From the IMG/VR virus record IMGVR_UViG_3300042691_019786: a stretch of 64,000 bases of DNA. One strand, written 5' to 3'. The stretch is from a virus. Shown one piece after another: positions 1-64,000 of the stretch. The position numbers were made by a program, and so were the translations under genes. Within the stretch, counting starts at the first letter, position 1, and every line of letters starts with the position of its first letter. The notes beneath the pieces are model-generated. The model had not been told where the DNA came from and searched no databases. It saw only the letters and a program-made list of their open reading frames with translations.

Positions 1-37
1 AGAATACGTATTTATCTGTTATCATTATTGTTATTTT

Positions 38-1666
38 TTATCTTAAATATTCTAAAGATGGTTTTAGACTCATTATTCTTGCCCTACTACGAATATCTTC
101 AAATTTCGTTTCAACCAATAGTTTACCATCTTCAAAAATAGTTATTAATTCATCACGTGAACTTTCATACCCATCTTCCAATGAAGTTACTGTATGATAA
201 GTGTAATCATTGTAATCTTTAACCAATTTCAAACGACCTTGTTTAGATTTTTTGAATGATGGTTTTAAGTCACCATTTTCATCAACCTCTGTTGGTGATT
301 TAACTAAATCACGTTGTTCACCATTTACAACTGCAAAACATGCTTTTGTTGCAAAGTTTTGAGTATCACGGTTGATATCAGCTTGTAACAATTTACCACC
401 CATACCAAACACAATGTTCTCAGCAGAAATACCTAATCTGTATAACTCTTCGTAAATCTCACGAATTGAATTAATGTTTACACCATCACCTTGGATTACA
501 CGAACTTGTGGTGGTAATACTTTGAACCCTTTGTCGTTTACTGTGTAACCAAATTTATCAAACAATATTTCAAATACTGCTTTCAACGTGTTGACAACGT
601 GACCAGAATCTGGACGGATAACTAATTGGTTACCTGGAGTTGATGGACGAGATAGAATCAAATCACGTAACTCAGTTCCCCATTTCTCAGAACATGCACG
701 TAAGATGTGATAAGAGTCAGATACACACGCTACAATTCCAGTAGGGTATTTCTCCAACGTTCTTCTCATCATTTCAACCTCACCTTCTTCACCTTTCATA
801 GTCATGATAGAGTGTTCAGTTGCTGGTACAGATAATCCAAAGATTGTATCTGTATTGTAGTAATCACAAATACGTTTTGATGCAGCTGTTGTATCAGAAC
901 CCATAAAGTTAATCAAGTGTGCAGCGCCACCATAACCAGCTGATTGTACTGAAGATACACCTCTGAAACCGAAATCATTCAATACGAACTCAATAACTGT
1001 ATTCATTATATCAGTTGGTAACGCAACAGTTTTGTCAAAATATTCAATAACGATTTTTTTGACCTCACGTGATAACGTAGCAACTGTGATTGGATACCAT
1101 AATTGCATCATGATAGTTTCTAAGAAGTTAGTTAACCAATAACAATTAGGGTCAGTGTTCTCAATAGTCATAAGAACGTTTTTAACACCTACTACTGTAC
1201 CTTCTTTTACTGCTTTGATACGTACTGGTAATTTACCACCATGAACATCAATAATGTATTGGAATTTAGATTTGTCAAACACATCATCACGACCAAACAC
1301 ACCATGTTTAGTACCTAAGTACTCATACGCTTCTTCTAATTCTTCTTGTGTGATTGCAACACCTTCCAAATATTCTTTGATGAACATTTCTAAACCAAAC
1401 CATACGGTTTCGCTAAATTTACCACCACGTGATTCCATATATGAATAAACAGTTGTTGTATTGTCTTCGTAGAATTTGTGGTGTGAATACTTATAAGCAT
1501 CACCCATAAGTACTAGGTTGTTAGGTTTATCCAATACTTTTGAAATAAGACCTTCCAATGTTTCAATTTCAGACCAATCTTTGTTTTTGATTGCTTCTGC
1601 TAATCTAGATTTAATCACATTTTTTAACGCTAAATCTCTCTTCATTCTTCTAGTTTCTGATTGCAT
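38..1666 (-). CDS. nadV: Nicotinamide phosphoribosyltransferase (NAMPT)
   Basis: DAYKYSH, DFGFRG, SVPATEHS, VSDSY, VIRPDSG, IQGDG and FGMGG motifs typical of NAMPT. Confidence 0.95.
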   Translation of the reverse strand: MQSETRRMKRDLALKNVIKSRLAEAIKNKDWSEIETLEGLISKVLDKPNNLVLMGDAYKYSHHKFYEDNTTTVYSYMESRGGKFSETVWFGLEMFIKEYLEGVAITQEELEEAYEYLGTKHGVFGRDDVFDKSKFQYIIDVHGGKLPVRIKAVKEGTVVGVKNVLMTIENTDPNCYWLTNFLETIMMQLWYPITVATLSREVKKIVIEYFDKTVALPTDIMNTVIEFVLNDFGFRGVSSVQSAGYGGAAHLINFMGSDTTAASKRICDYYNTDTIFGLSVPATEHSIMTMKGEEGEVEMMRRTLEKYPTGIVACVSDSYHILRACSEKWGTELRDLILSRPSTPGNQLVIRPDSGHVVNTLKAVFEILFDKFGYTVNDKGFKVLPPQVRVIQGDGVNINSIREIYEELYRLGISAENIVFGMGGKLLQADINRDTQNFATKACFAVVNGEQRDLVKSPTEVDENGDLKPSFKKSKQGRLKLVKDYNDYTYHTVTSLEDGYESSRDELITIFEDGKLLVETKFEDIRSRARIMSLKPSLEYLR

Positions 1667-1667
1667 A

Positions 1668-2006
1668 CTATTTTATGTTTACTATTATTATATTCTTTTC
1701 TAATTTCTCTGCTTTGGTGATACTATCTTTAGTTCCTTTAGATTCACCGTCCCAAAATGCTATTATTGTATCAGCATTGTTAACAATATCGGTATTTCTC
1801 AATGGACCAGCAGCTGGTCCATGTTTCTTCCAATCTGGTTTAAAGATAAGTGTTTGAATGTTATTTTCATTTGCATATCTTTCACCCAACGAATCAGCAC
1901 CTTTTGCACCACCACTAACCAACAATGTTATAGTAAATGGTGATAATGTAGTTTTAACCAATTCATAATCGTTGAATCCTCTGCTACCAATTACTGCTAC
2001 TTTCAT
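1668..2006 (-). CDS. SLOG-superfamily (DUF2493/YspA-like) protein
   Basis: VIGSR, VSGGAKGAD, AGPLRN and AFWDGESKGT motifs. Confidence 0.8.
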   Translation of the reverse strand: MKVAVIGSRGFNDYELVKTTLSPFTITLLVSGGAKGADSLGERYANENNIQTLIFKPDWKKHGPAAGPLRNTDIVNNADTIIAFWDGESKGTKDSITKAEKLEKNIIIVNIK

Positions 2007-2992
2007 GCTATACTTTCGCCATATTTAATTTTTGCTTCTTTAATTTTACCCTCACCAGTGTTTTTCTCAATCAACTGTGTTTTAAGTAAAAATCTGATTA
2101 ATTTTTCAAACAATTCTTGGTGTTCTGTCATAATTTGAGATAATTCAATATCAAATGGGTTAACCCAATGCAAAGATGCAATATCATCAGATGGTTCAAT
2201 TCTACCCCATAAGAATTTACCAATAAACAATGTTGTCATGATACCAGATTCTGTTTTAGCATAACGCCAATCGTTTACAGCACCACTACAAACATACTTT
2301 ATATCTTCAATTTCAGCATTACCACCAGTTTCTTCTTTAAATTCACGTTTTGCTGCTCTTTCCCATGACTCATCAGTTCTATCAACAAACCCACCAATAA
2401 AACGATAATTGTCTTCGTTTGGTTTTTTAGCCATTAGGATTTGCCCTTTATCGTTATATACTGTAATATCAACAGTAGGATAAGTAACTGGTCTAGCAGC
2501 GTATGTTGCGTGGATTACACCAGCTCTAAAGTCTTCTGATGCTAATATTTTTCTTGATACTTCTTTACGTACTTCTGTACCAGAGTAAAACACATCGGTT
2601 GTATATTCTATAATCGGATATTTACCATTATAGTAAGGGATAAATGAGTCACGACTACCATACAATACCGCTGATAAATCACCAAAAGGCACTTTAATTT
2701 CAGCATCTAGCGTTTGCGACCATTGTGTGTCAGAGCGTTTATCTTTAAGTGGTAACACAACAGCTTCTGGGTATGCTGCTTGTATCATTGCTCTTCTTGT
2801 TGCAAAATCCAATGGATTGTTTTTTGTGTTAGGTATAACTGATACACCTAAAAAGATTATTACTTTTTTATGGTTTTTAAACACCATATCTAATAGTTTC
2901 TTTTGACCATCATGTAGTTGGTGTACTTGAAACCTTGCTACGACAACACCGATTTGATAATCGGTTGCGTTAATATTTGATTTTTGTTCCAT
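2003..2992 (-). CDS. Bifunctional NMN adenylyltransferase / Nudix ADP-ribose pyrophosphatase (NadM-Nudix)
   Basis: RFQ..HDGQ (HxGH-like), NPL and SGTEVR motifs; C-terminal Nudix box GGFVD...AAKREFKEETG; start moved to MEQKS, downstream of a promoter motif. Confidence 0.9.
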   Translation of the reverse strand: MEQKSNINATDYQIGVVVARFQVHQLHDGQKKLLDMVFKNHKKVIIFLGVSVIPNTKNNPLDFATRRAMIQAAYPEAVVLPLKDKRSDTQWSQTLDAEIKVPFGDLSAVLYGSRDSFIPYYNGKYPIIEYTTDVFYSGTEVRKEVSRKILASEDFRAGVIHATYAARPVTYPTVDITVYNDKGQILMAKKPNEDNYRFIGGFVDRTDESWERAAKREFKEETGGNAEIEDIKYVCSGAVNDWRYAKTESGIMTTLFIGKFLWGRIEPSDDIASLHWVNPFDIELSQIMTEHQELFEKLIRFLLKTQLIEKNTGEGKIKEAKIKYGESIA

Positions 2993-3058
2993 ATCTTTTT
3001 TATTTAATACAAATGTATGAAAAAAAATCCGAATAATCAAATTATTCGGACTCTTTTT

Positions 3059-4429
3059 TTATCTAATAAAACCCATTGTGGATTTTTCTTTTTCGACTTG
3101 ACTGGAATAGAATCCTTTGTATGATTCTGTAATCAATGATACAGTATCATTGATACCCCAGTTTTCGTCATCTTCTGACATTTCTCTGATGTTATCAGCT
3201 AAGTTAGCGATAAACGCACCAGTGATTTTTGCTTTTTTACCGTTTATTGTTCCAGTCAAAGCATCATAAACGTCTTTAACTCTCCATTGCTCTGGTAAAT
3301 GAATATCACATACTTTGATGATTTGTTCTTCATCTAAGAAACTATAATCCAACGTGAAATTAAAACGACCTGGTCTTTCAGCAGCTTTATCAACCAATCC
3401 TTTATCGTTAGTTGACGCTAACAAACTAATTTTTCGTTTCTTCACACCATCAAAGAAAGATAAGAACTGACCTAATAATCTAGTGTAACTTCCGTTATCA
3501 CGTGAACCTAAATATAAGTCGATGTCGTCCATAATGATTACAGCGTTCTCAAATATTTCACAAGACTCCATAATCATTGTTAAATCATCAGCGTGAGTAA
3601 AATCTGGGATAATAAACGTTACATTTGGTACTAGTTTTCTACACATTTCACGAATTGATTCCGTTTTACCAGTTCCTGGTTCTCCATTAAGTAAGTATCT
3701 AGCATTACCACCTCTAGAAACTCTAGTAACAAAGTGTTCAATGAATTTTCTTTGAGTTTCATTCAAAATTAATTCATTTGATGATTCTTGAATATCAATA
3801 ATCTCAATTCCTTTGAATCTATAATCTCTTAATTTAACTTTGATACACTTACCAACATATTCAGAATTGTTAAACGCAATCTTTTTAATGTCTTTAAAGA
3901 TTTCAAAAAGTTTTGTTTCATCCATCATATTTTTACAAGCAATGTGAAGTTGCATAATTAATTCACCTCTTCCATCAATATAGATTTTAGTTTGAAAAAT
4001 AAAATCGTTATCAACGTCTTTGATTTTACCTTTAAACCAGAACGATTCAGTGTTATCAAACGCACCATTAAAATCGATACGACCAACACCATCAGTTTTA
4101 CCATAACTGTCTAATGTGATATCAGTTTTAATTTTTTTACGATAAGTATCGTATAAAAAAGAGTTAATTACAGCTAATTCGATAATACTAATATCATCAG
4201 TATATCTATCAGTTTGATATTCTTCTAGTTCTAACTCATCATTAGTTTCAACTGCTGTAACACCCAAACTAGGGTATTCAGTTTCTATTGTTTCATTATT
4301 TTTCATATATTTATTTCGTAATGTACCTATATCATTTCTAGCATATGAAGCTTCTCTACTTAATTTTTCAATTAACCTTTCATGCTTTTTAATTATGTAA
4401 TCTTCAATTTTTTTCTTTTTTTCGCTCAT
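3059..4429 (-). CDS. AAA+ ATPase
   Basis: Walker A GEPGTGKT, Walker B IIMDDID, SRH STN..D.AAERPGRF. Confidence 0.85.
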   Translation of the reverse strand: MSEKKKKIEDYIIKKHERLIEKLSREASYARNDIGTLRNKYMKNNETIETEYPSLGVTAVETNDELELEEYQTDRYTDDISIIELAVINSFLYDTYRKKIKTDITLDSYGKTDGVGRIDFNGAFDNTESFWFKGKIKDVDNDFIFQTKIYIDGRGELIMQLHIACKNMMDETKLFEIFKDIKKIAFNNSEYVGKCIKVKLRDYRFKGIEIIDIQESSNELILNETQRKFIEHFVTRVSRGGNARYLLNGEPGTGKTESIREMCRKLVPNVTFIIPDFTHADDLTMIMESCEIFENAVIIMDDIDLYLGSRDNGSYTRLLGQFLSFFDGVKKRKISLLASTNDKGLVDKAAERPGRFNFTLDYSFLDEEQIIKVCDIHLPEQWRVKDVYDALTGTINGKKAKITGAFIANLADNIREMSEDDENWGINDTVSLITESYKGFYSSQVEKEKSTMGFIR

Positions 4430-4440
4430 ATTGTTTTAGT

Positions 4441-5037
4441 TTAGTGGTGTCCAACTTTCTCGATTTCTTTTGTTGACATCATCTGTTTCAAATCAGTATA
4501 ATGTAATGGTGTATAATCTGTCATACAACAACCAACATCAGTTACTTTTTTACTATAATACCATTCATAACTTGGGTCTTTCATCAATGAACCATGACAA
4601 TGACCATGCAAATGCCATGCGCCATGGTGTGCTTTATCCCAAGATAGTATTGGGTAGTGCATCATCATAATATCTTGCCATTTTCTAGGGTTGTCTGGGT
4701 CTAACACCGATAAGTTGACATAATCACTCACTGTTTCAAATCGATTAAGTTTACGTATGTCTTTTTCCTTGTCATGGTTACCCAATATGTAATGGATTTT
4801 ACCTTTTAATTGATTAACTAACTCTTGTGTTTGTTTTCCATTTTTATCAAATGATAAATCACCTAGATAAAAAACCACATCTTCGTCATCAACATAATGG
4901 TTCCAATTTTCAATAAGAGCGTTGTTCATTTCTTCTACATCAGCAAATGGTCGTTCATCGTATTTTATTACATTTGCATGACAAAAGTGATAATCAGATG
5001 TAAACCAAATTCGTTGATGGTCTAATTTTAATCTCAT
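4441..5037 (-). CDS. Calcineurin-like metallophosphoesterase
   Basis: SDYHF, LGDL, GNHD, HYP and HGHCH motifs. Confidence 0.9.
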   Translation of the reverse strand: MRLKLDHQRIWFTSDYHFCHANVIKYDERPFADVEEMNNALIENWNHYVDDEDVVFYLGDLSFDKNGKQTQELVNQLKGKIHYILGNHDKEKDIRKLNRFETVSDYVNLSVLDPDNPRKWQDIMMMHYPILSWDKAHHGAWHLHGHCHGSLMKDPSYEWYYSKKVTDVGCCMTDYTPLHYTDLKQMMSTKEIEKVGHH

Positions 5038-5411
5038 ATGTTAATTAAATAATTAAATGTTAATAATAACTGTGTATAATGTAACACTTGGTCAAAACCT
5101 ATGACAACAAAGAAATCATGGTAATTTTCTTCTTTGTATAATCTACTAGTCCATCTACTAGTAAAGTAATCTGTTACCCAATGCATTGCAAATATAGCGA
5201 TAAATGATAACCATACACCACTAAATGTTATATGTATTGATGAAAACGGTAATACTAACGCCCATAAAAAGATAGTTGCAAATGTATAAACAGTAACATG
5301 CAATGTAAGATAGTAGTTACTGCTACTTTTTCTAGTGCTCATATGATGGGTTTGCAGAACAAAATCTGCAAACCAATGCACTAGTAATATAAATAAAACA
5401 TACCAAATCAT
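5034..5411 (-). CDS. DUF3307-family membrane protein
   Basis: H..ADF..Q, H...D and DQ..H pattern with hydrophobic helices. Confidence 0.75.
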   Translation of the reverse strand: MIWYVLFILLVHWFADFVLQTHHMSTRKSSSNYYLTLHVTVYTFATIFLWALVLPFSSIHITFSGVWLSFIAIFAMHWVTDYFTSRWTSRLYKEENYHDFFVVIGFDQVLHYTQLLLTFNYLINI

Positions 5412-5803
5412 GCTAATACTTCTTTAACGATTTTTGACACTACTGCGTTATCTGCTTGACCTTTATACGCTTTATTGAACGCACCCATCATTTTACCAAC
5501 ATCATCAATACCATCTTTTTTAAATGTTCTGATGATTGAACGAATACTAATTTCATCCATTAAAGTTGGTAAGTATGGTTTAATGTATTCTAACTCAGCT
5601 AATGATTCAGCTGTGTTAGTTTGTTTCAAAGATTTTTCAATTTTCTTCAAAATACCCATAACTGTTTCATCATCGTCTTTACCAGAGCGACCAACTTCGT
5701 TTTGGATTTCACCTTTCACAACACCTAAAAAATTTTTTTTGTTCATGTCTTTAGCTTTAAAAGCCTCCATGAAATCTGCGTTAATTCTTTCTTTTAAACT
5801 CAT
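5408..5803 (-). CDS. GatB/YqeY-domain protein
   Basis: MSLKERI.ADF..AFKAKD, YLP and GK.MG pattern. Confidence 0.8.
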   Translation of the reverse strand: MSLKERINADFMEAFKAKDMNKKNFLGVVKGEIQNEVGRSGKDDDETVMGILKKIEKSLKQTNTAESLAELEYIKPYLPTLMDEISIRSIIRTFKKDGIDDVGKMMGAFNKAYKGQADNAVVSKIVKEVLA

Positions 5804-5819
5804 TTTGTTTTATTTTAAA

Positions 5820-6401
5820 TTAAAATTGATTCCCATCACCTTCATCAATCATTCTGATACAATACCCTTCGTATTCTTCATGAAATTCTTCTATCTCATA
5901 TATAAAGTTTTCTCGCTCATCTTCGTAAGCATCATCTTCCCAATCCATATCGTTTGTTGGGTCTTCTTTTGACTCCTCATAATTATACCACGCAAAGAAA
6001 CCTTCTGGGTCTTTCTTGTATACAACAACACCAGTTGGGTCATATGTTTCATCATTGTATTTGTTTACAATGTATGCATCTGGGTCAACTTCAACAACCA
6101 ATTCAAAAAGTCTCATTAAAAACTCATGTGGATAATAATTTGCTGATGCTATATTCCATCTATCCATATCGATATCGTTTTCGATATAAACCCATTTAGC
6201 ACCCATGTTGTCTAAAGACCAATTAATTAAAACGCCTTCTTTACCATCTTTATCGATAACTGTTTCTGGTTCATCGTAAAAAGCTTTTGCAAAGCTAACC
6301 ATATCACTATAACCACCAGCTACTTCGAATCTTTCGTTGATTTTATCAATCGCCTCATCGTTAGCGTAAATTTGTACAATATTTGTTACTGTATTTGCCA
6401 T
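5820..6401 (-). CDS. Hypothetical acidic protein
   Basis: Long ORF within the operon. Confidence 0.6.
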   Translation of the reverse strand: MANTVTNIVQIYANDEAIDKINERFEVAGGYSDMVSFAKAFYDEPETVIDKDGKEGVLINWSLDNMGAKWVYIENDIDMDRWNIASANYYPHEFLMRLFELVVEVDPDAYIVNKYNDETYDPTGVVVYKKDPEGFFAWYNYEESKEDPTNDMDWEDDAYEDERENFIYEIEEFHEEYEGYCIRMIDEGDGNQF

Positions 6402-6755
6402 TTATTTTTGTTTTTTAATTACTAAATAATGATGATAACCTTTATCACCGTCTGTCGCATAGAAAGCATATTTTAATTCGCCATTTTTAACCCTTTCAGC
6501 TATTTTAGCTTTTTCTTCAGCTTTAGCTTCAACAAATATTCTTTCATACTTGTTTTCAGCCTTTTTTACTTTAACAGTTTCTTCTGCTTCAGTTTTAACT
6601 TCTGGTTTAATTGGTTGTTTAGCAACAACTTTTGGTTTAGTTTCCTCAACGACAATAGGCTTTTCTTCCGCAACCACTCTTTTTTTGGGTTCAGATTTAA
6701 CTATTGGTTTTGGTTGTGCTTTTTTCCTTTCAATACTCATAGGACAAATGTACAA
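6402..6755 (-). CDS. Hypothetical Lys/Glu/Pro-rich protein
   Basis: ORF within the operon; true start probably MSIERK. Confidence 0.55.
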   Translation of the reverse strand: MYICPMSIERKKAQPKPIVKSEPKKRVVAEEKPIVVEETKPKVVAKQPIKPEVKTEAEETVKVKKAENKYERIFVEAKAEEKAKIAERVKNGELKYAFYATDGDKGYHHYLVIKKQK

Positions 6756-6781
6756 ACAAAAAATTAATAAAACAAATTAAA

Positions 6782-7288
6782 TTACGATTTTCTTACAAAA
6801 TATTTAAAACGATATTTGAAACCGTTTTCCTCATAGATAGCGCTTTCGTAGATATTAGTCCACTCTTCTTCATTAAAACCTTCAAGGTATGTATCACCTT
6901 CAACATCTGATAAAACCTCTGTTAAATACAATTTACGTGCAATTGGGAATAGTTCTTTGTAGATTTCACCACCACCAATAACAAAATGTTCTTCAATTCC
7001 TAAATTAAAAGAAGACATTTCATATGCTCGTTTAATCATATCTAAATTATTCATAACTATAGCGCCTTCAGCTTGGTAATTTTCATCTCTAGTTATGATG
7101 ATGTTTTCTCTGTTGGGTAATGGTCTAAATTTTTCTGGTAGTGATTCCCAACACTTACGACCCATGTATACACGTTTTCCAGATGTTAAGTTTTTAAAAT
7201 TCTTTAAATCATCTGGAATATGCCATGGCAATTCATTATTCTTACCAATGACCATGTTGGTAGACGCTGCTACTATAATACTTAACAT
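6782..7288 (-). CDS. folA: Dihydrofolate reductase
   Basis: IG....LPWH, MGRK.WESLP..RPLPNR, IGGGEIY and GDTY motifs. Confidence 0.95.
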   Translation of the reverse strand: MLSIIVAASTNMVIGKNNELPWHIPDDLKNFKNLTSGKRVYMGRKCWESLPEKFRPLPNRENIIITRDENYQAEGAIVMNNLDMIKRAYEMSSFNLGIEEHFVIGGGEIYKELFPIARKLYLTEVLSDVEGDTYLEGFNEEEWTNIYESAIYEENGFKYRFKYFVRKS

Positions 7289-7442
7289 CTCTTTTTACGA
7301 ATTATTTCACCATTTTCTTCAGTTATTGAAACTAGTGTGTGTTTATCATACGTTGCGACATCAAAAACAACTGAACGTTTTTGGTCTAACCAACGTTTAA
7401 ATATTAATTCACCTTTTGCGTTATATAGGTATAACTCATTAC

Positions 7443-7691
7443 CTATAATTTCCTTTTTAAATGTTCCTTCCATAATGAAACTAGGGGTTTGTAAATATAA
7501 ACTAAATTAACTAAAATAACCATGACGTTTAAAAACACCAATGGGTATCTTCCATGATAAGTTGAATACACGACAAATAGCATACAACCTAAAGTATTTA
7601 ATAATCTTAATAAAATAATATCTTTAACCATGAAAGATATAAGTACTATTACTGAGGCAAAATATGCCATAATCTCCATATAATAATCCAT
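7443..7691 (-). CDS. Small membrane protein (YgjV-like)
   Basis: Three hydrophobic helices; SF.....LR..N..GC pattern. Confidence 0.6.
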   Translation of the reverse strand: MDYYMEIMAYFASVIVLISFMVKDIILLRLLNTLGCMLFVVYSTYHGRYPLVFLNVMVILVNLVYIYKPLVSLWKEHLKRKL

Positions 7692-7962
7692 CCTTAATTT
7701 GGGTATCTGATTACATAACTGACGATATATTCAGCTAGTAATTTAATGTTATTTTCGTTGCAATTCATATTAATTTAGTTTAATATTAGTTAATAATTCA
7801 CAATCTAAACAATATAATGGTGGTTCTTGACCAATCGGTGTGTTTATATATGGTACACCATTATTTGTTCGTATTTCTGTAACTTTACAGTTATCATACT
7901 TACAGTGAACAAAACACATTGCTGCGTTACATCTATTACACATAGCAACTGGTTCACCAAAA

Positions 7963-8445
7963 CTAATTGAGATTCTTGGTTTCATTTTGAATAGCAATTT
8001 CTTTTTCTTCAGTGCTCAAAAGACCTTTACCATACTTCTCAATTCTTTCGTAATACCTTTTCTTAACTTCTTCTGTTATTGGAATTGGTTTACCTTCATC
8101 GTTTATTCTAACAAACTTTATATTTGTTTTAATTGCTATTTCTTGGTCGCCAGTGTAAACATCGTGTTTTCTTAATTCAACATACAAAGTTACTGATGTT
8201 TTACCAAAATTCAAAACTTTTGCGTATAGTTTAATTATGTTATTAACTTTAACTGGTTTGTCGAATATCAAATCATCAATTTTAACAGTTACAACTCTTG
8301 GGGTATCACATATTTGCGCCACATACGCTGCACTGCTTTCATCAATTATTGATATCAACCTACCACCAAAAACATTTGAATGTACACCGACATCACTGGT
8401 CTTACATAAATAGGTAGTTACTAATTCCATATTTTCTTTTTTCAC
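7963..8445 (-). CDS. Acyl-CoA thioesterase (hotdog fold)
   Basis: N.FGG.L...IDE, GKTS and FV.I...GKP motifs. Confidence 0.85.
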   Translation of the reverse strand: MKKENMELVTTYLCKTSDVGVHSNVFGGRLISIIDESSAAYVAQICDTPRVVTVKIDDLIFDKPVKVNNIIKLYAKVLNFGKTSVTLYVELRKHDVYTGDQEIAIKTNIKFVRINDEGKPIPITEEVKKRYYERIEKYGKGLLSTEEKEIAIQNETKNLN

Positions 8446-8452
8446 GAAATAA

Positions 8453-8962
8453 TTAATTAATATTTTTTGACCTTTCTTTCACCTTATTATCTAATTGGTC
8501 ATTATTTAAGCAGTAGCAGTCACCTTTAAAAACCCAACCTTCGTTTGTTCCAGCGTCATCTACTTCGCCCTTTTTCTTAAATATCGCTTCTTTGAAAAAC
8601 TTCTCTTTTTCTTTCCAACCAATTATCCAACCTTTTGATAAATCTGATAAAATAGCAACGAAACAATAGTAATCACATTTCTGTCTTATATTGTAAGCGA
8701 AGATGTTAGCTCTATGATATGGTTTAGGTTCAAAGTTTTGTAATTTTGTTTTAACGTCAACTTTTTTACCTCTTATTATCATATCGTAATCATATGACCC
8801 AACATATTTTGTTATTTTTTTAAATTGGTCCCAAACAATTATTTCACCTAACGCACCAACTTCATTACCTTTTCCTTCAGTTACCGAGCCTTTCAAGACA
8901 TTGAACTCATAAAGTTCTTTACCCCTTTTTCTTTGGTCGTCAGTAATATCAATCTCAATCAT
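8453..8962 (-). CDS. Hypothetical protein, possible PD-(D/E)XK fold
   Basis: GE...YD...VDVKT pattern. Confidence 0.45.
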   Translation of the reverse strand: MIEIDITDDQRKRGKELYEFNVLKGSVTEGKGNEVGALGEIIVWDQFKKITKYVGSYDYDMIIRGKKVDVKTKLQNFEPKPYHRANIFAYNIRQKCDYYCFVAILSDLSKGWIIGWKEKEKFFKEAIFKKKGEVDDAGTNEGWVFKGDCYCLNNDQLDNKVKERSKNIN

Positions 8963-9301
8963 CCCATATTATTTTATTTAAACGTTATTTTAAAGCATTT
9001 TTGTTAATTGTTTTATTGATTCAGTAATCAATTCAGCTTTTAATGCGTATTTGTTTTGGTCAGCGACATCAATTAACATACATAATGTTTCACAAACACA
9101 TTTGATATCGTTGATAATCATTTCACGTGCTTCCTCTTTATTTGTCGGTGATGGAATATCAGCACCTTTACCGATTAAAATTGCTTGTTCTCTGTCAGTA
9201 TCAACATCAATTGTTATTAAATTCTTCATATTAAAATTTTTACTAAATATACAAATAAAAAATGGCTTTATCAAGTATTTATATATGTAAAACTTAATAT
9301 T

Positions 9302-9442
9302 ATGGCAAAAGCAGTTAAAACAGTATCTTCTACTAAAATTAGTAAAGGTAAAAAGAAAAGACCAGGAGTTCATTCTAAATGTAAAACTTCAGTATCTAAA
9401 AATGCTAAGAACTATAAAAAGAAAAGCGTAGGTCAAGGGTAA
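9302..9442 (+). CDS. 46-aa very basic protein (below the ORF-track cutoff)
   Basis: MAKAVKTVSSTKISKGKKKRPGVHSKCKTSVSKNAKNYKKKSVGQG; preceded by TATTTATA and followed by a terminator. Confidence 0.7.
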   Translation: MAKAVKTVSSTKISKGKKKRPGVHSKCKTSVSKNAKNYKKKSVGQG

Positions 9443-9471
9443 AAAAAAGAGGGTTAAATACCCTCTTTTTT
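9443..9471. terminator. Bidirectional intrinsic terminator
   Basis: AAAAAAGAGGG-ttaaata-CCCTCTTTTTT between convergent genes. Confidence 0.8.
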
Positions 9472-9803
9472 TATTTTACATCTGATAATTTAATTTTTAA
9501 TTCTAATCGTCTATCAAACCATTCTAAAAACTCTTCTTTTGTCATTTCATCAACAATTTTATTGAATCTTTCAGTGATATGTTTTGTATCTATTTCTAAA
9601 TTTAAATGAGAGTTTTCTGGTTCAACATCATCTTTGTTATCAACCATAGTGTTTAACACACCAACAGATGTCGTTATAGTATCTCTCATTTTCTTAGCCC
9701 ATGATGACCATATTGATAAATCACCAGTAGTCCAATCAGTTCTTGTTGATTTACTTAATTCATTAGCTAACGTTTTAATTAATTGTTTTTCACTATTCTT
9801 CAT
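9471..9803 (-). CDS. Hypothetical protein
   Basis: ORF overlapping its neighbour by 4 nt. Confidence 0.6.
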   Translation of the reverse strand: MKNSEKQLIKTLANELSKSTRTDWTTGDLSIWSSWAKKMRDTITTSVGVLNTMVDNKDDVEPENSHLNLEIDTKHITERFNKIVDEMTKEEFLEWFDRRLELKIKLSDVK

Positions 9804-10168
9804 ATTTCAAATTTATTTATAATTTCAAATGGTATAAACCCATCAATTCTAGTTTCAGCCACATCTTCAAAATGATTTAATTCTTCCACATAAAAACCAC
9901 CCATTGTATAGTTGATAGTTAAAAACATTTTCTTTTCAGCGTCCCACATAGCAACATGTTTACCTCTCCATCTATGACCATTATAATATTCACCACCAAT
10001 CAAATCTTTTTTAGGTATCATAGCATTAACCATACGTTCTAAACGCTTATGTTCTTTGATTCCTTGTGCTTTTTTTTCTTCTTCGTATTTGGCATGACTT
10101 TCTCTGACTTCATCAGCTTTTTCTTTGCCAATCAACTCAACTAATCTTGCGTATTTTTCCTTTTTCAT
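9800..10168 (-). CDS. Hypothetical protein
   Basis: ORF within the operon. Confidence 0.6.
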   Translation of the reverse strand: MKKEKYARLVELIGKEKADEVRESHAKYEEEKKAQGIKEHKRLERMVNAMIPKKDLIGGEYYNGHRWRGKHVAMWDAEKKMFLTINYTMGGFYVEELNHFEDVAETRIDGFIPFEIINKFEI

Positions 10169-10482
10169 TTGTTTTCTTTTTTATAAGCGTGAACCCAATT
10201 GATAAACTTGCTATAATTCTTTCTTACATGCATGCATCTATCCGAAAAACTACCTTTATTATCAGTACAATATTCAGTGAATTTATATATCAATTTCTTT
10301 GCTTCACCAAACATATTTTTATCGTTGGCATAGCCTTTTTCTAATAGGTAATTACCAACATGACTATATGTTCCAGTCCATTCTTTAAATCTACTCATAG
10401 TGCAAATGTACAAAAAGAAATTGATATAAACAAAAAATGCACGATAAAAATCGTGCATAATTACATGTTGGTTTAATTCTTG

Positions 10483-10555
10483 TGCGCCCCACGGGCCTCG
10501 AACCCGTAACCTTTCCGTTAAAAGCGGAAAGCCCGTCCACTTGAGCTTCGAGCGC
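10483..10555 (-). tRNA. tRNA-Lys(TTT)
   Basis: Cloverleaf; ttccg-ctTTTaa-cggaa. Confidence 0.85.
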
Positions 10556-10579
10556 AAATGTCACCTTATGGTGAATTTG

Positions 10580-10653
10580 TACCCCCGATGGGACTCGAAC
10601 CCATGACCCCTCCATTAAAAGTGGAGTGCTCTAACCAGCTGAGCTACGAAGGC
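10580..10653 (-). tRNA. tRNA-Lys(TTT)
   Basis: Cloverleaf; ctcca-ctTTTaa-tggag. Confidence 0.92.
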
Positions 10654-10696
10654 GTAATCTTTCCATTAACACTCGTAACCAGCTTGGCCGAGTGCT

Positions 10697-10738
10697 TTAT
10701 CGTTTAATCTTTCGCTTAATGTTGATAAATGTTTTCAT
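10697..10738 (-). CDS. Putative Lys-rich leader peptide MKTFINIKRKIKR
   Basis: Short ORF directly upstream of two tRNA-Lys genes; same MKT start as the other leaders. Confidence 0.6.
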   Translation of the reverse strand: MKTFINIKRKIKR

Positions 10739-10776
10739 AGTTTCTATTTTTTAATGTTTTTATAATTTTATTTTAG

Positions 10777-10903
10777 TGGGGGCGGCTGGAATTGCACCAA
10801 CGTTTTATCAAATTTACAGTTTGCGTGAATAATTTTGATTTTGCTGCAAACATTCTTTAATCTAAAAGGCAGAATGTGATTTATCTAACATTTCAACACC
10901 CCC
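10777..10903 (-). ncRNA. tRNA-like RNA with CAGCAA stem and a GTA anticodon-like hairpin
   Basis: GGGGGTG/CGCCCCCA acceptor, T-arm-like hairpin, internal CATTCT/AGAATG-TTTGCAGCAA, caaa-ctGTAaa-tttg. Confidence 0.55.
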
Positions 10904-11000
10904 ATAATATGTGTCTCTCCACATCTGTCACACCACTTTGTATTCTGTTAACCTCACGATGGGCCCTAACGGTAAAACGGTGTCAAAAACCAGTATATTT

Positions 11001-11672
11001 TTATTTTCTTCCTTTAACCCAACCTTCGTTTAGGTATGTGTCTAACTCTTCTTTCTTAATCTTCTTATTAGAACCATCCTTAGTTATCCAACATGTACCA
11101 TATTGACTGTTTGATTCACCAATACCTTTACCTTTAGATGATTCAGACATTTTCTTTTTAGTTTGGTCAGAATGATTTTTACCTCTAAATGGTGAACCAA
11201 AATCAAAACCAGAATGTTTTTGACCATTACTAATATTCTTACCTCTAATCAACTTTTCTTCTTCAGTTAAATTTGAATGGTAATTTTTAATAATTACAAT
11301 TTTAAATTTTTCACCATACTTTTCTTTTAGTTTTTCATCACATTTAACCCTACCTAACTTTACACCGTCTTCGGATATAAACCCTCCTTCACCACCAACA
11401 ACTAAATTCATACACTCATCTTTTGCTATTTCATCTAAAGTAACGATTTCTTTTTCTCTTTTTTTCAAATCGGCTCTAGTTTCACAAAATTCTAAAATTT
11501 CTCGCTTGAAATTTGATTTGCCATGTTTTCTAATAGCTAACCTCAATCTATTCCCACTACCTAAATATCCATCATCTAGACTATCGGTACTATGCATTCC
11601 TATATAATATCTACCACTTAATATATTAGTAGTTTTATATATAAAATGATACTTTTTTTCTTTCCTCGCCAT
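11001..11672 (-). mobile_element. GIY-YIG (Seg-like) homing endonuclease with NUMOD3
   Basis: FIYKTT..YYIG.H..Y.GSG and GKNHS.TK.K.S motifs; lies in a tRNA cluster. Confidence 0.88.
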
Positions 11673-11733
11673 AATTATATTCTTTTAATATAAATATGTG
11701 CTAAAACGTAAAAAGTACAAAAAACGGTCTCGG

Positions 11734-11805
11734 AGCAGATGAGGTGAATCGAACACCCATCCGAGCCTTGGCAAGGCCCCGTAATAGCCATTATACGACA
11801 TCTGC
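11734..11805 (-). tRNA. tRNA-Gly(GCC)
   Basis: Cloverleaf; loop ttGCCaa; U73. Confidence 0.88.
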
Positions 11806-11864
11806 ATAGAGTGTGGTAGGGCAGCTGTCCCTTGAGGCACCCACACTTGTTGTTCCTCTTTTTG

Positions 11865-11938
11865 AGCGGATATTCAGAATCGAACTGAAATCCCAGGCTT
11901 GGAAGGCTAGTATAATAAAACCATTATACGATATCCGC
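11865..11938 (-). tRNA. tRNA-Gly(TCC)
   Basis: Cloverleaf; loop ctTCCaa; U73. Confidence 0.88.
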
Positions 11939-12029
11939 AAATTTTGAAGAATGACAGTCACGGCCATCTCTAGGTTCATTCTTCTAATGTTAACCGTGGC
12001 AAAATATGGCTCGACCCTAGTTAACCTTG

Positions 12030-12102
12030 AGCCTTTAGTCGGATTCGAACCAACGACCCCTTCATTACAAGTGAAGTGCACTACCAGCTGTGCTATAAAG
12101 GC
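12030..12102 (-). tRNA. tRNA-Thr(TGT)
   Basis: Cloverleaf; ttca-ctTGTaa-tgaa. Confidence 0.9.
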
Positions 12103-12170
12103 AAAAATGAATTTATTACGTTACTTAATAACTACTAAGTCGATAAAATTCTAAACGGTCTCATAGCGAG

Positions 12171-12252
12171 TGAGAGCAGTAGGATTCGAACCTACTCAGC
12201 GTTAACAACAGATTTACAGTCTGCCCCAGCTCTCCAACTCTGGCGTGCTCCC
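12171..12252 (-). tRNA. tRNA-Tyr(GTA)
   Basis: gcaga-ctGTAaa-tctgt; long variable arm. Confidence 0.9.
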
Positions 12253-12259
12253 AAATAAC

Positions 12260-12321
12260 AAGATAGTATGTTACGTGTCAAAATAAAAGTTTGATGTTTG
12301 GTAATTTGCTGAAACTATCTT
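12260..12321 (-). ncRNA. TCAGCAA-stem RNA displaying a Lys(TTT) anticodon-like hairpin
   Basis: AAGATAGT-TTCAGCAA...tcaaa-ctTTTat-tttga...ACTATCTT; lies just after a promoter motif. Confidence 0.55.
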
Positions 12322-12395
12322 TTATTATTATATTGCAAATGTACAAACTATTTTTTACATATGCAAGTTTTTTTTGTGAAAAAAATTCACTTTTG

Positions 12396-12469
12396 ATTTC
12401 CGAGAGGGCTTCGAACCCCCAAATTCTCCCTTCAAAGGGGAGTGACTTTGCCAGTTTGTCTATCGGAAA
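12396..12469 (-). tRNA. tRNA-Gln(TTG)
   Basis: ctccc-ctTTGaa-gggag. Confidence 0.85.
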
Positions 12470-12536
12470 ATAGTCTAATTCTATGCAGTGGGGCTTCACC
12501 ATATGGCACCCTATGAATTAGTAACAGTCTCTCGTG

Positions 12537-12610
12537 TCGAATAGGTTGGATTCGAACCAACGTGCTCGGCATTCCAAATGCCGCTAGATAAACCACTCCT
12601 ATACTACTCG
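12537..12610 (-). tRNA. tRNA-Pro(TGG)
   Basis: cggca-ttTGGaa-tgccg. Confidence 0.88.
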
Positions 12611-12617
12611 TTATGTG

Positions 12618-12690
12618 TCTAAATGGCAAGGTTCGAACTTGCGGTCTCTGCGTCCCAAACGCAGCGGAATACCAACTTTCCCACATCTAG
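12618..12690 (-). tRNA. tRNA-Pro(TGG)
   Basis: ctgcg-ttTGGga-cgcag. Confidence 0.88.
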
Positions 12691-12753
12691 ATATTTTTAA
12701 ACCAACATGTCAAATAACGTTCCTATTAATTGGGTGGCATAGGTGCCATAAAC

Positions 12754-12788
12754 AAAAAAACCCAGTCTAGATTTCTCTGAACTGGGCC
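12754..12788 (-). terminator. Attenuator terminator 1
   Basis: ggCCCAGT...ACTGGG-TTTTTTT; the 5' arm is also complementary to ACTGGGC inside the leader ORF. Confidence 0.8.
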
Positions 12789-12809
12789 TTATAAGTGTTT
12801 TTATATTTC

Positions 12810-12911
12810 TTATAATGTAGTCAAGTCAAACAACATGACACGCCCAGTCGATTGCGGTTGTCCGCCTTTCGTATACTGTTTCGGTTGATATGTCATATAA
12901 GTTGTTTTCAT
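12810..12911 (-). CDS. Leader peptide 1 MKTTYMTYQPKQYTKGGQPQSTGRVMLFDLTTL
   Basis: Residues 1-20 are only M,K,T,Y,Q,P,G; downstream tRNAs are Pro, Pro, Gln, Tyr, Thr, Gly, Gly, Lys, Lys. Confidence 0.85.
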   Translation of the reverse strand: MKTTYMTYQPKQYTKGGQPQSTGRVMLFDLTTL

Positions 12912-12920
12912 TTTCTTTTA

Positions 12921-12996
12921 TATTAAATATATGGTTTTTTTAAAAAGTTTAAATTTATACTACAAATGTACGAACTATTTTTACATTTGTCAAGTT
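12921..12996 (-). promoter_or_regulatory. Bacteroidetes-type sigmaA promoter (TTGACA...TACATTTG) plus TATATTTAAT element upstream of leader 1
   Basis: Matches the -33/-7 consensus; nearly identical to 55161-55235. Confidence 0.75.
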
Positions 12997-13011
12997 TTTT
13001 TCAAACTTTTT

Positions 13012-13473
13012 TTAATTTTTTTTATTTTTATTTATTTCATCCCTTAATTCAGCTGCTTTTTCGTATTCTTCAGCTTGAATCGCTTCTTCTAATAATTCTT
13101 CCAAAGACTTAGGGTCTTCAAGTTCAAATGGCATGTCTGAAACTTCTAACTTAACAATTTCACCGTCTTCAACTTCCCATATAGACTTTTTAAAGTATAA
13201 TTCATCTTCATGATAATACTCTACTCTAGTAGGTTCACCATATTCAGTGTCTATTTTGAATTTTTCATCATCATCAGTTATTTGTCTAGCGTTAGACAAC
13301 ACTTTGATTAATTTGGATAATTCATCACTAAACCCTTCATTTTTAGGTTTTTCCTCTTTTTTATTTTTCTTCTTAGATTCATCTGAATTCTTTTTATTAA
13401 AGAACTCTTCGAATAATTCGTCAAATGTTTTCATTTTACTTTTTTTTTTTAATAAATTTTTCATGTAACCCAA
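13012..13473 (-). CDS. UvrB/UvrC-motif protein
   Basis: C-terminal LEEAIQAEEYEKAAELRDEI; start probably MKTFDE. Confidence 0.75.
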   Translation of the reverse strand: MGYMKNLLKKKSKMKTFDELFEEFFNKKNSDESKKKNKKEEKPKNEGFSDELSKLIKVLSNARQITDDDEKFKIDTEYGEPTRVEYYHEDELYFKKSIWEVEDGEIVKLEVSDMPFELEDPKSLEELLEEAIQAEEYEKAAELRDEINKNKKN

Positions 13474-13903
13474 TAATCTTTTCTCTAATAAGTTTAATAG
13501 GATTTATTTTGTAAAGGTACATAAAAAATCCAAAAAAAACAAACGCTAACGTATACATAATTGCCATAGTCATCCAATAATTTTTTGTTAGTAGTGTAAT
13601 GCTATAAACGACAACATCATAACCCAGTGGGTTTAAAAATAAAGCAATCGTTATAAATGTATTACCTAAAACTCTTTTTTTTAATCTAAAAAATAAGTGC
13701 GACAATAAGAAGAACACAAATGCTAATCCATATAGAATGTACATTGTACTCCAATAATCGTTGGTTAACTGCATCAGTTTGAAAACCAGTATGTCGAACC
13801 CTAGGGGGTTCAGAAAAGTCGCTATCATTAGACAAATTGTCCCCAGTACTTTTCTGCTTACTATCACATTCACTATCCATTTTTTATTATTTAAAAACAA
13901 CAA
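13436..13903 (-). CDS. Membrane protein with internal duplication
   Basis: FLNPLGFD/FLNPLGYD repeated with hydrophobic helices. Confidence 0.65.
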   Translation of the reverse strand: MLFLNNKKWIVNVIVSRKVLGTICLMIATFLNPLGFDILVFKLMQLTNDYWSTMYILYGLAFVFFLLSHLFFRLKKRVLGNTFITIALFLNPLGYDVVVYSITLLTKNYWMTMAIMYTLAFVFFGFFMYLYKINPIKLIREKIIGLHEKFIKKKK

Positions 13904-13946
13904 CCTTAACTCTACTTAAAAGTTGTTCTTATGAACTAAGTCTTTA

Positions 13947-14267
13947 TTATAAATATCTAATAAAATTAAATATACGTCTATTTTTTAGATAATTCAAGTT
14001 ATTATCATTATCATATGCTTCTTTTTCAAAAGAAACGTTATAATAACCTTTAGTATAATATTCAATCAAGTACCATATATAAAAAGGGATTATTAACATT
14101 TCCAATTGTTGTCTTAGGTGAATTCTTTCATGATTTATCAACTCTGGCGTTGCTTTCACTTTGCTATTAAGAATAACAAAAGGAAAGAACGCCATTGCTG
14201 ATGGTAATTGACCTCCACCTAAAAAGAATGTCAAAAACCTTAAAAATCTATCACTTACTATTACCAT
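13947..14267 (-). CDS. Small HExxH zincin-like membrane protein
   Basis: INHERIH..QQ.E...SFE.EAY. Confidence 0.7.
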   Translation of the reverse strand: MVIVSDRFLRFLTFFLGGGQLPSAMAFFPFVILNSKVKATPELINHERIHLRQQLEMLIIPFYIWYLIEYYTKGYYNVSFEKEAYDNDNNLNYLKNRRIFNFIRYL

Positions 14268-14499
14268 TCCTCTTCAAAGTTATTTTGATAAACCCATATA
14301 TGATTATATAAGTTTAATATTGTTAATTCAAATTGAAACGCTGGTGTATGTTCAGATTTCCATCTATCAAAATTTATTTTTAAATCAAAAAATGTTATAC
14401 CATCTTTAAACGACCTTATTGGCGCTAATAATTGCAATTCCAAATTTAATCTTTTTGGTAATCGTCTGTAAAATATAAAACCAATAAATTTTTTCATTG

Positions 14500-15321
14500 T
14501 TAAGATTTTAATAAAATTTCTTTTATGTCTGCAACTAATTTTCTATGTCCATCACCATATTTTGTCCACGCTAAGCCCATTTTCTTTAAGTCATAGTGTT
14601 TCAATATGGTTGAATAATCAGTCACTCCTTCTGGGTTACCAATAATATAAATACTGTCAGCTAATTCAGCGGCCAATCTGATATCATGTGTTGAGAATAT
14701 GATTGTATTATATTCATCAGCATCCAAAATCTTTTGAAATGATGTTTTTACTTTTTCAATGTTCCCAACATCTAATCCAGAGAATGGTTCATCCAAAATC
14801 ATAAAGTGTTTAGATGATAACATTTGCTCAATGATTGCTGTTCTTTGTCTTTGACCACCAGATAATTCACATGAGTATTTATCTTTATGTTCTAACAAAC
14901 CCCATTCAGTCAAAAACTCAGTAATCAACTTATCTTTTTCTTCCTTTGTTGCTTTGCTTTTTCTCAAAGCATATTGACAAATTTGATACACTGTTTTATG
15001 TCTAAACAACGTGTATTTTTGGTCCACAAACCCTACATCACCCTCAGCTAACACTTTAGCATCGTCTGCAACTTCAGTACTCATGTCACTAATCAAAATC
15101 TGACCAGACATTGGTTTAACCAATCCAGTCAACGCTCTGAACAAAGTAGATTTACCTCTACCAGAACGACCTAACACAGCAATTGTTTGGCCAGTAGATG
15201 CGTGACCATCTCTTACTATGTTTTTCTCAATGATTGAAACATCTTTAAGAATTGTTTTCCCTTCATATCCAACACTAATGTTATCAACATATAATATTGT
15301 ATCTTGTTCTCTATAACTCAT
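14500..15321 (-). CDS. ABC transporter ATP-binding subunit (TauB/SsuB-like)
   Basis: GRSGRGKS, LSGGQ, LDEPF and STHD motifs. Confidence 0.92.
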   Translation of the reverse strand: MSYREQDTILYVDNISVGYEGKTILKDVSIIEKNIVRDGHASTGQTIAVLGRSGRGKSTLFRALTGLVKPMSGQILISDMSTEVADDAKVLAEGDVGFVDQKYTLFRHKTVYQICQYALRKSKATKEEKDKLITEFLTEWGLLEHKDKYSCELSGGQRQRTAIIEQMLSSKHFMILDEPFSGLDVGNIEKVKTSFQKILDADEYNTIIFSTHDIRLAAELADSIYIIGNPEGVTDYSTILKHYDLKKMGLAWTKYGDGHRKLVADIKEILLKS

Positions 15322-15597
15322 ATTATTTTCTTTTTTTAGATGCTAAAATTAAAAACTTATTTTTTGGTTTATCAGTTACTAATGATGTTGTGGGAACTGG
15401 TTTATCTGAATATTTATAATATCTTTCAATAATGTCATTAAGATAATCACTTTCAATATTATACCTACTTTTCATAACTTCACCAATTTCATTAAATATT
15501 AAATCAGCTTCATACGTTCTTTTATCATGAATTAAATCTTTATTATCCCATAACAATACTTTTAATTCATCTATTGTTATAATTTCATTTTTCATAT

Positions 15598-16407
15598 TTA
15601 ATAGTTTGAATATCTGAATATCAACTTACGTAATTTAGTGATGATAAAGTCTAACGATAACCCTACAACAACTATTATTATTTGTAGTGCAATTACTCTA
15701 CCATTGTCACCCAATTTATCACTATTTTTAATTAAGAATCCCATACCACCAGCAGCTGCTAATATAGATTCAACCGTTACAAGCATCATCCAAACAATTG
15801 CTAAGTTTTGTCTTACCAACTCTAACACATAATCTAATCTACCTTTGATAACTACTTCCCATAGAATCTCCCAACGATTGCATCCTAGCGTTTTTGCGTG
15901 GTCCAATTCTTCTTTGGGGATGTCTTGTATCATTTGGATAAGAGATGTCGTTAGAAACGTTGTCATGAACACTACAAGCACCCATACTTGAAGACTTCTA
16001 GCATCGTTGATGATAATTGCTAAATAGAAAGCAATACCAGTCAATGGAAGATATCTTAATTTGGATATAAACGTTCCTACTGGCTTCATAATTGGAATTG
16101 CTGTTGAATATGCAATAACCAATGAGATAATCACTGATAAGAACACAGCGTGTGCACATAAAGCGATTGAACTAACAATGTGAACTACTAACCCTTCAGC
16201 CCATAAATCTCCAAACCCATGAATAACTTGTGTTGGTGTTGGGAACATATGTGATGTTCCAAACATATTTAGTGTCCAAAACACCAATATAGCTACTAAC
16301 CAACCTAACATAATAGTACCTTTAGAAGTACCTTTTAAATCTTGAAATGGTTTTATTAAATTTTTCATATTTTTATTTTTTAAAAGTTTAAAAAAAGCCC
16401 CTAACAA
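15598..16407 (-). CDS. ABC transporter permease (TauC/SsuC-like)
   Basis: FPTP, RYLP, EAA-like AKTLG and W..LV..E motifs; start probably MKNLIK. Confidence 0.85.
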   Translation of the reverse strand: MLGAFFKLLKNKNMKNLIKPFQDLKGTSKGTIMLGWLVAILVFWTLNMFGTSHMFPTPTQVIHGFGDLWAEGLVVHIVSSIALCAHAVFLSVIISLVIAYSTAIPIMKPVGTFISKLRYLPLTGIAFYLAIIINDARSLQVWVLVVFMTTFLTTSLIQMIQDIPKEELDHAKTLGCNRWEILWEVVIKGRLDYVLELVRQNLAIVWMMLVTVESILAAAGGMGFLIKNSDKLGDNGRVIALQIIIVVVGLSLDFIITKLRKLIFRYSNY

Positions 16408-16438
16408 ACGCTAGGGACTTTAATTAAGTTGTGGTAGA

Positions 16439-18253
16439 TTATTGTAACAATGTTATTTCTACACGTCTGTTTTTCGCTTTACCATCAGCAGTAGCGTTGC
16501 TTGCAACTGGATTAGTATCACCTAAACCATCCACAAATTGGATACGAGTTCTAGGGATTCCACGATTAACCAAATAATCAACAACTGAGTTAGCACGACC
16601 TCTAGACAATACCATGTTAGATTGTGAGTTACCAACGTTATCAGTGTGACCAATAACTTTCAATTTGGTTTGCTCAGCTTGAATTAACAAGTTGTAGATA
16701 GTTTCTAGAGTTTTTTCAGACCCTTGGATAGTTGTACTTGCAGTTGCAAAGTTAATATTCCATTGTCCGTCAGCCATCACTTTAGTTTTATTTTCAGCAT
16801 AGTTAAACGTTTGTGTTTTACCAGCATCAACATCAGTAATTGATTTCAAAAAGTATAAGTTAACAGCATCTTCGTATTGTACAACACCATCTTTACAAGT
16901 TTCATTGAAACCACATGGATTCAAATCTGTCAAGTACATAGATACTTGGTTGTATACCGCTTTATATCTGTTGTTACCATCAGTGATTCCGTAGTATTGC
17001 ATAGCATCAGCGTAGTTAAACACTCTTGTACCACCAATATTATAATCTAAACCACCTTTTGTACCTTTTTGACCTTTAAACAATTTATACCAATAGTCAG
17101 CTGTTTCAAAGTTATATGTTTTTGCAACACATTCAGCAGCTTTACGAGCCCATCTATCGTATTGTTTAATTTGGTTACATGCTGTATAAGTTTGTTTCAA
17201 GATATTTGTTACTTCTTTTTCATGTTGTAACGCCCATTCTTTAACAACTATGATTGATGTAGCCATTTGGTTAACAAAGTCCTTTGTAGATACAACATCT
17301 GTAAACCCAGTCAATGCATCAAAAGCCATTTTATCACCTGGTGTCCACGTAGTAGCACCATCAATTTTATGGTTAATTGTTTTACCAGTTAATTTACCAT
17401 CTTTAACTTCTTTCAAAGGTACAGTAAATCCAGTGTTTTGAGATTTAATCAATTCTTTTACAGAGTTGATAAAGTCATCATCTTGTGATGGTACAAAGTT
17501 CAATGCATTAGGGTCATAAGTTGTTGGGTCTGGGTTAACTGGTACACCATTTGCAGATGCATAGTTTACTGCTACTACCCAATCTCCGTCACCGATAACA
17601 GATGACACAACAGCACCTCTAAGCGTTTGTGGGTTATCTTGCCATACTTTAGGACCTATTAACTTATCTTCACCATATGATAAACCGATTGCACCGATAT
17701 TAACTACATGATATTTACCTTTACCAAATTTCTCATCTAACGCTTTTTGTGTCGTTGTGATATAGAAAGGTACACCATCACCCATTATCGATACAGCAAA
17801 AGCTGATTTTTGTGATTTAGGGTATGCAACACCTTTGCTAAATTCTTCAACGAACTTGATTTGCATATCGCGTAAACCACCAACCATGTCTTGTCGCACG
17901 ATTTCTAAGTTTACGTTAGCTGCTTCCATTAGAGACCCTTCAGTTGTACGAGGTCCACCATTTGCTACAATCATACCAGAGTTACCATTCCATGCATATT
18001 CAGCAATTCTAATTAATTTGCTTTCGTCAAAGTTACCAGAAACTTCTGCACTTGGCAACGGTAATTCAGCACCTTTTGTTACGTTATTCAAATCATCAGT
18101 ATTGATTGTTAACGCTTTCATTTCTTTCGATACTGCAACTCTTAAACCTGGAGAAACAAAGTATACGATTGTTAATACGATAGCTAAACCTAATCCTACG
18201 ATTACACCCTCAGCTAAAGTTGTCAATTTTGGTTGTCTTAAAATTCTTCCCAT
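16439..18253 (-). CDS. Periplasmic-binding-fold protein fused to a C-terminal OmpA peptidoglycan-binding domain
   Basis: N-terminal TM anchor; S.G.D motif; GHTD..G....N..LS..RA..V and NRRVEI motifs. Confidence 0.85.
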   Translation of the reverse strand: MGRILRQPKLTTLAEGVIVGLGLAIVLTIVYFVSPGLRVAVSKEMKALTINTDDLNNVTKGAELPLPSAEVSGNFDESKLIRIAEYAWNGNSGMIVANGGPRTTEGSLMEAANVNLEIVRQDMVGGLRDMQIKFVEEFSKGVAYPKSQKSAFAVSIMGDGVPFYITTTQKALDEKFGKGKYHVVNIGAIGLSYGEDKLIGPKVWQDNPQTLRGAVVSSVIGDGDWVVAVNYASANGVPVNPDPTTYDPNALNFVPSQDDDFINSVKELIKSQNTGFTVPLKEVKDGKLTGKTINHKIDGATTWTPGDKMAFDALTGFTDVVSTKDFVNQMATSIIVVKEWALQHEKEVTNILKQTYTACNQIKQYDRWARKAAECVAKTYNFETADYWYKLFKGQKGTKGGLDYNIGGTRVFNYADAMQYYGITDGNNRYKAVYNQVSMYLTDLNPCGFNETCKDGVVQYEDAVNLYFLKSITDVDAGKTQTFNYAENKTKVMADGQWNINFATASTTIQGSEKTLETIYNLLIQAEQTKLKVIGHTDNVGNSQSNMVLSRGRANSVVDYLVNRGIPRTRIQFVDGLGDTNPVASNATADGKAKNRRVEITLLQ

Positions 18254-18501
18254 TTTCTTTTTTTTTTTTGTTTTTACTCTTTTTTTTTACTTTACTATTT
18301 TACTTTTTATTTTTCTTGTTTCTAAGATTAAAATCTGTATTTTTTAATAGATTTAATCCACTCTAACAAGCAAGAGATTTTTACATGATTCGATGTTTTT
18401 GACATTTTTCTTTTTTTTAATTAAACAATTTATATTTCTAATTTCATATCACAAATGTATGGAGAATATTTCAATTCTCCAAACATTTTGTAACATTTTT
18501 T

Positions 18502-19626
18502 TTAAAATAAATCTCCGAAACCTCCAGATTTAACTCTATCTGACTGAGTTAGAACATATTCTGGGTTAGAATATTGTTTTGCCTCTGGGATAATATCTTG
18601 ACCTACTTTGATTTTGTCAGCGATAACATTTAAGTTTGCATACAATTCATCAGAATCTAATGAATAGTTACTAGTTAACGTTTCGATATCTTTCAAGTTT
18701 CCAGCAGTGATTGCGATATCATTAGCGATTGTAGATGTAACAACATCCAACGCATAATCTAACTCCCAACCTTTTGTGAAACCCATCGCATTTTTAGCAG
18801 CTGTTGTAGCAGCGTTTGATTTTTGACCAAACTCATAGTCTTTCTTCAACATATCAACAGTGGCATCAAAGTCTTGGATTTTAATATCCATAACAGTTTC
18901 AACCATTGTTAATTTTTGACCCATTTTCTTCATAATAGCGGCACGAGAACCGTATTTTTGAACAAAGTCTTTTTGTTGGTTTAATCTGTTAGCTACACGT
19001 TGTCCTTCAGCCAATGTTTTTTGCAATTCAGATGCATAATTAACATATTCATCTTCAGCTTTAGCAGCCGTACCCATTTTTTGCACCATTTGGTCCATTG
19101 CTAATTTAATCTTTTCAGCTTTACCTTGAAGAGAGATAATTCTAGTTTGACCAGACTCAGCTTCTTTTTCAGCTTTATCAGCTTCAGCTTCCATTTCAGT
19201 TTTCAACGATGCAATGTTTTGTTTAGAAATTCTGAACATACGTTGGTTTTCAAGCAACTTAACCTTTTCAGCTTCTAATTGAGCAAAAGGGTCGTATTTA
19301 ATTAACGCTTTATGTACGTTACGTGTAAATAAACGAATCCCTTTCAAGATAACTGGTGCCATTATAATACCAGCAACGATTAATACTCCAGTCGCAGCCA
19401 CAGCCATAAATTGGCCAATTGCTTGGAAAACTGGTGGTAATACATATGTCCATGTCAAATAACCAACACCAATTAGTGCGGCCAATTTGAAGAACCAGAA
19501 CATTCCTTTCTCACCTTTACGGAAGTTGTCTACTTTGGTAGCAATTTCGTTTTGGTTAAAGTGTTTTAAAATTGGTAACTCAGCTAAGTTAGCATTTAGC
19601 GTTGTTGTTTTACTTTGTGTACTCAT
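18502..19626 (-). CDS. Membrane-anchored coiled-coil protein (PspA/IM30-like?)
   Basis: Two TM helices followed by a long heptad region. Confidence 0.55.
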   Translation of the reverse strand: MSTQSKTTTLNANLAELPILKHFNQNEIATKVDNFRKGEKGMFWFFKLAALIGVGYLTWTYVLPPVFQAIGQFMAVAATGVLIVAGIIMAPVILKGIRLFTRNVHKALIKYDPFAQLEAEKVKLLENQRMFRISKQNIASLKTEMEAEADKAEKEAESGQTRIISLQGKAEKIKLAMDQMVQKMGTAAKAEDEYVNYASELQKTLAEGQRVANRLNQQKDFVQKYGSRAAIMKKMGQKLTMVETVMDIKIQDFDATVDMLKKDYEFGQKSNAATTAAKNAMGFTKGWELDYALDVVTSTIANDIAITAGNLKDIETLTSNYSLDSDELYANLNVIADKIKVGQDIIPEAKQYSNPEYVLTQSDRVKSGGFGDLF

Positions 19627-19635
19627 TTTTACTTT

Positions 19636-20352
19636 TTATTTTATGTTATTAATAATTCCACTTTTAACTTGTTCAATAGATTGAACAATTTGGTTTTTTG
19701 CCATTTCATTGGCTCCTATTTTGCTATCTACCTCACTAATCATTGGTGCGTATTTAACGTCAATCACAGACAATTTATTTTCTTTGTCAGCAATCTGTGT
19801 TTTGATAGCTTCTAATTGTTGTCTTAACAAAGATAATTCATTTACCAATGACTCATTCTCATGTTGCTTTTGAGCCATTAAATCTTGTTTCTTAGCAAGA
19901 CCTTTGCTATTGTAATCATTGTAAACTTTGTTGATTTCAGCAATATAAAATTCTGATTGCTGAACTAGTTTATCTTTGCTAATACTTTTATCCATTGCAG
20001 ATGCCATTGTCAACGCCATTGGATATACTTGAGGGTTGTTAACACCAGCTTGCATGATTGCTTGATAAAACTCATAGAAATCATACCCAGGTTGGTTCAA
20101 TGAATCGAACCCTCTTTGGTATAACTCTAATGTCGCTTGTAAATGCTCATTAGATACAGATGTTGACATTGTTGGTTGTGGTGTTGGTTCATCACTTTTA
20201 CCAAACCCAAACACACTAAATATACCACCACTTTCTTCACTTGTAGGTGTTGATGTGGGGAATTTTGTTGTAGATGGCGTAGGTGTTACAGCCTCTTGTT
20301 TTGGTTCGTTAGCGTTTTCATCACTAACGATAAATAAATCTTTTAATCCCAT
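19636..20352 (-). CDS. Hypothetical coiled-coil protein
   Basis: Pro/Thr linker, PGYDFYEF and C-terminal coiled coil; heads the ABC/OmpA module. Confidence 0.6.
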   Translation of the reverse strand: MGLKDLFIVSDENANEPKQEAVTPTPSTTKFPTSTPTSEESGGIFSVFGFGKSDEPTPQPTMSTSVSNEHLQATLELYQRGFDSLNQPGYDFYEFYQAIMQAGVNNPQVYPMALTMASAMDKSISKDKLVQQSEFYIAEINKVYNDYNSKGLAKKQDLMAQKQHENESLVNELSLLRQQLEAIKTQIADKENKLSVIDVKYAPMISEVDSKIGANEMAKNQIVQSIEQVKSGIINNIK

Positions 20353-20398
20353 TTTCTAAATTTTTAACGTTGATACAAATGTATAGATAATATTTTAA

Positions 20399-20884
20399 TT
20401 ATGCAAACTTTTCTGGAACTTTTTCTATGTGTCTTGTTAAAATAATATAAGAACACCATGCAATGTCTTCTGTTTGCTCAAAAAAACCTTCTTGTATTTT
20501 ATAATGTGACATATCACAATTCCATAACGCTGATTCAATACCTTCACCAAATCGATTGATGTTGGTTGGTTCTACTCTAGGTACTGGAACTTTTAGGGTT
20601 TCTGGTAGATATTTTTCTTCCAATTTATGATACCATTTACGATTATCATAAAAAACTTTTAAATAACCTTCTTTATCTTCTTCCCTTTTTTTATCACTAA
20701 ACCAATATGGTTCTTCATTTTTCTGTAAGGTTTCCCATTCAGCAGTTTCTTCTTCTGATACTTGGATGATTTTTCTAGATTTTAGCATGTCTGTGCTAAG
20801 TGTTGGTAAATGTAGTGCTACAATGTATTCACCAACCATCATACCTAATTGATAATTCAACGGTATTGTACTTTTCTTACTCAT
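20399..20884 (-). CDS. Hypothetical protein
   Basis: ORF. Confidence 0.6.
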   Translation of the reverse strand: MSKKSTIPLNYQLGMMVGEYIVALHLPTLSTDMLKSRKIIQVSEEETAEWETLQKNEEPYWFSDKKREEDKEGYLKVFYDNRKWYHKLEEKYLPETLKVPVPRVEPTNINRFGEGIESALWNCDMSHYKIQEGFFEQTEDIAWCSYIILTRHIEKVPEKFA

Positions 20885-20911
20885 TTAAAACATTTTAATA
20901 ATAAAACATTG

Positions 20912-20990
20912 TTGAAACAGAGTGGATTCGAACCACTATCTCACTCTTTGTACGTACCGCAGAGCGTAATACCATTATACTACTGTCCAA
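20912..20990 (-). ncRNA. tRNA-like RNA with an expanded, non-canonical anticodon loop
   Basis: Acceptor, D and T arms present; ctct-gcggtacgtacaa-agag. Confidence 0.55.
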
Positions 20991-21057
20991 TCCTTTTGGG
21001 CCGAGAGTTTAACCTCCGAGCATCCACCACTTTGTTTTACTAAACAAAGAAAATAAG

Positions 21058-21155
21058 AAGAACAGAGACTAGTGGGAATTTACCCATTGTGGCCACAATC
21101 TCATTCAACCTACGGTTACAAACCGCAATAATTGAACTAACACTAGTTTGTTCTT
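21058..21155 (-). ncRNA. Structured RNA with a Thr(TGT) anticodon-like hairpin
   Basis: AAGAACA/TGTTCTT and ACTAGTG/CACTAGT stems; gcgg-ttTGTaa-ccgt. Confidence 0.45.
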
Positions 21156-21156
21156 G

Positions 21157-21228
21157 TACAGCGTGTTGGAATCGAACCAACGTCCCCCACTTCTATAGAG
21201 TGGACTCTACCACTGGAGCTAACGCTGT
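21157..21228 (-). tRNA. Atypical tRNA, anticodon ATA
   Basis: Cloverleaf; ccact-ctATAga-agtgg; no nucleotide 26. Confidence 0.55.
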
Positions 21229-21239
21229 AAATGAGTACC

Positions 21240-21368
21240 AAGATTGCCCTTTTTTTTGTGCTACCCTTACACCACACGCCCCTACCTCTGTTTTAGGACA
21301 TGCTGGGATTCGAACCCAGTCCCTTTGTTATCTATACAAATTTTTAGTTAACTTGCTGAAACAATCTT
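21240..21368 (-). ncRNA. Circularly permuted tRNA-mimic (YrlA-like topology) on a TCAGCAA stem
   Basis: AAGATTG-TTTCAGCAA, then T arm, loop-closed acceptor stem, D arm, CAATCTT. Confidence 0.65.
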
Positions 21369-21409
21369 TTAATTACTCTGTAAGACAGAGGACTTAATAC
21401 TGGGGGAAC

Positions 21410-21533
21410 AAGATTACTTTTTTGATACGTGCTCTATCCGCTGAGCTAACCGCCCAATTAAGGACAGTATGGGATTCGAACCCATGACCACGAGGTTAAC
21501 AGCCTATTCAGTTTTTGTTGCTGAAATAATCTT
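21410..21533 (-). ncRNA. Circularly permuted tRNA-Asn mimic on a TCAGCAA stem
   Basis: AAGATTAT-TTCAGCAA, agg-ctGTTaa-cct, T arm, loop-closed acceptor, D arm, GTAATCTT. Confidence 0.65.
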
Positions 21534-21585
21534 TCTTTCCCTTGTAACATTCTACGCAGTTCCCCACGTAGAATATTATTGCTAA

Positions 21586-22218
21586 TTACTTACCAGCTGG
21601 TGCAACGTTAATTGAACCTACTGACCCAGCTTTTGCTCTTTCGATACCAGCTGAACGCTCTGCATCTAATTGTGCATACAACTTAGTCACTTGTTCTTGT
21701 AAGAACTCGTTTTGAGTTGCTAATGTACCAATTTTAGCAGCGTTCTCAGCAGCGATTGCTTTGTTCTCAGAGTGAATCAATTTGATTTCATTCTCGTACT
21801 GAGATTTCAAAGTAGCAGCAACTGTTGCAACTTCTTTCTTCACTGTGTTTTCAGTGTTAGCTTTAGTTGAGTCTAACTCAGAACGTAAAGTTGTTAATTC
21901 ACTTGTTGCGATAGAAGTGTATCCGTTTGCACGTAACCACTCGTTAACAACTCTTTATTGGTTAGCTTTGAAAGACAATTCTAACTCAACGTCAGCTTGT
22001 CTACGTTTCTCAGCGTACTCTACTTCTAATGAAGCGATAGCTTCTTCTTTGTTAGCTACTAACAATGTTAATTGGTCAGCTTGCTCAGACAATGTTGTTA
22101 CAGTTGCTGTAGCAGCTTTCAATTCGTTAACAGCTTTAGTGATTTGCGCTGCCGCTTGTCCTAAAACTACTTCTGTGTTTGCAGAAGCTTTTCTTGCTGG
22201 TGTACTTTTTGTCGCCAT
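21586..22218 (-). pseudogene. Coiled-coil protein interrupted by a single in-frame TAA
   Basis: ORFs 21955-22218 and 21586-21843 share a frame: ...FKANQ*RVVNEWLRANG... Confidence 0.7.
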
Positions 22219-22339
22219 ACTCTTTTTACTTTTTTTTTTACTTTTTTATTATGATTATTATATCCAATTTTTATGTTACTAATGTACGAACATTTGATTC
22301 AAAATGCAAGTTTTTTTTGTAACTTTTTCAACTTTTTTT

Positions 22340-22699
22340 TTAATTTATGGAATCGTTGACTTCCATGTTTAGATATAAATCAACATCTATATCTCTAAAA
22401 ATTCTAAGATAACCATCTTCACATTCAATAGTGATATAATTATTCTTTAAATTTCTATCAGATTGTAAACAATTACCACAATCCATTTTTACAATTCTAC
22501 CAACTGGTAATTTTAACTCTTTGGTGTTCCAAAGTTTTTTTGGTTTTCTGTAAACCTCAACAGTTTGAGTTACAACTTGTGTTTGAACTGGAATATCCAA
22601 ATCAATTCTTTGCACTTCAACCGTTTCTTCTTGTTTTGGTTGTTCTTTACATGAAATCAATCCAATACCAATAACAAACATTAAAACAATTTTCTTCAT
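22340..22699 (-). CDS. Putative lipoprotein
   Basis: MKK, hydrophobic stretch, LISC lipobox. Confidence 0.7.
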   Translation of the reverse strand: MKKIVLMFVIGIGLISCKEQPKQEETVEVQRIDLDIPVQTQVVTQTVEVYRKPKKLWNTKELKLPVGRIVKMDCGNCLQSDRNLKNNYITIECEDGYLRIFRDIDVDLYLNMEVNDSIN

Positions 22700-22712
22700 G
22701 TTTTTTTTTTAT

Positions 22713-23315
22713 TTAACAATGTTCACCATCACCATCACCTCTTAACACTAGCTTATCACCAACACTTAAACTATCAATAAATTTTTGTGTTATAGTAAAT
22801 GAATCCGTATCAGAGTTATCATTGTGACAATATATCCAACCACTACAACTAGCTAAATTTTGTTCATCTTCGATAAATGAAGGAGTACTTGCATCCCAAC
22901 CATGGAAATTTTTAGATAGAACTTTAAGGTCTAAAAATTTAAGCTTGTTTTCTAAGTCTTTAATTTCAACATAAAAATCTAACCCTTCAATATCAATTAA
23001 TTCTAAAACATCTTCGAATTTATCTTCAAATTGTTCCCACATTTTGTTTTCTATAAATTCTTTAGCGTTAACATTTTCTAACCCTAATTCAGCCATAGTA
23101 ATCTCTTCATAAAGGTCTTCATCTTCATCATCAGCAACAACCATGATTAAAACATCGTTTTTCTTTAAATCTTCATAAGATTTACGTTGTTTAAAACTAT
23201 TTTTGTTTTTTTCAATGAACTTTTTTATATCTTCAGAAGAATTTTCTTCTTTTTTTGTGATACCAATTCTTTTAACCAAAGATAAACTAGCATCCCATGA
23301 ACCACAACTTCCCAT
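22713..23315 (-). CDS. Hypothetical acidic protein
   Basis: ORF. Confidence 0.6.
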   Translation of the reverse strand: MGSCGSWDASLSLVKRIGITKKEENSSEDIKKFIEKNKNSFKQRKSYEDLKKNDVLIMVVADDEDEDLYEEITMAELGLENVNAKEFIENKMWEQFEDKFEDVLELIDIEGLDFYVEIKDLENKLKFLDLKVLSKNFHGWDASTPSFIEDEQNLASCSGWIYCHNDNSDTDSFTITQKFIDSLSVGDKLVLRGDGDGEHC

Positions 23316-23344
23316 TTGTTTTTTTTTTATTTTACGTTATTTTG

Positions 23345-23479
23345 TGTTGCCAGTAGGATTCGAACCTACAGTGTTATGTCACAACCCCCGTTTACCCCAT
23401 CACCCACACTTGACAAGGTGTAGTCTAGTCTTTACAGACGGGTCAGTGGAGTGAGTCTACCAAATTTCTCCATAGCAAC
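23345..23479 (-). tRNA. Leu-type tRNA body with an ~50-nt structured insert in the anticodon loop
   Basis: Acceptor GTTGCTA/TGGCAAC, D arm, long variable arm, T arm; ct[insert]TAAac. Confidence 0.55.
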
Positions 23480-23668
23480 GATTGGTGTCCCTTCCACACG
23501 TGGATTGATTAAGGGGACTCTCGCCCCGTCACCAAAACCCAAACAGCTTAACTACGGGAATAGTTTCTGTTCCGTGTGGCACCAATATTAAAAATTAGTC
23601 ATGTCTGTAGCTTCTGACATAGTTACCTATGATTATCAACCGTTTTGTTGCACCTAATAGAACTAATT

Positions 23669-24322
23669 TTATTTTCTTCCTTTAACCCATCCTTTATTTA
23701 GGTAGATATCAAGGTCATCTTTTTTAATCTTTTTATTCGAACCATCTTTGGTTATCCAACAAGTACCATATTGACTGTTTGATTCACCAATACCTTTACC
23801 TTTAGATGCTTCACTTATTTTCTGTTTAGATTCCTCAGTATGTTGTTTACCAGCAAAAAACCCAACATTACCATTTTCATTATAAAATTTAATTAAAGAT
23901 TCGCTAATCTTATTTTTAATTTTATCTGTAGACATAGTTTTTTTCATATTTTCAATTCGTTTAGATTGATTAATTTTTAAATTTTGTAATCCAACCAATA
24001 AAAATTTTTTTCTATGTTCTTCATTAATAAAACCTCCAGTACCACCGCCTTTTAAATTCATACAGTTGTTATCTGTAATCATTTCTTCACTGATTGCTTT
24101 TATTTCAGCTTCAACCAATAACTCACGTGTATCAAAGAACTCTAATATCTCTTTTTTATGGTTTTCAACACCATATTTACGTATGCTATATCTTAATCTT
24201 TTTCCACTTCCCATATAACCATCATCTAGATTATTTGTACTGTGCATTCCTATATAATATCTATTTGTTATAATACAAGTAGTCTTATATAAGTAATGAA
24301 TCGTTTTCTGTTTCCTTGCCAT
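23669..24322 (-). mobile_element. GIY-YIG (Seg-like) homing endonuclease, paralog of 11001-11672
   Basis: Same motifs; near-identical C-terminus (GKGIGESNSQYGTCWITKDG). Confidence 0.88.
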
Positions 24323-24370
24323 ACATCTATTTTAATATAAATATACGACAAAGTACAAAAAAGTCAAGGG

Positions 24371-24496
24371 TCGGAAGGGTTAGACTCGAACTAACACTCT
24401 GCGGTTCCGATTAGCGTTTTATTTGCTGAACTTAATCTTTAAAACAGATTAAACTTTTTGCAATACCGCTGCCTCTACCAATTGGGCTACCTCCCG
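24371..24496 (-). ncRNA. tRNA body whose anticodon loop is replaced by the TCAGCAA stem
   Basis: Normal acceptor, D and T arms; TTAATCT/AGATTAA-GTTCAGCAA inside the gcggt/accgc stem. Confidence 0.65.
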
Positions 24497-24732
24497 TATT
24501 AAGAGTAAATTTAAGGTTTCATTTACTCTTCTGCATTTCTGCCATCATAAATTACCGCTAAACCGCTAAATAAAGTTTCATTTATAATAGTCGAGTTTTT
24601 ACTTTAAAACCATCACTACGAAAAAAGCAATTACTGTATGGTCGTAATTTACCTTCAGTTTTTAATTCCAGAATGTTTAAAGAGCCTATCTGCGGACATT
24701 TAACTGAAAACGTGACCTTTCGCTCTACCTTG

Positions 24733-24807
24733 TGACTTCGGAAGGATTCGAACCTTCGACCTACGCATTAGAAGTGCGTTGCTACTATCCAGCTGAGCTA
24801 CGAAGCC
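24733..24807 (-). tRNA. tRNA-Arg(TCT)
   Basis: acgca-ctTCTaa-tgcgt. Confidence 0.9.
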
Positions 24808-25123
24808 AATTTGTGGAATTTTTCGGCTTTCCACTACCTATCTGACCATTCGCATCAGAACCAGTGGTCTCTGTTTTTTTCATCGTATTATTACTAATTA
24901 GGTACCACCCTAACCATACGACTATATGAACGGTAGTTCAAACGTATTTTATCATAGACATTCTACATATATACGTGGGCCATGGACAGCCCAATATTTT
25001 TTAGTGAGTAGCATTGTGATTTATGTGAGGCTCTACTGAGAAATATTTTAACGCTTTGCGTGCCTTTTCATGTTCACTACTCTAAAGATTCTACTCTCTC
25101 CATTACTGAGAATCACCTAAATG

Positions 25124-25197
25124 TGGTCCTTGATGGGCTCGAACCATCGACCTACTGATTATGAGTCAGTTGCTCTAACCTACTGAGCTAAAGGACC
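25124..25197 (-). tRNA. tRNA-CAT (Ile2 or Met)
   Basis: actga-ctCATaa-tcagt. Confidence 0.88.
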
Positions 25198-25226
25198 AAG
25201 TGTAACCGAATTTCGGTTACGCTTTT

Positions 25227-26204
25227 TTATAAATCTAACATTTTTTGTGGGTTTGAACCATATATGTTAATTTCATAGTTTTCTGGTAATTTAAGTACTT
25301 TAACTATTTCATTTTTAACAAATTTCTCCCACGCATAACAAATCAATTTAAGTATTGCATCATTAGTCAATCTAAAACTTTCATTGTTTTTAGAATTAAG
25401 TAATCTGTTTCTTAACGCTAGTATTGGTGAATTTTGTTTTAAATCAATACCAGTTGATAATTTAGTTAAGAAATCTTCAGCTAAAACATCATCAACTTCA
25501 GAAAACAAATAGTGGAAACTAGACACAACTGTTGCTGTTAATAATCCACAGCTTTTTAATGACATGTTTTTACCAAATTTAATACTTTCATCGATATTTT
25601 TTAAACTATTGTAGTATTCTTCAATATCAGTGTTAGATAATGTTCTATTATCTGAAGCTTTGCTAGTATAACTAAATTTACCAGTTTTGAAAGCGTTAAT
25701 AAATTTACAAACAGCAGAAGCCGTTGTTGCGTTGCTTACACCAGCAATACCTAAAACATCAGAACCAGTTCTTTTTCTTCCACTATCAATAGTTGGAAAA
25801 GTTTCTGGGTCAATTCCAGACGTAACTAAAAATCTAAATGTCATTCCGCTAACAACAATGCCATGTAATCTGTGTTGTCCGTTTGATAAATTACCTTTTG
25901 CATTAAAAGATAAAGTCTCACCGTTAAACTTCCAGTTACCATTTTCCATTTCTTTAGCTAATTTAATCACATTAGTTTTAGAAAGAGGTCTATTCTCATT
26001 ATTGTATTTTTCCAAAATTTCAGATGCTAAATCTGGTGTTACAACAATGAATCTAACTTCGCACTCATTACCGTCAACTACATAACGACCAACGCTAGAA
26101 CCATTAATTGTGTATGCATCTAATAACTCAATTAACGCTGCGTTTCTTTCAATATCGACATGAGTTAGGGTATCCATATCGATTGTTTTACTCTCATTAT
26201 TCAT
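25227..26204 (-). CDS. ParB/DGQHR-like domain protein
   Basis: N.NR.L..., W..NG..I.F and NGQHRL motifs. Confidence 0.6.
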   Translation of the reverse strand: MNNESKTIDMDTLTHVDIERNAALIELLDAYTINGSSVGRYVVDGNECEVRFIVVTPDLASEILEKYNNENRPLSKTNVIKLAKEMENGNWKFNGETLSFNAKGNLSNGQHRLHGIVVSGMTFRFLVTSGIDPETFPTIDSGRKRTGSDVLGIAGVSNATTASAVCKFINAFKTGKFSYTSKASDNRTLSNTDIEEYYNSLKNIDESIKFGKNMSLKSCGLLTATVVSSFHYLFSEVDDVLAEDFLTKLSTGIDLKQNSPILALRNRLLNSKNNESFRLTNDAILKLICYAWEKFVKNEIVKVLKLPENYEINIYGSNPQKMLDL

Positions 26205-26229
26205 ATTACTCTTTTTTTTTACAAATTTA

Positions 26230-26856
26230 CTAACTTAATTTTAACTTTGCAAGTTTTTTTGCAACAAGAAATAAAAATTTTTTATTTCCTTCTTTTTCTT
26301 TCCATGTTTTGTATTCAACAATTGATTCATTCAACACATTAGTTACCCATGATTCATCTTTAATATCATTTGATTCTAAAACAAAATCATATAACTCCCA
26401 TGGTGCTATTTCAGCATTATTAGTATTAATCGTTAGATACGCATATTTAACATAGTCATTTTCATTTTCTACAGAAATTGAATGGAAATCATCATCGTTT
26501 CCTTCATAATATATACCACCAACGTTTTCACCAAAACTAGTAACAATAAAAACTTCTGTACTACCATTATAACCACTAAAATGTTCTATTTGTTCATACA
26601 AACCTTTACCAATAGGTACCGACCAAAAACCACCATATTCATCATCAAACGAATCATTTAAGTCTGGGATAACATACAACTCATCACATGTTTCTAATAA
26701 ATCATGTGTATAATAACCACCAGTGAACTCAACGATTTGAACATTAAACTTAGAAAGAGTTTGGCGAACTGCTGACACTAAGTTAGGGTTCGCCCTATTG
26801 GACTTTGCCAAATATACTCTTTTCATCTTTTTAGATTTATCTAGTTTAAAATACAT
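26230..26856 (-). CDS. Hypothetical protein (possible NDT/TIR-like flavodoxin fold)
   Basis: VYLA, L..CD.L.V and G.G.Y.QI pattern. Confidence 0.4.
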   Translation of the reverse strand: MYFKLDKSKKMKRVYLAKSNRANPNLVSAVRQTLSKFNVQIVEFTGGYYTHDLLETCDELYVIPDLNDSFDDEYGGFWSVPIGKGLYEQIEHFSGYNGSTEVFIVTSFGENVGGIYYEGNDDDFHSISVENENDYVKYAYLTINTNNAEIAPWELYDFVLESNDIKDESWVTNVLNESIVEYKTWKEKEGNKKFLFLVAKKLAKLKLS

Positions 26857-26859
26857 GGA

Positions 26860-27189
26860 TTACTTTTCATCAGAACCGAACCACTCGTTGTATATTGCTT
26901 GAGCTTCTTCCAACTCCATTTCTTTAAGAGCAATCTCCATTTTTGTTGAGTGTAACTCACGTACCCATAATTTAGCATCAAAGTCTTTTGAACCTGGACG
27001 TAAAGAATACGTATTGTCTGGCGCTAAGTCAGTTAGGTTAGCTAACTTGTTTTGTAACTCTAATTTTTCTTTCTTCAATGCTTGAACGAAAGATTCTACT
27101 TCTAATACAGTAGTGTCAGCTAACATTTTAGCTCTTGCTTCTTTGATTTCAGCGTTAGATGCTGATAACGTTTTTACAAACTTACTCAT
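26860..27189 (-). CDS. Hypothetical coiled-coil protein
   Basis: ORF after a promoter motif. Confidence 0.65.
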   Translation of the reverse strand: MSKFVKTLSASNAEIKEARAKMLADTTVLEVESFVQALKKEKLELQNKLANLTDLAPDNTYSLRPGSKDFDAKLWVRELHSTKMEIALKEMELEEAQAIYNEWFGSDEK

Positions 27190-27453
27190 TTTATTTACTT
27201 TTTAAATTTATACTACAAATGTATGGATAATATTTTAATAATCCAAATATTTTTCAACTTTTTTTTTAATCTAAATAAATGTCGTGGTATTCAATAGCAT
27301 ACGCATCTATCATCGCACCTATTTCAAAATAATAATAGAACATAGTTTCACTATGTGAATGTTCTAACATACTAATAACGTAATTAGCAAGTATCTGTAA
27401 TAGTTTTATTTTAAATTCTTTTTTCATATTACAAATATACATTAAATAATTGA

Positions 27454-27642
27454 TTAATCCAAATTTTCTTCTTCGTTTTCTTTTAAAACTTTGTTACCTT
27501 TCGTATAAGGTGGGTCAAATACACAGTGACGACATCCACTGCCGCAACAAGTTCCTCTTTTCTTTAAATAATGTTCTGTGTATATGATTTTACCTTTTTC
27601 TAAGTAATAATCCTTACCTTCTTCAAAACTAAATTTTTCCAT
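27454..27642 (-). CDS. Small Cys-rich protein (DUF5522-like)
   Basis: DYY.E.G...T..Y..KRG.CCGSGCRHC; start at MEKFS because the longer ORF overlaps a tRNA. Confidence 0.75.
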   Translation of the reverse strand: MEKFSFEEGKDYYLEKGKIIYTEHYLKKRGTCCGSGCRHCVFDPPYTKGNKVLKENEEENLD

Positions 27643-27643
27643 G

Positions 27644-27717
27644 TGGAACAGAAGAGAATCGAACTCTCCACTCTCTCCTTGCAAGGGAGAAACGCCAGCC
27701 TTGGTACATGCTGCCCC
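27644..27717 (-). tRNA. tRNA-Ala(TGC)
   Basis: tctcc-ctTGCaa-ggaga; G3:U70. Confidence 0.88.
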
Positions 27718-27790
27718 AGATAAATGAAGAAACCACGGTTTTACGGTGAATTACCAACTTCATTTTTATTTTAGACTTTTAAAAGTCAAG

Positions 27791-27862
27791 CGGTCTATGA
27801 GAGAATCGAACTCTCACCACAGCATAGACAGTGCCGTATCCTAGCCATTGGACCAATAGACC
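27791..27862 (-). tRNA. tRNA-Asp(GTC)
   Basis: Loop ctGTCta; G73. Confidence 0.88.
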
Positions 27863-28021
27863 AAATAAAACACCCAGTTACACGATTTGTTCTACACCAA
27901 ACTCAACACTTCGAACAAATCCCTTCAACTAACTACTCGTTTGGTTCTTTCGTTAGTCTCCCCCTCCTATCTCTAGGTTTAGGGTTAGAAGCCTACCAGT
28001 CTTACCTCACTAAGTGTTTTG

Positions 28022-28095
28022 TGGAGGATATCGGAATCGAACCGATGACCCCTTGCGTGCAAGGCAAGTGCTCTAGCCAGCTGAGCTAATCCCCC
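28022..28095 (-). tRNA. tRNA-Ala(TGC)
   Basis: cttgc-ctTGCac-gcaag; G3:U70. Confidence 0.92.
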
Positions 28096-28187
28096 TTTAT
28101 AGGTTTGGTAACTATTCTCAAGTTTCGAACCTCTTAATAGCTTTTACATCTCCACAATCGCCAAACCACGCAATTGTTTACCATGGG

Positions 28188-28259
28188 CGGAACTAGGGGG
28201 AATCGAACCCCCATCTTCTGATAGACAGTCAGACATCGTAGCCGTTGGACCATAGCTCC
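28188..28259 (-). tRNA. tRNA-Asp(GTC)
   Basis: tctga-ctGTCta-tcaga. Confidence 0.9.
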
Positions 28260-28331
28260 TTATATTCGGTGGGAACACTATATCATCCGCTCATAGAGTC
28301 TGTCAATAATATAGGTTCATCACCTCACTTG

Positions 28332-28402
28332 TATTGGGTACGGGATTCGAACCCGTGTCAACCGCTTCACTGCGGCCATCCTATCCACTAGACGAACCCA
28401 AC
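28332..28402 (-). pseudogene. tRNA-like gene (Glu/Asp-type body) with a 6-nt anticodon loop
   Basis: gccgc-agtgaa-gcggt; other arms intact. Confidence 0.55.
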
Positions 28403-28472
28403 AACCGACTCAATCAGTCTGCAAACCTTTATCATCGGCTCTCTTGCAAGTGTTGCAGCACTCGCTTGATAG

Positions 28473-28544
28473 TACTCCCAGAGAGAATCGAACTCTCATT
28501 ACCAGATTGAAAACCTGGGGTCCTAACCGTTAGACGATAGGAGC
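28473..28544 (-). tRNA. tRNA-Glu(TTC)
   Basis: ccagg-ttTTCaa-tctgg. Confidence 0.88.
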
Positions 28545-28615
28545 GTGTTATCTGTCTTTCCAGATTGTCATACTCATCCTCTCCACCGATACGTAACTAT
28601 AAGTGCGAGCGTTTG

Positions 28616-28687
28616 CATTCCGTGAGGGATTCGAACCCTCGCCTTCACTTAGAAAGAGTGACGTGTTAACCCCTTCACTAACGGAAC
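28616..28687 (-). tRNA. tRNA-Glu(TTC)
   Basis: tcact-ctTTCta-agtga. Confidence 0.88.
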
Positions 28688-28698
28688 ATTTAATTTTG

Positions 28699-28771
28699 TG
28701 AGAAGGGTGGGATTCGAACCCACATGGCTGGATTTTCAGTCCAGTGCATTGACCAACTTTGCTACCTTCCC
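28699..28771 (-). tRNA. tRNA-Phe(GAA)
   Basis: ctgga-ctGAAaa-tccag. Confidence 0.9.
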
Positions 28772-28776
28772 ATTAT

Positions 28777-28809
28777 AGTGCGATGCTCTACCAACTGAGC
28801 TATCTGTCC
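28777..28809 (-). pseudogene. 5' half of a tRNA, truncated at the anticodon loop
   Basis: GGACAGA-TA-GCTCAGTTGGTAGAGC-A-TCGCA-CT, then stops. Confidence 0.7.
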
Positions 28810-28996
28810 ATTGTTTTAATTTCACATTGCAAATGTATTAATAATATTTTTAATTTGCAAATATTTTTTTATTTTTTTTTCTAATCTTTCAAAGAACGTT
28901 TTCTTTAATTTTGTTTTACAAATGTATGAACTATTTTTTAAACTTCCAAATTTATTTGTAATATTTTTTTATTTTTTTTTTCAAACCTATATAAAC

Positions 28997-29027
28997 AAAA
29001 AAAGGTTGACTGTTTAGGTCAACCTTT
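28997..29027 (-). terminator. Attenuator terminator 2
   Basis: AAAGGTTGAC-ctaaaca-GTCAACCTTTTTTT; AGGTTGACCT also pairs with AGGTCAACCT in the leader. Confidence 0.85.
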
Positions 29028-29049
29028 CAAATATAGTATAGTTACTTAA

Positions 29050-29139
29050 TTAACTACATACATAGGTTGACCTCCCTAGGCTAAAATCGGCCTCGGCTGC
29101 GAAGAAGTCAAATTCAAATATGTTATTAATTGTTCTCAT
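29050..29139 (-). CDS. Leader peptide 2 MRTINNIFEFDFFAAEADFSLGRSTYVCS
   Basis: Run FEFDFFAAEADF; downstream tRNAs are Phe, Glu, Glu, Asp, Ala, Asp, Ala. Confidence 0.88.
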   Translation of the reverse strand: MRTINNIFEFDFFAAEADFSLGRSTYVCS

Positions 29140-29204
29140 TTTTTATCTTTATTAATTAAATATACACTAATATACTAAAAGTTCGTTTATTTGTCAAGTT
29201 TTTT

Positions 29205-29708
29205 TTATAAATTATCGTTTTTTTCTTCTTTAAATATTTTAACGCTTGTAGGTCCTACCTCAAATGCGTAACCTTTTTCATTAAGTCTAGATTTATTATT
29301 CTCTACAATGTTTTTATATATAAAATCTTTTTGACCTTTTGAACCTTCCTTATCTTGACCATTAATAATAATTAAGAAAGGTTCATATTCTGATAAAAAT
29401 TGTAATAAAGCTTCACCAACAGTAGATAAAATTTTAAAATACGCTTTAGTTGTTGTTTTAAATTTTTGAATCATATTATTACCAACAGAAAACGCTAAAA
29501 CATAAGTTTTTTTATTTGACACTAAATCAATAAAATCTATTTTAACGTCATAACCAGATTCTTCGTCAAATGAAATCTCATAATCATCACCATACTTTAT
29601 TATGTTAAAACCACCTTCTTTAATATAAGGTGGATAATAACTTAAATTACCAATTTCATTAATATTATCTAGATTTTCCCTTAATAATTGTTTTATACGT
29701 TTTTTCAT
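29205..29708 (-). CDS. Hypothetical late protein (IKQLLRE N-terminus), paralog of 31368-31856
   Basis: Shared YF.IL.TV.EAL.QFL and KGQKD.IY motifs; TATTTAT upstream. Confidence 0.7.
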   Translation of the reverse strand: MKKRIKQLLRENLDNINEIGNLSYYPPYIKEGGFNIIKYGDDYEISFDEESGYDVKIDFIDLVSNKKTYVLAFSVGNNMIQKFKTTTKAYFKILSTVGEALLQFLSEYEPFLIIINGQDKEGSKGQKDFIYKNIVENNKSRLNEKGYAFEVGPTSVKIFKEEKNDNL

Positions 29709-29746
29709 ACTTATAAATATAGTAACACTATTAAAAAACTTAGTTG

Positions 29747-29830
29747 TACGGATAGTCAGACTCGAACTGACACGCATATTTCAGCAAATGCTTCTAAGGC
29801 ATTCGGGTCTACCAATTCCCCCATATCCGC
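29747..29830 (-). tRNA. tRNA-Leu(TAG)
   Basis: aatgc-ctTAGaa-gcatt; long variable arm. Confidence 0.9.
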
Positions 29831-29835
29831 ATATG

Positions 29836-29915
29836 TAGCCCGAGAGGGAGTCGAACCCTCACCCCGAAGGACTGGAGCTTAAATCCAGCGTGTATACCAA
29901 TTTCACCATCGGACC
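29836..29915 (-). tRNA. tRNA-Leu(TAA)
   Basis: ctgga-ttTAAgc-tccag. Confidence 0.9.
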
Positions 29916-29923
29916 GTTTATTG

Positions 29924-29996
29924 TAGGGGTAGAGGGATTCGAACCCCCGACCTATTGCATGTAAGGCAATTGCTGCTACCGCTGAGCTATACCCCT
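29924..29996 (-). tRNA. tRNA-Val(TAC)
   Basis: attgc-ctTACat-gcaat. Confidence 0.9.
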
Positions 29997-30188
29997 ATTT
30001 TTTATCTTTAATCATATTTGTTGCACAACAATCATATAGTTCTGCTATGTTTTTCTTTCCAGGTACATTTAGATTATCCAGTAACCCACTATCAATCCAT
30101 TTCTGAATTATTTCTTCACGTATGTTTTTCATATGTTCAATATTGTCTGATATTGAATGACCTAAGTTTTCCATGTTCTTAATTTTTG

Positions 30189-30259
30189 TTGGACTGGGAA
30201 TTTCGAAATCCCGACTTCTGCCATGTTAAAGCAGCACTCTGCCTCTGAGTTACAGTCCA
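30189..30259 (-). tRNA. tRNA-Val(AAC), unusual A34
   Basis: ctgct-ttAACat-ggcag. Confidence 0.7.
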
Positions 30260-30271
30260 ATATGCTAGGTT

Positions 30272-30622
30272 TTACCCTAGCTTTATAAATGTTTCATTCT
30301 TGATGGCTTTGCTTATCCATCTAGCTAATTCAGAACCTCTGATTTCAGCTTCAAAACTAGTTGTACCTAAATCACTTGATAATTGAATATTCAACTGGCC
30401 ATCATTAGCTGATTCTATTGTTTTTATTGGAAATTGGTATAATTCACCCATAACTACGATGTTGTAATACAAATTACCAGCAATGTAGTGACTAAACGTT
30501 GCCATATTCTTAGACTTCATTAAGTCTTTTTTGATTTCTATTTCGTTAAGCATAACCATTTTCTTTTTTCCATTTATCATGCATTTGATTAATTGTATGG
30601 TAAGGACTTCCTTCACCTTCAA
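30272..30622 (-). CDS. Hypothetical protein
   Basis: ORF inside a tRNA operon; start probably MLNEIE. Confidence 0.55.
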   Translation of the reverse strand: MKVKEVLTIQLIKCMINGKKKMVMLNEIEIKKDLMKSKNMATFSHYIAGNLYYNIVVMGELYQFPIKTIESANDGQLNIQLSSDLGTTSFEAEIRGSELARWISKAIKNETFIKLG

Positions 30623-30866
30623 TTATTTCATCAAACCCATTTTCTTTTGTTATTACAGACTCTTCTGATTTAATCGCACCTCTGTACTTATCACCATAGC
30701 TACCAGTAACAGTTTTTGATGCTGGGTCGATGTCGCCCCAAGATGTTCTCCAACTTCTTGGTTCGATGTACTCAATGTAATATTTTTTTCCAGTTTCTGG
30801 GTAGAAAACTACCTCTCTTCCAGTTTCCTCTCTGTTAACTAGGAAGTCTTTTCTTACGTCTGTCAT
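30546..30866 (-). CDS. Hypothetical phage protein
   Basis: TGK.Y.IE.I...WGDIDPA.K...G.YG.KY.G pattern. Confidence 0.7.
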   Translation of the reverse strand: MTDVRKDFLVNREETGREVVFYPETGKKYYIEYIEPRSWRTSWGDIDPASKTVTGSYGDKYRGAIKSEESVITKENGFDEIIEGEGSPYHTINQMHDKWKKENGYA

Positions 30867-31072
30867 AACACTTGTTTTTACTTTCTTTTAGTCTTTAACA
30901 ACTTTTTTATTATTTTACCCCAATTGAAATTACTTTCCAATTTGTTTACGTTTGGTCTAAGGTATTTTCTAGACCCTTCCATTTTTCCGCTAATCACTGT
31001 TCTAGTGGTTATTTTGTCGTTGTTTGTTTCCATACTCTTTTTTTTACTTTTATATTATTATTTTATCTTTTG

Positions 31073-31143
31073 AGGCATCGACTGGATTCGAACCAGTGTG
31101 GGAGGTTTTGCAGACCTCTGCCTAGCCACTCGGCCACGATGCC
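31073..31143 (-). tRNA. tRNA-Cys(GCA)
   Basis: gaggt-ctGCAaa-acctc; U73. Confidence 0.92.
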
Positions 31144-31147
31144 AAAT

Positions 31148-31180
31148 AAAAAAGGCCTATCAGTTATTTGATAGGCCTTT
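31148..31180 (-). terminator. Attenuator terminator 3
   Basis: AAAGGCCTATCA-aataac-TGATAGGCCTTTTTT; alternative pairing with the leader end GGTGGGCT..GTATGTT. Confidence 0.85.
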
Positions 31181-31203
31181 CGTATGTTTATTTTATGACT
31201 TCT

Positions 31204-31278
31204 TTAACATACATAGCCCACCACGTTTACCACTAGTAAACATAAAAGTAACGCTGATTGTGTGTAAAAAGTTTTCAT
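31204..31278 (-). CDS. Leader peptide 3 MKTFYTQSALLLCLLVVNVVGYVC
   Basis: Run LLLCLLVVNVV; downstream tRNAs are Cys, Val, Val, Leu, Leu. Confidence 0.88.
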   Translation of the reverse strand: MKTFYTQSALLLCLLVVNVVGYVC

Positions 31279-31367
31279 AGTTTTATTCTTTTTTATTATT
31301 AAATATATCACATCTATTAAATGTTATACAAATGTACGACATTTTTTTAGATTTGTCAAGACTTTTT

Positions 31368-31856
31368 TTAATTATTTTCTATTTTTTTTAAAGCTGGTGA
31401 ATCTAAAGGGTCAGCTAGTTCATAACCTAACGCTCTTAGTTCAGCAGCATTTTTTTCTATTACTTGATGATAGATGTTATCTTTTTGACCTTTCTTGCCT
31501 CTAGCGTCAGCACCAGCTAAATCAACATAATCTGGTTGAACTTCTTCTAAAAATTGCATAAGCGCTTCTTTAACTGTTGCTAAAATTTGAAAATAATGTC
31601 TAACATCAGTTTTATCAACAGAAATAGTTCTACCATCAACACCAAAACTAAAACTATATGACGTGTCATCCATAGGGTTAACATACGCTGCAATATTTAT
31701 ATTTTTATCTAATACCTCATCGTAAAAGAATGTTTCGTAATTATTACCGCTAAATTTATGAAAATGAAACTGACCTTTTTTATATCTTGGATTGCTTAAC
31801 TCACCAACTTCAGATATTAAACTTTCTCTTAGTAATTCTTTTATTAATTTCTTCAT
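31368..31856 (-). CDS. Hypothetical late protein (LIKELLRE N-terminus)
   Basis: Paralog of 29205-29708. Confidence 0.7.
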   Translation of the reverse strand: MKKLIKELLRESLISEVGELSNPRYKKGQFHFHKFSGNNYETFFYDEVLDKNINIAAYVNPMDDTSYSFSFGVDGRTISVDKTDVRHYFQILATVKEALMQFLEEVQPDYVDLAGADARGKKGQKDNIYHQVIEKNAAELRALGYELADPLDSPALKKIENN

Positions 31857-31905
31857 ATTAATAAATATATTGACAAATTGAAAATTAATCGTTATAATTA
31901 TAATT

Positions 31906-32028
31906 ATGGGATATGTTTATTTGTTATTTTGCGTCAATAAAGACGGTAGTGAAGGTTATAAGATTGGTATTACCAAGAATGACCCAAATAAACGTGTAAA
32001 GCAATTGCAGACTTTTCACAAATTATAG
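31906..32028 (+). pseudogene. Truncated N-terminal copy of the T5orf172-like gene
   Basis: MGYVYLL...YKIGITK...KRVKQLQT, then stop. Confidence 0.7.
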
Positions 32029-32050
32029 ATATTTATTAATAAAAATAAAA

Positions 32051-32677
32051 ATGAATTATATTTACGTATTGAAAGACCCTATAACTGATGAAATTAAATA
32101 TGTTGGTAAAAGTATTAACCCATATGATAGATGTAGGAAACATATTAGCGAAGCTAAAATTACTGGTGCTAATAATCATAGAATTAATTGGATAAAATCA
32201 TTATTAAAACTTGGTTTAACCCCCAATATGGAAATAATGGATGAAATAGATGGTGAATGGGAATGGTTAGAACAATATTGGATAAGTCAATTTAAAACAT
32301 GGGGTTTTAATTTAACAAATGGAACTTTTGGTGGTGAAAATCCTCCTTCATGGAAGGGTAGAACACATACTGATGAATATAAAGAAATTAGAAGAAAATT
32401 AATGAAAGATAATAACCCAGCTAAAAATATGACAAATGAGTGGAAAGAAAATATTAGTAAAGCACATAAAAAAAACAAATACAATCCTATAGTAGCGTCT
32501 GAGGTTAATAAGAAAAAAGTGTGTCAATTAACTTTAAGTGGTGATGTAATTAAAGTTTGGTCTTCAATAACAGACGCAGCGAAAGGTATTGGTCTTAAAA
32601 GTAGTTATGGTATTGGTGCTGTATGTCGTGGTGAAAGAAATAAATCTGGTGGTTTTAAATGGAAATATTATGAATAA
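32051..32677 (+). mobile_element. GIY-YIG homing endonuclease with NUMOD/IENR1 C-terminus
   Basis: YIY.L.DP...YVGK...R...H and W.SI..AA...C.G.R..SGGFKWKY motifs. Confidence 0.85.
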
Positions 32678-32999
32678 AGGTTTTGTATATCTATTACTAG
32701 CGATAGATGAAAAAGGTGATGAAAAATATAAAATAGGTGTAACTAAACGTAGCATAGCTAAACGAATTTCTGAATTACAGACTGGGAACGCATATAAGAT
32801 TCAATTACTTAAATTTTATAAGTCTGAAAACTACTTAAAAGTAGAACGTTTTTTACATAGAAAATATATGATAAAAACTGAAGCTGAAAATGAGTGGAGA
32901 ACACTTACTGATGAACAAGTTATTTCATTTATTAAAGATTGCGAGGAAGCCGATAATAATATCAACTTCCTTTTAAAAAACAATCCTTTCTATAAATAA
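32670..32999 (+). CDS. T5orf172/GIY-YIG-like protein
   Basis: GFVYL...YKIG.T....RI.ELQTGN...E..LH...EW. Confidence 0.8.
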   Translation: MNKGFVYLLLAIDEKGDEKYKIGVTKRSIAKRISELQTGNAYKIQLLKFYKSENYLKVERFLHRKYMIKTEAENEWRTLTDEQVISFIKDCEEADNNINFLLKNNPFYK

Positions 33000-33240
33000 T
33001 TAAAGACTTCGAAATCTTTTAACAATCTCTTCATCTGACAACGGTGCATGTCTTTTGTACCATTTAAGTAATACTTTATCACCGTTAATTACCATATCAG
33101 AAATACCCCATTCTCGAATAATATCTTTATGATACCTAGTTTCTATAACGTTTATTACACTTCTTTTGTAATCTTCATCCCAGAAACCTAGTATTTCCAT
33201 ATTCTTCTGGTGTAATTCTAAAAATTCTTTTCCGTCCATA

Positions 33241-34434
33241 TTATAACTTGTAAAATTCTCTTCTTATTTTAACCAATAAAGTATTAACCAATTCTGGGTC
33301 AATCTTGTTTGGTAAGTCTGATTCGTCAAAGATTCTATCCATCTCTTTGATTTCAGCTTCTGCTGTATCAATAAGTGTATCTAAATCAACTTCACCACGT
33401 CTAATCGCTAACAATTCTTTAGCGTCTGGTCGTCTAACGATAATACCTTCACCTCTACCAATTTCTTTAGCCATTCTGATTAATCGCATACAATGCATCA
33501 TGTTTTTACCGTCAATCTTTTGACCATGTGCTTGTGTGTCAACATAACGCTGTTCATTTCTGTTAGCCAACCATTCTTCATACTCTTTGTAATCTTTACA
33601 ATGCATTGAGTAACCATCTTTGTTATAGATAATGTTACAGATAGGTTTTTCACCTTTTGGTATACTAGATAACCTTAATTGATTTGATTCAGCAGCGTTT
33701 GCACCTTCACCAGTCTTAACAAGACCTTTATATCCAAAACCCATAGGGTAACCTTCTTCTTTTCTCCAAGCTTTAGACTTTTCTCTAATATCTTCTGGAA
33801 TGTTTTCGTTAAAACAGTTATTAGCATCAACATCAAAGAAAACAGCATAAACATCTCTAGCGTTAGGTACGTTAGTTACACCGCAAAACTTTTCATCATA
33901 TGTACCGTTATTCCACACTTTCCATGGAATAGATTTTTCACCTTCAATAACATATACAAAGTCCAATACATCTTTACGAGTTACTTTATCTTTCTCCCAA
34001 TTCTGTTTTTTGTTAAGACCTCTAGCTTTTTGGATTTGCTGTACAGCATAACCAGCAAATGAGTTCTTACACCTTTTGGTAATAAAATCAGCCTTGTGGT
34101 CCAATACATATTGGAACAATGGATGTTTTGTGATGATACAATCTTCTGGTGTGTTAAGCAACTCTAAAACTGTAGGATTTGAGCTTCCCATTAGTTCTAA
34201 GAACCTTTTTAACTCCCAACCAGTATAGTCAGCATTAACATTCAACTGTTCAACATATCCAGTACCCAAGATATTATCAATAGGTAACATGTAAACGAAT
34301 TTTCGGTCTTCGTCAGACGTTGGTGTCTGAGTACCATAGGCTTGACTACCAATAATGCATTCAAAAAGAATCAATCCATTCTCTTTAAGGTAATCGTATG
34401 TAATTTTCTGTGTCATATTCTTAATTTTTAACAA
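33241..34434 (-). CDS. Pol-beta-superfamily nucleotidyltransferase (YcgL/RlaP-like)
   Basis: GSQAYG....SD.D, NP.VLE and K...H..RL...IR.G motifs. Confidence 0.85.
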   Translation of the reverse strand: MLKIKNMTQKITYDYLKENGLILFECIIGSQAYGTQTPTSDEDRKFVYMLPIDNILGTGYVEQLNVNADYTGWELKRFLELMGSSNPTVLELLNTPEDCIITKHPLFQYVLDHKADFITKRCKNSFAGYAVQQIQKARGLNKKQNWEKDKVTRKDVLDFVYVIEGEKSIPWKVWNNGTYDEKFCGVTNVPNARDVYAVFFDVDANNCFNENIPEDIREKSKAWRKEEGYPMGFGYKGLVKTGEGANAAESNQLRLSSIPKGEKPICNIIYNKDGYSMHCKDYKEYEEWLANRNEQRYVDTQAHGQKIDGKNMMHCMRLIRMAKEIGRGEGIIVRRPDAKELLAIRRGEVDLDTLIDTAEAEIKEMDRIFDESDLPNKIDPELVNTLLVKIRREFYKL

Positions 34435-34516
34435 AGGTATGTATAATTTATTAATCTACCAAACATTAACCTATTTATTTTTTAAAATATTCTACTTATA
34501 TTTAAAATAAAACATT

Positions 34517-34660
34517 ATGACTGATATTAAAAAAATTAGTGTGGCATTGTCACCAGAGATTCTTAAACAATTAGAAGAAGGTAATTATAATAAATCCAAA
34601 TTAATCGATTCACTTCTAACTGAACACTTTAAGAAAGAAAACGAAAAAAAGATTAAATAA
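34517..34660 (+). CDS. Small ribbon-helix-helix-like DNA-binding protein
   Basis: MTDIKKISVALSPEILKQLEEGNYNKSKLIDSLLTEHF... Confidence 0.6.
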   Translation: MTDIKKISVALSPEILKQLEEGNYNKSKLIDSLLTEHFKKENEKKIK

Positions 34661-34723
34661 AATTCGTACTAGTACGACTTTTTTAATATTTCTAGATATT
34701 TATAGATATAAACAATAAATATT

Positions 34724-34885
34724 ATGGGAAGAAAAGCAAAAACAACAGAAGAAAAGAAAGGTAAATTATCTATTACCATATCATCAGAAAACTATGACCA
34801 ACTTGTTAAAGATGGGATGAATAAGTCACAACTAATCAATTGGTTGTTAGAGCAGCATTTTAACAGTCTTAACAATGGAAAGTAA
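34724..34885 (+). CDS. Small ribbon-helix-helix-like DNA-binding protein
   Basis: ...KLSITISSENYDQLVKDGMNKSQLINWLLEQHF...; overlaps the HNH start. Confidence 0.6.
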   Translation: MGRKAKTTEEKKGKLSITISSENYDQLVKDGMNKSQLINWLLEQHFNSLNNGK

Positions 34886-35513
34886 GGTTTGCACCAACTG
34901 TGGTGAAGAAAAAGCATTGTGTGACTTCTATAAACGTTTAAATCAAACAACAGCACAGTGTAAAGAATGTATTAAATCAAACATGAGGGATAAATATAAA
35001 GAAAACCCATCTAAAGATATTGAATACAGTAGAAACTACCGAAAAGCTAACCCATTAAAAGGTCGTGAAGACGCTAAGAAATGGCGTGAGGCTAATCCAG
35101 ATAGAGATAAAGAAAATAAGGCTAAATGGTTAGCTAAGAATCCAGATTACGAGAAAGAAAGAAGTAAACGTAGACGTAAAGAAACACCACACATATTTGC
35201 ATGGCGTGATATGTTAAAAGACTCATTAAAAAGGCTAGGAAAGAAAAAAGAAGGTCATACAATAGACCTTCTTGGATATTCTGCTCTGGAATTAAAAGAA
35301 CACATAGAATCTTTATTCACCGAAGGTATGACTTGGGATAACCATGGTGAATGGCACATAGACCATATAAAACCAGTAATTACTTTCGACCCAGCAACAC
35401 CTTCTAGTGTCGTAAATGCTTTGAGTAATCTACAACCATTATGGTCTACTACAAGAGAGATAGATGGTGTTGTTTACTTAGGGAACTTAAACAAAGGAAA
35501 ATATCAATTTTAA
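34875..35513 (+). mobile_element. HNH homing endonuclease with N-terminal zinc finger
   Basis: C..C...C..C; GMTWDNHGEWHIDHIKP...NLQPLW...N..K. Confidence 0.85.
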
Positions 35514-36159
35514 TTTTTATTGGGTTTAACACCAATTGTCGGTCTTGAACGAAAACGAATAGCTAATAAATCATCTTTTGATTTTCTTAGGTGCTCATTA
35601 AAGAAATCTCGATACTCTTCTTGTTTTTCTTTTGATAATTTTTTAATCCCATATTCTTCTTCACATAATTCCATGCGTTTTAACCAAATAATATCATCAT
35701 ATGTTCTATATGGGTTAGAACTACGTCTATTTCTACGTATTTCTTCTCGTTCTTTTTCAAATGTTTTAACAATATTTAACGCATTTTGATAATCAGTCCA
35801 AGTAAAAGTCATAATATGTGAATTGGTTTAATAAAAATTACTATAAGCGTTCTACTTATTTTTTAAAAAGTATAAAAAATACTGTATGACCATCCTCAAA
35901 ATTTTCAATTATTTCAAAATCTGTATATTCATCTGAATATTCATCAATTACTTTTTCTATTTTTTTAAACAACTCACTACCTATATTGTAGTCAAGTAGT
36001 ACAATATCATCTAATTTTACTTTAACAACTTTATCTTTTTTAAGTTGTTCTAGTTTAAGTTTCAATACGTTTTTAAATATTTGTTTCATTTTATTTAAGT
36101 TTTAAATTTATAAGACAAAGATACTAATATTATTTCAATTTGTCAAGCTTTTATTATTT

Positions 36160-36366
36160 TTAATTCATTAAACCAACGTAATCTTTGTTAACGTTTAATT
36201 GTTCAATATAACCAGTCCCTAAGATGTAATCTTGTGGTAGGATATATACAAACTTTTTGTCAACGTCAGACGTTGGTGTTTGGGTTCCGTATGCTTGAGA
36301 GCCGATAATACATTCAAATAAAATCAACCCATTCTTTTCTAAAAATTCGTGTGTAATCTTTTCCAT
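36160..36366 (-). pseudogene. Truncated N-terminal duplicate of the nucleotidyltransferase 33241-34434
   Basis: NGLILFECIIGSQAYGTQTPTSD identical in both copies; ends after LNVNKDYVG. Confidence 0.8.
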
Positions 36367-36563
36367 TTTATTTTCTACCTAAAGTTAAATTTTTCTCAAC
36401 TCGTATTTCACTATTCTTCAATGTCCAAATCTCACCGTTATCCATAGCACATGTAAACATCAAATCATGTTCTTGTGAATAATCTATAACCAAAAAAGCA
36501 TAACCTTTCATGTTATCTGATACCCTTATAATCGGTATTGTTGGATTTAATTGTAACATCATA

Positions 36564-37205
36564 CTAGTCCCACCATTTTCTAATATTGTCAGCTAAAATC
36601 TTAAACAATAATCTATGACATCTTTCTTGATTCTCATGTGCAATCTCCATTGCATAGATTTGTTTATTTTTAGCTTCATCATCGTATCTAGTAAATCTAG
36701 ATAATTCACCACTGACAGCTTTTTTATATTGTCTTGGGTATTTCTTAAAGAACTCATCGAAATTCTCTGATAATTCATCGCTTTTCCATTCGTATGTTTT
36801 TTCACCAGCAAATTCTTTATCGCTTTCAACAAAATAATGTTTACTCTTATGGTAATCCATATATTCCATGTTGTAAGTTTCATCTTGTTCTAATTCAATT
36901 AGTCTAGCGACAAGATTCATAATTTCAGCATCACGTTTTGCACTAGTATGGAAATCTCTTTCAGCAATATATTTTGCTTGTCTTTTGATTTTAAATTTTA
37001 AAACCTCAAAGATATAATGGTCGTCCCAATCTCTGTCTTTCCATATAATTGGAAACCACGATATCAAATTTTTAACGCTAATCACAAAGTTACGTGGGTA
37101 ATATCTAAGGTCTTGTAACCACCATCTTATTTTATCAAACATTGTTGATTTGTAATCATCAAAATCAATAATTTCTTTTACTTTATCTTCCATATTAATT
37201 TTCAC
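36564..37205 (-). CDS. Hypothetical phage protein
   Basis: W..IIWKDRDWD...WWD pattern. Confidence 0.7.
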   Translation of the reverse strand: MKINMEDKVKEIIDFDDYKSTMFDKIRWWLQDLRYYPRNFVISVKNLISWFPIIWKDRDWDDHYIFEVLKFKIKRQAKYIAERDFHTSAKRDAEIMNLVARLIELEQDETYNMEYMDYHKSKHYFVESDKEFAGEKTYEWKSDELSENFDEFFKKYPRQYKKAVSGELSRFTRYDDEAKNKQIYAMEIAHENQERCHRLLFKILADNIRKWWD

Positions 37206-38091
37206 TTATTTCGATATATATTTCACTAATTTGTTTAAACTCTTTCATTATATCACGTTTCATTTCTTCAACAGTGTCTTCAACGTTATATACTTTCATA
37301 AAGTCATCACCATTTATTGATATCAATAACAAATAGTTATTTTTACCCATCGTCATTGTTTTTATTCTATTTACATGTGTTACCAACTCAAAATCGCTAA
37401 TTATTTCTTTGATACGCACTCTATCTTTTCTAGGCATACTTTCACCAATAATCAACTTACGTAATTCATTCACTAACGAGTATGAAACATAACACAACGT
37501 CATACCTACCATTATACTACCTATACCATCAAATATTGGTAACCAAATAGCTAAACACGTACAAATAAACGCTATTGCTAAACCAATCAATGCCGCTGCA
37601 TCTTCCAATAGTATCACTATTAAGTTAATATCAACTGATTTCTTTATTGCTTTAAAAAATGACGCTTTGGATGTTTTACGCAATTCTTTTAATGCAACAT
37701 AAAAAGATTTAGCTTCAATTATTAATGATATACCTAATACAGCTAACGCCCATGTAACATGTTGTACTGGTTCTGGATTACCAATTTTATGAATCCCTTC
37801 ATAAAATGAATATGCAGCACCACCAAAAAACAATAATATTGCAACCATAAACCCCCAAAAATACTCTTCACGACCATAACCAAACGGGTGTAACTCATCG
37901 TTTTCTTTTTTGGTTCTTTTATTACCAATCAATAAAAATATTTGGTTTAAACAATCTGCACTAGAGTGGATAGCTTCAGCCATCATTGACGCACTTTTAG
38001 TGAAAAACGCTGCAATAAATTTTAAGATAGTAATTAAACCGTTACCAGTTAAAGCAACCATCACCGCTTTTGTTGAATTTGAACTACTCAT
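37195..38091 (-). CDS. Cation diffusion facilitator transporter
   Basis: S.SM.AEAIHS.AD, HPFGYGRE and ED motifs; 6 TM helices. Confidence 0.92.
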   Translation of the reverse strand: MSSSNSTKAVMVALTGNGLITILKFIAAFFTKSASMMAEAIHSSADCLNQIFLLIGNKRTKKENDELHPFGYGREEYFWGFMVAILLFFGGAAYSFYEGIHKIGNPEPVQHVTWALAVLGISLIIEAKSFYVALKELRKTSKASFFKAIKKSVDINLIVILLEDAAALIGLAIAFICTCLAIWLPIFDGIGSIMVGMTLCYVSYSLVNELRKLIIGESMPRKDRVRIKEIISDFELVTHVNRIKTMTMGKNNYLLLISINGDDFMKVYNVEDTVEEMKRDIMKEFKQISEIYIEISEN

Positions 38092-38138
38092 TATTTAATT
38101 TTTAAATTTATAATACAAATGTATAAATCATTTTTGAC

Positions 38139-38681
38139 TTATGCAAATTTTATGAAACCTTTTTTAATTAAATCGTGAATATATGATGAATGGTGAATGT
38201 TTTTCTCATTTGCATACCCAATTGACATGTGCATTCCGAAATATGGTCTACCCAAACCTAATTCATCTCTAATTGATTGGAGTTGTTCTCTTTCTTCATG
38301 TGGAATGTTTAACCACCAATGTTCTGAGTTGGTTCTAGGGTCTAAGTCTAAGACTATATCAATTTTTTTACCATCCCATTTTTTCTTAACTTCTTCCCAT
38401 TTAGCTTCAACTTCTTCTGCTGACAACACACCGTTTTGTGATAAATCTTTCATACTATCGTTGATAAATGAAATGTGAGCACCACGTAGCGGTTTGTTTA
38501 ATATAAGATTGTATCTTTTCTTGATGAACCATGCATAATATTCAGCAACGTCACCATCAAAAAATACCATAGCAATCTTCTTCCAAGAAGATTGGTTAGA
38601 ATGTTTCTTAGTTCGGTCCTCTGGCTCGAACCCAATAGTTCCAGATAATGTTATTCTTCCTTGCATTTTCTCTTCGTTCAT
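38139..38681 (-). CDS. 2H-phosphoesterase-like protein
   Basis: Two HxS motifs (AHISF, MHMSIG). Confidence 0.6.
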   Translation of the reverse strand: MNEEKMQGRITLSGTIGFEPEDRTKKHSNQSSWKKIAMVFFDGDVAEYYAWFIKKRYNLILNKPLRGAHISFINDSMKDLSQNGVLSAEEVEAKWEEVKKKWDGKKIDIVLDLDPRTNSEHWWLNIPHEEREQLQSIRDELGLGRPYFGMHMSIGYANEKNIHHSSYIHDLIKKGFIKFA

Positions 38682-39180
38682 AACTTGTGGTTATAAATCC
38701 TTTTTGTGGTGAAAAATTCATTGGATTATAGATTGTTTGTGTTGGTTCCAAACCAACACATTCCAATAACTCAAAAAATTCATCTTTCTTTTTAATTTGA
38801 CCTCTTAAATCTTTAAGTATTTGTGCATCAATCTCTTTAGCTATCTCATCACTTAATAATTTGATAAGTTCAGCTTCGGCATCCATGATACCATATCGTT
38901 GTAAATCAGTTATTCTTTCTTCTGACCATACAGCATTTATCCTTTTAGTTCCAAGTGATAGCTTATATGCGTTTTCATCATAACCTTTTGAAAAATACCA
39001 TTTTTTGATTACTTCTTGAGTAAAGTCTACTTCATGGTTAAATATTTTAACTAGATATTGTAATAAATTAAAACCCCATTCTTGAGTGTCATCATATTTG
39101 ATTATAAAGACACCTTCTTTTACGTGATAATATTTATCTAAATACCTAGTAATTTCTTGTTCTTTCTCAAAATCTTCCAT
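38608..39180 (-). CDS. Protein containing major-capsid (gp23-like) segments
   Basis: WS.E..DL...GI.DAEAEL..LLSDEIAKEIDAQIL and YNP.NF.P.KG. Confidence 0.55.
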   Translation of the reverse strand: MEDFEKEQEITRYLDKYYHVKEGVFIIKYDDTQEWGFNLLQYLVKIFNHEVDFTQEVIKKWYFSKGYDENAYKLSLGTKRINAVWSEERITDLQRYGIMDAEAELIKLLSDEIAKEIDAQILKDLRGQIKKKDEFFELLECVGLEPTQTIYNPMNFSPQKGFITTSYERRENARKNNIIWNYWVRARGPN

Positions 39181-39220
39181 GTTTAATTATAAAGAAGATT
39201 TTGAGAAAAATCAATAGTTT

Positions 39221-39700
39221 TTAGTTAATAATCTCTGTTTCATGTTTTATACCATACTCATCATAATAGTATAAATCAACACCTTCAAAAACCAAGAACG
39301 AATATTCAGTAACAGACATTACACATTCAGAAAAATAACCACTATATTTTTTATACTCGTTTTCTTCTTCAGTGTTATCATTTTCTTCTTCATCGTCTTC
39401 ATCATAATAGTCATCAAACATAACCGTAGTTAAAAATTTATAATCATCTTCAGTGATTTGTCCTTCTTCAAAATGTTTATAAATTCTATCATCTTCTAAC
39501 ATAACACCCCAGTGACCTTTTGTTGGTGTAAGTTTGTTTATTAATGTTACAAAACGCTCAACAATATCTGCATCTTCTATTGATGCCGTCATTTCTTCTT
39601 CAGTGTGACCTCTACCATCACCAATCATGTAACTAAACTCCAATAAATAACATGGATTTTGTTTTTTCTTCTTTTTCTTTTTTTCTACTACTTTTATCAT
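39221..39700 (-). CDS. Hypothetical acidic protein
   Basis: ORF. Confidence 0.6.
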   Translation of the reverse strand: MIKVVEKKKKKKKQNPCYLLEFSYMIGDGRGHTEEEMTASIEDADIVERFVTLINKLTPTKGHWGVMLEDDRIYKHFEEGQITEDDYKFLTTVMFDDYYDEDDEEENDNTEEENEYKKYSGYFSECVMSVTEYSFLVFEGVDLYYYDEYGIKHETEIIN

Positions 39701-39712
39701 ATACTTTAAAAA

Positions 39713-40426
39713 TTAAGCTAATTTCAATGGTCTTAAATATTCTCTTAGGAACGCATTAACTGGTCCACCAATTTTTTCTTCCCATTGTTTATAATTCTTA
39801 GCATTTTTCTCTTCCAATTGAGATAAAGCTTTCTCTGATGGCTTGTGTCTACTCCATGGTAACGTTTCTGGTACAAAGTCTGGATATAACGTTCTGTTAA
39901 ACACCCTTTCATCAACTAAGAAAACAAACGCTGTTAATTGGTCACCCAAATCTGGTTCATGAAACTCTTGCAACAACACACCAGCTTCACGCATAGTTTG
40001 CATGTGTCTATTCAAAGTTCCCAATCTTTCTGGGTTGTTGTTTGTTGTACCACCGTTAAGAATAATAAATGTTTTATCTTTATCAGCCCATTTGTTATAT
40101 ATTTGTTGATGTGGTTTTAACCCTTCAACAGTTCTACCATAATCAACGACAGCGTGACCAAATTGGATTCCTTGTTGAATCGGGGACATGTTATACGGAA
40201 CCAACCCATACATTCTACGTTCTAAGTACATTTCACTCTTACGTGGTGTTGAATCAGCTTTAACTTTACATAACCCTAAACGTCTGTAAAACTCTTGCAC
40301 ATCAATTTTTTCTTCATAATACGATTCTTCGTAAAATGCCATAGATGTGTCCCATGATGAAATGTCTAATATTCTAACATTTGCATCTAAACACCATTCA
40401 TATCCAGTTTTTAATATCTTTTCCAT
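39713..40426 (-). CDS. Pth2-like peptidyl-tRNA hydrolase domain protein
   Basis: IQ.GHAV, IILNGG and F.EPDL...LTA motifs. Confidence 0.6.
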   Translation of the reverse strand: MEKILKTGYEWCLDANVRILDISSWDTSMAFYEESYYEEKIDVQEFYRRLGLCKVKADSTPRKSEMYLERRMYGLVPYNMSPIQQGIQFGHAVVDYGRTVEGLKPHQQIYNKWADKDKTFIILNGGTTNNNPERLGTLNRHMQTMREAGVLLQEFHEPDLGDQLTAFVFLVDERVFNRTLYPDFVPETLPWSRHKPSEKALSQLEEKNAKNYKQWEEKIGGPVNAFLREYLRPLKLA

Positions 40427-41733
40427 TAATTTCCTATTTCAATTAAATGTGATACAGTACATTGTGCTGAGTTATATACTATATATTCGTTATTTCTTAG
40501 GTCAGCGCCACCTTTTGCAAACACACTATCAAATCCTTCATTATCTAACACTTTCTTAGATAACTTATAACAGCTTGAGTCATGGTGCAATATTTCTTTT
40601 TGTTTACCCAAATGCACATCAAACAATGCCAAAAACGCTTTGTTATCACCACCATGAGCCCAATAAGAACCTCTTAACGATGTGTAACCAATAGATTTTT
40701 GTGCTTTGTCAGCAAAGTAGATACCATCACCAAACATTGACCCAGTATGTACCGCACCAGATGGTCTGATAAGTAACCCAGTTTGTAAAATGTTAAACCA
40801 GTTCTCATTTCTTGACCCATGCCAGTATAGTCTACGTTTCTTAACTTCAACTTTATCCATGTGTTTATCAAATATTTTTTGTGTTTTGTTGTTAACAACC
40901 TTGAACACACGTTTCATTTGATTCACATTTGGACCCATCAATTTTTTGATAAGTTCAAGCGTTTCAGTATCATTTTCAACCTCAATAGATAATCCCATTT
41001 GGTCTAAGATAGTAACTTCAGATACTTCTTCTTTTTTACCTTCAGCTTCAGCCTCAGCAGCTTTCTTAGCAGCTTCTCTTTGTTGTTTAATCAACTCAAC
41101 TTGACCAGCCATTGTATCCAACGCTGATTGTTCGTTATCAATCAATCTTTGTGCGTTAGTCAAACTAACATCATTACTAATCTCTCTAAACAAATGGTCT
41201 TTTACGTTATCCATTCTTCTAGGGATAATTGTATAAAGTTTCAATAACATATCATTGATATGTTTGATATCTACACCAATAGCAATCAATCCACTAATGT
41301 TAGTGATAATCTCTTGTGCAGCGGTAACTTGTTGTTCCGATACAGCTTCTTGCGTTACCTTATAGTTACGTTGGATTGATTTGTTGGCAAATGACATCAA
41401 TTCATCAACCAATTTACGCACAATCTCATCTTTGATATTTGCAACTTTATTATCAACTGGTTTTGATTCATCCACAACTGGTTCAGCCAACAAATCAGTT
41501 ACATCTGTATAACCTTTTGTTTTTGATAGTTTTTGTTTCAACACACTATCCCATTTTGAACTAGGTTTATATTCAGTTGTTAAAGACTTGCCAACACGAC
41601 CATATTCACATTTGATACGGCCATCTGATAATTCTTCCATAATATAAACTTTATTACTTTGGCTGGTCAAACCATTATCAACTGATACATGTATCAGTTT
41701 TGCGTATCTTAAACCGTTCTCTTTTACTATCAT
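40426..41733 (-). CDS. WGR-domain poly/mono(ADP-ribose) polymerase
   Basis: YGRVG (WGR-like), LYT.IP regulatory helix, WHGS, G.MFG.GIYFA..S..Y and NEYIVY (H-Y-E triad). Confidence 0.9.
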   Translation of the reverse strand: MIVKENGLRYAKLIHVSVDNGLTSQSNKVYIMEELSDGRIKCEYGRVGKSLTTEYKPSSKWDSVLKQKLSKTKGYTDVTDLLAEPVVDESKPVDNKVANIKDEIVRKLVDELMSFANKSIQRNYKVTQEAVSEQQVTAAQEIITNISGLIAIGVDIKHINDMLLKLYTIIPRRMDNVKDHLFREISNDVSLTNAQRLIDNEQSALDTMAGQVELIKQQREAAKKAAEAEAEGKKEEVSEVTILDQMGLSIEVENDTETLELIKKLMGPNVNQMKRVFKVVNNKTQKIFDKHMDKVEVKKRRLYWHGSRNENWFNILQTGLLIRPSGAVHTGSMFGDGIYFADKAQKSIGYTSLRGSYWAHGGDNKAFLALFDVHLGKQKEILHHDSSCYKLSKKVLDNEGFDSVFAKGGADLRNNEYIVYNSAQCTVSHLIEIGN

Positions 41734-41762
41734 ACTTCAATATTTTATACAAATTTACTAAT

Positions 41763-42254
41763 TTAAAAATTATCTTCCAAATGTTTTGGTATATAATCAG
41801 CAATATTTCTTTTCCACCAATTTTTAAACTTACGTTTTATTCTTTCTTTAAAAAAATAGAATCGCATATCTAAATTAGCAACTTTTTCACCCAACCATGT
41901 GTAATCTGTGAAACCATCTTCATCATATTCATACTCATTACATGGATATGGTCTACCACGTTCATCAATATACTGCCAATAACCATCTTCTTCTTTGGTT
42001 ATTTTATCAGTATATTCATCACCTTCGTATTCAACCCATCGCCAATCTTTACTTTCAATACCTTCTGGTTCATCTGTTGGTAATCCTTCTTGTGGTAAAC
42101 CATAATGCCAGTTGCATGAACAACCAATATCATCTGGTGTACCAATACAATCATCACAGATATATGGGTTATCATTATTGGCATAACCTGGCATGTATAA
42201 CCATACAGCTACATTACCACAATCACATTTCTTTTTACCACGTTCTAGTATCAT
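41763..42254 (-). CDS. Hypothetical Cys-rich protein
   Basis: C.CG..A.W.Y.P...C..C...GCSCN pattern. Confidence 0.65.
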   Translation of the reverse strand: MILERGKKKCDCGNVAVWLYMPGYANNDNPYICDDCIGTPDDIGCSCNWHYGLPQEGLPTDEPEGIESKDWRWVEYEGDEYTDKITKEEDGYWQYIDERGRPYPCNEYEYDEDGFTDYTWLGEKVANLDMRFYFFKERIKRKFKNWWKRNIADYIPKHLEDNF

Positions 42255-42436
42255 CTACAAACAAATTTTTGTTGTTATCAATGAATTTAACAAATAATTG
42301 TTGCATTTCGAAGGGTAATGGGAAACCACCCATGTAGACAACTCCCATTACCACTTCTAATTCTTGTCCAGCTTTAAGGTCCATACCTTTAGCGACAGTT
42401 ACATCTTGTTTTAATCTATAAACAGTTCCGTTCATA

Positions 42437-43273
42437 TTAAGCCATTTTAAAGAACATTTCTCTTACTTTAGATGAAATGTATTTATTTATTTCTTTTGGT
42501 TCCAATTGGTTCTCTACCATTGTATCCATTTCTTCTTTGATAACGTCATTAACAACCCATCTGATAACGTCACCCATTTTCTTAACATCAATAGGTTCGT
42601 TGTTTGGGAAAATGTTTTCTAACGCTTGGTTAAAACGACTTTCAGATACTGCATAATCAACAAATTCTTTAATAGAATTTAATTTCTCAACATCAACAGC
42701 TGCAAGTGTTTTTACTTTAGAACTAGAGTGGCGTTCGCCCTTTACCTTGAAACGATGAACAACACCTTTAAAATCAGCAGTCCATACAATACCTTCACCA
42801 ATTCCAGAGTAACCAAAAGCTTTTGCTACTGGACATTCTTCTTCAACTTTGATAGTCAACTCAGACAACTGATTTTGTACCAATTGTGGCATGTTAAAAT
42901 CAATATCGATTGAATATGTAGGGTAATCGTCAATATTGTAAATATTCTGCTCTGGTGCTCTTAAATAAGAGTAATCAACCCAATATGCTGGATTAGCTTT
43001 TAACTCTTCTTCAGTTTCAGTATGTGGTGTGATTTTAACACCAAAGATAAAGAAAGATTTAGGTAAATTGCAAACACCAACACCTTTTTGAATATTACCA
43101 CCAGCCCATTCACCGTAGATTGTTACAGTATTTTTATCACCGTCTAAACCATTGTTTAACAACACAGCATTAATCATAGCTTCAAAAATTTCTTTATGTG
43201 AATGCACAAAAAATGCAAATCCAGCGTTATCAGATGTTTTAATTTCTCTAATATTTTTTATTTTCTTTTCCAT
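42437..43273 (-). CDS. Rnl2-family RNA ligase, C-terminal fragment
   Basis: DNAGFA, YGEWAG..IQ, F.IFGV, GEGIV and FKVK motifs; lacks motif I. Confidence 0.85.
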   Translation of the reverse strand: MEKKIKNIREIKTSDNAGFAFFVHSHKEIFEAMINAVLLNNGLDGDKNTVTIYGEWAGGNIQKGVGVCNLPKSFFIFGVKITPHTETEEELKANPAYWVDYSYLRAPEQNIYNIDDYPTYSIDIDFNMPQLVQNQLSELTIKVEEECPVAKAFGYSGIGEGIVWTADFKGVVHRFKVKGERHSSSKVKTLAAVDVEKLNSIKEFVDYAVSESRFNQALENIFPNNEPIDVKKMGDVIRWVVNDVIKEEMDTMVENQLEPKEINKYISSKVREMFFKMA

Positions 43274-43281
43274 TTTTATGT

Positions 43282-43542
43282 TTATATTTTTTTATTTTTT
43301 TCAAACCATTCATCTAAAGTGAATACGTATTCATCTACATTTTTGACGTAATCTTCTTCAAATATAGTTTTTTCCACTATTTGCCATACATATACGGATG
43401 TTATACCTAGTTCATCTAAAATCATAGGATTCTCTAAAACATCAAGTATGAATTTCTCTTTAGATTCATATTCAAATGGTATATTCCACTCCCAACACTC
43501 TGGTTCGGAACAATATGTATAATCAAAAACTAACTTTTCCAT
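43282..43542 (-). CDS. Hypothetical protein inside the split ligase locus
   Basis: ORF with its own promoter motif at about 43555-43590. Confidence 0.6.
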   Translation of the reverse strand: MEKLVFDYTYCSEPECWEWNIPFEYESKEKFILDVLENPMILDELGITSVYVWQIVEKTIFEEDYVKNVDEYVFTLDEWFEKNKKI

Positions 43543-43625
43543 TTTTTATTTTTTACAAATGTACGACATTTTTTTAACTTTTCCAAATTTTATAGATATT
43601 TATTAAAAAACGATAAACCAGCATT

Positions 43626-44456
43626 ATGAAAAAACAAAATTACCATTATGTTTATAGAATTACTAATAAACTAAATAAAAAACATTACTATGGTTCTAGA
43701 ACATCAAAAATAGAACCTAAATATGATTTAGGTGTGAGTTATTTTAGTTCTAGCTCTGACAAAGAATTTATTAACGACCAAAAATTAAATACACACAATT
43801 ACAAATATGTTATAGTTAGAGTTTTTAATTCTAGAAATGAAGCTTTATTATTTGAGTCGCATTTACATGCTAAATTCAATGTTGCTAAAAATGATAAATT
43901 TTATAATAAATCAAACGTAACAACAACTGGTTTTATTTACGGTTTTCTTGGTAAAAAACACAACCCAGAATCACGCAAAAATGCAATAACAAAAAAAGTT
44001 AATACTATGAAAACAACTATTAACAATAATGGTCAAAATCTATATAATTTAGCCGCTAGAAAAGGTGATGAGACAAAAAGAAACACTATCACATCTGATG
44101 GGTTAAATATCCATCAATTAGCAGCTAAAAAATATAAAGAACGTTTGGACGTTATTAAAGATGGTGAAACAATGTCTACTAGAGACAAATTAAAACAACC
44201 TAAAAAAGATAAAACAAATTACCAAAAAGAGGCTGAAATTATCCACATATATAACAACAACAATGAATTAATTTATGTAGTAACAATAAATTTAAGAAAA
44301 TTTTGTAAGGAACATAAATTACCATATACTGAATTATATAATTCAAAAAGAAACAACATCAAACTTTATGAAAATATTACTGATAAACGAATTATTACTA
44401 TATTAACCAATAAAGATTTTTACAAATATAAAAATTGGTATGCTATAAAACAATAA
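43626..44456 (+). mobile_element. GIY-YIG (Seg-like) homing endonuclease
   Basis: YVYRITN...YYGSR...YFSSS...FYN; inverted within the ligase gene. Confidence 0.85.
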
Positions 44457-44814
44457 TCTCACCTATTTTATAATCATTAATTACTTTACCATTAATAATC
44501 GCATTTTCATCAAATAATTGTTTTGAACCATCTTCAAACTCAATTTCTATTAATTTTGAAGGTGCTGGTGTGATAATATTCTCACGAGATTGAGCCCACA
44601 TACCGCTTAGTGCGTTAAAAGACACACCAGCATTGGTACCATGTATTTTTACAGTACCTTTGAATGTGATAGTTGGTTTTGGTAATGTTGGGTCATAAAT
44701 CGCCTCACCATTTTCATCCAAACCAACAAAGTTGAAATGTCTGTTGACATTAGAAACAACTGTTCTAAATTGTTCAATAGACGGGAACTTGATTAATCGT
44801 TTATTTTTATTCAT
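44443..44814 (-). CDS. Rnl2-family RNA ligase, N-terminal fragment
   Basis: FPSIEQFR, motif I KIHGTN, QSR..IITP, then an unrelated tail. Confidence 0.85.
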   Translation of the reverse strand: MNKNKRLIKFPSIEQFRTVVSNVNRHFNFVGLDENGEAIYDPTLPKPTITFKGTVKIHGTNAGVSFNALSGMWAQSRENIITPAPSKLIEIEFEDGSKQLFDENAIINGKVINDYKIGEIIVL

Positions 44815-44829
44815 GTTATTCTTTTTTTT

Positions 44830-45288
44830 TTAAAAATTGTAACTAATACTTGGTGTTACGTAATCGACACCATCCCAGTTTGTGTAAGACACGCCATATC
44901 CTATCTTATTATGTGTATATGATACACCTAATCCGTATTCAATAAAATTATGTTTAGTATCAATGTAACTACCGACACCCAATATGATATTACCATATAC
45001 TTTACCAATAGGGAATGATGGTGCTACTTTAACTTCATAGAAATAGTTTCTAATATCATCATTCTTAAAAATACCATCTAAACTACCTCTACCTAACGCT
45101 AACCCAAAAGCTACATCGTTACACACAACACCAAATTCTAATGAACTATATGAACCAGTGTTAAAATCTGAATTGTTTGATAATGAAACACCCCATGATA
45201 CATACTTTCCAACATTACATTTTGTTGAATCTTGTGCGAAAGTGCTAACCGCCCACATACACATTACTAATAATACTAATTTTCTCAT
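44830..45288 (-). CDS. Putative outer-membrane beta-barrel protein
   Basis: Signal peptide, alternating beta pattern, C-terminal SYNF. Confidence 0.6.
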   Translation of the reverse strand: MRKLVLLVMCMWAVSTFAQDSTKCNVGKYVSWGVSLSNNSDFNTGSYSSLEFGVVCNDVAFGLALGRGSLDGIFKNDDIRNYFYEVKVAPSFPIGKVYGNIILGVGSYIDTKHNFIEYGLGVSYTHNKIGYGVSYTNWDGVDYVTPSISYNF

Positions 45289-45481
45289 TTTTTATCTACT
45301 TTATTTTTAACATACTTTACAGCTTCTGGACCATGTTCAACAATTACTTGTTTTACACTATCAATTACCGTGTCTTCTACTCTATTTTTTAATTTATTTA
45401 CTTTATAAACAACAAATAATATGGCAAATGCTATTACTACCAATAAAATACCCAATGCTACTACTAATACTGCTACCATAC

Positions 45482-46876
45482 TTATACTGTTAAACCTATT
45501 GCTGCATTTTGTATTTCTATACACTCGTCAAGTGAGTTAGCCTCTGATTTGTCATCTCTAAAGTGTTTAAACGCTGGATATAACAATGAGTATGCACCAG
45601 TGTGGTCAAAAGATAACCCAGAACACTTAACTTCGATGATAGTACCTAACAAATTGTCTTGATTCTCTGTAATTTCAGCCATCAAAGACTCTGTTAACCC
45701 TTGTGGTCTTGTTTTTAATTTACCACATGATGTCTCAGCATTGAATGAACTGATTACATTTTCGTTTTTGGTACCTTTTGTACCATAGTTAAACCCAGTG
45801 ATAACCAAATCCAACGTTAATTCCAACTTCATTTTGATTTGATGTGTTGGTTTACCATCTTTCCAACTACCATCATATGCTTTAAGAATAGTACCTTCTT
45901 CACCTCTACCTAATATTTCTTGGAAGTGTTTAATCGCATCTTCATATGTTTCAACAATTACTGATTCAACAACTGAAATCATTGTTGCATTAGCCACAGA
46001 TACATAACTAGCAGCAAATTCAAGTCTTTCATTATATGGTGTTTTAGAACCTTTCTCGAAATATTCATCAATTGATATAGTATCCCAAACTGTGTAACGA
46101 ATTTTATCTAACGCTTCTTGTAATTCACCGTGTTTTTCTTCAAAAGCAGCAATTTTCTTTTCATTTTCTTTTTCAGAACGACTTTCTTTCTTACCACAAA
46201 TATCAATCAATGATGCAATAATACCGTTAGATTCATAACGTGGAATCCCATCCATTGTTAATTCACCATTTAACACACAATCTTCAAAATTACTTAGTTC
46301 TGAAAGAAATTTAGCACCAGTAAGAATAGTTGCTTCACCTTGTCGGCTTTCTAGTTCAACTTCACCATTACGAATAACTGCGTTACAATAACGACCATCC
46401 ATTTTAACTTGTGAATAACCTCTTCCACCTTTCTCAAAAATTTTACGTGCTTTCTTTTCGTCAAATGATACAGCACCCATATATGGCGTATCTTCGATTA
46501 AGTCTTTGAAAACTTTATTGATAAAAGTTGTACCCATACCAATCTTACAATCTTTATCGATAATACGTTCAATAATGTAAGCATCGTCAGCTGATACGTT
46601 TTCTAACCAAATAGTTAGTTTATCAATAGCTAGTTGACCAGTGAAGTCACGGTTTGCGATTTGCATCAACATACCCAACGCTTGTTCTAACGTCCAATCA
46701 ACTTGGTTGTGAGTGTATTCTGGTACACGTTTAATATAAAACTTAACTCGTTTAGAGTTAGCCATATATAACACTCTTCTCAATAACTCATTGTCTGAGT
46801 ATTTTTTAAGGATTTCAATCTTAGCGTTGTTACCACTAGTTGATGCAATCTCGTCAAAAATCTGTTTAATAGTCAT
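45482..46876 (-). CDS. lig: ATP-dependent DNA ligase
   Basis: KMDG, NGEL, EGTILK and K.K motifs; OB-fold P.F..FR.DK. Confidence 0.92.
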   Translation of the reverse strand: MTIKQIFDEIASTSGNNAKIEILKKYSDNELLRRVLYMANSKRVKFYIKRVPEYTHNQVDWTLEQALGMLMQIANRDFTGQLAIDKLTIWLENVSADDAYIIERIIDKDCKIGMGTTFINKVFKDLIEDTPYMGAVSFDEKKARKIFEKGGRGYSQVKMDGRYCNAVIRNGEVELESRQGEATILTGAKFLSELSNFEDCVLNGELTMDGIPRYESNGIIASLIDICGKKESRSEKENEKKIAAFEEKHGELQEALDKIRYTVWDTISIDEYFEKGSKTPYNERLEFAASYVSVANATMISVVESVIVETYEDAIKHFQEILGRGEEGTILKAYDGSWKDGKPTHQIKMKLELTLDLVITGFNYGTKGTKNENVISSFNAETSCGKLKTRPQGLTESLMAEITENQDNLLGTIIEVKCSGLSFDHTGAYSLLYPAFKHFRDDKSEANSLDECIEIQNAAIGLTV

Positions 46877-46942
46877 ATTTTTTTCTTTTGTTTTACAAAT
46901 GTACGAATTTAAATTGAATCCACCAAATCTAATTTAAAATTT

Positions 46943-47308
46943 TTAATCAATTCCTTTTTCAGCAGCATGTTTATCACACAAACTTTTTATCCAATCCAAC
47001 TTTCTAGGATAGCCATGGTCACCACAAACTTCACATATTTCATATGATAACTTTTCATATGTTAATATTATGTCATGCATCTCTGGTGTTGGGTCTTTTA
47101 CGTAGAAATTAAGCCCACCAAACTTCTCTTTTGATTGAATCATAGTTCTATCCCAACCTAACGATAAAAGTTCGTCTATGAGGTTCTTTAACAACTGAAA
47201 CCAACCTTCACCAACACCAAACATAGATGGGTTGGTAAGGTTAGCACCTTTCCAATTATAAACACCACCAATGGAAATAAGATATTGTTCAAATTCTTCT
47301 CTACTCAT
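46943..47308 (-). CDS. Hypothetical phage protein
   Basis: GW..L, Q.KEKFGGL.FY and CEVCG motifs. Confidence 0.7.
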   Translation of the reverse strand: MSREEFEQYLISIGGVYNWKGANLTNPSMFGVGEGWFQLLKNLIDELLSLGWDRTMIQSKEKFGGLNFYVKDPTPEMHDIILTYEKLSYEICEVCGDHGYPRKLDWIKSLCDKHAAEKGID

Positions 47309-47485
47309 GTTTATTTTTTAATTCGATTAAACCATTCAATAACTTCAGAATCGCTAGTGTAGTCATATAACTCTGAACCACCAAATCTATCTTTACAAGC
47401 TATTAATAATTCGATAACATCCCTTTCTGTATAAACTTTAGGTTTGTTTTCCTCTTCAATACGAGAATCATTTTGTATACTATCT

Positions 47486-47770
47486 TTACTCATGTTTATT
47501 CATTTCTTTTTTAATACCCCAATAAGTACCTAACGTACCACCAATTAAAAATGCTAATATTGGTAAGAACTCACCATGCATTATTGAATTACCACCGATA
47601 GATATCGATACTAACCATGCTAACCCAATCCCATTACCACTTATGATTGCTGGAACCATTTTACGTTCAGCAGTATAAATAACATTTATTGTTCTCAAAT
47701 AAATGAAAATGATTTGACTAATCAACACAACAAATGCTGATAAATACGGATTTGCTAATATTTCTTTCAT
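47486..47770 (-). CDS. Small membrane protein (DUF5698-like)
   Basis: Three TM helices; GG.LGT..G. Confidence 0.55.
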   Translation of the reverse strand: MKEILANPYLSAFVVLISQIIFIYLRTINVIYTAERKMVPAIISGNGIGLAWLVSISIGGNSIMHGEFLPILAFLIGGTLGTYWGIKKEMNKHE

Positions 47771-47773
47771 ATT

Positions 47774-47998
47774 TTATTTTATTAATTCATCGATAGCCAA
47801 CTCCATAAGTGTTGCTGCCAATTCTAAATTTCTATATTGAGACCTATGAGCTTGCATTCTGATTTCAATATCAAATTCTTCACAATACAAACTGACACCT
47901 CTTGGCACACCACAATGTTGACCACCTTTTTCTAGTTCTGGGTAAGATTTTTTAACAACCTTACCCATCACTTCTTTCTTTAACGCTTCTCTATCCAC
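47774..47998 (-). CDS. Stand-alone release-factor GGQ domain protein
   Basis: GGQH...RSQ.RN..LA aligns by eye with RF1/ArfB domain 3. Confidence 0.6.
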   Translation of the reverse strand: MDREALKKEVMGKVVKKSYPELEKGGQHCGVPRGVSLYCEEFDIEIRMQAHRSQYRNLELAATLMELAIDELIK

Positions 47999-48529
47999 GA
48001 TATCTATTTTTTTCTAATTTAATAATAGTTGATGCTTCATGCAACATACTTTCACCACCTTGTAAATGATGACTCTTCGTCCCATCAGTAACAAAGAACA
48101 TTCGACCTTCAAATGATTTAGTAAATGATTCTAAACCTTGATGTGTGCCAGTAACTAATGTCATCTTATGTTTCTTAATTAGTTCAGCTAATTCTGTGTA
48201 AAACTCTCTAGTCATATTACCAAGATATTGTTGTATAACTACCATCACGTTGGTCGCTATATTTGTTTACTATAAAACCTCTGTTTTCTAACTCTTTTTT
48301 GGTTAAATCATCAACATATATAGCAATAGTAGTGCTTAATTTATTCTGTTCTACAGCTTTTTTAACCCCATTTAAGCAAACATCAACTTCTTTTCGCACT
48401 TTTTCACCTAAAATAGATTGGGCTGTTTTTCTAGCCCAATCCGCTGTTATTTCGTTATTTTCCATTTTTTCTTTTTTTGTTTCACTTCTAAACCATTGAA
48501 ACCCTTCTGGTCCTCCATCAATTAACATA

Positions 48530-49654
48530 TTACAACATTTTATATAACGTTTTATCGTCATAGTTAAACATATATTCTTCAACTGATGCTATTTTGTAAT
48601 CTTTCAACCCAAAATACAACCCAGTAAAGTTTTTTAAATCATATTTCTCACAAACTTCAAACACAGCAGCAGCAAACTTTTTTTGTTCTGGTTTTGTTAC
48701 GTTTTTTGGTTTACGCAACTTTAATTCATCCCATACAACATTCAATTTTGCAACCAACGCATCGTAAGACTCTTTAAGACGATTTAATTCTTCTGTTCTT
48801 TCTGGGAAAGTAGCAGCAAATTCTTCTATCTCGTTAGTTTTTACAATAGTTAATATGTTGTGTTCAGCAGTTTTACCTTTCAAGTGGTGTACCGCAACAT
48901 ATGCTGGATTTTTCACTTTAACACGATTGTCATTACCATCACGTACAACATAACCTTCTTCAGACCATGGCATACCTTCAAATGTTTTCAACAAGTGACC
49001 AACATTTTTTGCGTTTAAATCAAAAGATTTTACCAATGGTATATCCAATGATACCGCAGTCATTTCCAAGTCTCTCCCAGACAACTCAACAAGTGTTTTT
49101 CTGTTTCTAACAGCCAACAAAGTCGCTGATGATTCACCATGTGGTTTTACTACTATGTTATATGGTGTAGTTAACTCAAACACATAGATATAATCATAAT
49201 TTAACAAACATGCATTGAATGTGTATTTGTTGTTAACAGTATCCCAAAACAATTCGTTAAATTTAGTACCATTTTTGTTGTTAACTTCACCTTCACCGTT
49301 TGCAGTACCAGTAGTACCAGCATACCATGTCATGTCGTGCCAATCATAATACACTTGTATCATAGTACCATCCAATTTTTCAAGTACTTGTGCAGTATTC
49401 CAATCTATTTTAGCAGCGTTACCTTCTTCAGAGTTGAAGAATTTTCTAAACGCCAAAGACATTACGTTCCAAGTACCTTTTTCAAGGATGATTCCACGAC
49501 AATCTTGCATCTCTGGCAATGACATAAGTGTTGGTGACACTAATTGGTCATACTTCAAGAGTATTTTGTGTTCATACTCTCTAGTTTTTAAAGAAAAGTC
49601 TTTGATTGTTTTTTCTAAACCGTGTGTTCTTAAATATTTTTGTATAGCTAACAT
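48530..49654 (-). CDS. Rnl1-family (T4 RnlA-like) RNA ligase
   Basis: CRG, KFFN, EKLDG, FEL, EGYV and VKVK...Y motifs. Confidence 0.9.
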   Translation of the reverse strand: MLAIQKYLRTHGLEKTIKDFSLKTREYEHKILLKYDQLVSPTLMSLPEMQDCRGIILEKGTWNVMSLAFRKFFNSEEGNAAKIDWNTAQVLEKLDGTMIQVYYDWHDMTWYAGTTGTANGEGEVNNKNGTKFNELFWDTVNNKYTFNACLLNYDYIYVFELTTPYNIVVKPHGESSATLLAVRNRKTLVELSGRDLEMTAVSLDIPLVKSFDLNAKNVGHLLKTFEGMPWSEEGYVVRDGNDNRVKVKNPAYVAVHHLKGKTAEHNILTIVKTNEIEEFAATFPERTEELNRLKESYDALVAKLNVVWDELKLRKPKNVTKPEQKKFAAAVFEVCEKYDLKNFTGLYFGLKDYKIASVEEYMFNYDDKTLYKML

Positions 49655-50108
49655 GCGTTAATTTTTTAATGTTAGACAAATGTAGGTATAAATTTTTAAT
49701 AAAACAAATAAAACGATGATTAATTTATTTCATCATCGTTTTTACCATTGTTTTTATCTCTTAGGCTATTTATTTTTTTGATAAACTCATCATAAGTTTT
49801 ATCATCCAATTTATTGTTAAATAAATCAGCAATAGGGTTTTCATCTTGCATAGCGTCTAATATCTTCTTTGATGAAAACATTGAGCATAAGTCAGAAAAT
49901 TTAAATATATCATCATCACCACCTATGAGTAAACCACTCATAAAAACCATAATTGTACCAAATTGAGCTAAAGCTATATCACCTTCTTCTTTACCTTCAG
50001 TAATAAGAGATTGGCCCATTTTCATAAATTTGGTACTTAAATCCAATCTTCTGTCGATTTCTTTTCTGTTCATAAAACTATTTTTAACTAATATACTAAA
50101 TAAAACAA

Positions 50109-50756
50109 TTACTTGCAATAATAACTTGAATCAATTCTGATAGTAACACCATATTTCCTAGATAACGCATCAAATCTAGCGTCTAACTTCTTGTCAAAAC
50201 CAAAACTTTCTTCCAACTCGCCCTTTTCATCAACAAAATAAACAATGTATGAATTATCATTCCATGATTTTCTAATAAACTCAACTTTTAACTCACCTTT
50301 AAAGTATTCATCAATAACTCTAGAAACATCTTCTTTGATTGCTTTAGCGTCAACGTTATATTTGTATTGAATACCCATATCATTCATTGATTCCGATACT
50401 AGTTTGTTGTATTTACCAAATCTACCATTAACCAATACTTCCATTGGTTGCCATTTAACAACATGTGGTTCGTTATGTTCTATATTACCAGAATAATCAG
50501 CTAGATATGTGAAACCCATGAACCCATCTTTATGGATAGCAAAAATAAGTCTTAGATTAGTGACATCTAATCCAGTTTCTTCTTTTGTTTCACGTATCGC
50601 TGTGGTTTTAGGGTCACCATTGTCTTCTGGGTCCATTTTTCCTCCAGGTAATCCGAAATCATTATGGTCATCTTTTCTAGAAACACCTAAAATGTAACCT
50701 TCTGGATTAATTAGCACAACTTGTGCTGAAACTTTAATATCCTTATCAATCTTCAT
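50109..50756 (-). CDS. Nudix hydrolase
   Basis: LPGG.....AIRETKEETGL. Confidence 0.88.
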   Translation of the reverse strand: MKIDKDIKVSAQVVLINPEGYILGVSRKDDHNDFGLPGGKMDPEDNGDPKTTAIRETKEETGLDVTNLRLIFAIHKDGFMGFTYLADYSGNIEHNEPHVVKWQPMEVLVNGRFGKYNKLVSESMNDMGIQYKYNVDAKAIKEDVSRVIDEYFKGELKVEFIRKSWNDNSYIVYFVDEKGELEESFGFDKKLDARFDALSRKYGVTIRIDSSYYCK

Positions 50757-50951
50757 ATTTTGTTATCTTTAAATTTTTGTCAATAAAAATATCATTTATG
50801 TTTAATATTTCTTTGACGTGAAATACTTCAGTTCTCATATCTGCCAATAAATTATCTTCTGGCACAAATTTTATTTTGTAAAGGGGTCCTTCTATCCATA
50901 GAATTTCTGAATATACAAAACCCCACCCTTTTAAATTTAATTTAACTTCGC

Positions 50952-51848
50952 TCATTGTTTTTTTATTTCAGTGACAATACCACTTATCATAAATGATTTA
51001 ATGTCTTGCCATTTTGTTATTTGATTGCTCATAACTGGTTTACCACCATCTGGGTTAATCGCAATAGTTATATGTGGAATTTCATTTTTTGATGGATAAC
51101 CGCTAACTCTTACAGCCATAGCTTTATCTGAAAGACCTAACGCTTCAACTGTCAATGTAACTTCTTTACCTAAATCAGTTTTATCTTTAAGTTCACCCAA
51201 ATTTATTGTCATATGATGTGTTATCACAGTCCAATCTTTTGGTATCCATATACCAAGTTTATCCAATAACGTACCTTTGGATTGTCCATCCAACAAAACA
51301 CAAGAATATAACACATCTGATTGTTTATACATATCTTTAGATTCAACTATTTTTTTAACAGTCAATGGCCCAACAGATTTATGTGAATCCATCATCATTT
51401 TTATTTTATCTAATGGAACTCCATGTGTATTTGACTCAGCTAATTGCTCAGCAGTCAAGTTACGAGTGCCAACATCATGTATTTGTATGTTGTTATCATC
51501 AAATCCCATTTCCAACGCTGCAACAACATATGCTTTAGCCTCATTGGCTTTGATATTCGTGTTATCTATTACAACTGGACTAATACCATCTTTCATAGAT
51601 TTGATTGCGTTAGATAAGTTCTTAGAGTGCATTCTAGACAAATCTTTAAAGTCTCCAGACTCTATCATTTTAGCAAAGAAACCTCTGTAGTCACCAGTAG
51701 CTTCAATTAAATCATCTGTTGAATGAATTATCCCTTCACCCATTAGTGATTTCGCCATTGTTGATTTTCCAGCCCCAGGAATACCACGCATCACAAACAA
51801 TTTTTGTGATGGTCTAGTTATTTCGATATTTAAAACATTTTTTTTCAT
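50952..51848 (-). CDS. P-loop polynucleotide kinase fused to a 2H cyclic phosphodiesterase
   Basis: GIPGAGKST, DNTN and HGVP motifs; HMTI and HITI. Confidence 0.82.
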   Translation of the reverse strand: MKKNVLNIEITRPSQKLFVMRGIPGAGKSTMAKSLMGEGIIHSTDDLIEATGDYRGFFAKMIESGDFKDLSRMHSKNLSNAIKSMKDGISPVVIDNTNIKANEAKAYVVAALEMGFDDNNIQIHDVGTRNLTAEQLAESNTHGVPLDKIKMMMDSHKSVGPLTVKKIVESKDMYKQSDVLYSCVLLDGQSKGTLLDKLGIWIPKDWTVITHHMTINLGELKDKTDLGKEVTLTVEALGLSDKAMAVRVSGYPSKNEIPHITIAINPDGGKPVMSNQITKWQDIKSFMISGIVTEIKKQ

Positions 51849-51904
51849 ATTGGCAAATGTACAGAATTAATTTTTATTAACCAAATTTATTGATAAATAT
51901 CTTA

Positions 51905-52840
51905 TTAATGTTGGTTATTTACTTTCATAACGCTACCATCACTATAACGGTAAATTATTAATCCATTATAATCAGCGTTAACTGTTTGCCCTAATATGTT
52001 AATTATATTGACTAGTTTTGCTTTATCACCTTTATCATTTCTATTATCTATTGATATTATATCACTAACGTCTTTTTTACCATCGTAATCAGTTTGTTTT
52101 AAACGATAGTATGTTATAAATGGTTGTAAATTATAATCATGATACTCATAATACAATTGATGTGTTGAATAGCCAGCACCTTCAATATTGTCAATAACAT
52201 GAAAATTATAACCATCATAACTTTTTTCAATCGTGAAATAATCATTATTTATTTCAGTCGCTGTTGACCAAAATAAAAGATTATAGTCGTTAACATTTTT
52301 ACCTTTAAAATATATCAATTCTATTGGTAATGGCGTTGGGTCCATTTCAACAATTTTAACGTCCTCAATATATAAAGTAGTCGAAAAGTAAGTTGAATTA
52401 ACCAATATTTGAAAATATACAGTTCCATCATAGTTTGATGAATAAACATCAGTCCATTGATACCAATTTGTCCAATTTGACGAACAATCTGGATTTGTTG
52501 ATGAATAACTTTGAATTAATGTTGTTTGATTGGCTGTTTCGTTGACGTTAACTGTTAAACTACAAACCCTTTTTGTCCAAAATGTTATAATATAATTTTT
52601 ATTTGATTGTACTGTAACTGGAAAATAAACATATTTTGGTGAACTAGCTGACCAACTAGTTAATCTTAACGCCCATGTGCCAGATAATGCATTACCAGAA
52701 CCATAGTTGTTTAACATCCACCCAGATGGTGTTGATGACCAACCAGAAGTTGTTGGTGGAGAAAAATCTTCATCAACCAAAGTTGTTTGTGATAATAACA
52801 ATGTTGGTAAAAATAGGATTAAAAATAGTATTGTTTTCAT
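51905..52840 (-). CDS. Secreted Bacteroidetes-type protein (CBM-like plus PLPIEL/Ig-like domain)
   Basis: Signal peptide; PLPIEL..F...W.TATE.NND.F.IE.S.DG...YYRLKQ.D.DG. Confidence 0.7.
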   Translation of the reverse strand: MKTILFLILFLPTLLLSQTTLVDEDFSPPTTSGWSSTPSGWMLNNYGSGNALSGTWALRLTSWSASSPKYVYFPVTVQSNKNYIITFWTKRVCSLTVNVNETANQTTLIQSYSSTNPDCSSNWTNWYQWTDVYSSNYDGTVYFQILVNSTYFSTTLYIEDVKIVEMDPTPLPIELIYFKGKNVNDYNLLFWSTATEINNDYFTIEKSYDGYNFHVIDNIEGAGYSTHQLYYEYHDYNLQPFITYYRLKQTDYDGKKDVSDIISIDNRNDKGDKAKLVNIINILGQTVNADYNGLIIYRYSDGSVMKVNNQH

Positions 52841-52896
52841 AGTTAAGTTTTACATTAATAAATATATAAAACTATACTAATAAAGATAACATTTTG

Positions 52897-52981
52897 CGGA
52901 GAGCAGAGGAATCGAACCTCATACCAAAAAGGTACGTCACGATTAGCAGTCGGACCCTATCGCCATCAAGGATTACTCTCC
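52897..52981 (-). tRNA. tRNA-Ser(GCT)
   Basis: Loop ctGCTaa; long variable arm; G73. Confidence 0.85.
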
Positions 52982-52987
52982 ATTTTG

Positions 52988-53060
52988 TACCCCCACAGAG
53001 ATTCGAACTCCGATACTGGCCTTAGAAGGGCCATGTCCTATCCAGTTGAACGATAGGGGC
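52988..53060 (-). tRNA. tRNA-Arg(TCT)
   Basis: tggcc-ctTCTaa-ggcca. Confidence 0.88.
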
Positions 53061-53069
53061 AGATTGTTG

Positions 53070-53142
53070 TACACCTACAGAGATTCGAACTCCGATTTAT
53101 CGCTTCGTAGGCGATTGTCCTATCCAGTTGAACGATAAGTGC
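53070..53142 (-). tRNA. tRNA-Arg(ACG)
   Basis: atcgc-ctACGaa-gcgat. Confidence 0.88.
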
Positions 53143-53148
53143 ATGTTG

Positions 53149-53218
53149 TACCGACTGTGAGGTTCGAACTCACTTAACCATCCATATGAGGGACGGTCCT
53201 TTTCCACTAAGTGTCGGC
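53149..53218 (-). tRNA. tRNA-CAT (Met/Ile2) with a shortened D arm
   Basis: cgtcc-ctCATat-ggatg. Confidence 0.7.
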
Positions 53219-53224
53219 ATTTTG

Positions 53225-53326
53225 CTCACCCACTAGGATTCGAACCTAGGACCTAACGGTTAACACTCCTTGTATGAACTTACTTATCATACCTAGCCGT
53301 TTGCTCTACCACTGAGCTATGGGTGA
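53225..53326 (-). tRNA. tRNA-Asn(GTT) with a 30-nt insert (53265-53294) in the anticodon loop
   Basis: aacgg-ct[insert]GTTaa-ccgtt; the rest is canonical. Confidence 0.8.
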
Positions 53327-53336
53327 ATATTTGTTG

Positions 53337-53410
53337 CTCTCCCTCTAGGATTCGAACCTAGGACCCACGCATTAACAGTGCGTTGCTCTAACCTACTGAG
53401 CTAAAGGAGA
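53337..53410 (-). tRNA. tRNA-Asn(GTT)
   Basis: acgca-ctGTTaa-tgcgt. Confidence 0.92.
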
Positions 53411-53420
53411 ATATATTTTG

Positions 53421-53497
53421 TACAGAAGGTGAGATTCGAACTCACATGTGACCAACTACCCTTTCTACAAGATATAAGCTTGAGGGGATACATCTGC
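53421..53497 (-). tRNA. Non-canonical tRNA-Ile(TAT) lacking a normal D arm
   Basis: Acceptor and T arm present; caag-ctTATat-cttg; D-loop-like TAGTTGGT lies 3' of the anticodon arm. Confidence 0.6.
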
Positions 53498-53503
53498 ATC
53501 TTG

Positions 53504-53575
53504 TTGTCTAACCCAGACTCGAACTGGAAATACTGCCGTATCAGAGCAGCGTGATAACCATTTCACCATTAGACA
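53504..53575 (-). tRNA. tRNA-Ile(GAT)
   Basis: ctgct-ctGATac-ggcag. Confidence 0.88.
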
Positions 53576-53586
53576 AAATTGTGGAA

Positions 53587-53775
53587 TTACTTCCACTGTG
53601 TTTTTCGGTAGTGTTTCCAAGTTTTATACATTCTAACTTGATAACTCATTTTGTTTCCATAGAAACGAATACCTTCATCCCAATAAATTGGGTAGAAATC
53701 ATTGATTAACATGATTCGGTATTGTCTACCATTTTGTGCTTTGTTCAGTTTTGCTCTGTTTACGTTTTTACTCAT
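53587..53775 (-). CDS. Small basic protein ending WKHYRKTQWK
   Basis: Start MSKNVN; preceded by a uORF and hairpin. Confidence 0.65.
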   Translation of the reverse strand: MSKNVNRAKLNKAQNGRQYRIMLINDFYPIYWDEGIRFYGNKMSYQVRMYKTWKHYRKTQWK

Positions 53776-53845
53776 AATGTTGTGAGTCTGTGAATAGCAG
53801 ACCTTACAACATATCAAATTCTTTTTTCATAAAATTAAATTTTAG

Positions 53846-53932
53846 CGGAGAGGGTGGGACTCGAACCCACACACCTCTAGGGCCTACCGCTTTCAAGGCG
53901 GTTGCAGTTAGGCCAACTCTGCTTACCTCTCC
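53846..53932 (-). tRNA. tRNA-Ser(TGA)
   Basis: accgc-ctTGAaa-gcggt; long variable arm. Confidence 0.9.
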
Positions 53933-53964
53933 GTATTTATAATTAACTAATATTCAGTTAATTG

Positions 53965-54035
53965 CACAAGTAGAGAGACTCGAACTCCCGTCAACGGTTT
54001 TGGAGACCGCTATTCTACCACTGAACTATACTTGT
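53965..54035 (-). tRNA. tRNA-Trp(CCA)
   Basis: gcggt-ctCCAaa-accgt. Confidence 0.9.
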
Positions 54036-54075
54036 GTATTAATTTACCAACATGTCAAAGAACTTACAGTTCAAG

Positions 54076-54148
54076 GGTGATTAACCAGAATCGAACTGGT
54101 ATCAATAGAATCACAATCTATCATGTTAACCGTTACACCATAACCACC
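54076..54148 (-). tRNA. tRNA-His(GTG)
   Basis: G-1:C73; ataga-ttGTGat-tctat. Confidence 0.9.
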
Positions 54149-54150
54149 AT

Positions 54151-54729
54151 TTATTTATTCTTACCAGCGTATGTTTCAGTTTGTGAATGACAATTAGGAC
54201 ATAAAAAACGTAAATTTTCTATTCTATTATCATTATTTATACCGTTAATATGGTCTATTTGTAATATTAGTTTACCACCCATCCATTCACCAGTATTACC
54301 ACAACTTACACATTTATACTCTAATAAATTACTTCTTAACACTCTATTCTTTAAATGACCAGAATTATATTGTGAATTTTCACAAAATATTTCAGAATCA
54401 CTATATTTTACCTTAGTAACGTTTCTTCTAGGGTTACCTTTATATAAATCATTATCTATTCCATATAAATCAAAATACCTTTTTAACGTTCTATAATTAC
54501 CAGCTTTTAGTGTTAAACCCATTTTTTCTAACACTTCAGCTTTAGAATTTGAAGATTCTATTAAAGGTTTTAATTCTTCAAAACTCCATTTATGATAATA
54601 TTTTTTAGGTTTAAGACCATATTTATCTGCCCAATATCTTATAGTCGTTAATGATTTATTAGTTTTTTTACTTATTTGTCTTAAAGATAAACCTTCTTTA
54701 AGAAGTTTTTCTAATTCTATTTTTTCCAT
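54151..54729 (-). mobile_element. HTH-HNH homing endonuclease
   Basis: C..CG...DHING...DNR.ENLR.LCPNCH. Confidence 0.9.
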
Positions 54730-54786
54730 ATTTATGTTTTTATATAAATATAGAATAATAGTTCAAAAAGTAAATATCACTTTAAA

Positions 54787-54821
54787 AATCTAGCACTCTA
54801 ACCAACTGAGCTAACGCCACC
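54787..54821 (-). pseudogene. 5' half of a tRNA-His-like gene, truncated at the anticodon loop
   Basis: GGTGGCGT-TA-GCTCAGTTGGTTAGAGT-G-CTAGA-TT, then the HNH promoter. Confidence 0.7.
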
Positions 54822-55001
54822 GTCTATTGTAACAAATATTATTATGTTACCGTTTTCTTTTTTAAATCTTAGGTCACCGTTGTAACCCATTTGTTTTGCT
54901 TTTTCTTTATACTCGTCAACTATTTCATCAAAGTTTTCGTTAAACTTTTTTACTTTTACTTTTCCGAGTGGTCTTACTAATTCTTCCATAGTTATAAGCA
55001 T

Positions 55002-55034
55002 AAAAAAAGCCTTGATTTGTGGTCAAGGCTTTTT
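55002..55034 (-). terminator. Attenuator terminator 4
   Basis: AAAAAGCCTTGA-ccacaaa-TCAAGGCTTTTTTT; GCCTTGACC also pairs with GGTCAAGGT in the leader. Confidence 0.85.
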
Positions 55035-55059
55035 GTTGATTACTTCATAAAATGTTTTA

Positions 55060-55155
55060 CTATTCTATGATGTTATTTAACATACCTTGACCGTTATGGA
55101 AACTATTGCGTCTCCAATTATTAATCGAAATCATATGTATGTTAATTGTTCTCAT
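55060..55155 (-). CDS. Leader peptide 4 MRTINIHMISINNWRRNSFHNGQGMLNNIIE
   Basis: Rich in R,I,N,H,M,S,W; downstream tRNAs are His, Trp, Ser, Ile, Ile, Asn, Asn, CAT, Arg, Arg, Ser. Confidence 0.88.
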   Translation of the reverse strand: MRTINIHMISINNWRRNSFHNGQGMLNNIIE

Positions 55156-55265
55156 TTTTATATTAAATATATCGTTTTTTCTAAAAAGTTTAAATTTATA
55201 CTACAAATGTACAAACTTTTTTTCTATTTGTCAAGTGTTTTTGTAATTATTTTTTTAATTTTTTC

Positions 55266-55748
55266 TTAATAACCTTGATTAAAGTCGTTTGGGTCAAAAT
55301 CTTGATATGCATTTTTATTTTGTTGAGCTCTAGATTCTTTTTCCCAATCTTCAGCGTTATTAGCGTTAACACCATCTTCATTAGATAATTCAAAATCATC
55401 TGTAAAATAATTTCCATCCATTTGCCCTCCAACTAATTCTAAATTACGAGGGTCTTTTAACCACTCTATTCTTAACATGTCTCTTGACGCTTCAATAACT
55501 TTTGCTTTAGCACCATATCTTACTGAATAATCATTATTCCATCTTGATTTTTTTGGGCTCCAAATGACGATATCCCCAACTTTAAATTTACTGATTTCAT
55601 TCTCATCAATACCCATAATAGGAACTTCATTCTCATCAATACGTTTGATTTTGTTAAACGTTTTTGCAAACGATTCTAGGATTGCTTTTTCTTTATCAGC
55701 AATGATTGCTTTTCTTTTAGTTTCAGTTAAAAATTCTTTCTTTTTCAT
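55266..55748 (-). CDS. Hypothetical late protein with an SH3-like segment
   Basis: FKVGDIV motif; TATTTAT upstream. Confidence 0.6.
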   Translation of the reverse strand: MKKKEFLTETKRKAIIADKEKAILESFAKTFNKIKRIDENEVPIMGIDENEISKFKVGDIVIWSPKKSRWNNDYSVRYGAKAKVIEASRDMLRIEWLKDPRNLELVGGQMDGNYFTDDFELSNEDGVNANNAEDWEKESRAQQNKNAYQDFDPNDFNQGY

Positions 55749-55782
55749 ATAATAAAGTTTAACTATAAATATATAGAAAACA

Positions 55783-56226
55783 TTAAAAAATCTGTGCTGT
55801 TATATAGATGTTATCAGTTTCAGTTATTAACTCTCTTCGCTTCAACCAATCTTGCAAATTATTCAACCCTTTGAATTGTTGCCCCCATATATAATCATAT
55901 CCTAATTCTTTGGACATGTCTTTTAACTTATTACCCCAACCATCACCTCTATGTTTTTCTTCTATGAATAATAAGATACCTTCAACGCCATGTAATCCTT
56001 TGAACTTATCTGTGTTTTTGAAATAATCGGTTATTTGATTTTCAGAAAACAAATAAGCACCTACAACTTTGTCATCGTCATCCAATAACATTAATGAGTT
56101 TTCAAAGTTTACTGTCCATGATATGTAATATTTAAAATATTCTTTATCCATTACATGTTCAAAATGAATACCCCAATCTAATATTGGGTCGATGTATTCA
56201 TCTGTAACTCCTTTAATTATTTTCAT
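55783..56226 (-). CDS. GNAT-family acetyltransferase
   Basis: I.EKHRGDGWG motif A. Confidence 0.7.
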   Translation of the reverse strand: MKIIKGVTDEYIDPILDWGIHFEHVMDKEYFKYYISWTVNFENSLMLLDDDDKVVGAYLFSENQITDYFKNTDKFKGLHGVEGILLFIEEKHRGDGWGNKLKDMSKELGYDYIWGQQFKGLNNLQDWLKRRELITETDNIYITAQIF

Positions 56227-56695
56227 TCATTAAAATTTCAAAAAATTGATACTGTCTAACTTCCCATATATAATCTAAATCAGATTGATTATATTTAATT
56301 TCACCTAACCATGGGTCTTTAATGTGAAAAAAGTTATCATCATAACCATTAACTATTATCCAATGTGGAATACCTTGCGTTATCGTTCTAATTATTGGTA
56401 AGTTTCCGTTATCAATAATTGTTTTTAATAAATCAAAAGGGTGTGGTGATGATATGTATTCAACATATTTTAAATTTAACATGTTTAAACCGTTTGCTAA
56501 TCTTTCTGGCGGTGTGCCTACAACCCAATCAGTACCACATAACTTTGCAATGTCTTCAATACTATATTTCATATCAATATCGAATTGAATCATATTGTCT
56601 TTGTTTACTGAATGATACCAAGCCATGTAAATACATGCTGGACCACATGTGTTACCGCTTGTCTGTTTAAAATATTTAACGTCAATAGTTTTCAT
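56213..56695 (-). CDS. C39-like cysteine peptidase
   Basis: Q....CGPAC, HW..V.GYD and DP motifs. Confidence 0.82.
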   Translation of the reverse strand: MKTIDVKYFKQTSGNTCGPACIYMAWYHSVNKDNMIQFDIDMKYSIEDIAKLCGTDWVVGTPPERLANGLNMLNLKYVEYISSPHPFDLLKTIIDNGNLPIIRTITQGIPHWIIVNGYDDNFFHIKDPWLGEIKYNQSDLDYIWEVRQYQFFEILMNENN

Positions 56696-57077
56696 CGTAC
56701 TCATCGTCATCGTAAAAATTAGTACCATACCCATCATAACCATCGTCATCAAATTCATCATCAGAATCTAAATCATCTTCTTCGTCAACGATTGTTTCTA
56801 AATAATCTAAATCAATGAAAAATCCAAACTTATTGTTAAAGACTTTTTTTAAAGATTTGGAATCGTCAAACGTTAGTTCTTTAAATTCTATTTTAGATAA
56901 TAAATCTTCACCATCTGAAAACTCTAATTCGTAATCACCAATTTTGTAAGTGAATGGCCATGTAATGCTGTAAGCTAATTCTTCATATTCATCAACTTCT
57001 TTATCTGTCATTACAGAAAAACCATTCACTTCTACATCACTAATGGTATCATTAAAAATCGCTATAAATTTTGCCAT
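56682..57077 (-). CDS. Hypothetical protein with an acidic tail
   Basis: ORF. Confidence 0.6.
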   Translation of the reverse strand: MAKFIAIFNDTISDVEVNGFSVMTDKEVDEYEELAYSITWPFTYKIGDYELEFSDGEDLLSKIEFKELTFDDSKSLKKVFNNKFGFFIDLDYLETIVDEEDDLDSDDEFDDDGYDGYGTNFYDDDEYDENY

Positions 57078-57112
57078 ATTAATTAATAAAAAATAAATAT
57101 AATATTATAATA

Positions 57113-58243
57113 TCAAAAAATAAATATATCTAGATAAAGTTTTTTAAAATTATCAGTTTCTAGTCTTTGTATTTCTTTACCTAATTCTGGTCCTTGTTTT
57201 AACCCCATCTTTGTCATTAGGTCTGAACCATTAACCGTTAATTTAAATAATAAAAATGTATCTATAATCTTTACATCAATACCACTTAATTGAGCAAATC
57301 TAGTTATTTGTTCTGCTGTTACACCAGATGTCTTTTCAGCTTTTTTAAGCGTTACAGCTGTATCAATCGACAAATTCAATAGACTAATCAAAAATGTAAT
57401 AGCTCTTATTTCATCAATTGAGTATTTTAATTTGTTCAATTGTTTTGTTAATAAATCAACTTTATTATTCTTTAACAACATTGCTAAAACAATAATTATA
57501 TCATTATCTTCAATGAAATTTTTATTAACATTAACATCTTTAAAAACCCAATCAAATAAATTGTATTTGTCAATCATTTTTAAAAACGATTTTACAGATT
57601 TTGCTGATTTGATACCTTTCAAAAACTCATCTCTGATTCTTTCACCAGATATACCTTCCAAACTAGCATCTTTTTGCAATGCAGCGTCAACTGATGGGTC
57701 TAATTCACTACCAAATCTACCAGCAAATCTAATTGCTCTTAATATACGTAATCTATCTTCACCAAATCTATCTTCAGCTGCACCTACAGTCCTTACAACA
57801 CTGTTTTTAAGGTCTTCTATACCATCAACCAAATCAACAACTTCTGACGTGTCTATATCGTAAAATAATGCGTTGATTGTTAAGTCACGTCTTTTAACGT
57901 CACCTACTATATCTGTAAAACTAACACCATCTGGTCTTCTACCGCTAGATAAGTCTTCCCTAAAAGTTGCGATTTCGTATTCACCCATATCAGTAAAGAC
58001 GTTGATAACACCAAATGCTTTACCAGTTGGTAAAGTTCTAAAACCACCTTTAGCCATTATGTCTTCCACTTGGTCTGGGATAGCATCGGTTGCCAAATCG
58101 TAATCTTTAGGTGTTTTACCTAACAACGCATCACGCACTGCACCACCTACAACATATAGGTTAAAACCATTTTGCTTAAAAACATCTTTTATTTGTAAAA
58201 TGTCTTTTGGTATTGGCATATCAAATATAATTCTCTTTTCCAT
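57113..58243 (-). CDS. cca: CCA-adding tRNA nucleotidyltransferase (class II)
   Basis: VGGAVRD...DYD, RRDLTINAL, EDRLRILRAIRF and ERI..E motifs. Confidence 0.92.
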   Translation of the reverse strand: MEKRIIFDMPIPKDILQIKDVFKQNGFNLYVVGGAVRDALLGKTPKDYDLATDAIPDQVEDIMAKGGFRTLPTGKAFGVINVFTDMGEYEIATFREDLSSGRRPDGVSFTDIVGDVKRRDLTINALFYDIDTSEVVDLVDGIEDLKNSVVRTVGAAEDRFGEDRLRILRAIRFAGRFGSELDPSVDAALQKDASLEGISGERIRDEFLKGIKSAKSVKSFLKMIDKYNLFDWVFKDVNVNKNFIEDNDIIIVLAMLLKNNKVDLLTKQLNKLKYSIDEIRAITFLISLLNLSIDTAVTLKKAEKTSGVTAEQITRFAQLSGIDVKIIDTFLLFKLTVNGSDLMTKMGLKQGPELGKEIQRLETDNFKKLYLDIFIF

Positions 58244-58324
58244 AGTACAAATGTAATAATAAAATTTTAATAAAACAAAAAAACCCAGACGTAAATCTGG
58301 GTTTTATATTTTTATTTTTTTTAA

Positions 58325-58741
58325 TTAAGCTATTTCAACTACTTCTAAATCGAAGATTAAGTCTTTACCAGCTAAAGGGTGATTAGCATCTAACACAACA
58401 GTTTCTTCTTTAACTTCAGCAACTGTTACAACCATTTGCCCTTTTGGCCCTTCTGAAACCAATTGTTGACCAACTTGAACACCTTCTGGAACAAATGTTC
58501 TTTCGATTTCTTGCGTCATTTCTGGTCTAATTGGACCATAAGCTTGTTCAGCTGGAATTGTGATAGTTTTTTTATCACCTACTTTCATTCCGTGTAATCC
58601 TTGTTCAAATCCAGGGATTAACATACCTTTACCTAATTCAGCAGATAGAGGTTCTCTGTCAGCAGAAGAATCAAAAACTGTGTTATCATCTAATCTACCA
58701 GTGTAATGTACTTTTACAGTACTGTTTTCTGTAATTACCAT
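58325..58741 (-). CDS. FKBP-type peptidyl-prolyl isomerase (SlyD/FkpB-like)
   Basis: VHYTG....FDSS, IPGFE and D.NHPLAGK.L.F motifs. Confidence 0.92.
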   Translation of the reverse strand: MVITENSTVKVHYTGRLDDNTVFDSSADREPLSAELGKGMLIPGFEQGLHGMKVGDKKTITIPAEQAYGPIRPEMTQEIERTFVPEGVQVGQQLVSEGPKGQMVVTVAEVKEETVVLDANHPLAGKDLIFDLEVVEIA

Positions 58742-58781
58742 ATTTTATGTTTAAATTTAAATTATTTTTACTAATATACTA

Positions 58782-59201
58782 TTAATTATTCGTTTTGTCA
58801 ACAAAATTTAAAATTAATTTATAAGCGTCAATAATTTTATTCATATATTCAACATTTTTAACATCATCTATCGTCAAATTACCATGTAAAAGACCAAAAA
58901 ATTTATTTATAGTTTTAAAGTGTTTTATTGCAATAACATTTTCTTTTTCATAAATTGATGAAGGAAAGAATATGTATTTCCAAACACTTTTTAAATCATA
59001 ATATTCATTTCTAAATACTTTTCTTACTTTTGATTCAACAGTGTTATCACTTTTTATAGTTATTTTAGTAACATATAATTCACCATCAACTTCAAATGGT
59101 ATTATTTTGAATAATTCACTTTTTTTATTTTTGAATAAGTGTAATTCTGTTTTAGTTAAATAATTTTTAACTTCTAATTGTTTTTGCTCTACTGTTTTCA
59201 T
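58782..59201 (-). CDS. Hypothetical protein
   Basis: ORF. Confidence 0.55.
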   Translation of the reverse strand: MKTVEQKQLEVKNYLTKTELHLFKNKKSELFKIIPFEVDGELYVTKITIKSDNTVESKVRKVFRNEYYDLKSVWKYIFFPSSIYEKENVIAIKHFKTINKFFGLLHGNLTIDDVKNVEYMNKIIDAYKLILNFVDKTNN

Positions 59202-59279
59202 ATTAAATTTATTTTATTTTTAGTTATTATTTTTATACATAGACACTGTGTCTATGTTATTGTCTATGTTAAAATAAAT

Positions 59280-59309
59280 TTAAGGTGGAGCTCTGTATAT
59301 CTACATCAT
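59280..59309 (-). CDS. Putative amber-readthrough mini-ORF M-M-(TAG)-I-Y-R-A-P-P
   Basis: ATG ATG TAG ATA TAC AGA GCT CCA CCT TAA; RAPP matches an arrest-peptide motif. Confidence 0.55.
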
Positions 59310-59320
59310 AGTATTAAAAT

Positions 59321-59671
59321 TTAAACGTTGTTATTTATCTCCCTTCCCAATAATGGAAAAGAACTAGTTAGTCTTCTGCTAGAATCAGAAGGTTCAAATG
59401 CTATTGCTGTTATTTCATTGTTGATGTTTGGCTCTCTAAATATTGTGTACTTGATTCCTCTAGAATCAGCTTTCTCTGATAGTCTAACTAATTCTTCTTC
59501 GTTAGCGACTGTCAATAATGCCAGATAATTTGATTTTGATTGCCATTCTGTCGCTTCTATAGGATGAGCGTGTTGGAAATCTATGGCAGCATGTGCCGAT
59601 TGTACCGCTTGTGTCGGTAATGATAAGTCGCGTCTTGTGACAACTCTTAATTTTTCGTTAACCTATTTCAT
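59321..59671 (-). CDS. Pth2-like peptidyl-tRNA hydrolase with an in-frame TAG at codon 3
   Basis: ATG AAA TAG GTT...; VVTRRDL...Q.AHA...F.EP....TAIA. Confidence 0.78.
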
Positions 59672-59723
59672 AACTTTTTTTTAATAAATATATCAATAAT
59701 AATGCCAAAGTAAACATTATTTG

Positions 59724-59794
59724 TGGTCTTAGAGGGAATCGAACCCTCACTATCGGTTTTAGAGACCGTTACGCTGCCGTTACATCATAAGACC
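59724..59794 (-). tRNA. Amber suppressor tRNA (CTA)
   Basis: Cloverleaf; acggt-ctCTAaa-accga; own promoter motif at about 59806. Confidence 0.88.
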
Positions 59795-59830
59795 AAATCT
59801 TATAGTACAAATGTACAAAAGATTTTTTAA

Positions 59831-61450
59831 TTATGCAAATTTATTCTTTAATAATTTTTTTATTAATTTTTTATTCTCAGTAACATTATGTTTTGATTTT
59901 CTTCTAACAAATTCATCGTATTCGCTTTGTGTGATAAGACCATTTTTAAGGTTTTGTGCCAAATTTTCTAAATCTATGTTTTTATCCCTTTCTTCTCGTT
60001 CTCTTTCCTTTTCTTCGAACTCATCTAAATCAGTATCCAACACCCATACGTCACCGTAATCATTCGTATTTACTTTTGTTGCGTCATTTGGGTGTGCAAA
60101 CATTGCCTCACCATAATGTGCTCTGTATAATTCAACAGCGTCAGATTTTAATATTGTTTTTTCATCATATGTTTCTACAGTATCATCACTAAAAGCATAT
60201 GGTATTTCATAAATGTCGTCATCTAACGTTACATAGTCGTCATCAGTTGTTATATATTGATTTTCACCATAGTAATTTGGTTCTAATTCTATGGTATCAT
60301 CTAATTTAGCATATTCGCCTTCGTATCTACCATAGGTTAATTCTACGTGTACTGAATCATCATCATATTTATATATCCATTCATGGTCATATGTTTTAAT
60401 ACAGTCATCAATTAAGTATACACCACCATCTATTGATACTATATCATCTTGGTGTGCGTAACCTTCTACATACCCATTTGGTGTTCTATATGATAAATAA
60501 AACGCTTCATCTTCATCTACAGTCTCACCTTCATGGTCACCATATTCAATATAAACCCCAGCCTCTGAATGACCACCATGAGAGTCTTGTAATCGAATCC
60601 AACCTTGTTCTCCACTAGTCGCTAATGTGCTAGTTTCTGGATTATAATACTCAAATGTATCCATAAATGGGTATGTGTCATATTCACCACCATTCTCAAG
60701 CGTTACTGTCGAATTAGCTCTATTACTAAAACCATGTTCTTCAGCATAATTGTTGAAGAATGTGTTAAATTCTTTATTTGTTGTATAAATCCTATCCATA
60801 AAGTACTGGTCGTTATCCATATGCCAAATAAGCGCTCTACCTCTAACTTTTTTTGTTTCTGGATTTAATAATACAAGACATTTAACTTCATTAGGGTTAT
60901 CAGTATAAATTTTAAGATATTCTTGCGCTCTACTAAATCTCATACATGAACCCATAGTTTCACCATCTTCATAATTACCACAGTGATATGCTTTTAGAAT
61001 ATCATCACCTTCAACCATTTTTAATTGTGATGTATCAGCTGTTTTAAGATGACCAATAAGGTCTTCTATTTCATAGTCTTTAATATCTTTTATGTTACTA
61101 CCTAGATAATTGAGAAGTTTATTAATCTTAAACAATCTTTCTTTAGTATTACCATTAATATCAGTATATCCTAAAGTGATTAATTTTTCATTTTTTTTGT
61201 CATAATCAACATATTCGACATTAGCGTCATCTTTTATTTTATCACTATTTAAAAACGCTAATAATTTTTTAGATAAAGGTGTGTTAATGATATTTAATTT
61301 TTTAGTTAAATTATCACCAACTTTGATTTCTTTTTCCAATATTAAAAATAATTTATTTAAATTAACAATTTTTTGCCTTTCAATTATTAATTTATCATTT
61401 TTTATATTTTTTATAGATTCTTTAAATAATTTTTTAATTAACTGTTTCAT
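59831..61450 (-). CDS. Hypothetical late protein with acidic pseudo-repeats
   Basis: LIKKL N-terminus, GSCMR domain, repeated DDxx.L units. Confidence 0.65.
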   Translation of the reverse strand: MKQLIKKLFKESIKNIKNDKLIIERQKIVNLNKLFLILEKEIKVGDNLTKKLNIINTPLSKKLLAFLNSDKIKDDANVEYVDYDKKNEKLITLGYTDINGNTKERLFKINKLLNYLGSNIKDIKDYEIEDLIGHLKTADTSQLKMVEGDDILKAYHCGNYEDGETMGSCMRFSRAQEYLKIYTDNPNEVKCLVLLNPETKKVRGRALIWHMDNDQYFMDRIYTTNKEFNTFFNNYAEEHGFSNRANSTVTLENGGEYDTYPFMDTFEYYNPETSTLATSGEQGWIRLQDSHGGHSEAGVYIEYGDHEGETVDEDEAFYLSYRTPNGYVEGYAHQDDIVSIDGGVYLIDDCIKTYDHEWIYKYDDDSVHVELTYGRYEGEYAKLDDTIELEPNYYGENQYITTDDDYVTLDDDIYEIPYAFSDDTVETYDEKTILKSDAVELYRAHYGEAMFAHPNDATKVNTNDYGDVWVLDTDLDEFEEKEREREERDKNIDLENLAQNLKNGLITQSEYDEFVRRKSKHNVTENKKLIKKLLKNKFA

Positions 61451-61537
61451 ATAAATAAATATCTAATGAAAATAAAAAAAAGCATAGATAATGTCTATGC
61501 TTTTTTTTTTATAATATTTATTTTATCCCTATATTTT

Positions 61538-62104
61538 TTATTTGAATAAAATTTTTCCTAATCTTAACGCACTTGCTTTAAATTGCTCATAAGTACCATT
61601 GTTTTCAATAACAATGTCTGCACATGTTCTATCAATGTTGAATGAACTAGCGTCTTCGTTTGGTAGTCTTTCAGATGCATCCACCCAAATAACCAAATCA
61701 AAAATACCTTGTCTTAAACATTCTTCAATTTCATCTCTGTCACGCATTCCTACATAACAATCTGAACGTTGTAAGATACCTTTAGCTAATTTAGCTCTAT
61801 CATCTTTGTTATAATCACAAATAGCTTCATACCATTCTTGTCTGTGGTTAACTCTATCTTCAAAACATTCTTCTGGTGTTGAATAACCATATTTGTCTTT
61901 TAATAAGTCATACAAAAAGATATTTGCTGCTGATTGAGATGATGATTCAAACGTATAACCAAATTCTTCATTGAAGATTTCAGCTAATGTATCTTTCCCA
62001 TGTCTCATGTTACCTATGATTAGTAACTTAGGTTTTCTTGTTTTACCAGTTAGTCTTTCTAACATTTTTGTTTCTGCATCCATATAATTTATATTTAATC
62101 CCAT
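61538..62104 (-). CDS. dNMP-kinase-like P-loop protein
   Basis: G..RHGKDT and D.VI.NNG motifs. Confidence 0.65.
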   Translation of the reverse strand: MGLNINYMDAETKMLERLTGKTRKPKLLIIGNMRHGKDTLAEIFNEEFGYTFESSSQSAANIFLYDLLKDKYGYSTPEECFEDRVNHRQEWYEAICDYNKDDRAKLAKGILQRSDCYVGMRDRDEIEECLRQGIFDLVIWVDASERLPNEDASSFNIDRTCADIVIENNGTYEQFKASALRLGKILFK

Positions 62105-62355
62105 TCTAAAATATTTTGGTCACGGTCTTCAATAACACAACGTAACCCTTTTTCAACGTCACAATGATAAGTGATAAAATCACCACCAATATTCATACAT
62201 GTGTTAACACCTAACGCTTCATAAAACTTATCTTTATCGATTTTGTATTTTTCTAATATGGTCACGATTTCATAACCAGTAAAACCTTCTTTATGTTTGG
62301 TTTTATAAGTGTCGATAAATAACTCTAAATTTTCGCTAGTTAATTTTTTTACCAT
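62095..62355 (-). CDS. Hypothetical protein
   Basis: ORF. Confidence 0.6.
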   Translation of the reverse strand: MVKKLTSENLELFIDTYKTKHKEGFTGYEIVTILEKYKIDKDKFYEALGVNTCMNIGGDFITYHCDVEKGLRCVIEDRDQNILEWD

Positions 62356-62509
62356 TTTCTTCTATTTTTAATTTTACCTTTTGCGGAAAATAAAATAACT
62401 AATAAAAACACAATAATTGCTAATACCGTCATCTTTTACAAATTTACTAAATATTATTCATATATGCAAATAAAAAAAGCCATCATTTAGATGGCTTCTT
62501 AATAAGTTC

Positions 62510-62589
62510 AGAATAGTCTTTGTGGAATTGAACCACTAATCGAATTTTGCAAATTTAATTTTCATCCAGAAGATTGCTGAAACTATTCT
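62510..62589 (-). ncRNA. TCAGCAA-stem RNA with a T-arm and GCA loop
   Basis: AGAATAGT-TTCAGCAA...ttGCAaa...GTGGTTCAATTCCAC...ACTATTCT. Confidence 0.55.
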
Positions 62590-62595
62590 TTTTAG

Positions 62596-62665
62596 TAGCG
62601 AACTCGGAATCGAACCACCCTTCAAGGTTATGAGCCTCGTGTGCAACCTCTTACACCATAACGCA
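62596..62665 (-). tRNA. tRNA-Met(CAT)-like gene with a degraded T/acceptor stem
   Basis: cgagg-ctCATaa-ccttg; imperfect 3' half. Confidence 0.55.
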
Positions 62666-62670
62666 ATATA

Positions 62671-63177
62671 TTATTTGGTGGATTCTAGTGACTTTTTTAG
62701 TATAAATGAGATTGTCCCTTTAGAAGATATCCCATGTTTAGCCATTATTTCACTAAAACTTAAACCATTCTTTTTATCATTGATAATAGCTTCATGGTTA
62801 TATTTTAAGTTAGCTTTACTAGATAACTTAATTCTTTTTTCTTTAGGTACGTCTAAAGAATTTTCACTATATGTACCAATCCCTATATTATCATACGAAT
62901 TATCCGTTGATATTCCGTTTAAATGTCTGACAACAATACCAGTTTCAAAAATTTTATCACCAAATTTTTGATAAGCTTGTAATCTGTGAACAAAAGACCT
63001 AGTTGGGTTTGAACCCTTTTCTACTCTAATGTTAAAAGATAAATAACCTTTTTTAGATTTTCCAATTGAGATTTCTTGACCATCTTTATTAAAGACTTTA
63101 CCATCTTTATCAACTGAATAACCTTTATCAACACTTAATTTGGTTATTAACTCTTGTTTGCTTACTTCAATACTCAT
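62671..63177 (-). mobile_element. HNH homing endonuclease
   Basis: VHRL.A...VRHLNG..DN...N....T.SEN; lies between two Met tRNA genes. Confidence 0.85.
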
Positions 63178-63196
63178 ACAAATACTTTTAAAATTT

Positions 63197-63264
63197 ATTA
63201 ACTTCTTAGTCACCATTTAGGTGTGCAATAACCACTACGTGCAAGTGAGTTAATTTCGGTTATC
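63197..63264 (-). ncRNA. HDV-like (theta) self-cleaving ribozyme
   Basis: P1 GATAAC/GTTATT, P2 ATTAACT/AGTTAAT, P3 CAC/GTG, P1.1 GC/GC, P4 CACC/GGTG, J4/2 aCTAAGa; starts right after the tRNA discriminator. Confidence 0.8.
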
Positions 63265-63336
63265 TAGCGGAGGAAGGAATCGAACCCCCGACCTCAAGGT
63301 TATGAGCCTTGCGAGCTACCTCTGCTCTACTCCGCA
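63265..63336 (-). tRNA. tRNA-Met(CAT), initiator-like
   Basis: 1:72 mismatch; caagg-ctCATaa-ccttg. Confidence 0.88.
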
Positions 63337-63341
63337 ATGTG

Positions 63342-63419
63342 TGCCCTAGACTGGCTACGAACCAGTTATCCCATAGATATCTTTCGATACCCATCTGATA
63401 AAGTCTAAACTTCTAGAGC
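63342..63419 (-). ncRNA. tRNA-like RNA without an anticodon loop
   Basis: GCTCTAG/CTAGGGC acceptor, T arm, central GTATC-GAAA-GATAT hairpin. Confidence 0.5.
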
Positions 63420-63423
63420 ATAG

Positions 63424-63498
63424 TTGGCCAGAATCTGTTTTTTTTACTTTGCTTAGAATATAGTATAGTTAAATTGCTGAATAGATTCTTTCTGCCAA
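63424..63498 (-). ncRNA. TCAGCAA-stem RNA
   Basis: TTGGC..AGAATCT-ATTCAGCAA...AGATTCT.GCCAA. Confidence 0.55.
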
Positions 63499-63510
63499 TA
63501 AGTTTATCTC

Positions 63511-63790
63511 AAGATGGTTTTTTGTGTTTTTTCATCCCAGCGGATTAACCCTTTTTACGTCTTCGGCTACGCTTTGGCGAGAGTCTACTGTTATTCGACT
63601 ACATCCTACTTGCACCTATTGGGGTGGTTGTGACGTGGTTTTTGTTTTAATTGGAAACCTAACCAATTTTGTTTAATTCCGTTGCAGTAAAAACCATCCG
63701 AGTCCTTCTTTCAAAGGTCATATTGTCTTTCTGGCATACCAACTAAACTCTCATAGTAATTGTATCTGTTTTGGTTGCAGAACCCATCTT
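63511..63790 (-). ncRNA. ~280-nt RNA closed by a CTGCAA-variant stem
   Basis: AAGATGG-GTTCTGCAA...CCATCTT with a nested second motif; follows a promoter and boxA. Confidence 0.5.
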
Positions 63791-64000
63791 TTTAGATAAT
63801 ATTTTTAATATGTAAAGAACGTTGTTTTTAATTATATTACAAATGTACTAATAAATATGTGGTTTGTCAAGTAAAATCAAAAATATTTTTAATTTATTTT
63901 TTTGTACCACCCATTTCATTCTGTTTATCGTTTGTAAGTTCCTCTAAAACAACTAAAACGTTATGTTTAGTCGTTAAATCATGAATCACATTAACAACAT

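Follow-up and report, generated by a model that had tools for sequence, protein, structure and literature searches.

The Locus and Its Phage Context

The DNA that was analysed is a 64-kb stretch of a viral genome, hereafter called the window, which is AT-rich (31.7% GC), mainly transcribed from the minus strand and home to 34 tRNA genes. Its gene content includes NAMPT, NUDIX, RlaP, PARP-like, DNA and RNA ligase, kinase/CPD, CCA-adding enzyme and FKBP isomerase genes, and the window represents an auxiliary region for tRNA/RNA repair in the genome of a huge phage. The closest relatives are IMG/VR contigs of 137-430 kb and GenBank phages of 460-735 kb; megablast of the window against GenBank phages gave no matches. 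The features relevant here are listed below, those from the family A gene to the tRNA(CUA) being referred to as the module.

38-1666, NAMPT
2003-3040, NUDIX protein
33241-34434, minus strand, RlaP-type nucleotidyltransferase, part of a tRNA/RNA repair set around the module
40426-41733, PARP-like protein
48530-49654, minus strand, Rnl1-type RNA ligase, same repair set
50952-51848, minus strand, kinase and CPD-like domain, same repair set
57113-58243, minus strand, CCA-adding enzyme, same repair set
58782..59201, minus strand, family A gene, 139 aa (MKTxEQK..Y[LI]xK[TS]xxH[LV]F), in a conserved position behind the mini-ORF
59203..59283, minus strand, leader-spacer RNA structure (fold -18.3 kcal/mol, z -2.5)
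59280..59309, minus strand, amber-gated mini-ORF, ATG ATG TAG ATA TAC AGA GCT CCA CCT TAA (MM-stop-IYRAPP-stop)
59321..59671, minus strand, Pth2-like ORF, 116 codons including the TAG, then TAA (PF01981, phrog_1866, AF2, Foldseek)
59663..59671, minus strand, the gate ATG AAA TAG: start, one sense codon and in-frame amber, followed by GTT (Val)
59672..59722, minus strand, A/T-rich spacer between tRNA and ATG, with no Shine-Dalgarno (SD) site
59723..59794 (ARAGORN) or 59724-59794 (Rfam RF00005), minus strand, tRNA(CUA) of the amber suppressor type (60.1 bits, E 3.5e-12)

Three further tRNAs on the minus strand of the window are unusual: a tRNA-Tyr with anticodon ATA (21156-21228), a tRNA with an 8-nt anticodon loop (gtga; 28331-28402) and a tRNA-Val with anticodon AAC (30188-30260). 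Four relatives from IMG/VR (L005, L016, L018, L022) carry tmRNA genes and tRNA-Met pairs 2-5 kb upstream of the module, often with a tRNA-Cys between the Pth2-like gene and the mini-ORF.

An Amber Codon at the Start of a Pth2-Like Gene

The Pth2-like reading frame begins with the gate, i.e., ATG (59671-59669), AAA (59668-59666) and TAG (59665-59663), and continues behind it for 113 sense codons (59662-59324, GTT plus 112 more) up to a TAA at 59323-59321. According to the original prediction, these codons make up an intact Pth2-like domain with no in-frame ATG past the TAG, and both statements proved correct: the translation matches the Pfam family PTH2 (PF01981) with 38.2 bits against a gathering cutoff of 23 (E 1.8e-9, profile positions 2-103 of 115), and no Met codon follows the TAG in this ORF, the first canonical start being a TTG at codon 50 after it. 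Gene calling with table 11 yields just a 64-aa ORF in this gene. The spacer in front of the ATG contains one promoter-like match (59714..59687, by consensus scan only). SD-like 4-mers precede only one of 67 ORFs in the window, and the absence of such a site at ATG 59671 is thus usual here.

The assignment to Pth2 is mirrored by matches to phrog_1866 (E 3.8e-13) and, for a profile of the gated family, to Pth2 chains in the PDB (E 2e-8). For the AF2 model of the protein (36 homologs, pLDDT 93.8), the top 14 Foldseek matches are Pth2 structures only (TM 0.73-0.79, E down to 3.6e-8), and the predicted fold is the same as in canonical Pth2 of archaea and eukaryotes (TM 0.75-0.79 to 3erj, 2zv3, 1xty and 1q7s). 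The gated family also keeps the R-x-D-L and Q-x-x-H-A-A motifs of canonical Pth2. However, it differs by a two-residue deletion that removes the conserved lysine of the RGK motif (G-K before A-Q-x-x-H-A), where the aligned residue is T, V, Q or L, and by E-P-[DN]-x-N-N in place of D-x-G-x-T-E; in the alignment, the acidic residue of the latter falls on the invariant Glu77 of E-P-[DN], and the remainder of the motif is replaced and five residues shorter. The lysine is reportedly catalytic, as found in mutagenesis work on S. solfataricus Pth2, and its absence leaves enzyme activity of the gated paralog unproven. Judged by its sequence, the gated protein is a divergent paralog of Pth2 with putative hydrolase activity. 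Two phages, XacN1 and LR756511 (595 kb), carry an ungated canonical Pth2 (PF01981 E 1e-31 to 1e-34, RGK kept) beside the divergent copy. Given the divergent motifs and the coexistence with canonical Pth2, a specialised function appears more likely than bulk peptidyl-tRNA recycling.

The wider Pth2-like family comprises 1424 representatives of 50%-identity clusters at E <=1e-10, and the N-termini in its gene calls are a mix of Q-containing, truncated and other forms. In Xanthomonas phages XacN1 (L070, AP018399 ~243.7-244.6 kb) and Xoo-sp13 (L052), the gated paralog is fused, with an N-terminal H..HDIGKP domain and a C-terminal Pth2-like domain; this form is preceded by an SD site and ATG-AAG(-AAG)-TAG, and its annotated start is an ATG 4-5 codons past the TAG.

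Conservation of the TAG Across Phages

Homologous DNA was gathered without regard to the TAG from four sources, i.e., three GenBank huge phages, 45 IMG/VR loci, cultured phages, and nine phage-like contigs filed under MAGs. Directly ahead of the domain, 64/64 homologous loci (window included) have TAG as the in-frame stop and none has TAA or TGA; TAA terminates ~80% of genes here. At a 70% identity threshold these loci fall into 24 clusters, at 50% into 14, and their GC contents range from 0.23 to 0.66. In 63/64 loci, the TAG is preceded at a distance of one to a few codons by an ATG or GTG, and the leader peptides between the two vary (MK, MT, MTH, MKN, MKQH, MKDT, MKKPFYY and others). In phages of hosts that use SD sites (L002, L056, L079, L081, Xoo-sp13, XacN1), a strong AAGGAG or AGGAG stands 7-10 nt ahead of the ATG in front of the TAG. 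The base after the TAG is a purine in 22/24 clusters and the following base a T in 21/24, so that the next residue is usually Ile or Val. TAGRTTAA is not enriched as a general motif in the window (9 found vs 11.9 expected), and a purine follows the TAG in 5/11 terminators of the window, which leaves the contrast between gate and terminator not clear. Database proteins that look full-length carry a Q at the gate position, i.e., the TAG was read as Gln by the gene caller.

The cultured phages with the module are Acinetobacter phage ME3, Tenacibaculum phage pT24, Xanthomonas phages XacN1 and Xoo-sp13, and Mycobacterium cluster C phages. Ungated homologs were found at L080, L084 and L085, and a tRNA(CUA) still lies near the first two. 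At L085 (Logan contig SRR21686423, 45% GC), the ungated homolog overlaps the end of the upstream gene, and 8 nt behind it lies a tRNA whose anticodon loop has 8 nt (ttca). A weak homolog in Prevotella phage Lak-B5 (L053) stands behind ATG AAT ATC TAA, with a tRNA of anticodon TTA ~600 nt upstream, and may represent an ochre version of the gene-tRNA pairing.

The Suppressor-Type tRNA

A tRNA with a CUA anticodon about 50 nt upstream of the gene, as originally described, is recovered by both ARAGORN and Rfam, at a distance of 51-52 nt from the ATG. It forms a complete cloverleaf that covers the Rfam model in full length (positions 1-71), with the anticodon loop CUCUAAA, discriminator A73, an A.A mismatch at 27:43 and no encoded CCA; an IMG/VR relative (L005) carries an identical copy. 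The Trp-like character that had been noticed in the anticodon arm is evident from 15/17 positions shared with the tRNA-Trp of the window (CGGT-CTC[T/C]AAA-ACCG). Identity over the whole tRNA is just 58%, with A73 vs G73. Similarity did not assign the window tRNA(CUA) to an isotype: the closest isotypes are scattered at <=77% identity, and acceptor and discriminator features are heterogeneous.

Across loci, 39 distinct suppressor tRNAs were found, all of which have the loop CUCUAAA and vary in their acceptor stems. A similarity comparison among the 39 gave no common isotype, as would be expected if the identity of the inserted residue were of little importance. Of the 64 fetched flanks, 54 contain a tRNA(CUA) (34 upstream and 20 downstream of the gene, in 53/54 cases on the same strand), with a median gap to the gene of 100 nt in these 54 loci. 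The original prediction had raised the question whether homologs keep the TAG only where the suppressor is present. The TAG is invariant, and the tRNA accompanies it in the 54 loci just mentioned; in the other 10/64 loci no tRNA(CUA) was seen, three of these having flanks too short to judge.

A Second Amber-Gated Element and the Downstream Gene

Eleven nt past the stop of the Pth2-like gene begins the mini-ORF, which repeats the gate cassette of the Pth2-like gene with an in-frame amber codon of its own and ends in a RAPP arrest-type motif. This design is unique in the window and in the syntenic 137-kb relative (G001), the expected number being 0.03 per 64 kb. A similar mini-ORF lies near the gene in 47/64 loci and ends in RAPP, RGPT, RPP or KPP. 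Behind the mini-ORF, the spacer is predicted to fold such that one arm (59270-59283, containing the stop of the mini-ORF) pairs with a second one (59203-59216), the latter ending 2 nt before the ATG of the next gene; an inner hairpin is formed by ACAUAGACA (two copies) and UGUCUAUGU. Other loci have the same architecture with different sequences, the region of the mini-ORF stop pairing just before or over the next start codon. Indeed, native arm pairs have a mean of -11.3 kcal/mol vs -6.2 for swapped pairs, and 0/5000 permutations reach the native mean, which indicates covariation. Since the stop region of the mini-ORF pairs with the next start region, the arrangement looks like a read-through-dependent attenuator, i.e., one that would need UAG read-through and for which stalling is predicted. 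Between mini-ORF and next gene, 59237-59269 (minus strand) holds TAGACA/TGGACA-type repeats (ACATAGACA twice and an inverted copy), and similar repeats occur in the spacers of L007, L020 and L033; these may form alternative hairpins or serve as a promoter-like -35 element or as a binding site for a protein.

The gene behind this spacer in the window, family A, has zero matches in Pfam or PHROG, and its AF2 model (pLDDT 79) has no significant fold match, the best being VIA (Z 5.2, integrase core) at noise level. Across loci, a gene of 100-150 aa follows 40-125 nt after the mini-ORF and belongs to at least three unrelated families.

Read-Through as a Proposed Switch for Neighbouring Genes

From these comparisons, we consider it likely that the locus represents a module conserved among phages, with a phage-borne amber-suppressor tRNA that would act as the translational activator of neighbouring genes. 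The TAG is kept in all 64 loci examined, and the enzyme is therefore most likely made only when tRNA(CUA) overrides the stop; we infer the read-through itself from this pattern. Ribosomes would start at ATG 59671 and reach the UAG at codon 3, and the Pth2-like protein would be made only if tRNA(CUA) is processed, charged, and beats release factor 1. The second client would be the nine-codon leader (MM-UAG-IYRAPP-stop), whose Pro-Pro-stop end could be reached only after UAG read-through; a ribosome dwelling at the end of the leader would then open the stem in which the start region of the next gene is concealed. The original prediction had called this a local genetic-code switch that expresses the hydrolase only when the suppressor prevails. 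Its core, dependence on read-through, is supported by the comparison. The word “local” does not suit a module that is widely conserved, and “hydrolase” goes further than the protein allows, its activity being unproven.

The purpose we infer for the switch is, most likely, to couple a specialised hydrolase of tRNA esters to the activity of the suppressor, so that the enzyme would either deal with what suppression brings about or have the suppressor tRNA itself as its target; other possible purposes are timing and a feedback on that tRNA. Ungated members of the family keep a suppressor-type tRNA alongside, which argues for a functional partnership of enzyme and tRNA over an arbitrary reporter. 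More tentatively, tRNA(CUA) might be a regulatory RNA rather than a device for changing the code, and its charged level would be read by a small regulon of two clients: the Pth2-like paralog, which would close a prfB-like homeostatic loop by acting on the suppressor tRNA itself or on forms of it that are blocked or carry a peptide, and the gene controlled by the arrest leader.

Alternatively, read-through may be real and its link to the Pth2-like protein without meaning, in which case the TAG would only delay the gene until tRNAs have accumulated, and the choice of gene would be arbitrary. In recoded phages, recoded stops have been suggested to time expression (Borges et al. preprint 10.1101/2021.08.26.457843), and the recruitment of unrelated families as leader-controlled downstream gene would agree with such a timer. 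However, phages of hosts that range from Actinobacteria to Bacteroidota have one and the same paralog family as the gated client, an additional, ungated canonical Pth2 is present in two phages, and the ungated homologs retain their tRNAs (tRNA(CUA) at L080 and L084, the tRNA with the 8-nt anticodon loop at L085). We therefore regard an arbitrary timer as rather unlikely.

Possible Start Sites Behind the TAG

Expression by suppression, as favoured here, has to be weighed against the option that ATG-AAA-TAG is a tiny upstream ORF, that the protein arises by re-initiation or from a non-canonical start after the TAG, and that tRNA(CUA) is incidental to a tRNA-rich region. Several loci lend themselves to such a reading: in cluster C mycobacteriophages, the order is SD site, one base, ATG or GTG, TAG and GTG, which gives the annotated GTG the better (optimal) SD spacing, L086 and L087 have a canonical start right after the TAG, and XacN1 and Xoo-sp13 have one 4-5 codons after it, so that the gate may be bypassed or leaky in these phages. 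Moreover, the commonest codon after the TAG, ATT, is a weak start codon in bacteria. However, the codon behind the TAG is GTT, GTA, CTT or ACA in the window and at many other loci, many loci lack a usable start past the TAG, and in several homologous ORFs neither ATG nor GTG nor TTG occurs anywhere after it. The residue at this position is a conserved aliphatic across these different, often non-start codons, which indicates decoding by elongation. Finally, re-initiation would accept any stop, yet TAG is exclusive and matches the adjacent anticodon, which points to the tRNA. Such an upstream ORF, with expression free of read-through, appears improbable.

Recoding or Not

If the whole genome had reassigned TAG in the manner of code 15, the Pth2-like TAG would be one of many sense TAGs. 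The statement that this genome is not recoded was upheld for the DNA covered, i.e., the 64-kb window and the 137-kb relative: TAG terminates 8-11 minus-strand ORFs in the window, which would grow by a median of six codons if it were read through, the code-11 coding density amounts to 0.85 for the window (plus ~4% tRNA) and 0.92 for the relative, and reading TAG as sense adds 2-3% coding, about as much as reading TGA as sense. No other long ORF with an ATG-x-TAG start or in need of TAG read-through was found in these 201 kb, and only the Pth2-like gene and the mini-ORF depend on it. Moreover, the TAG of the gene family is fixed at an N-terminal position and not scattered. A tblastn screen for conserved ORFs spanning a TAG was dominated by off-frame matches, and its lone credible case (TAG 42257) proved to be a gene whose start ATG comes directly behind the TAG.

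These data speak against a genome-wide reassignment, which we consider very improbable here. The part of this genome that was read, like that of the relative, holds no identified structural genes, so that TAG may still be used in late genes elsewhere. Broader recoding in some relatives is possible: in the 735-kb phage LR756501 (L002), the homolog contains another in-frame TAG in its interior and is followed 2.3 kb downstream by two tRNA(CUA) genes, and this phage may use TAG as sense more widely.

A pseudogene or an assembly error, as might be suspected from the short ORF called under table 11, is effectively refuted, because the TAG is kept in 64 loci and in independent assemblies (in Logan SRR31615994, at 98% protein identity, and in further ones), the gene has no other defects and its predicted structure is confident.

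Comparison With Known Systems

A parallel to the suggested suppression switch is prfB, the gene of release factor 2, which is autoregulated via an in-frame UGA and a +1 frameshift and senses its own product. Both are translation-related genes with an early in-frame stop that governs (in the module, would govern) their own synthesis, such that expression reports the state of termination. In contrast to prfB, the module would decode its stop via a dedicated suppressor tRNA, and feedback by the enzyme is hypothetical.

In recoded phages (crAss-like, Lak and others), TAG is read as Gln according to “code 15” (Borges et al. preprint 10.1101/2021.08.26.457843; Peters et al. PMC9523058). Here as there, a phage tRNA(CUA) would permit translation of in-frame TAG in a standard-code host, and a regulatory or timing role has been proposed for those phages. 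However, 26-71% of their genes have in-frame stops, and coding density collapses under code 11, whereas the genome of the module reads as standard code and has the TAG at one fixed N-terminal site of one family and in the leader, beside the tRNA.

RAPP and RGPP are arrest motifs (PMC10951233, PMC12992588), and the mini-ORF resembles arrest peptides of this kind and attenuators of the SecM-secA type in its R-A-P-P end and in the pairing of its stop region with the next start (PMC10951233, PMC12992588, PMC7897499). Unlike SecM-secA-type attenuators, it is a leader of nine codons without a secretion signal, and its arrest motif would be made only after UAG read-through at codon 3. In synthetic biology, an early amber codon and a suppressor tRNA have been combined into a man-made translational AND-gate (PMC7969014, PMC13276491), of which the module would be a natural and widely conserved counterpart. 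A full-text literature search found no published description of an amber-gated Pth2-like module.

Significance

Known targets have so far been lacking for the suppressor tRNAs of standard-code phages. The authors of the XacN1 study found none for its two CUA tRNAs (PMC5852040), yet this phage carries the fused Pth2-like ORF behind an SD site and ATG-AAG-TAG. If the reading of tRNA(CUA) as a regulatory RNA is true, it would give a defined function to the “orphan” suppressor tRNAs of jumbo phages such as XacN1. The analysis also defines a large uncharacterised family of Pth2-like paralogs that is linked to suppressor tRNAs and is truncated or misread by gene callers. As the module is present in cultured phages, it is directly testable. 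If read-through is confirmed, stop-codon suppression would serve phages as a gene-specific switch, beyond wholesale recoding, and a natural amber gate of this kind could be a step toward recoding.
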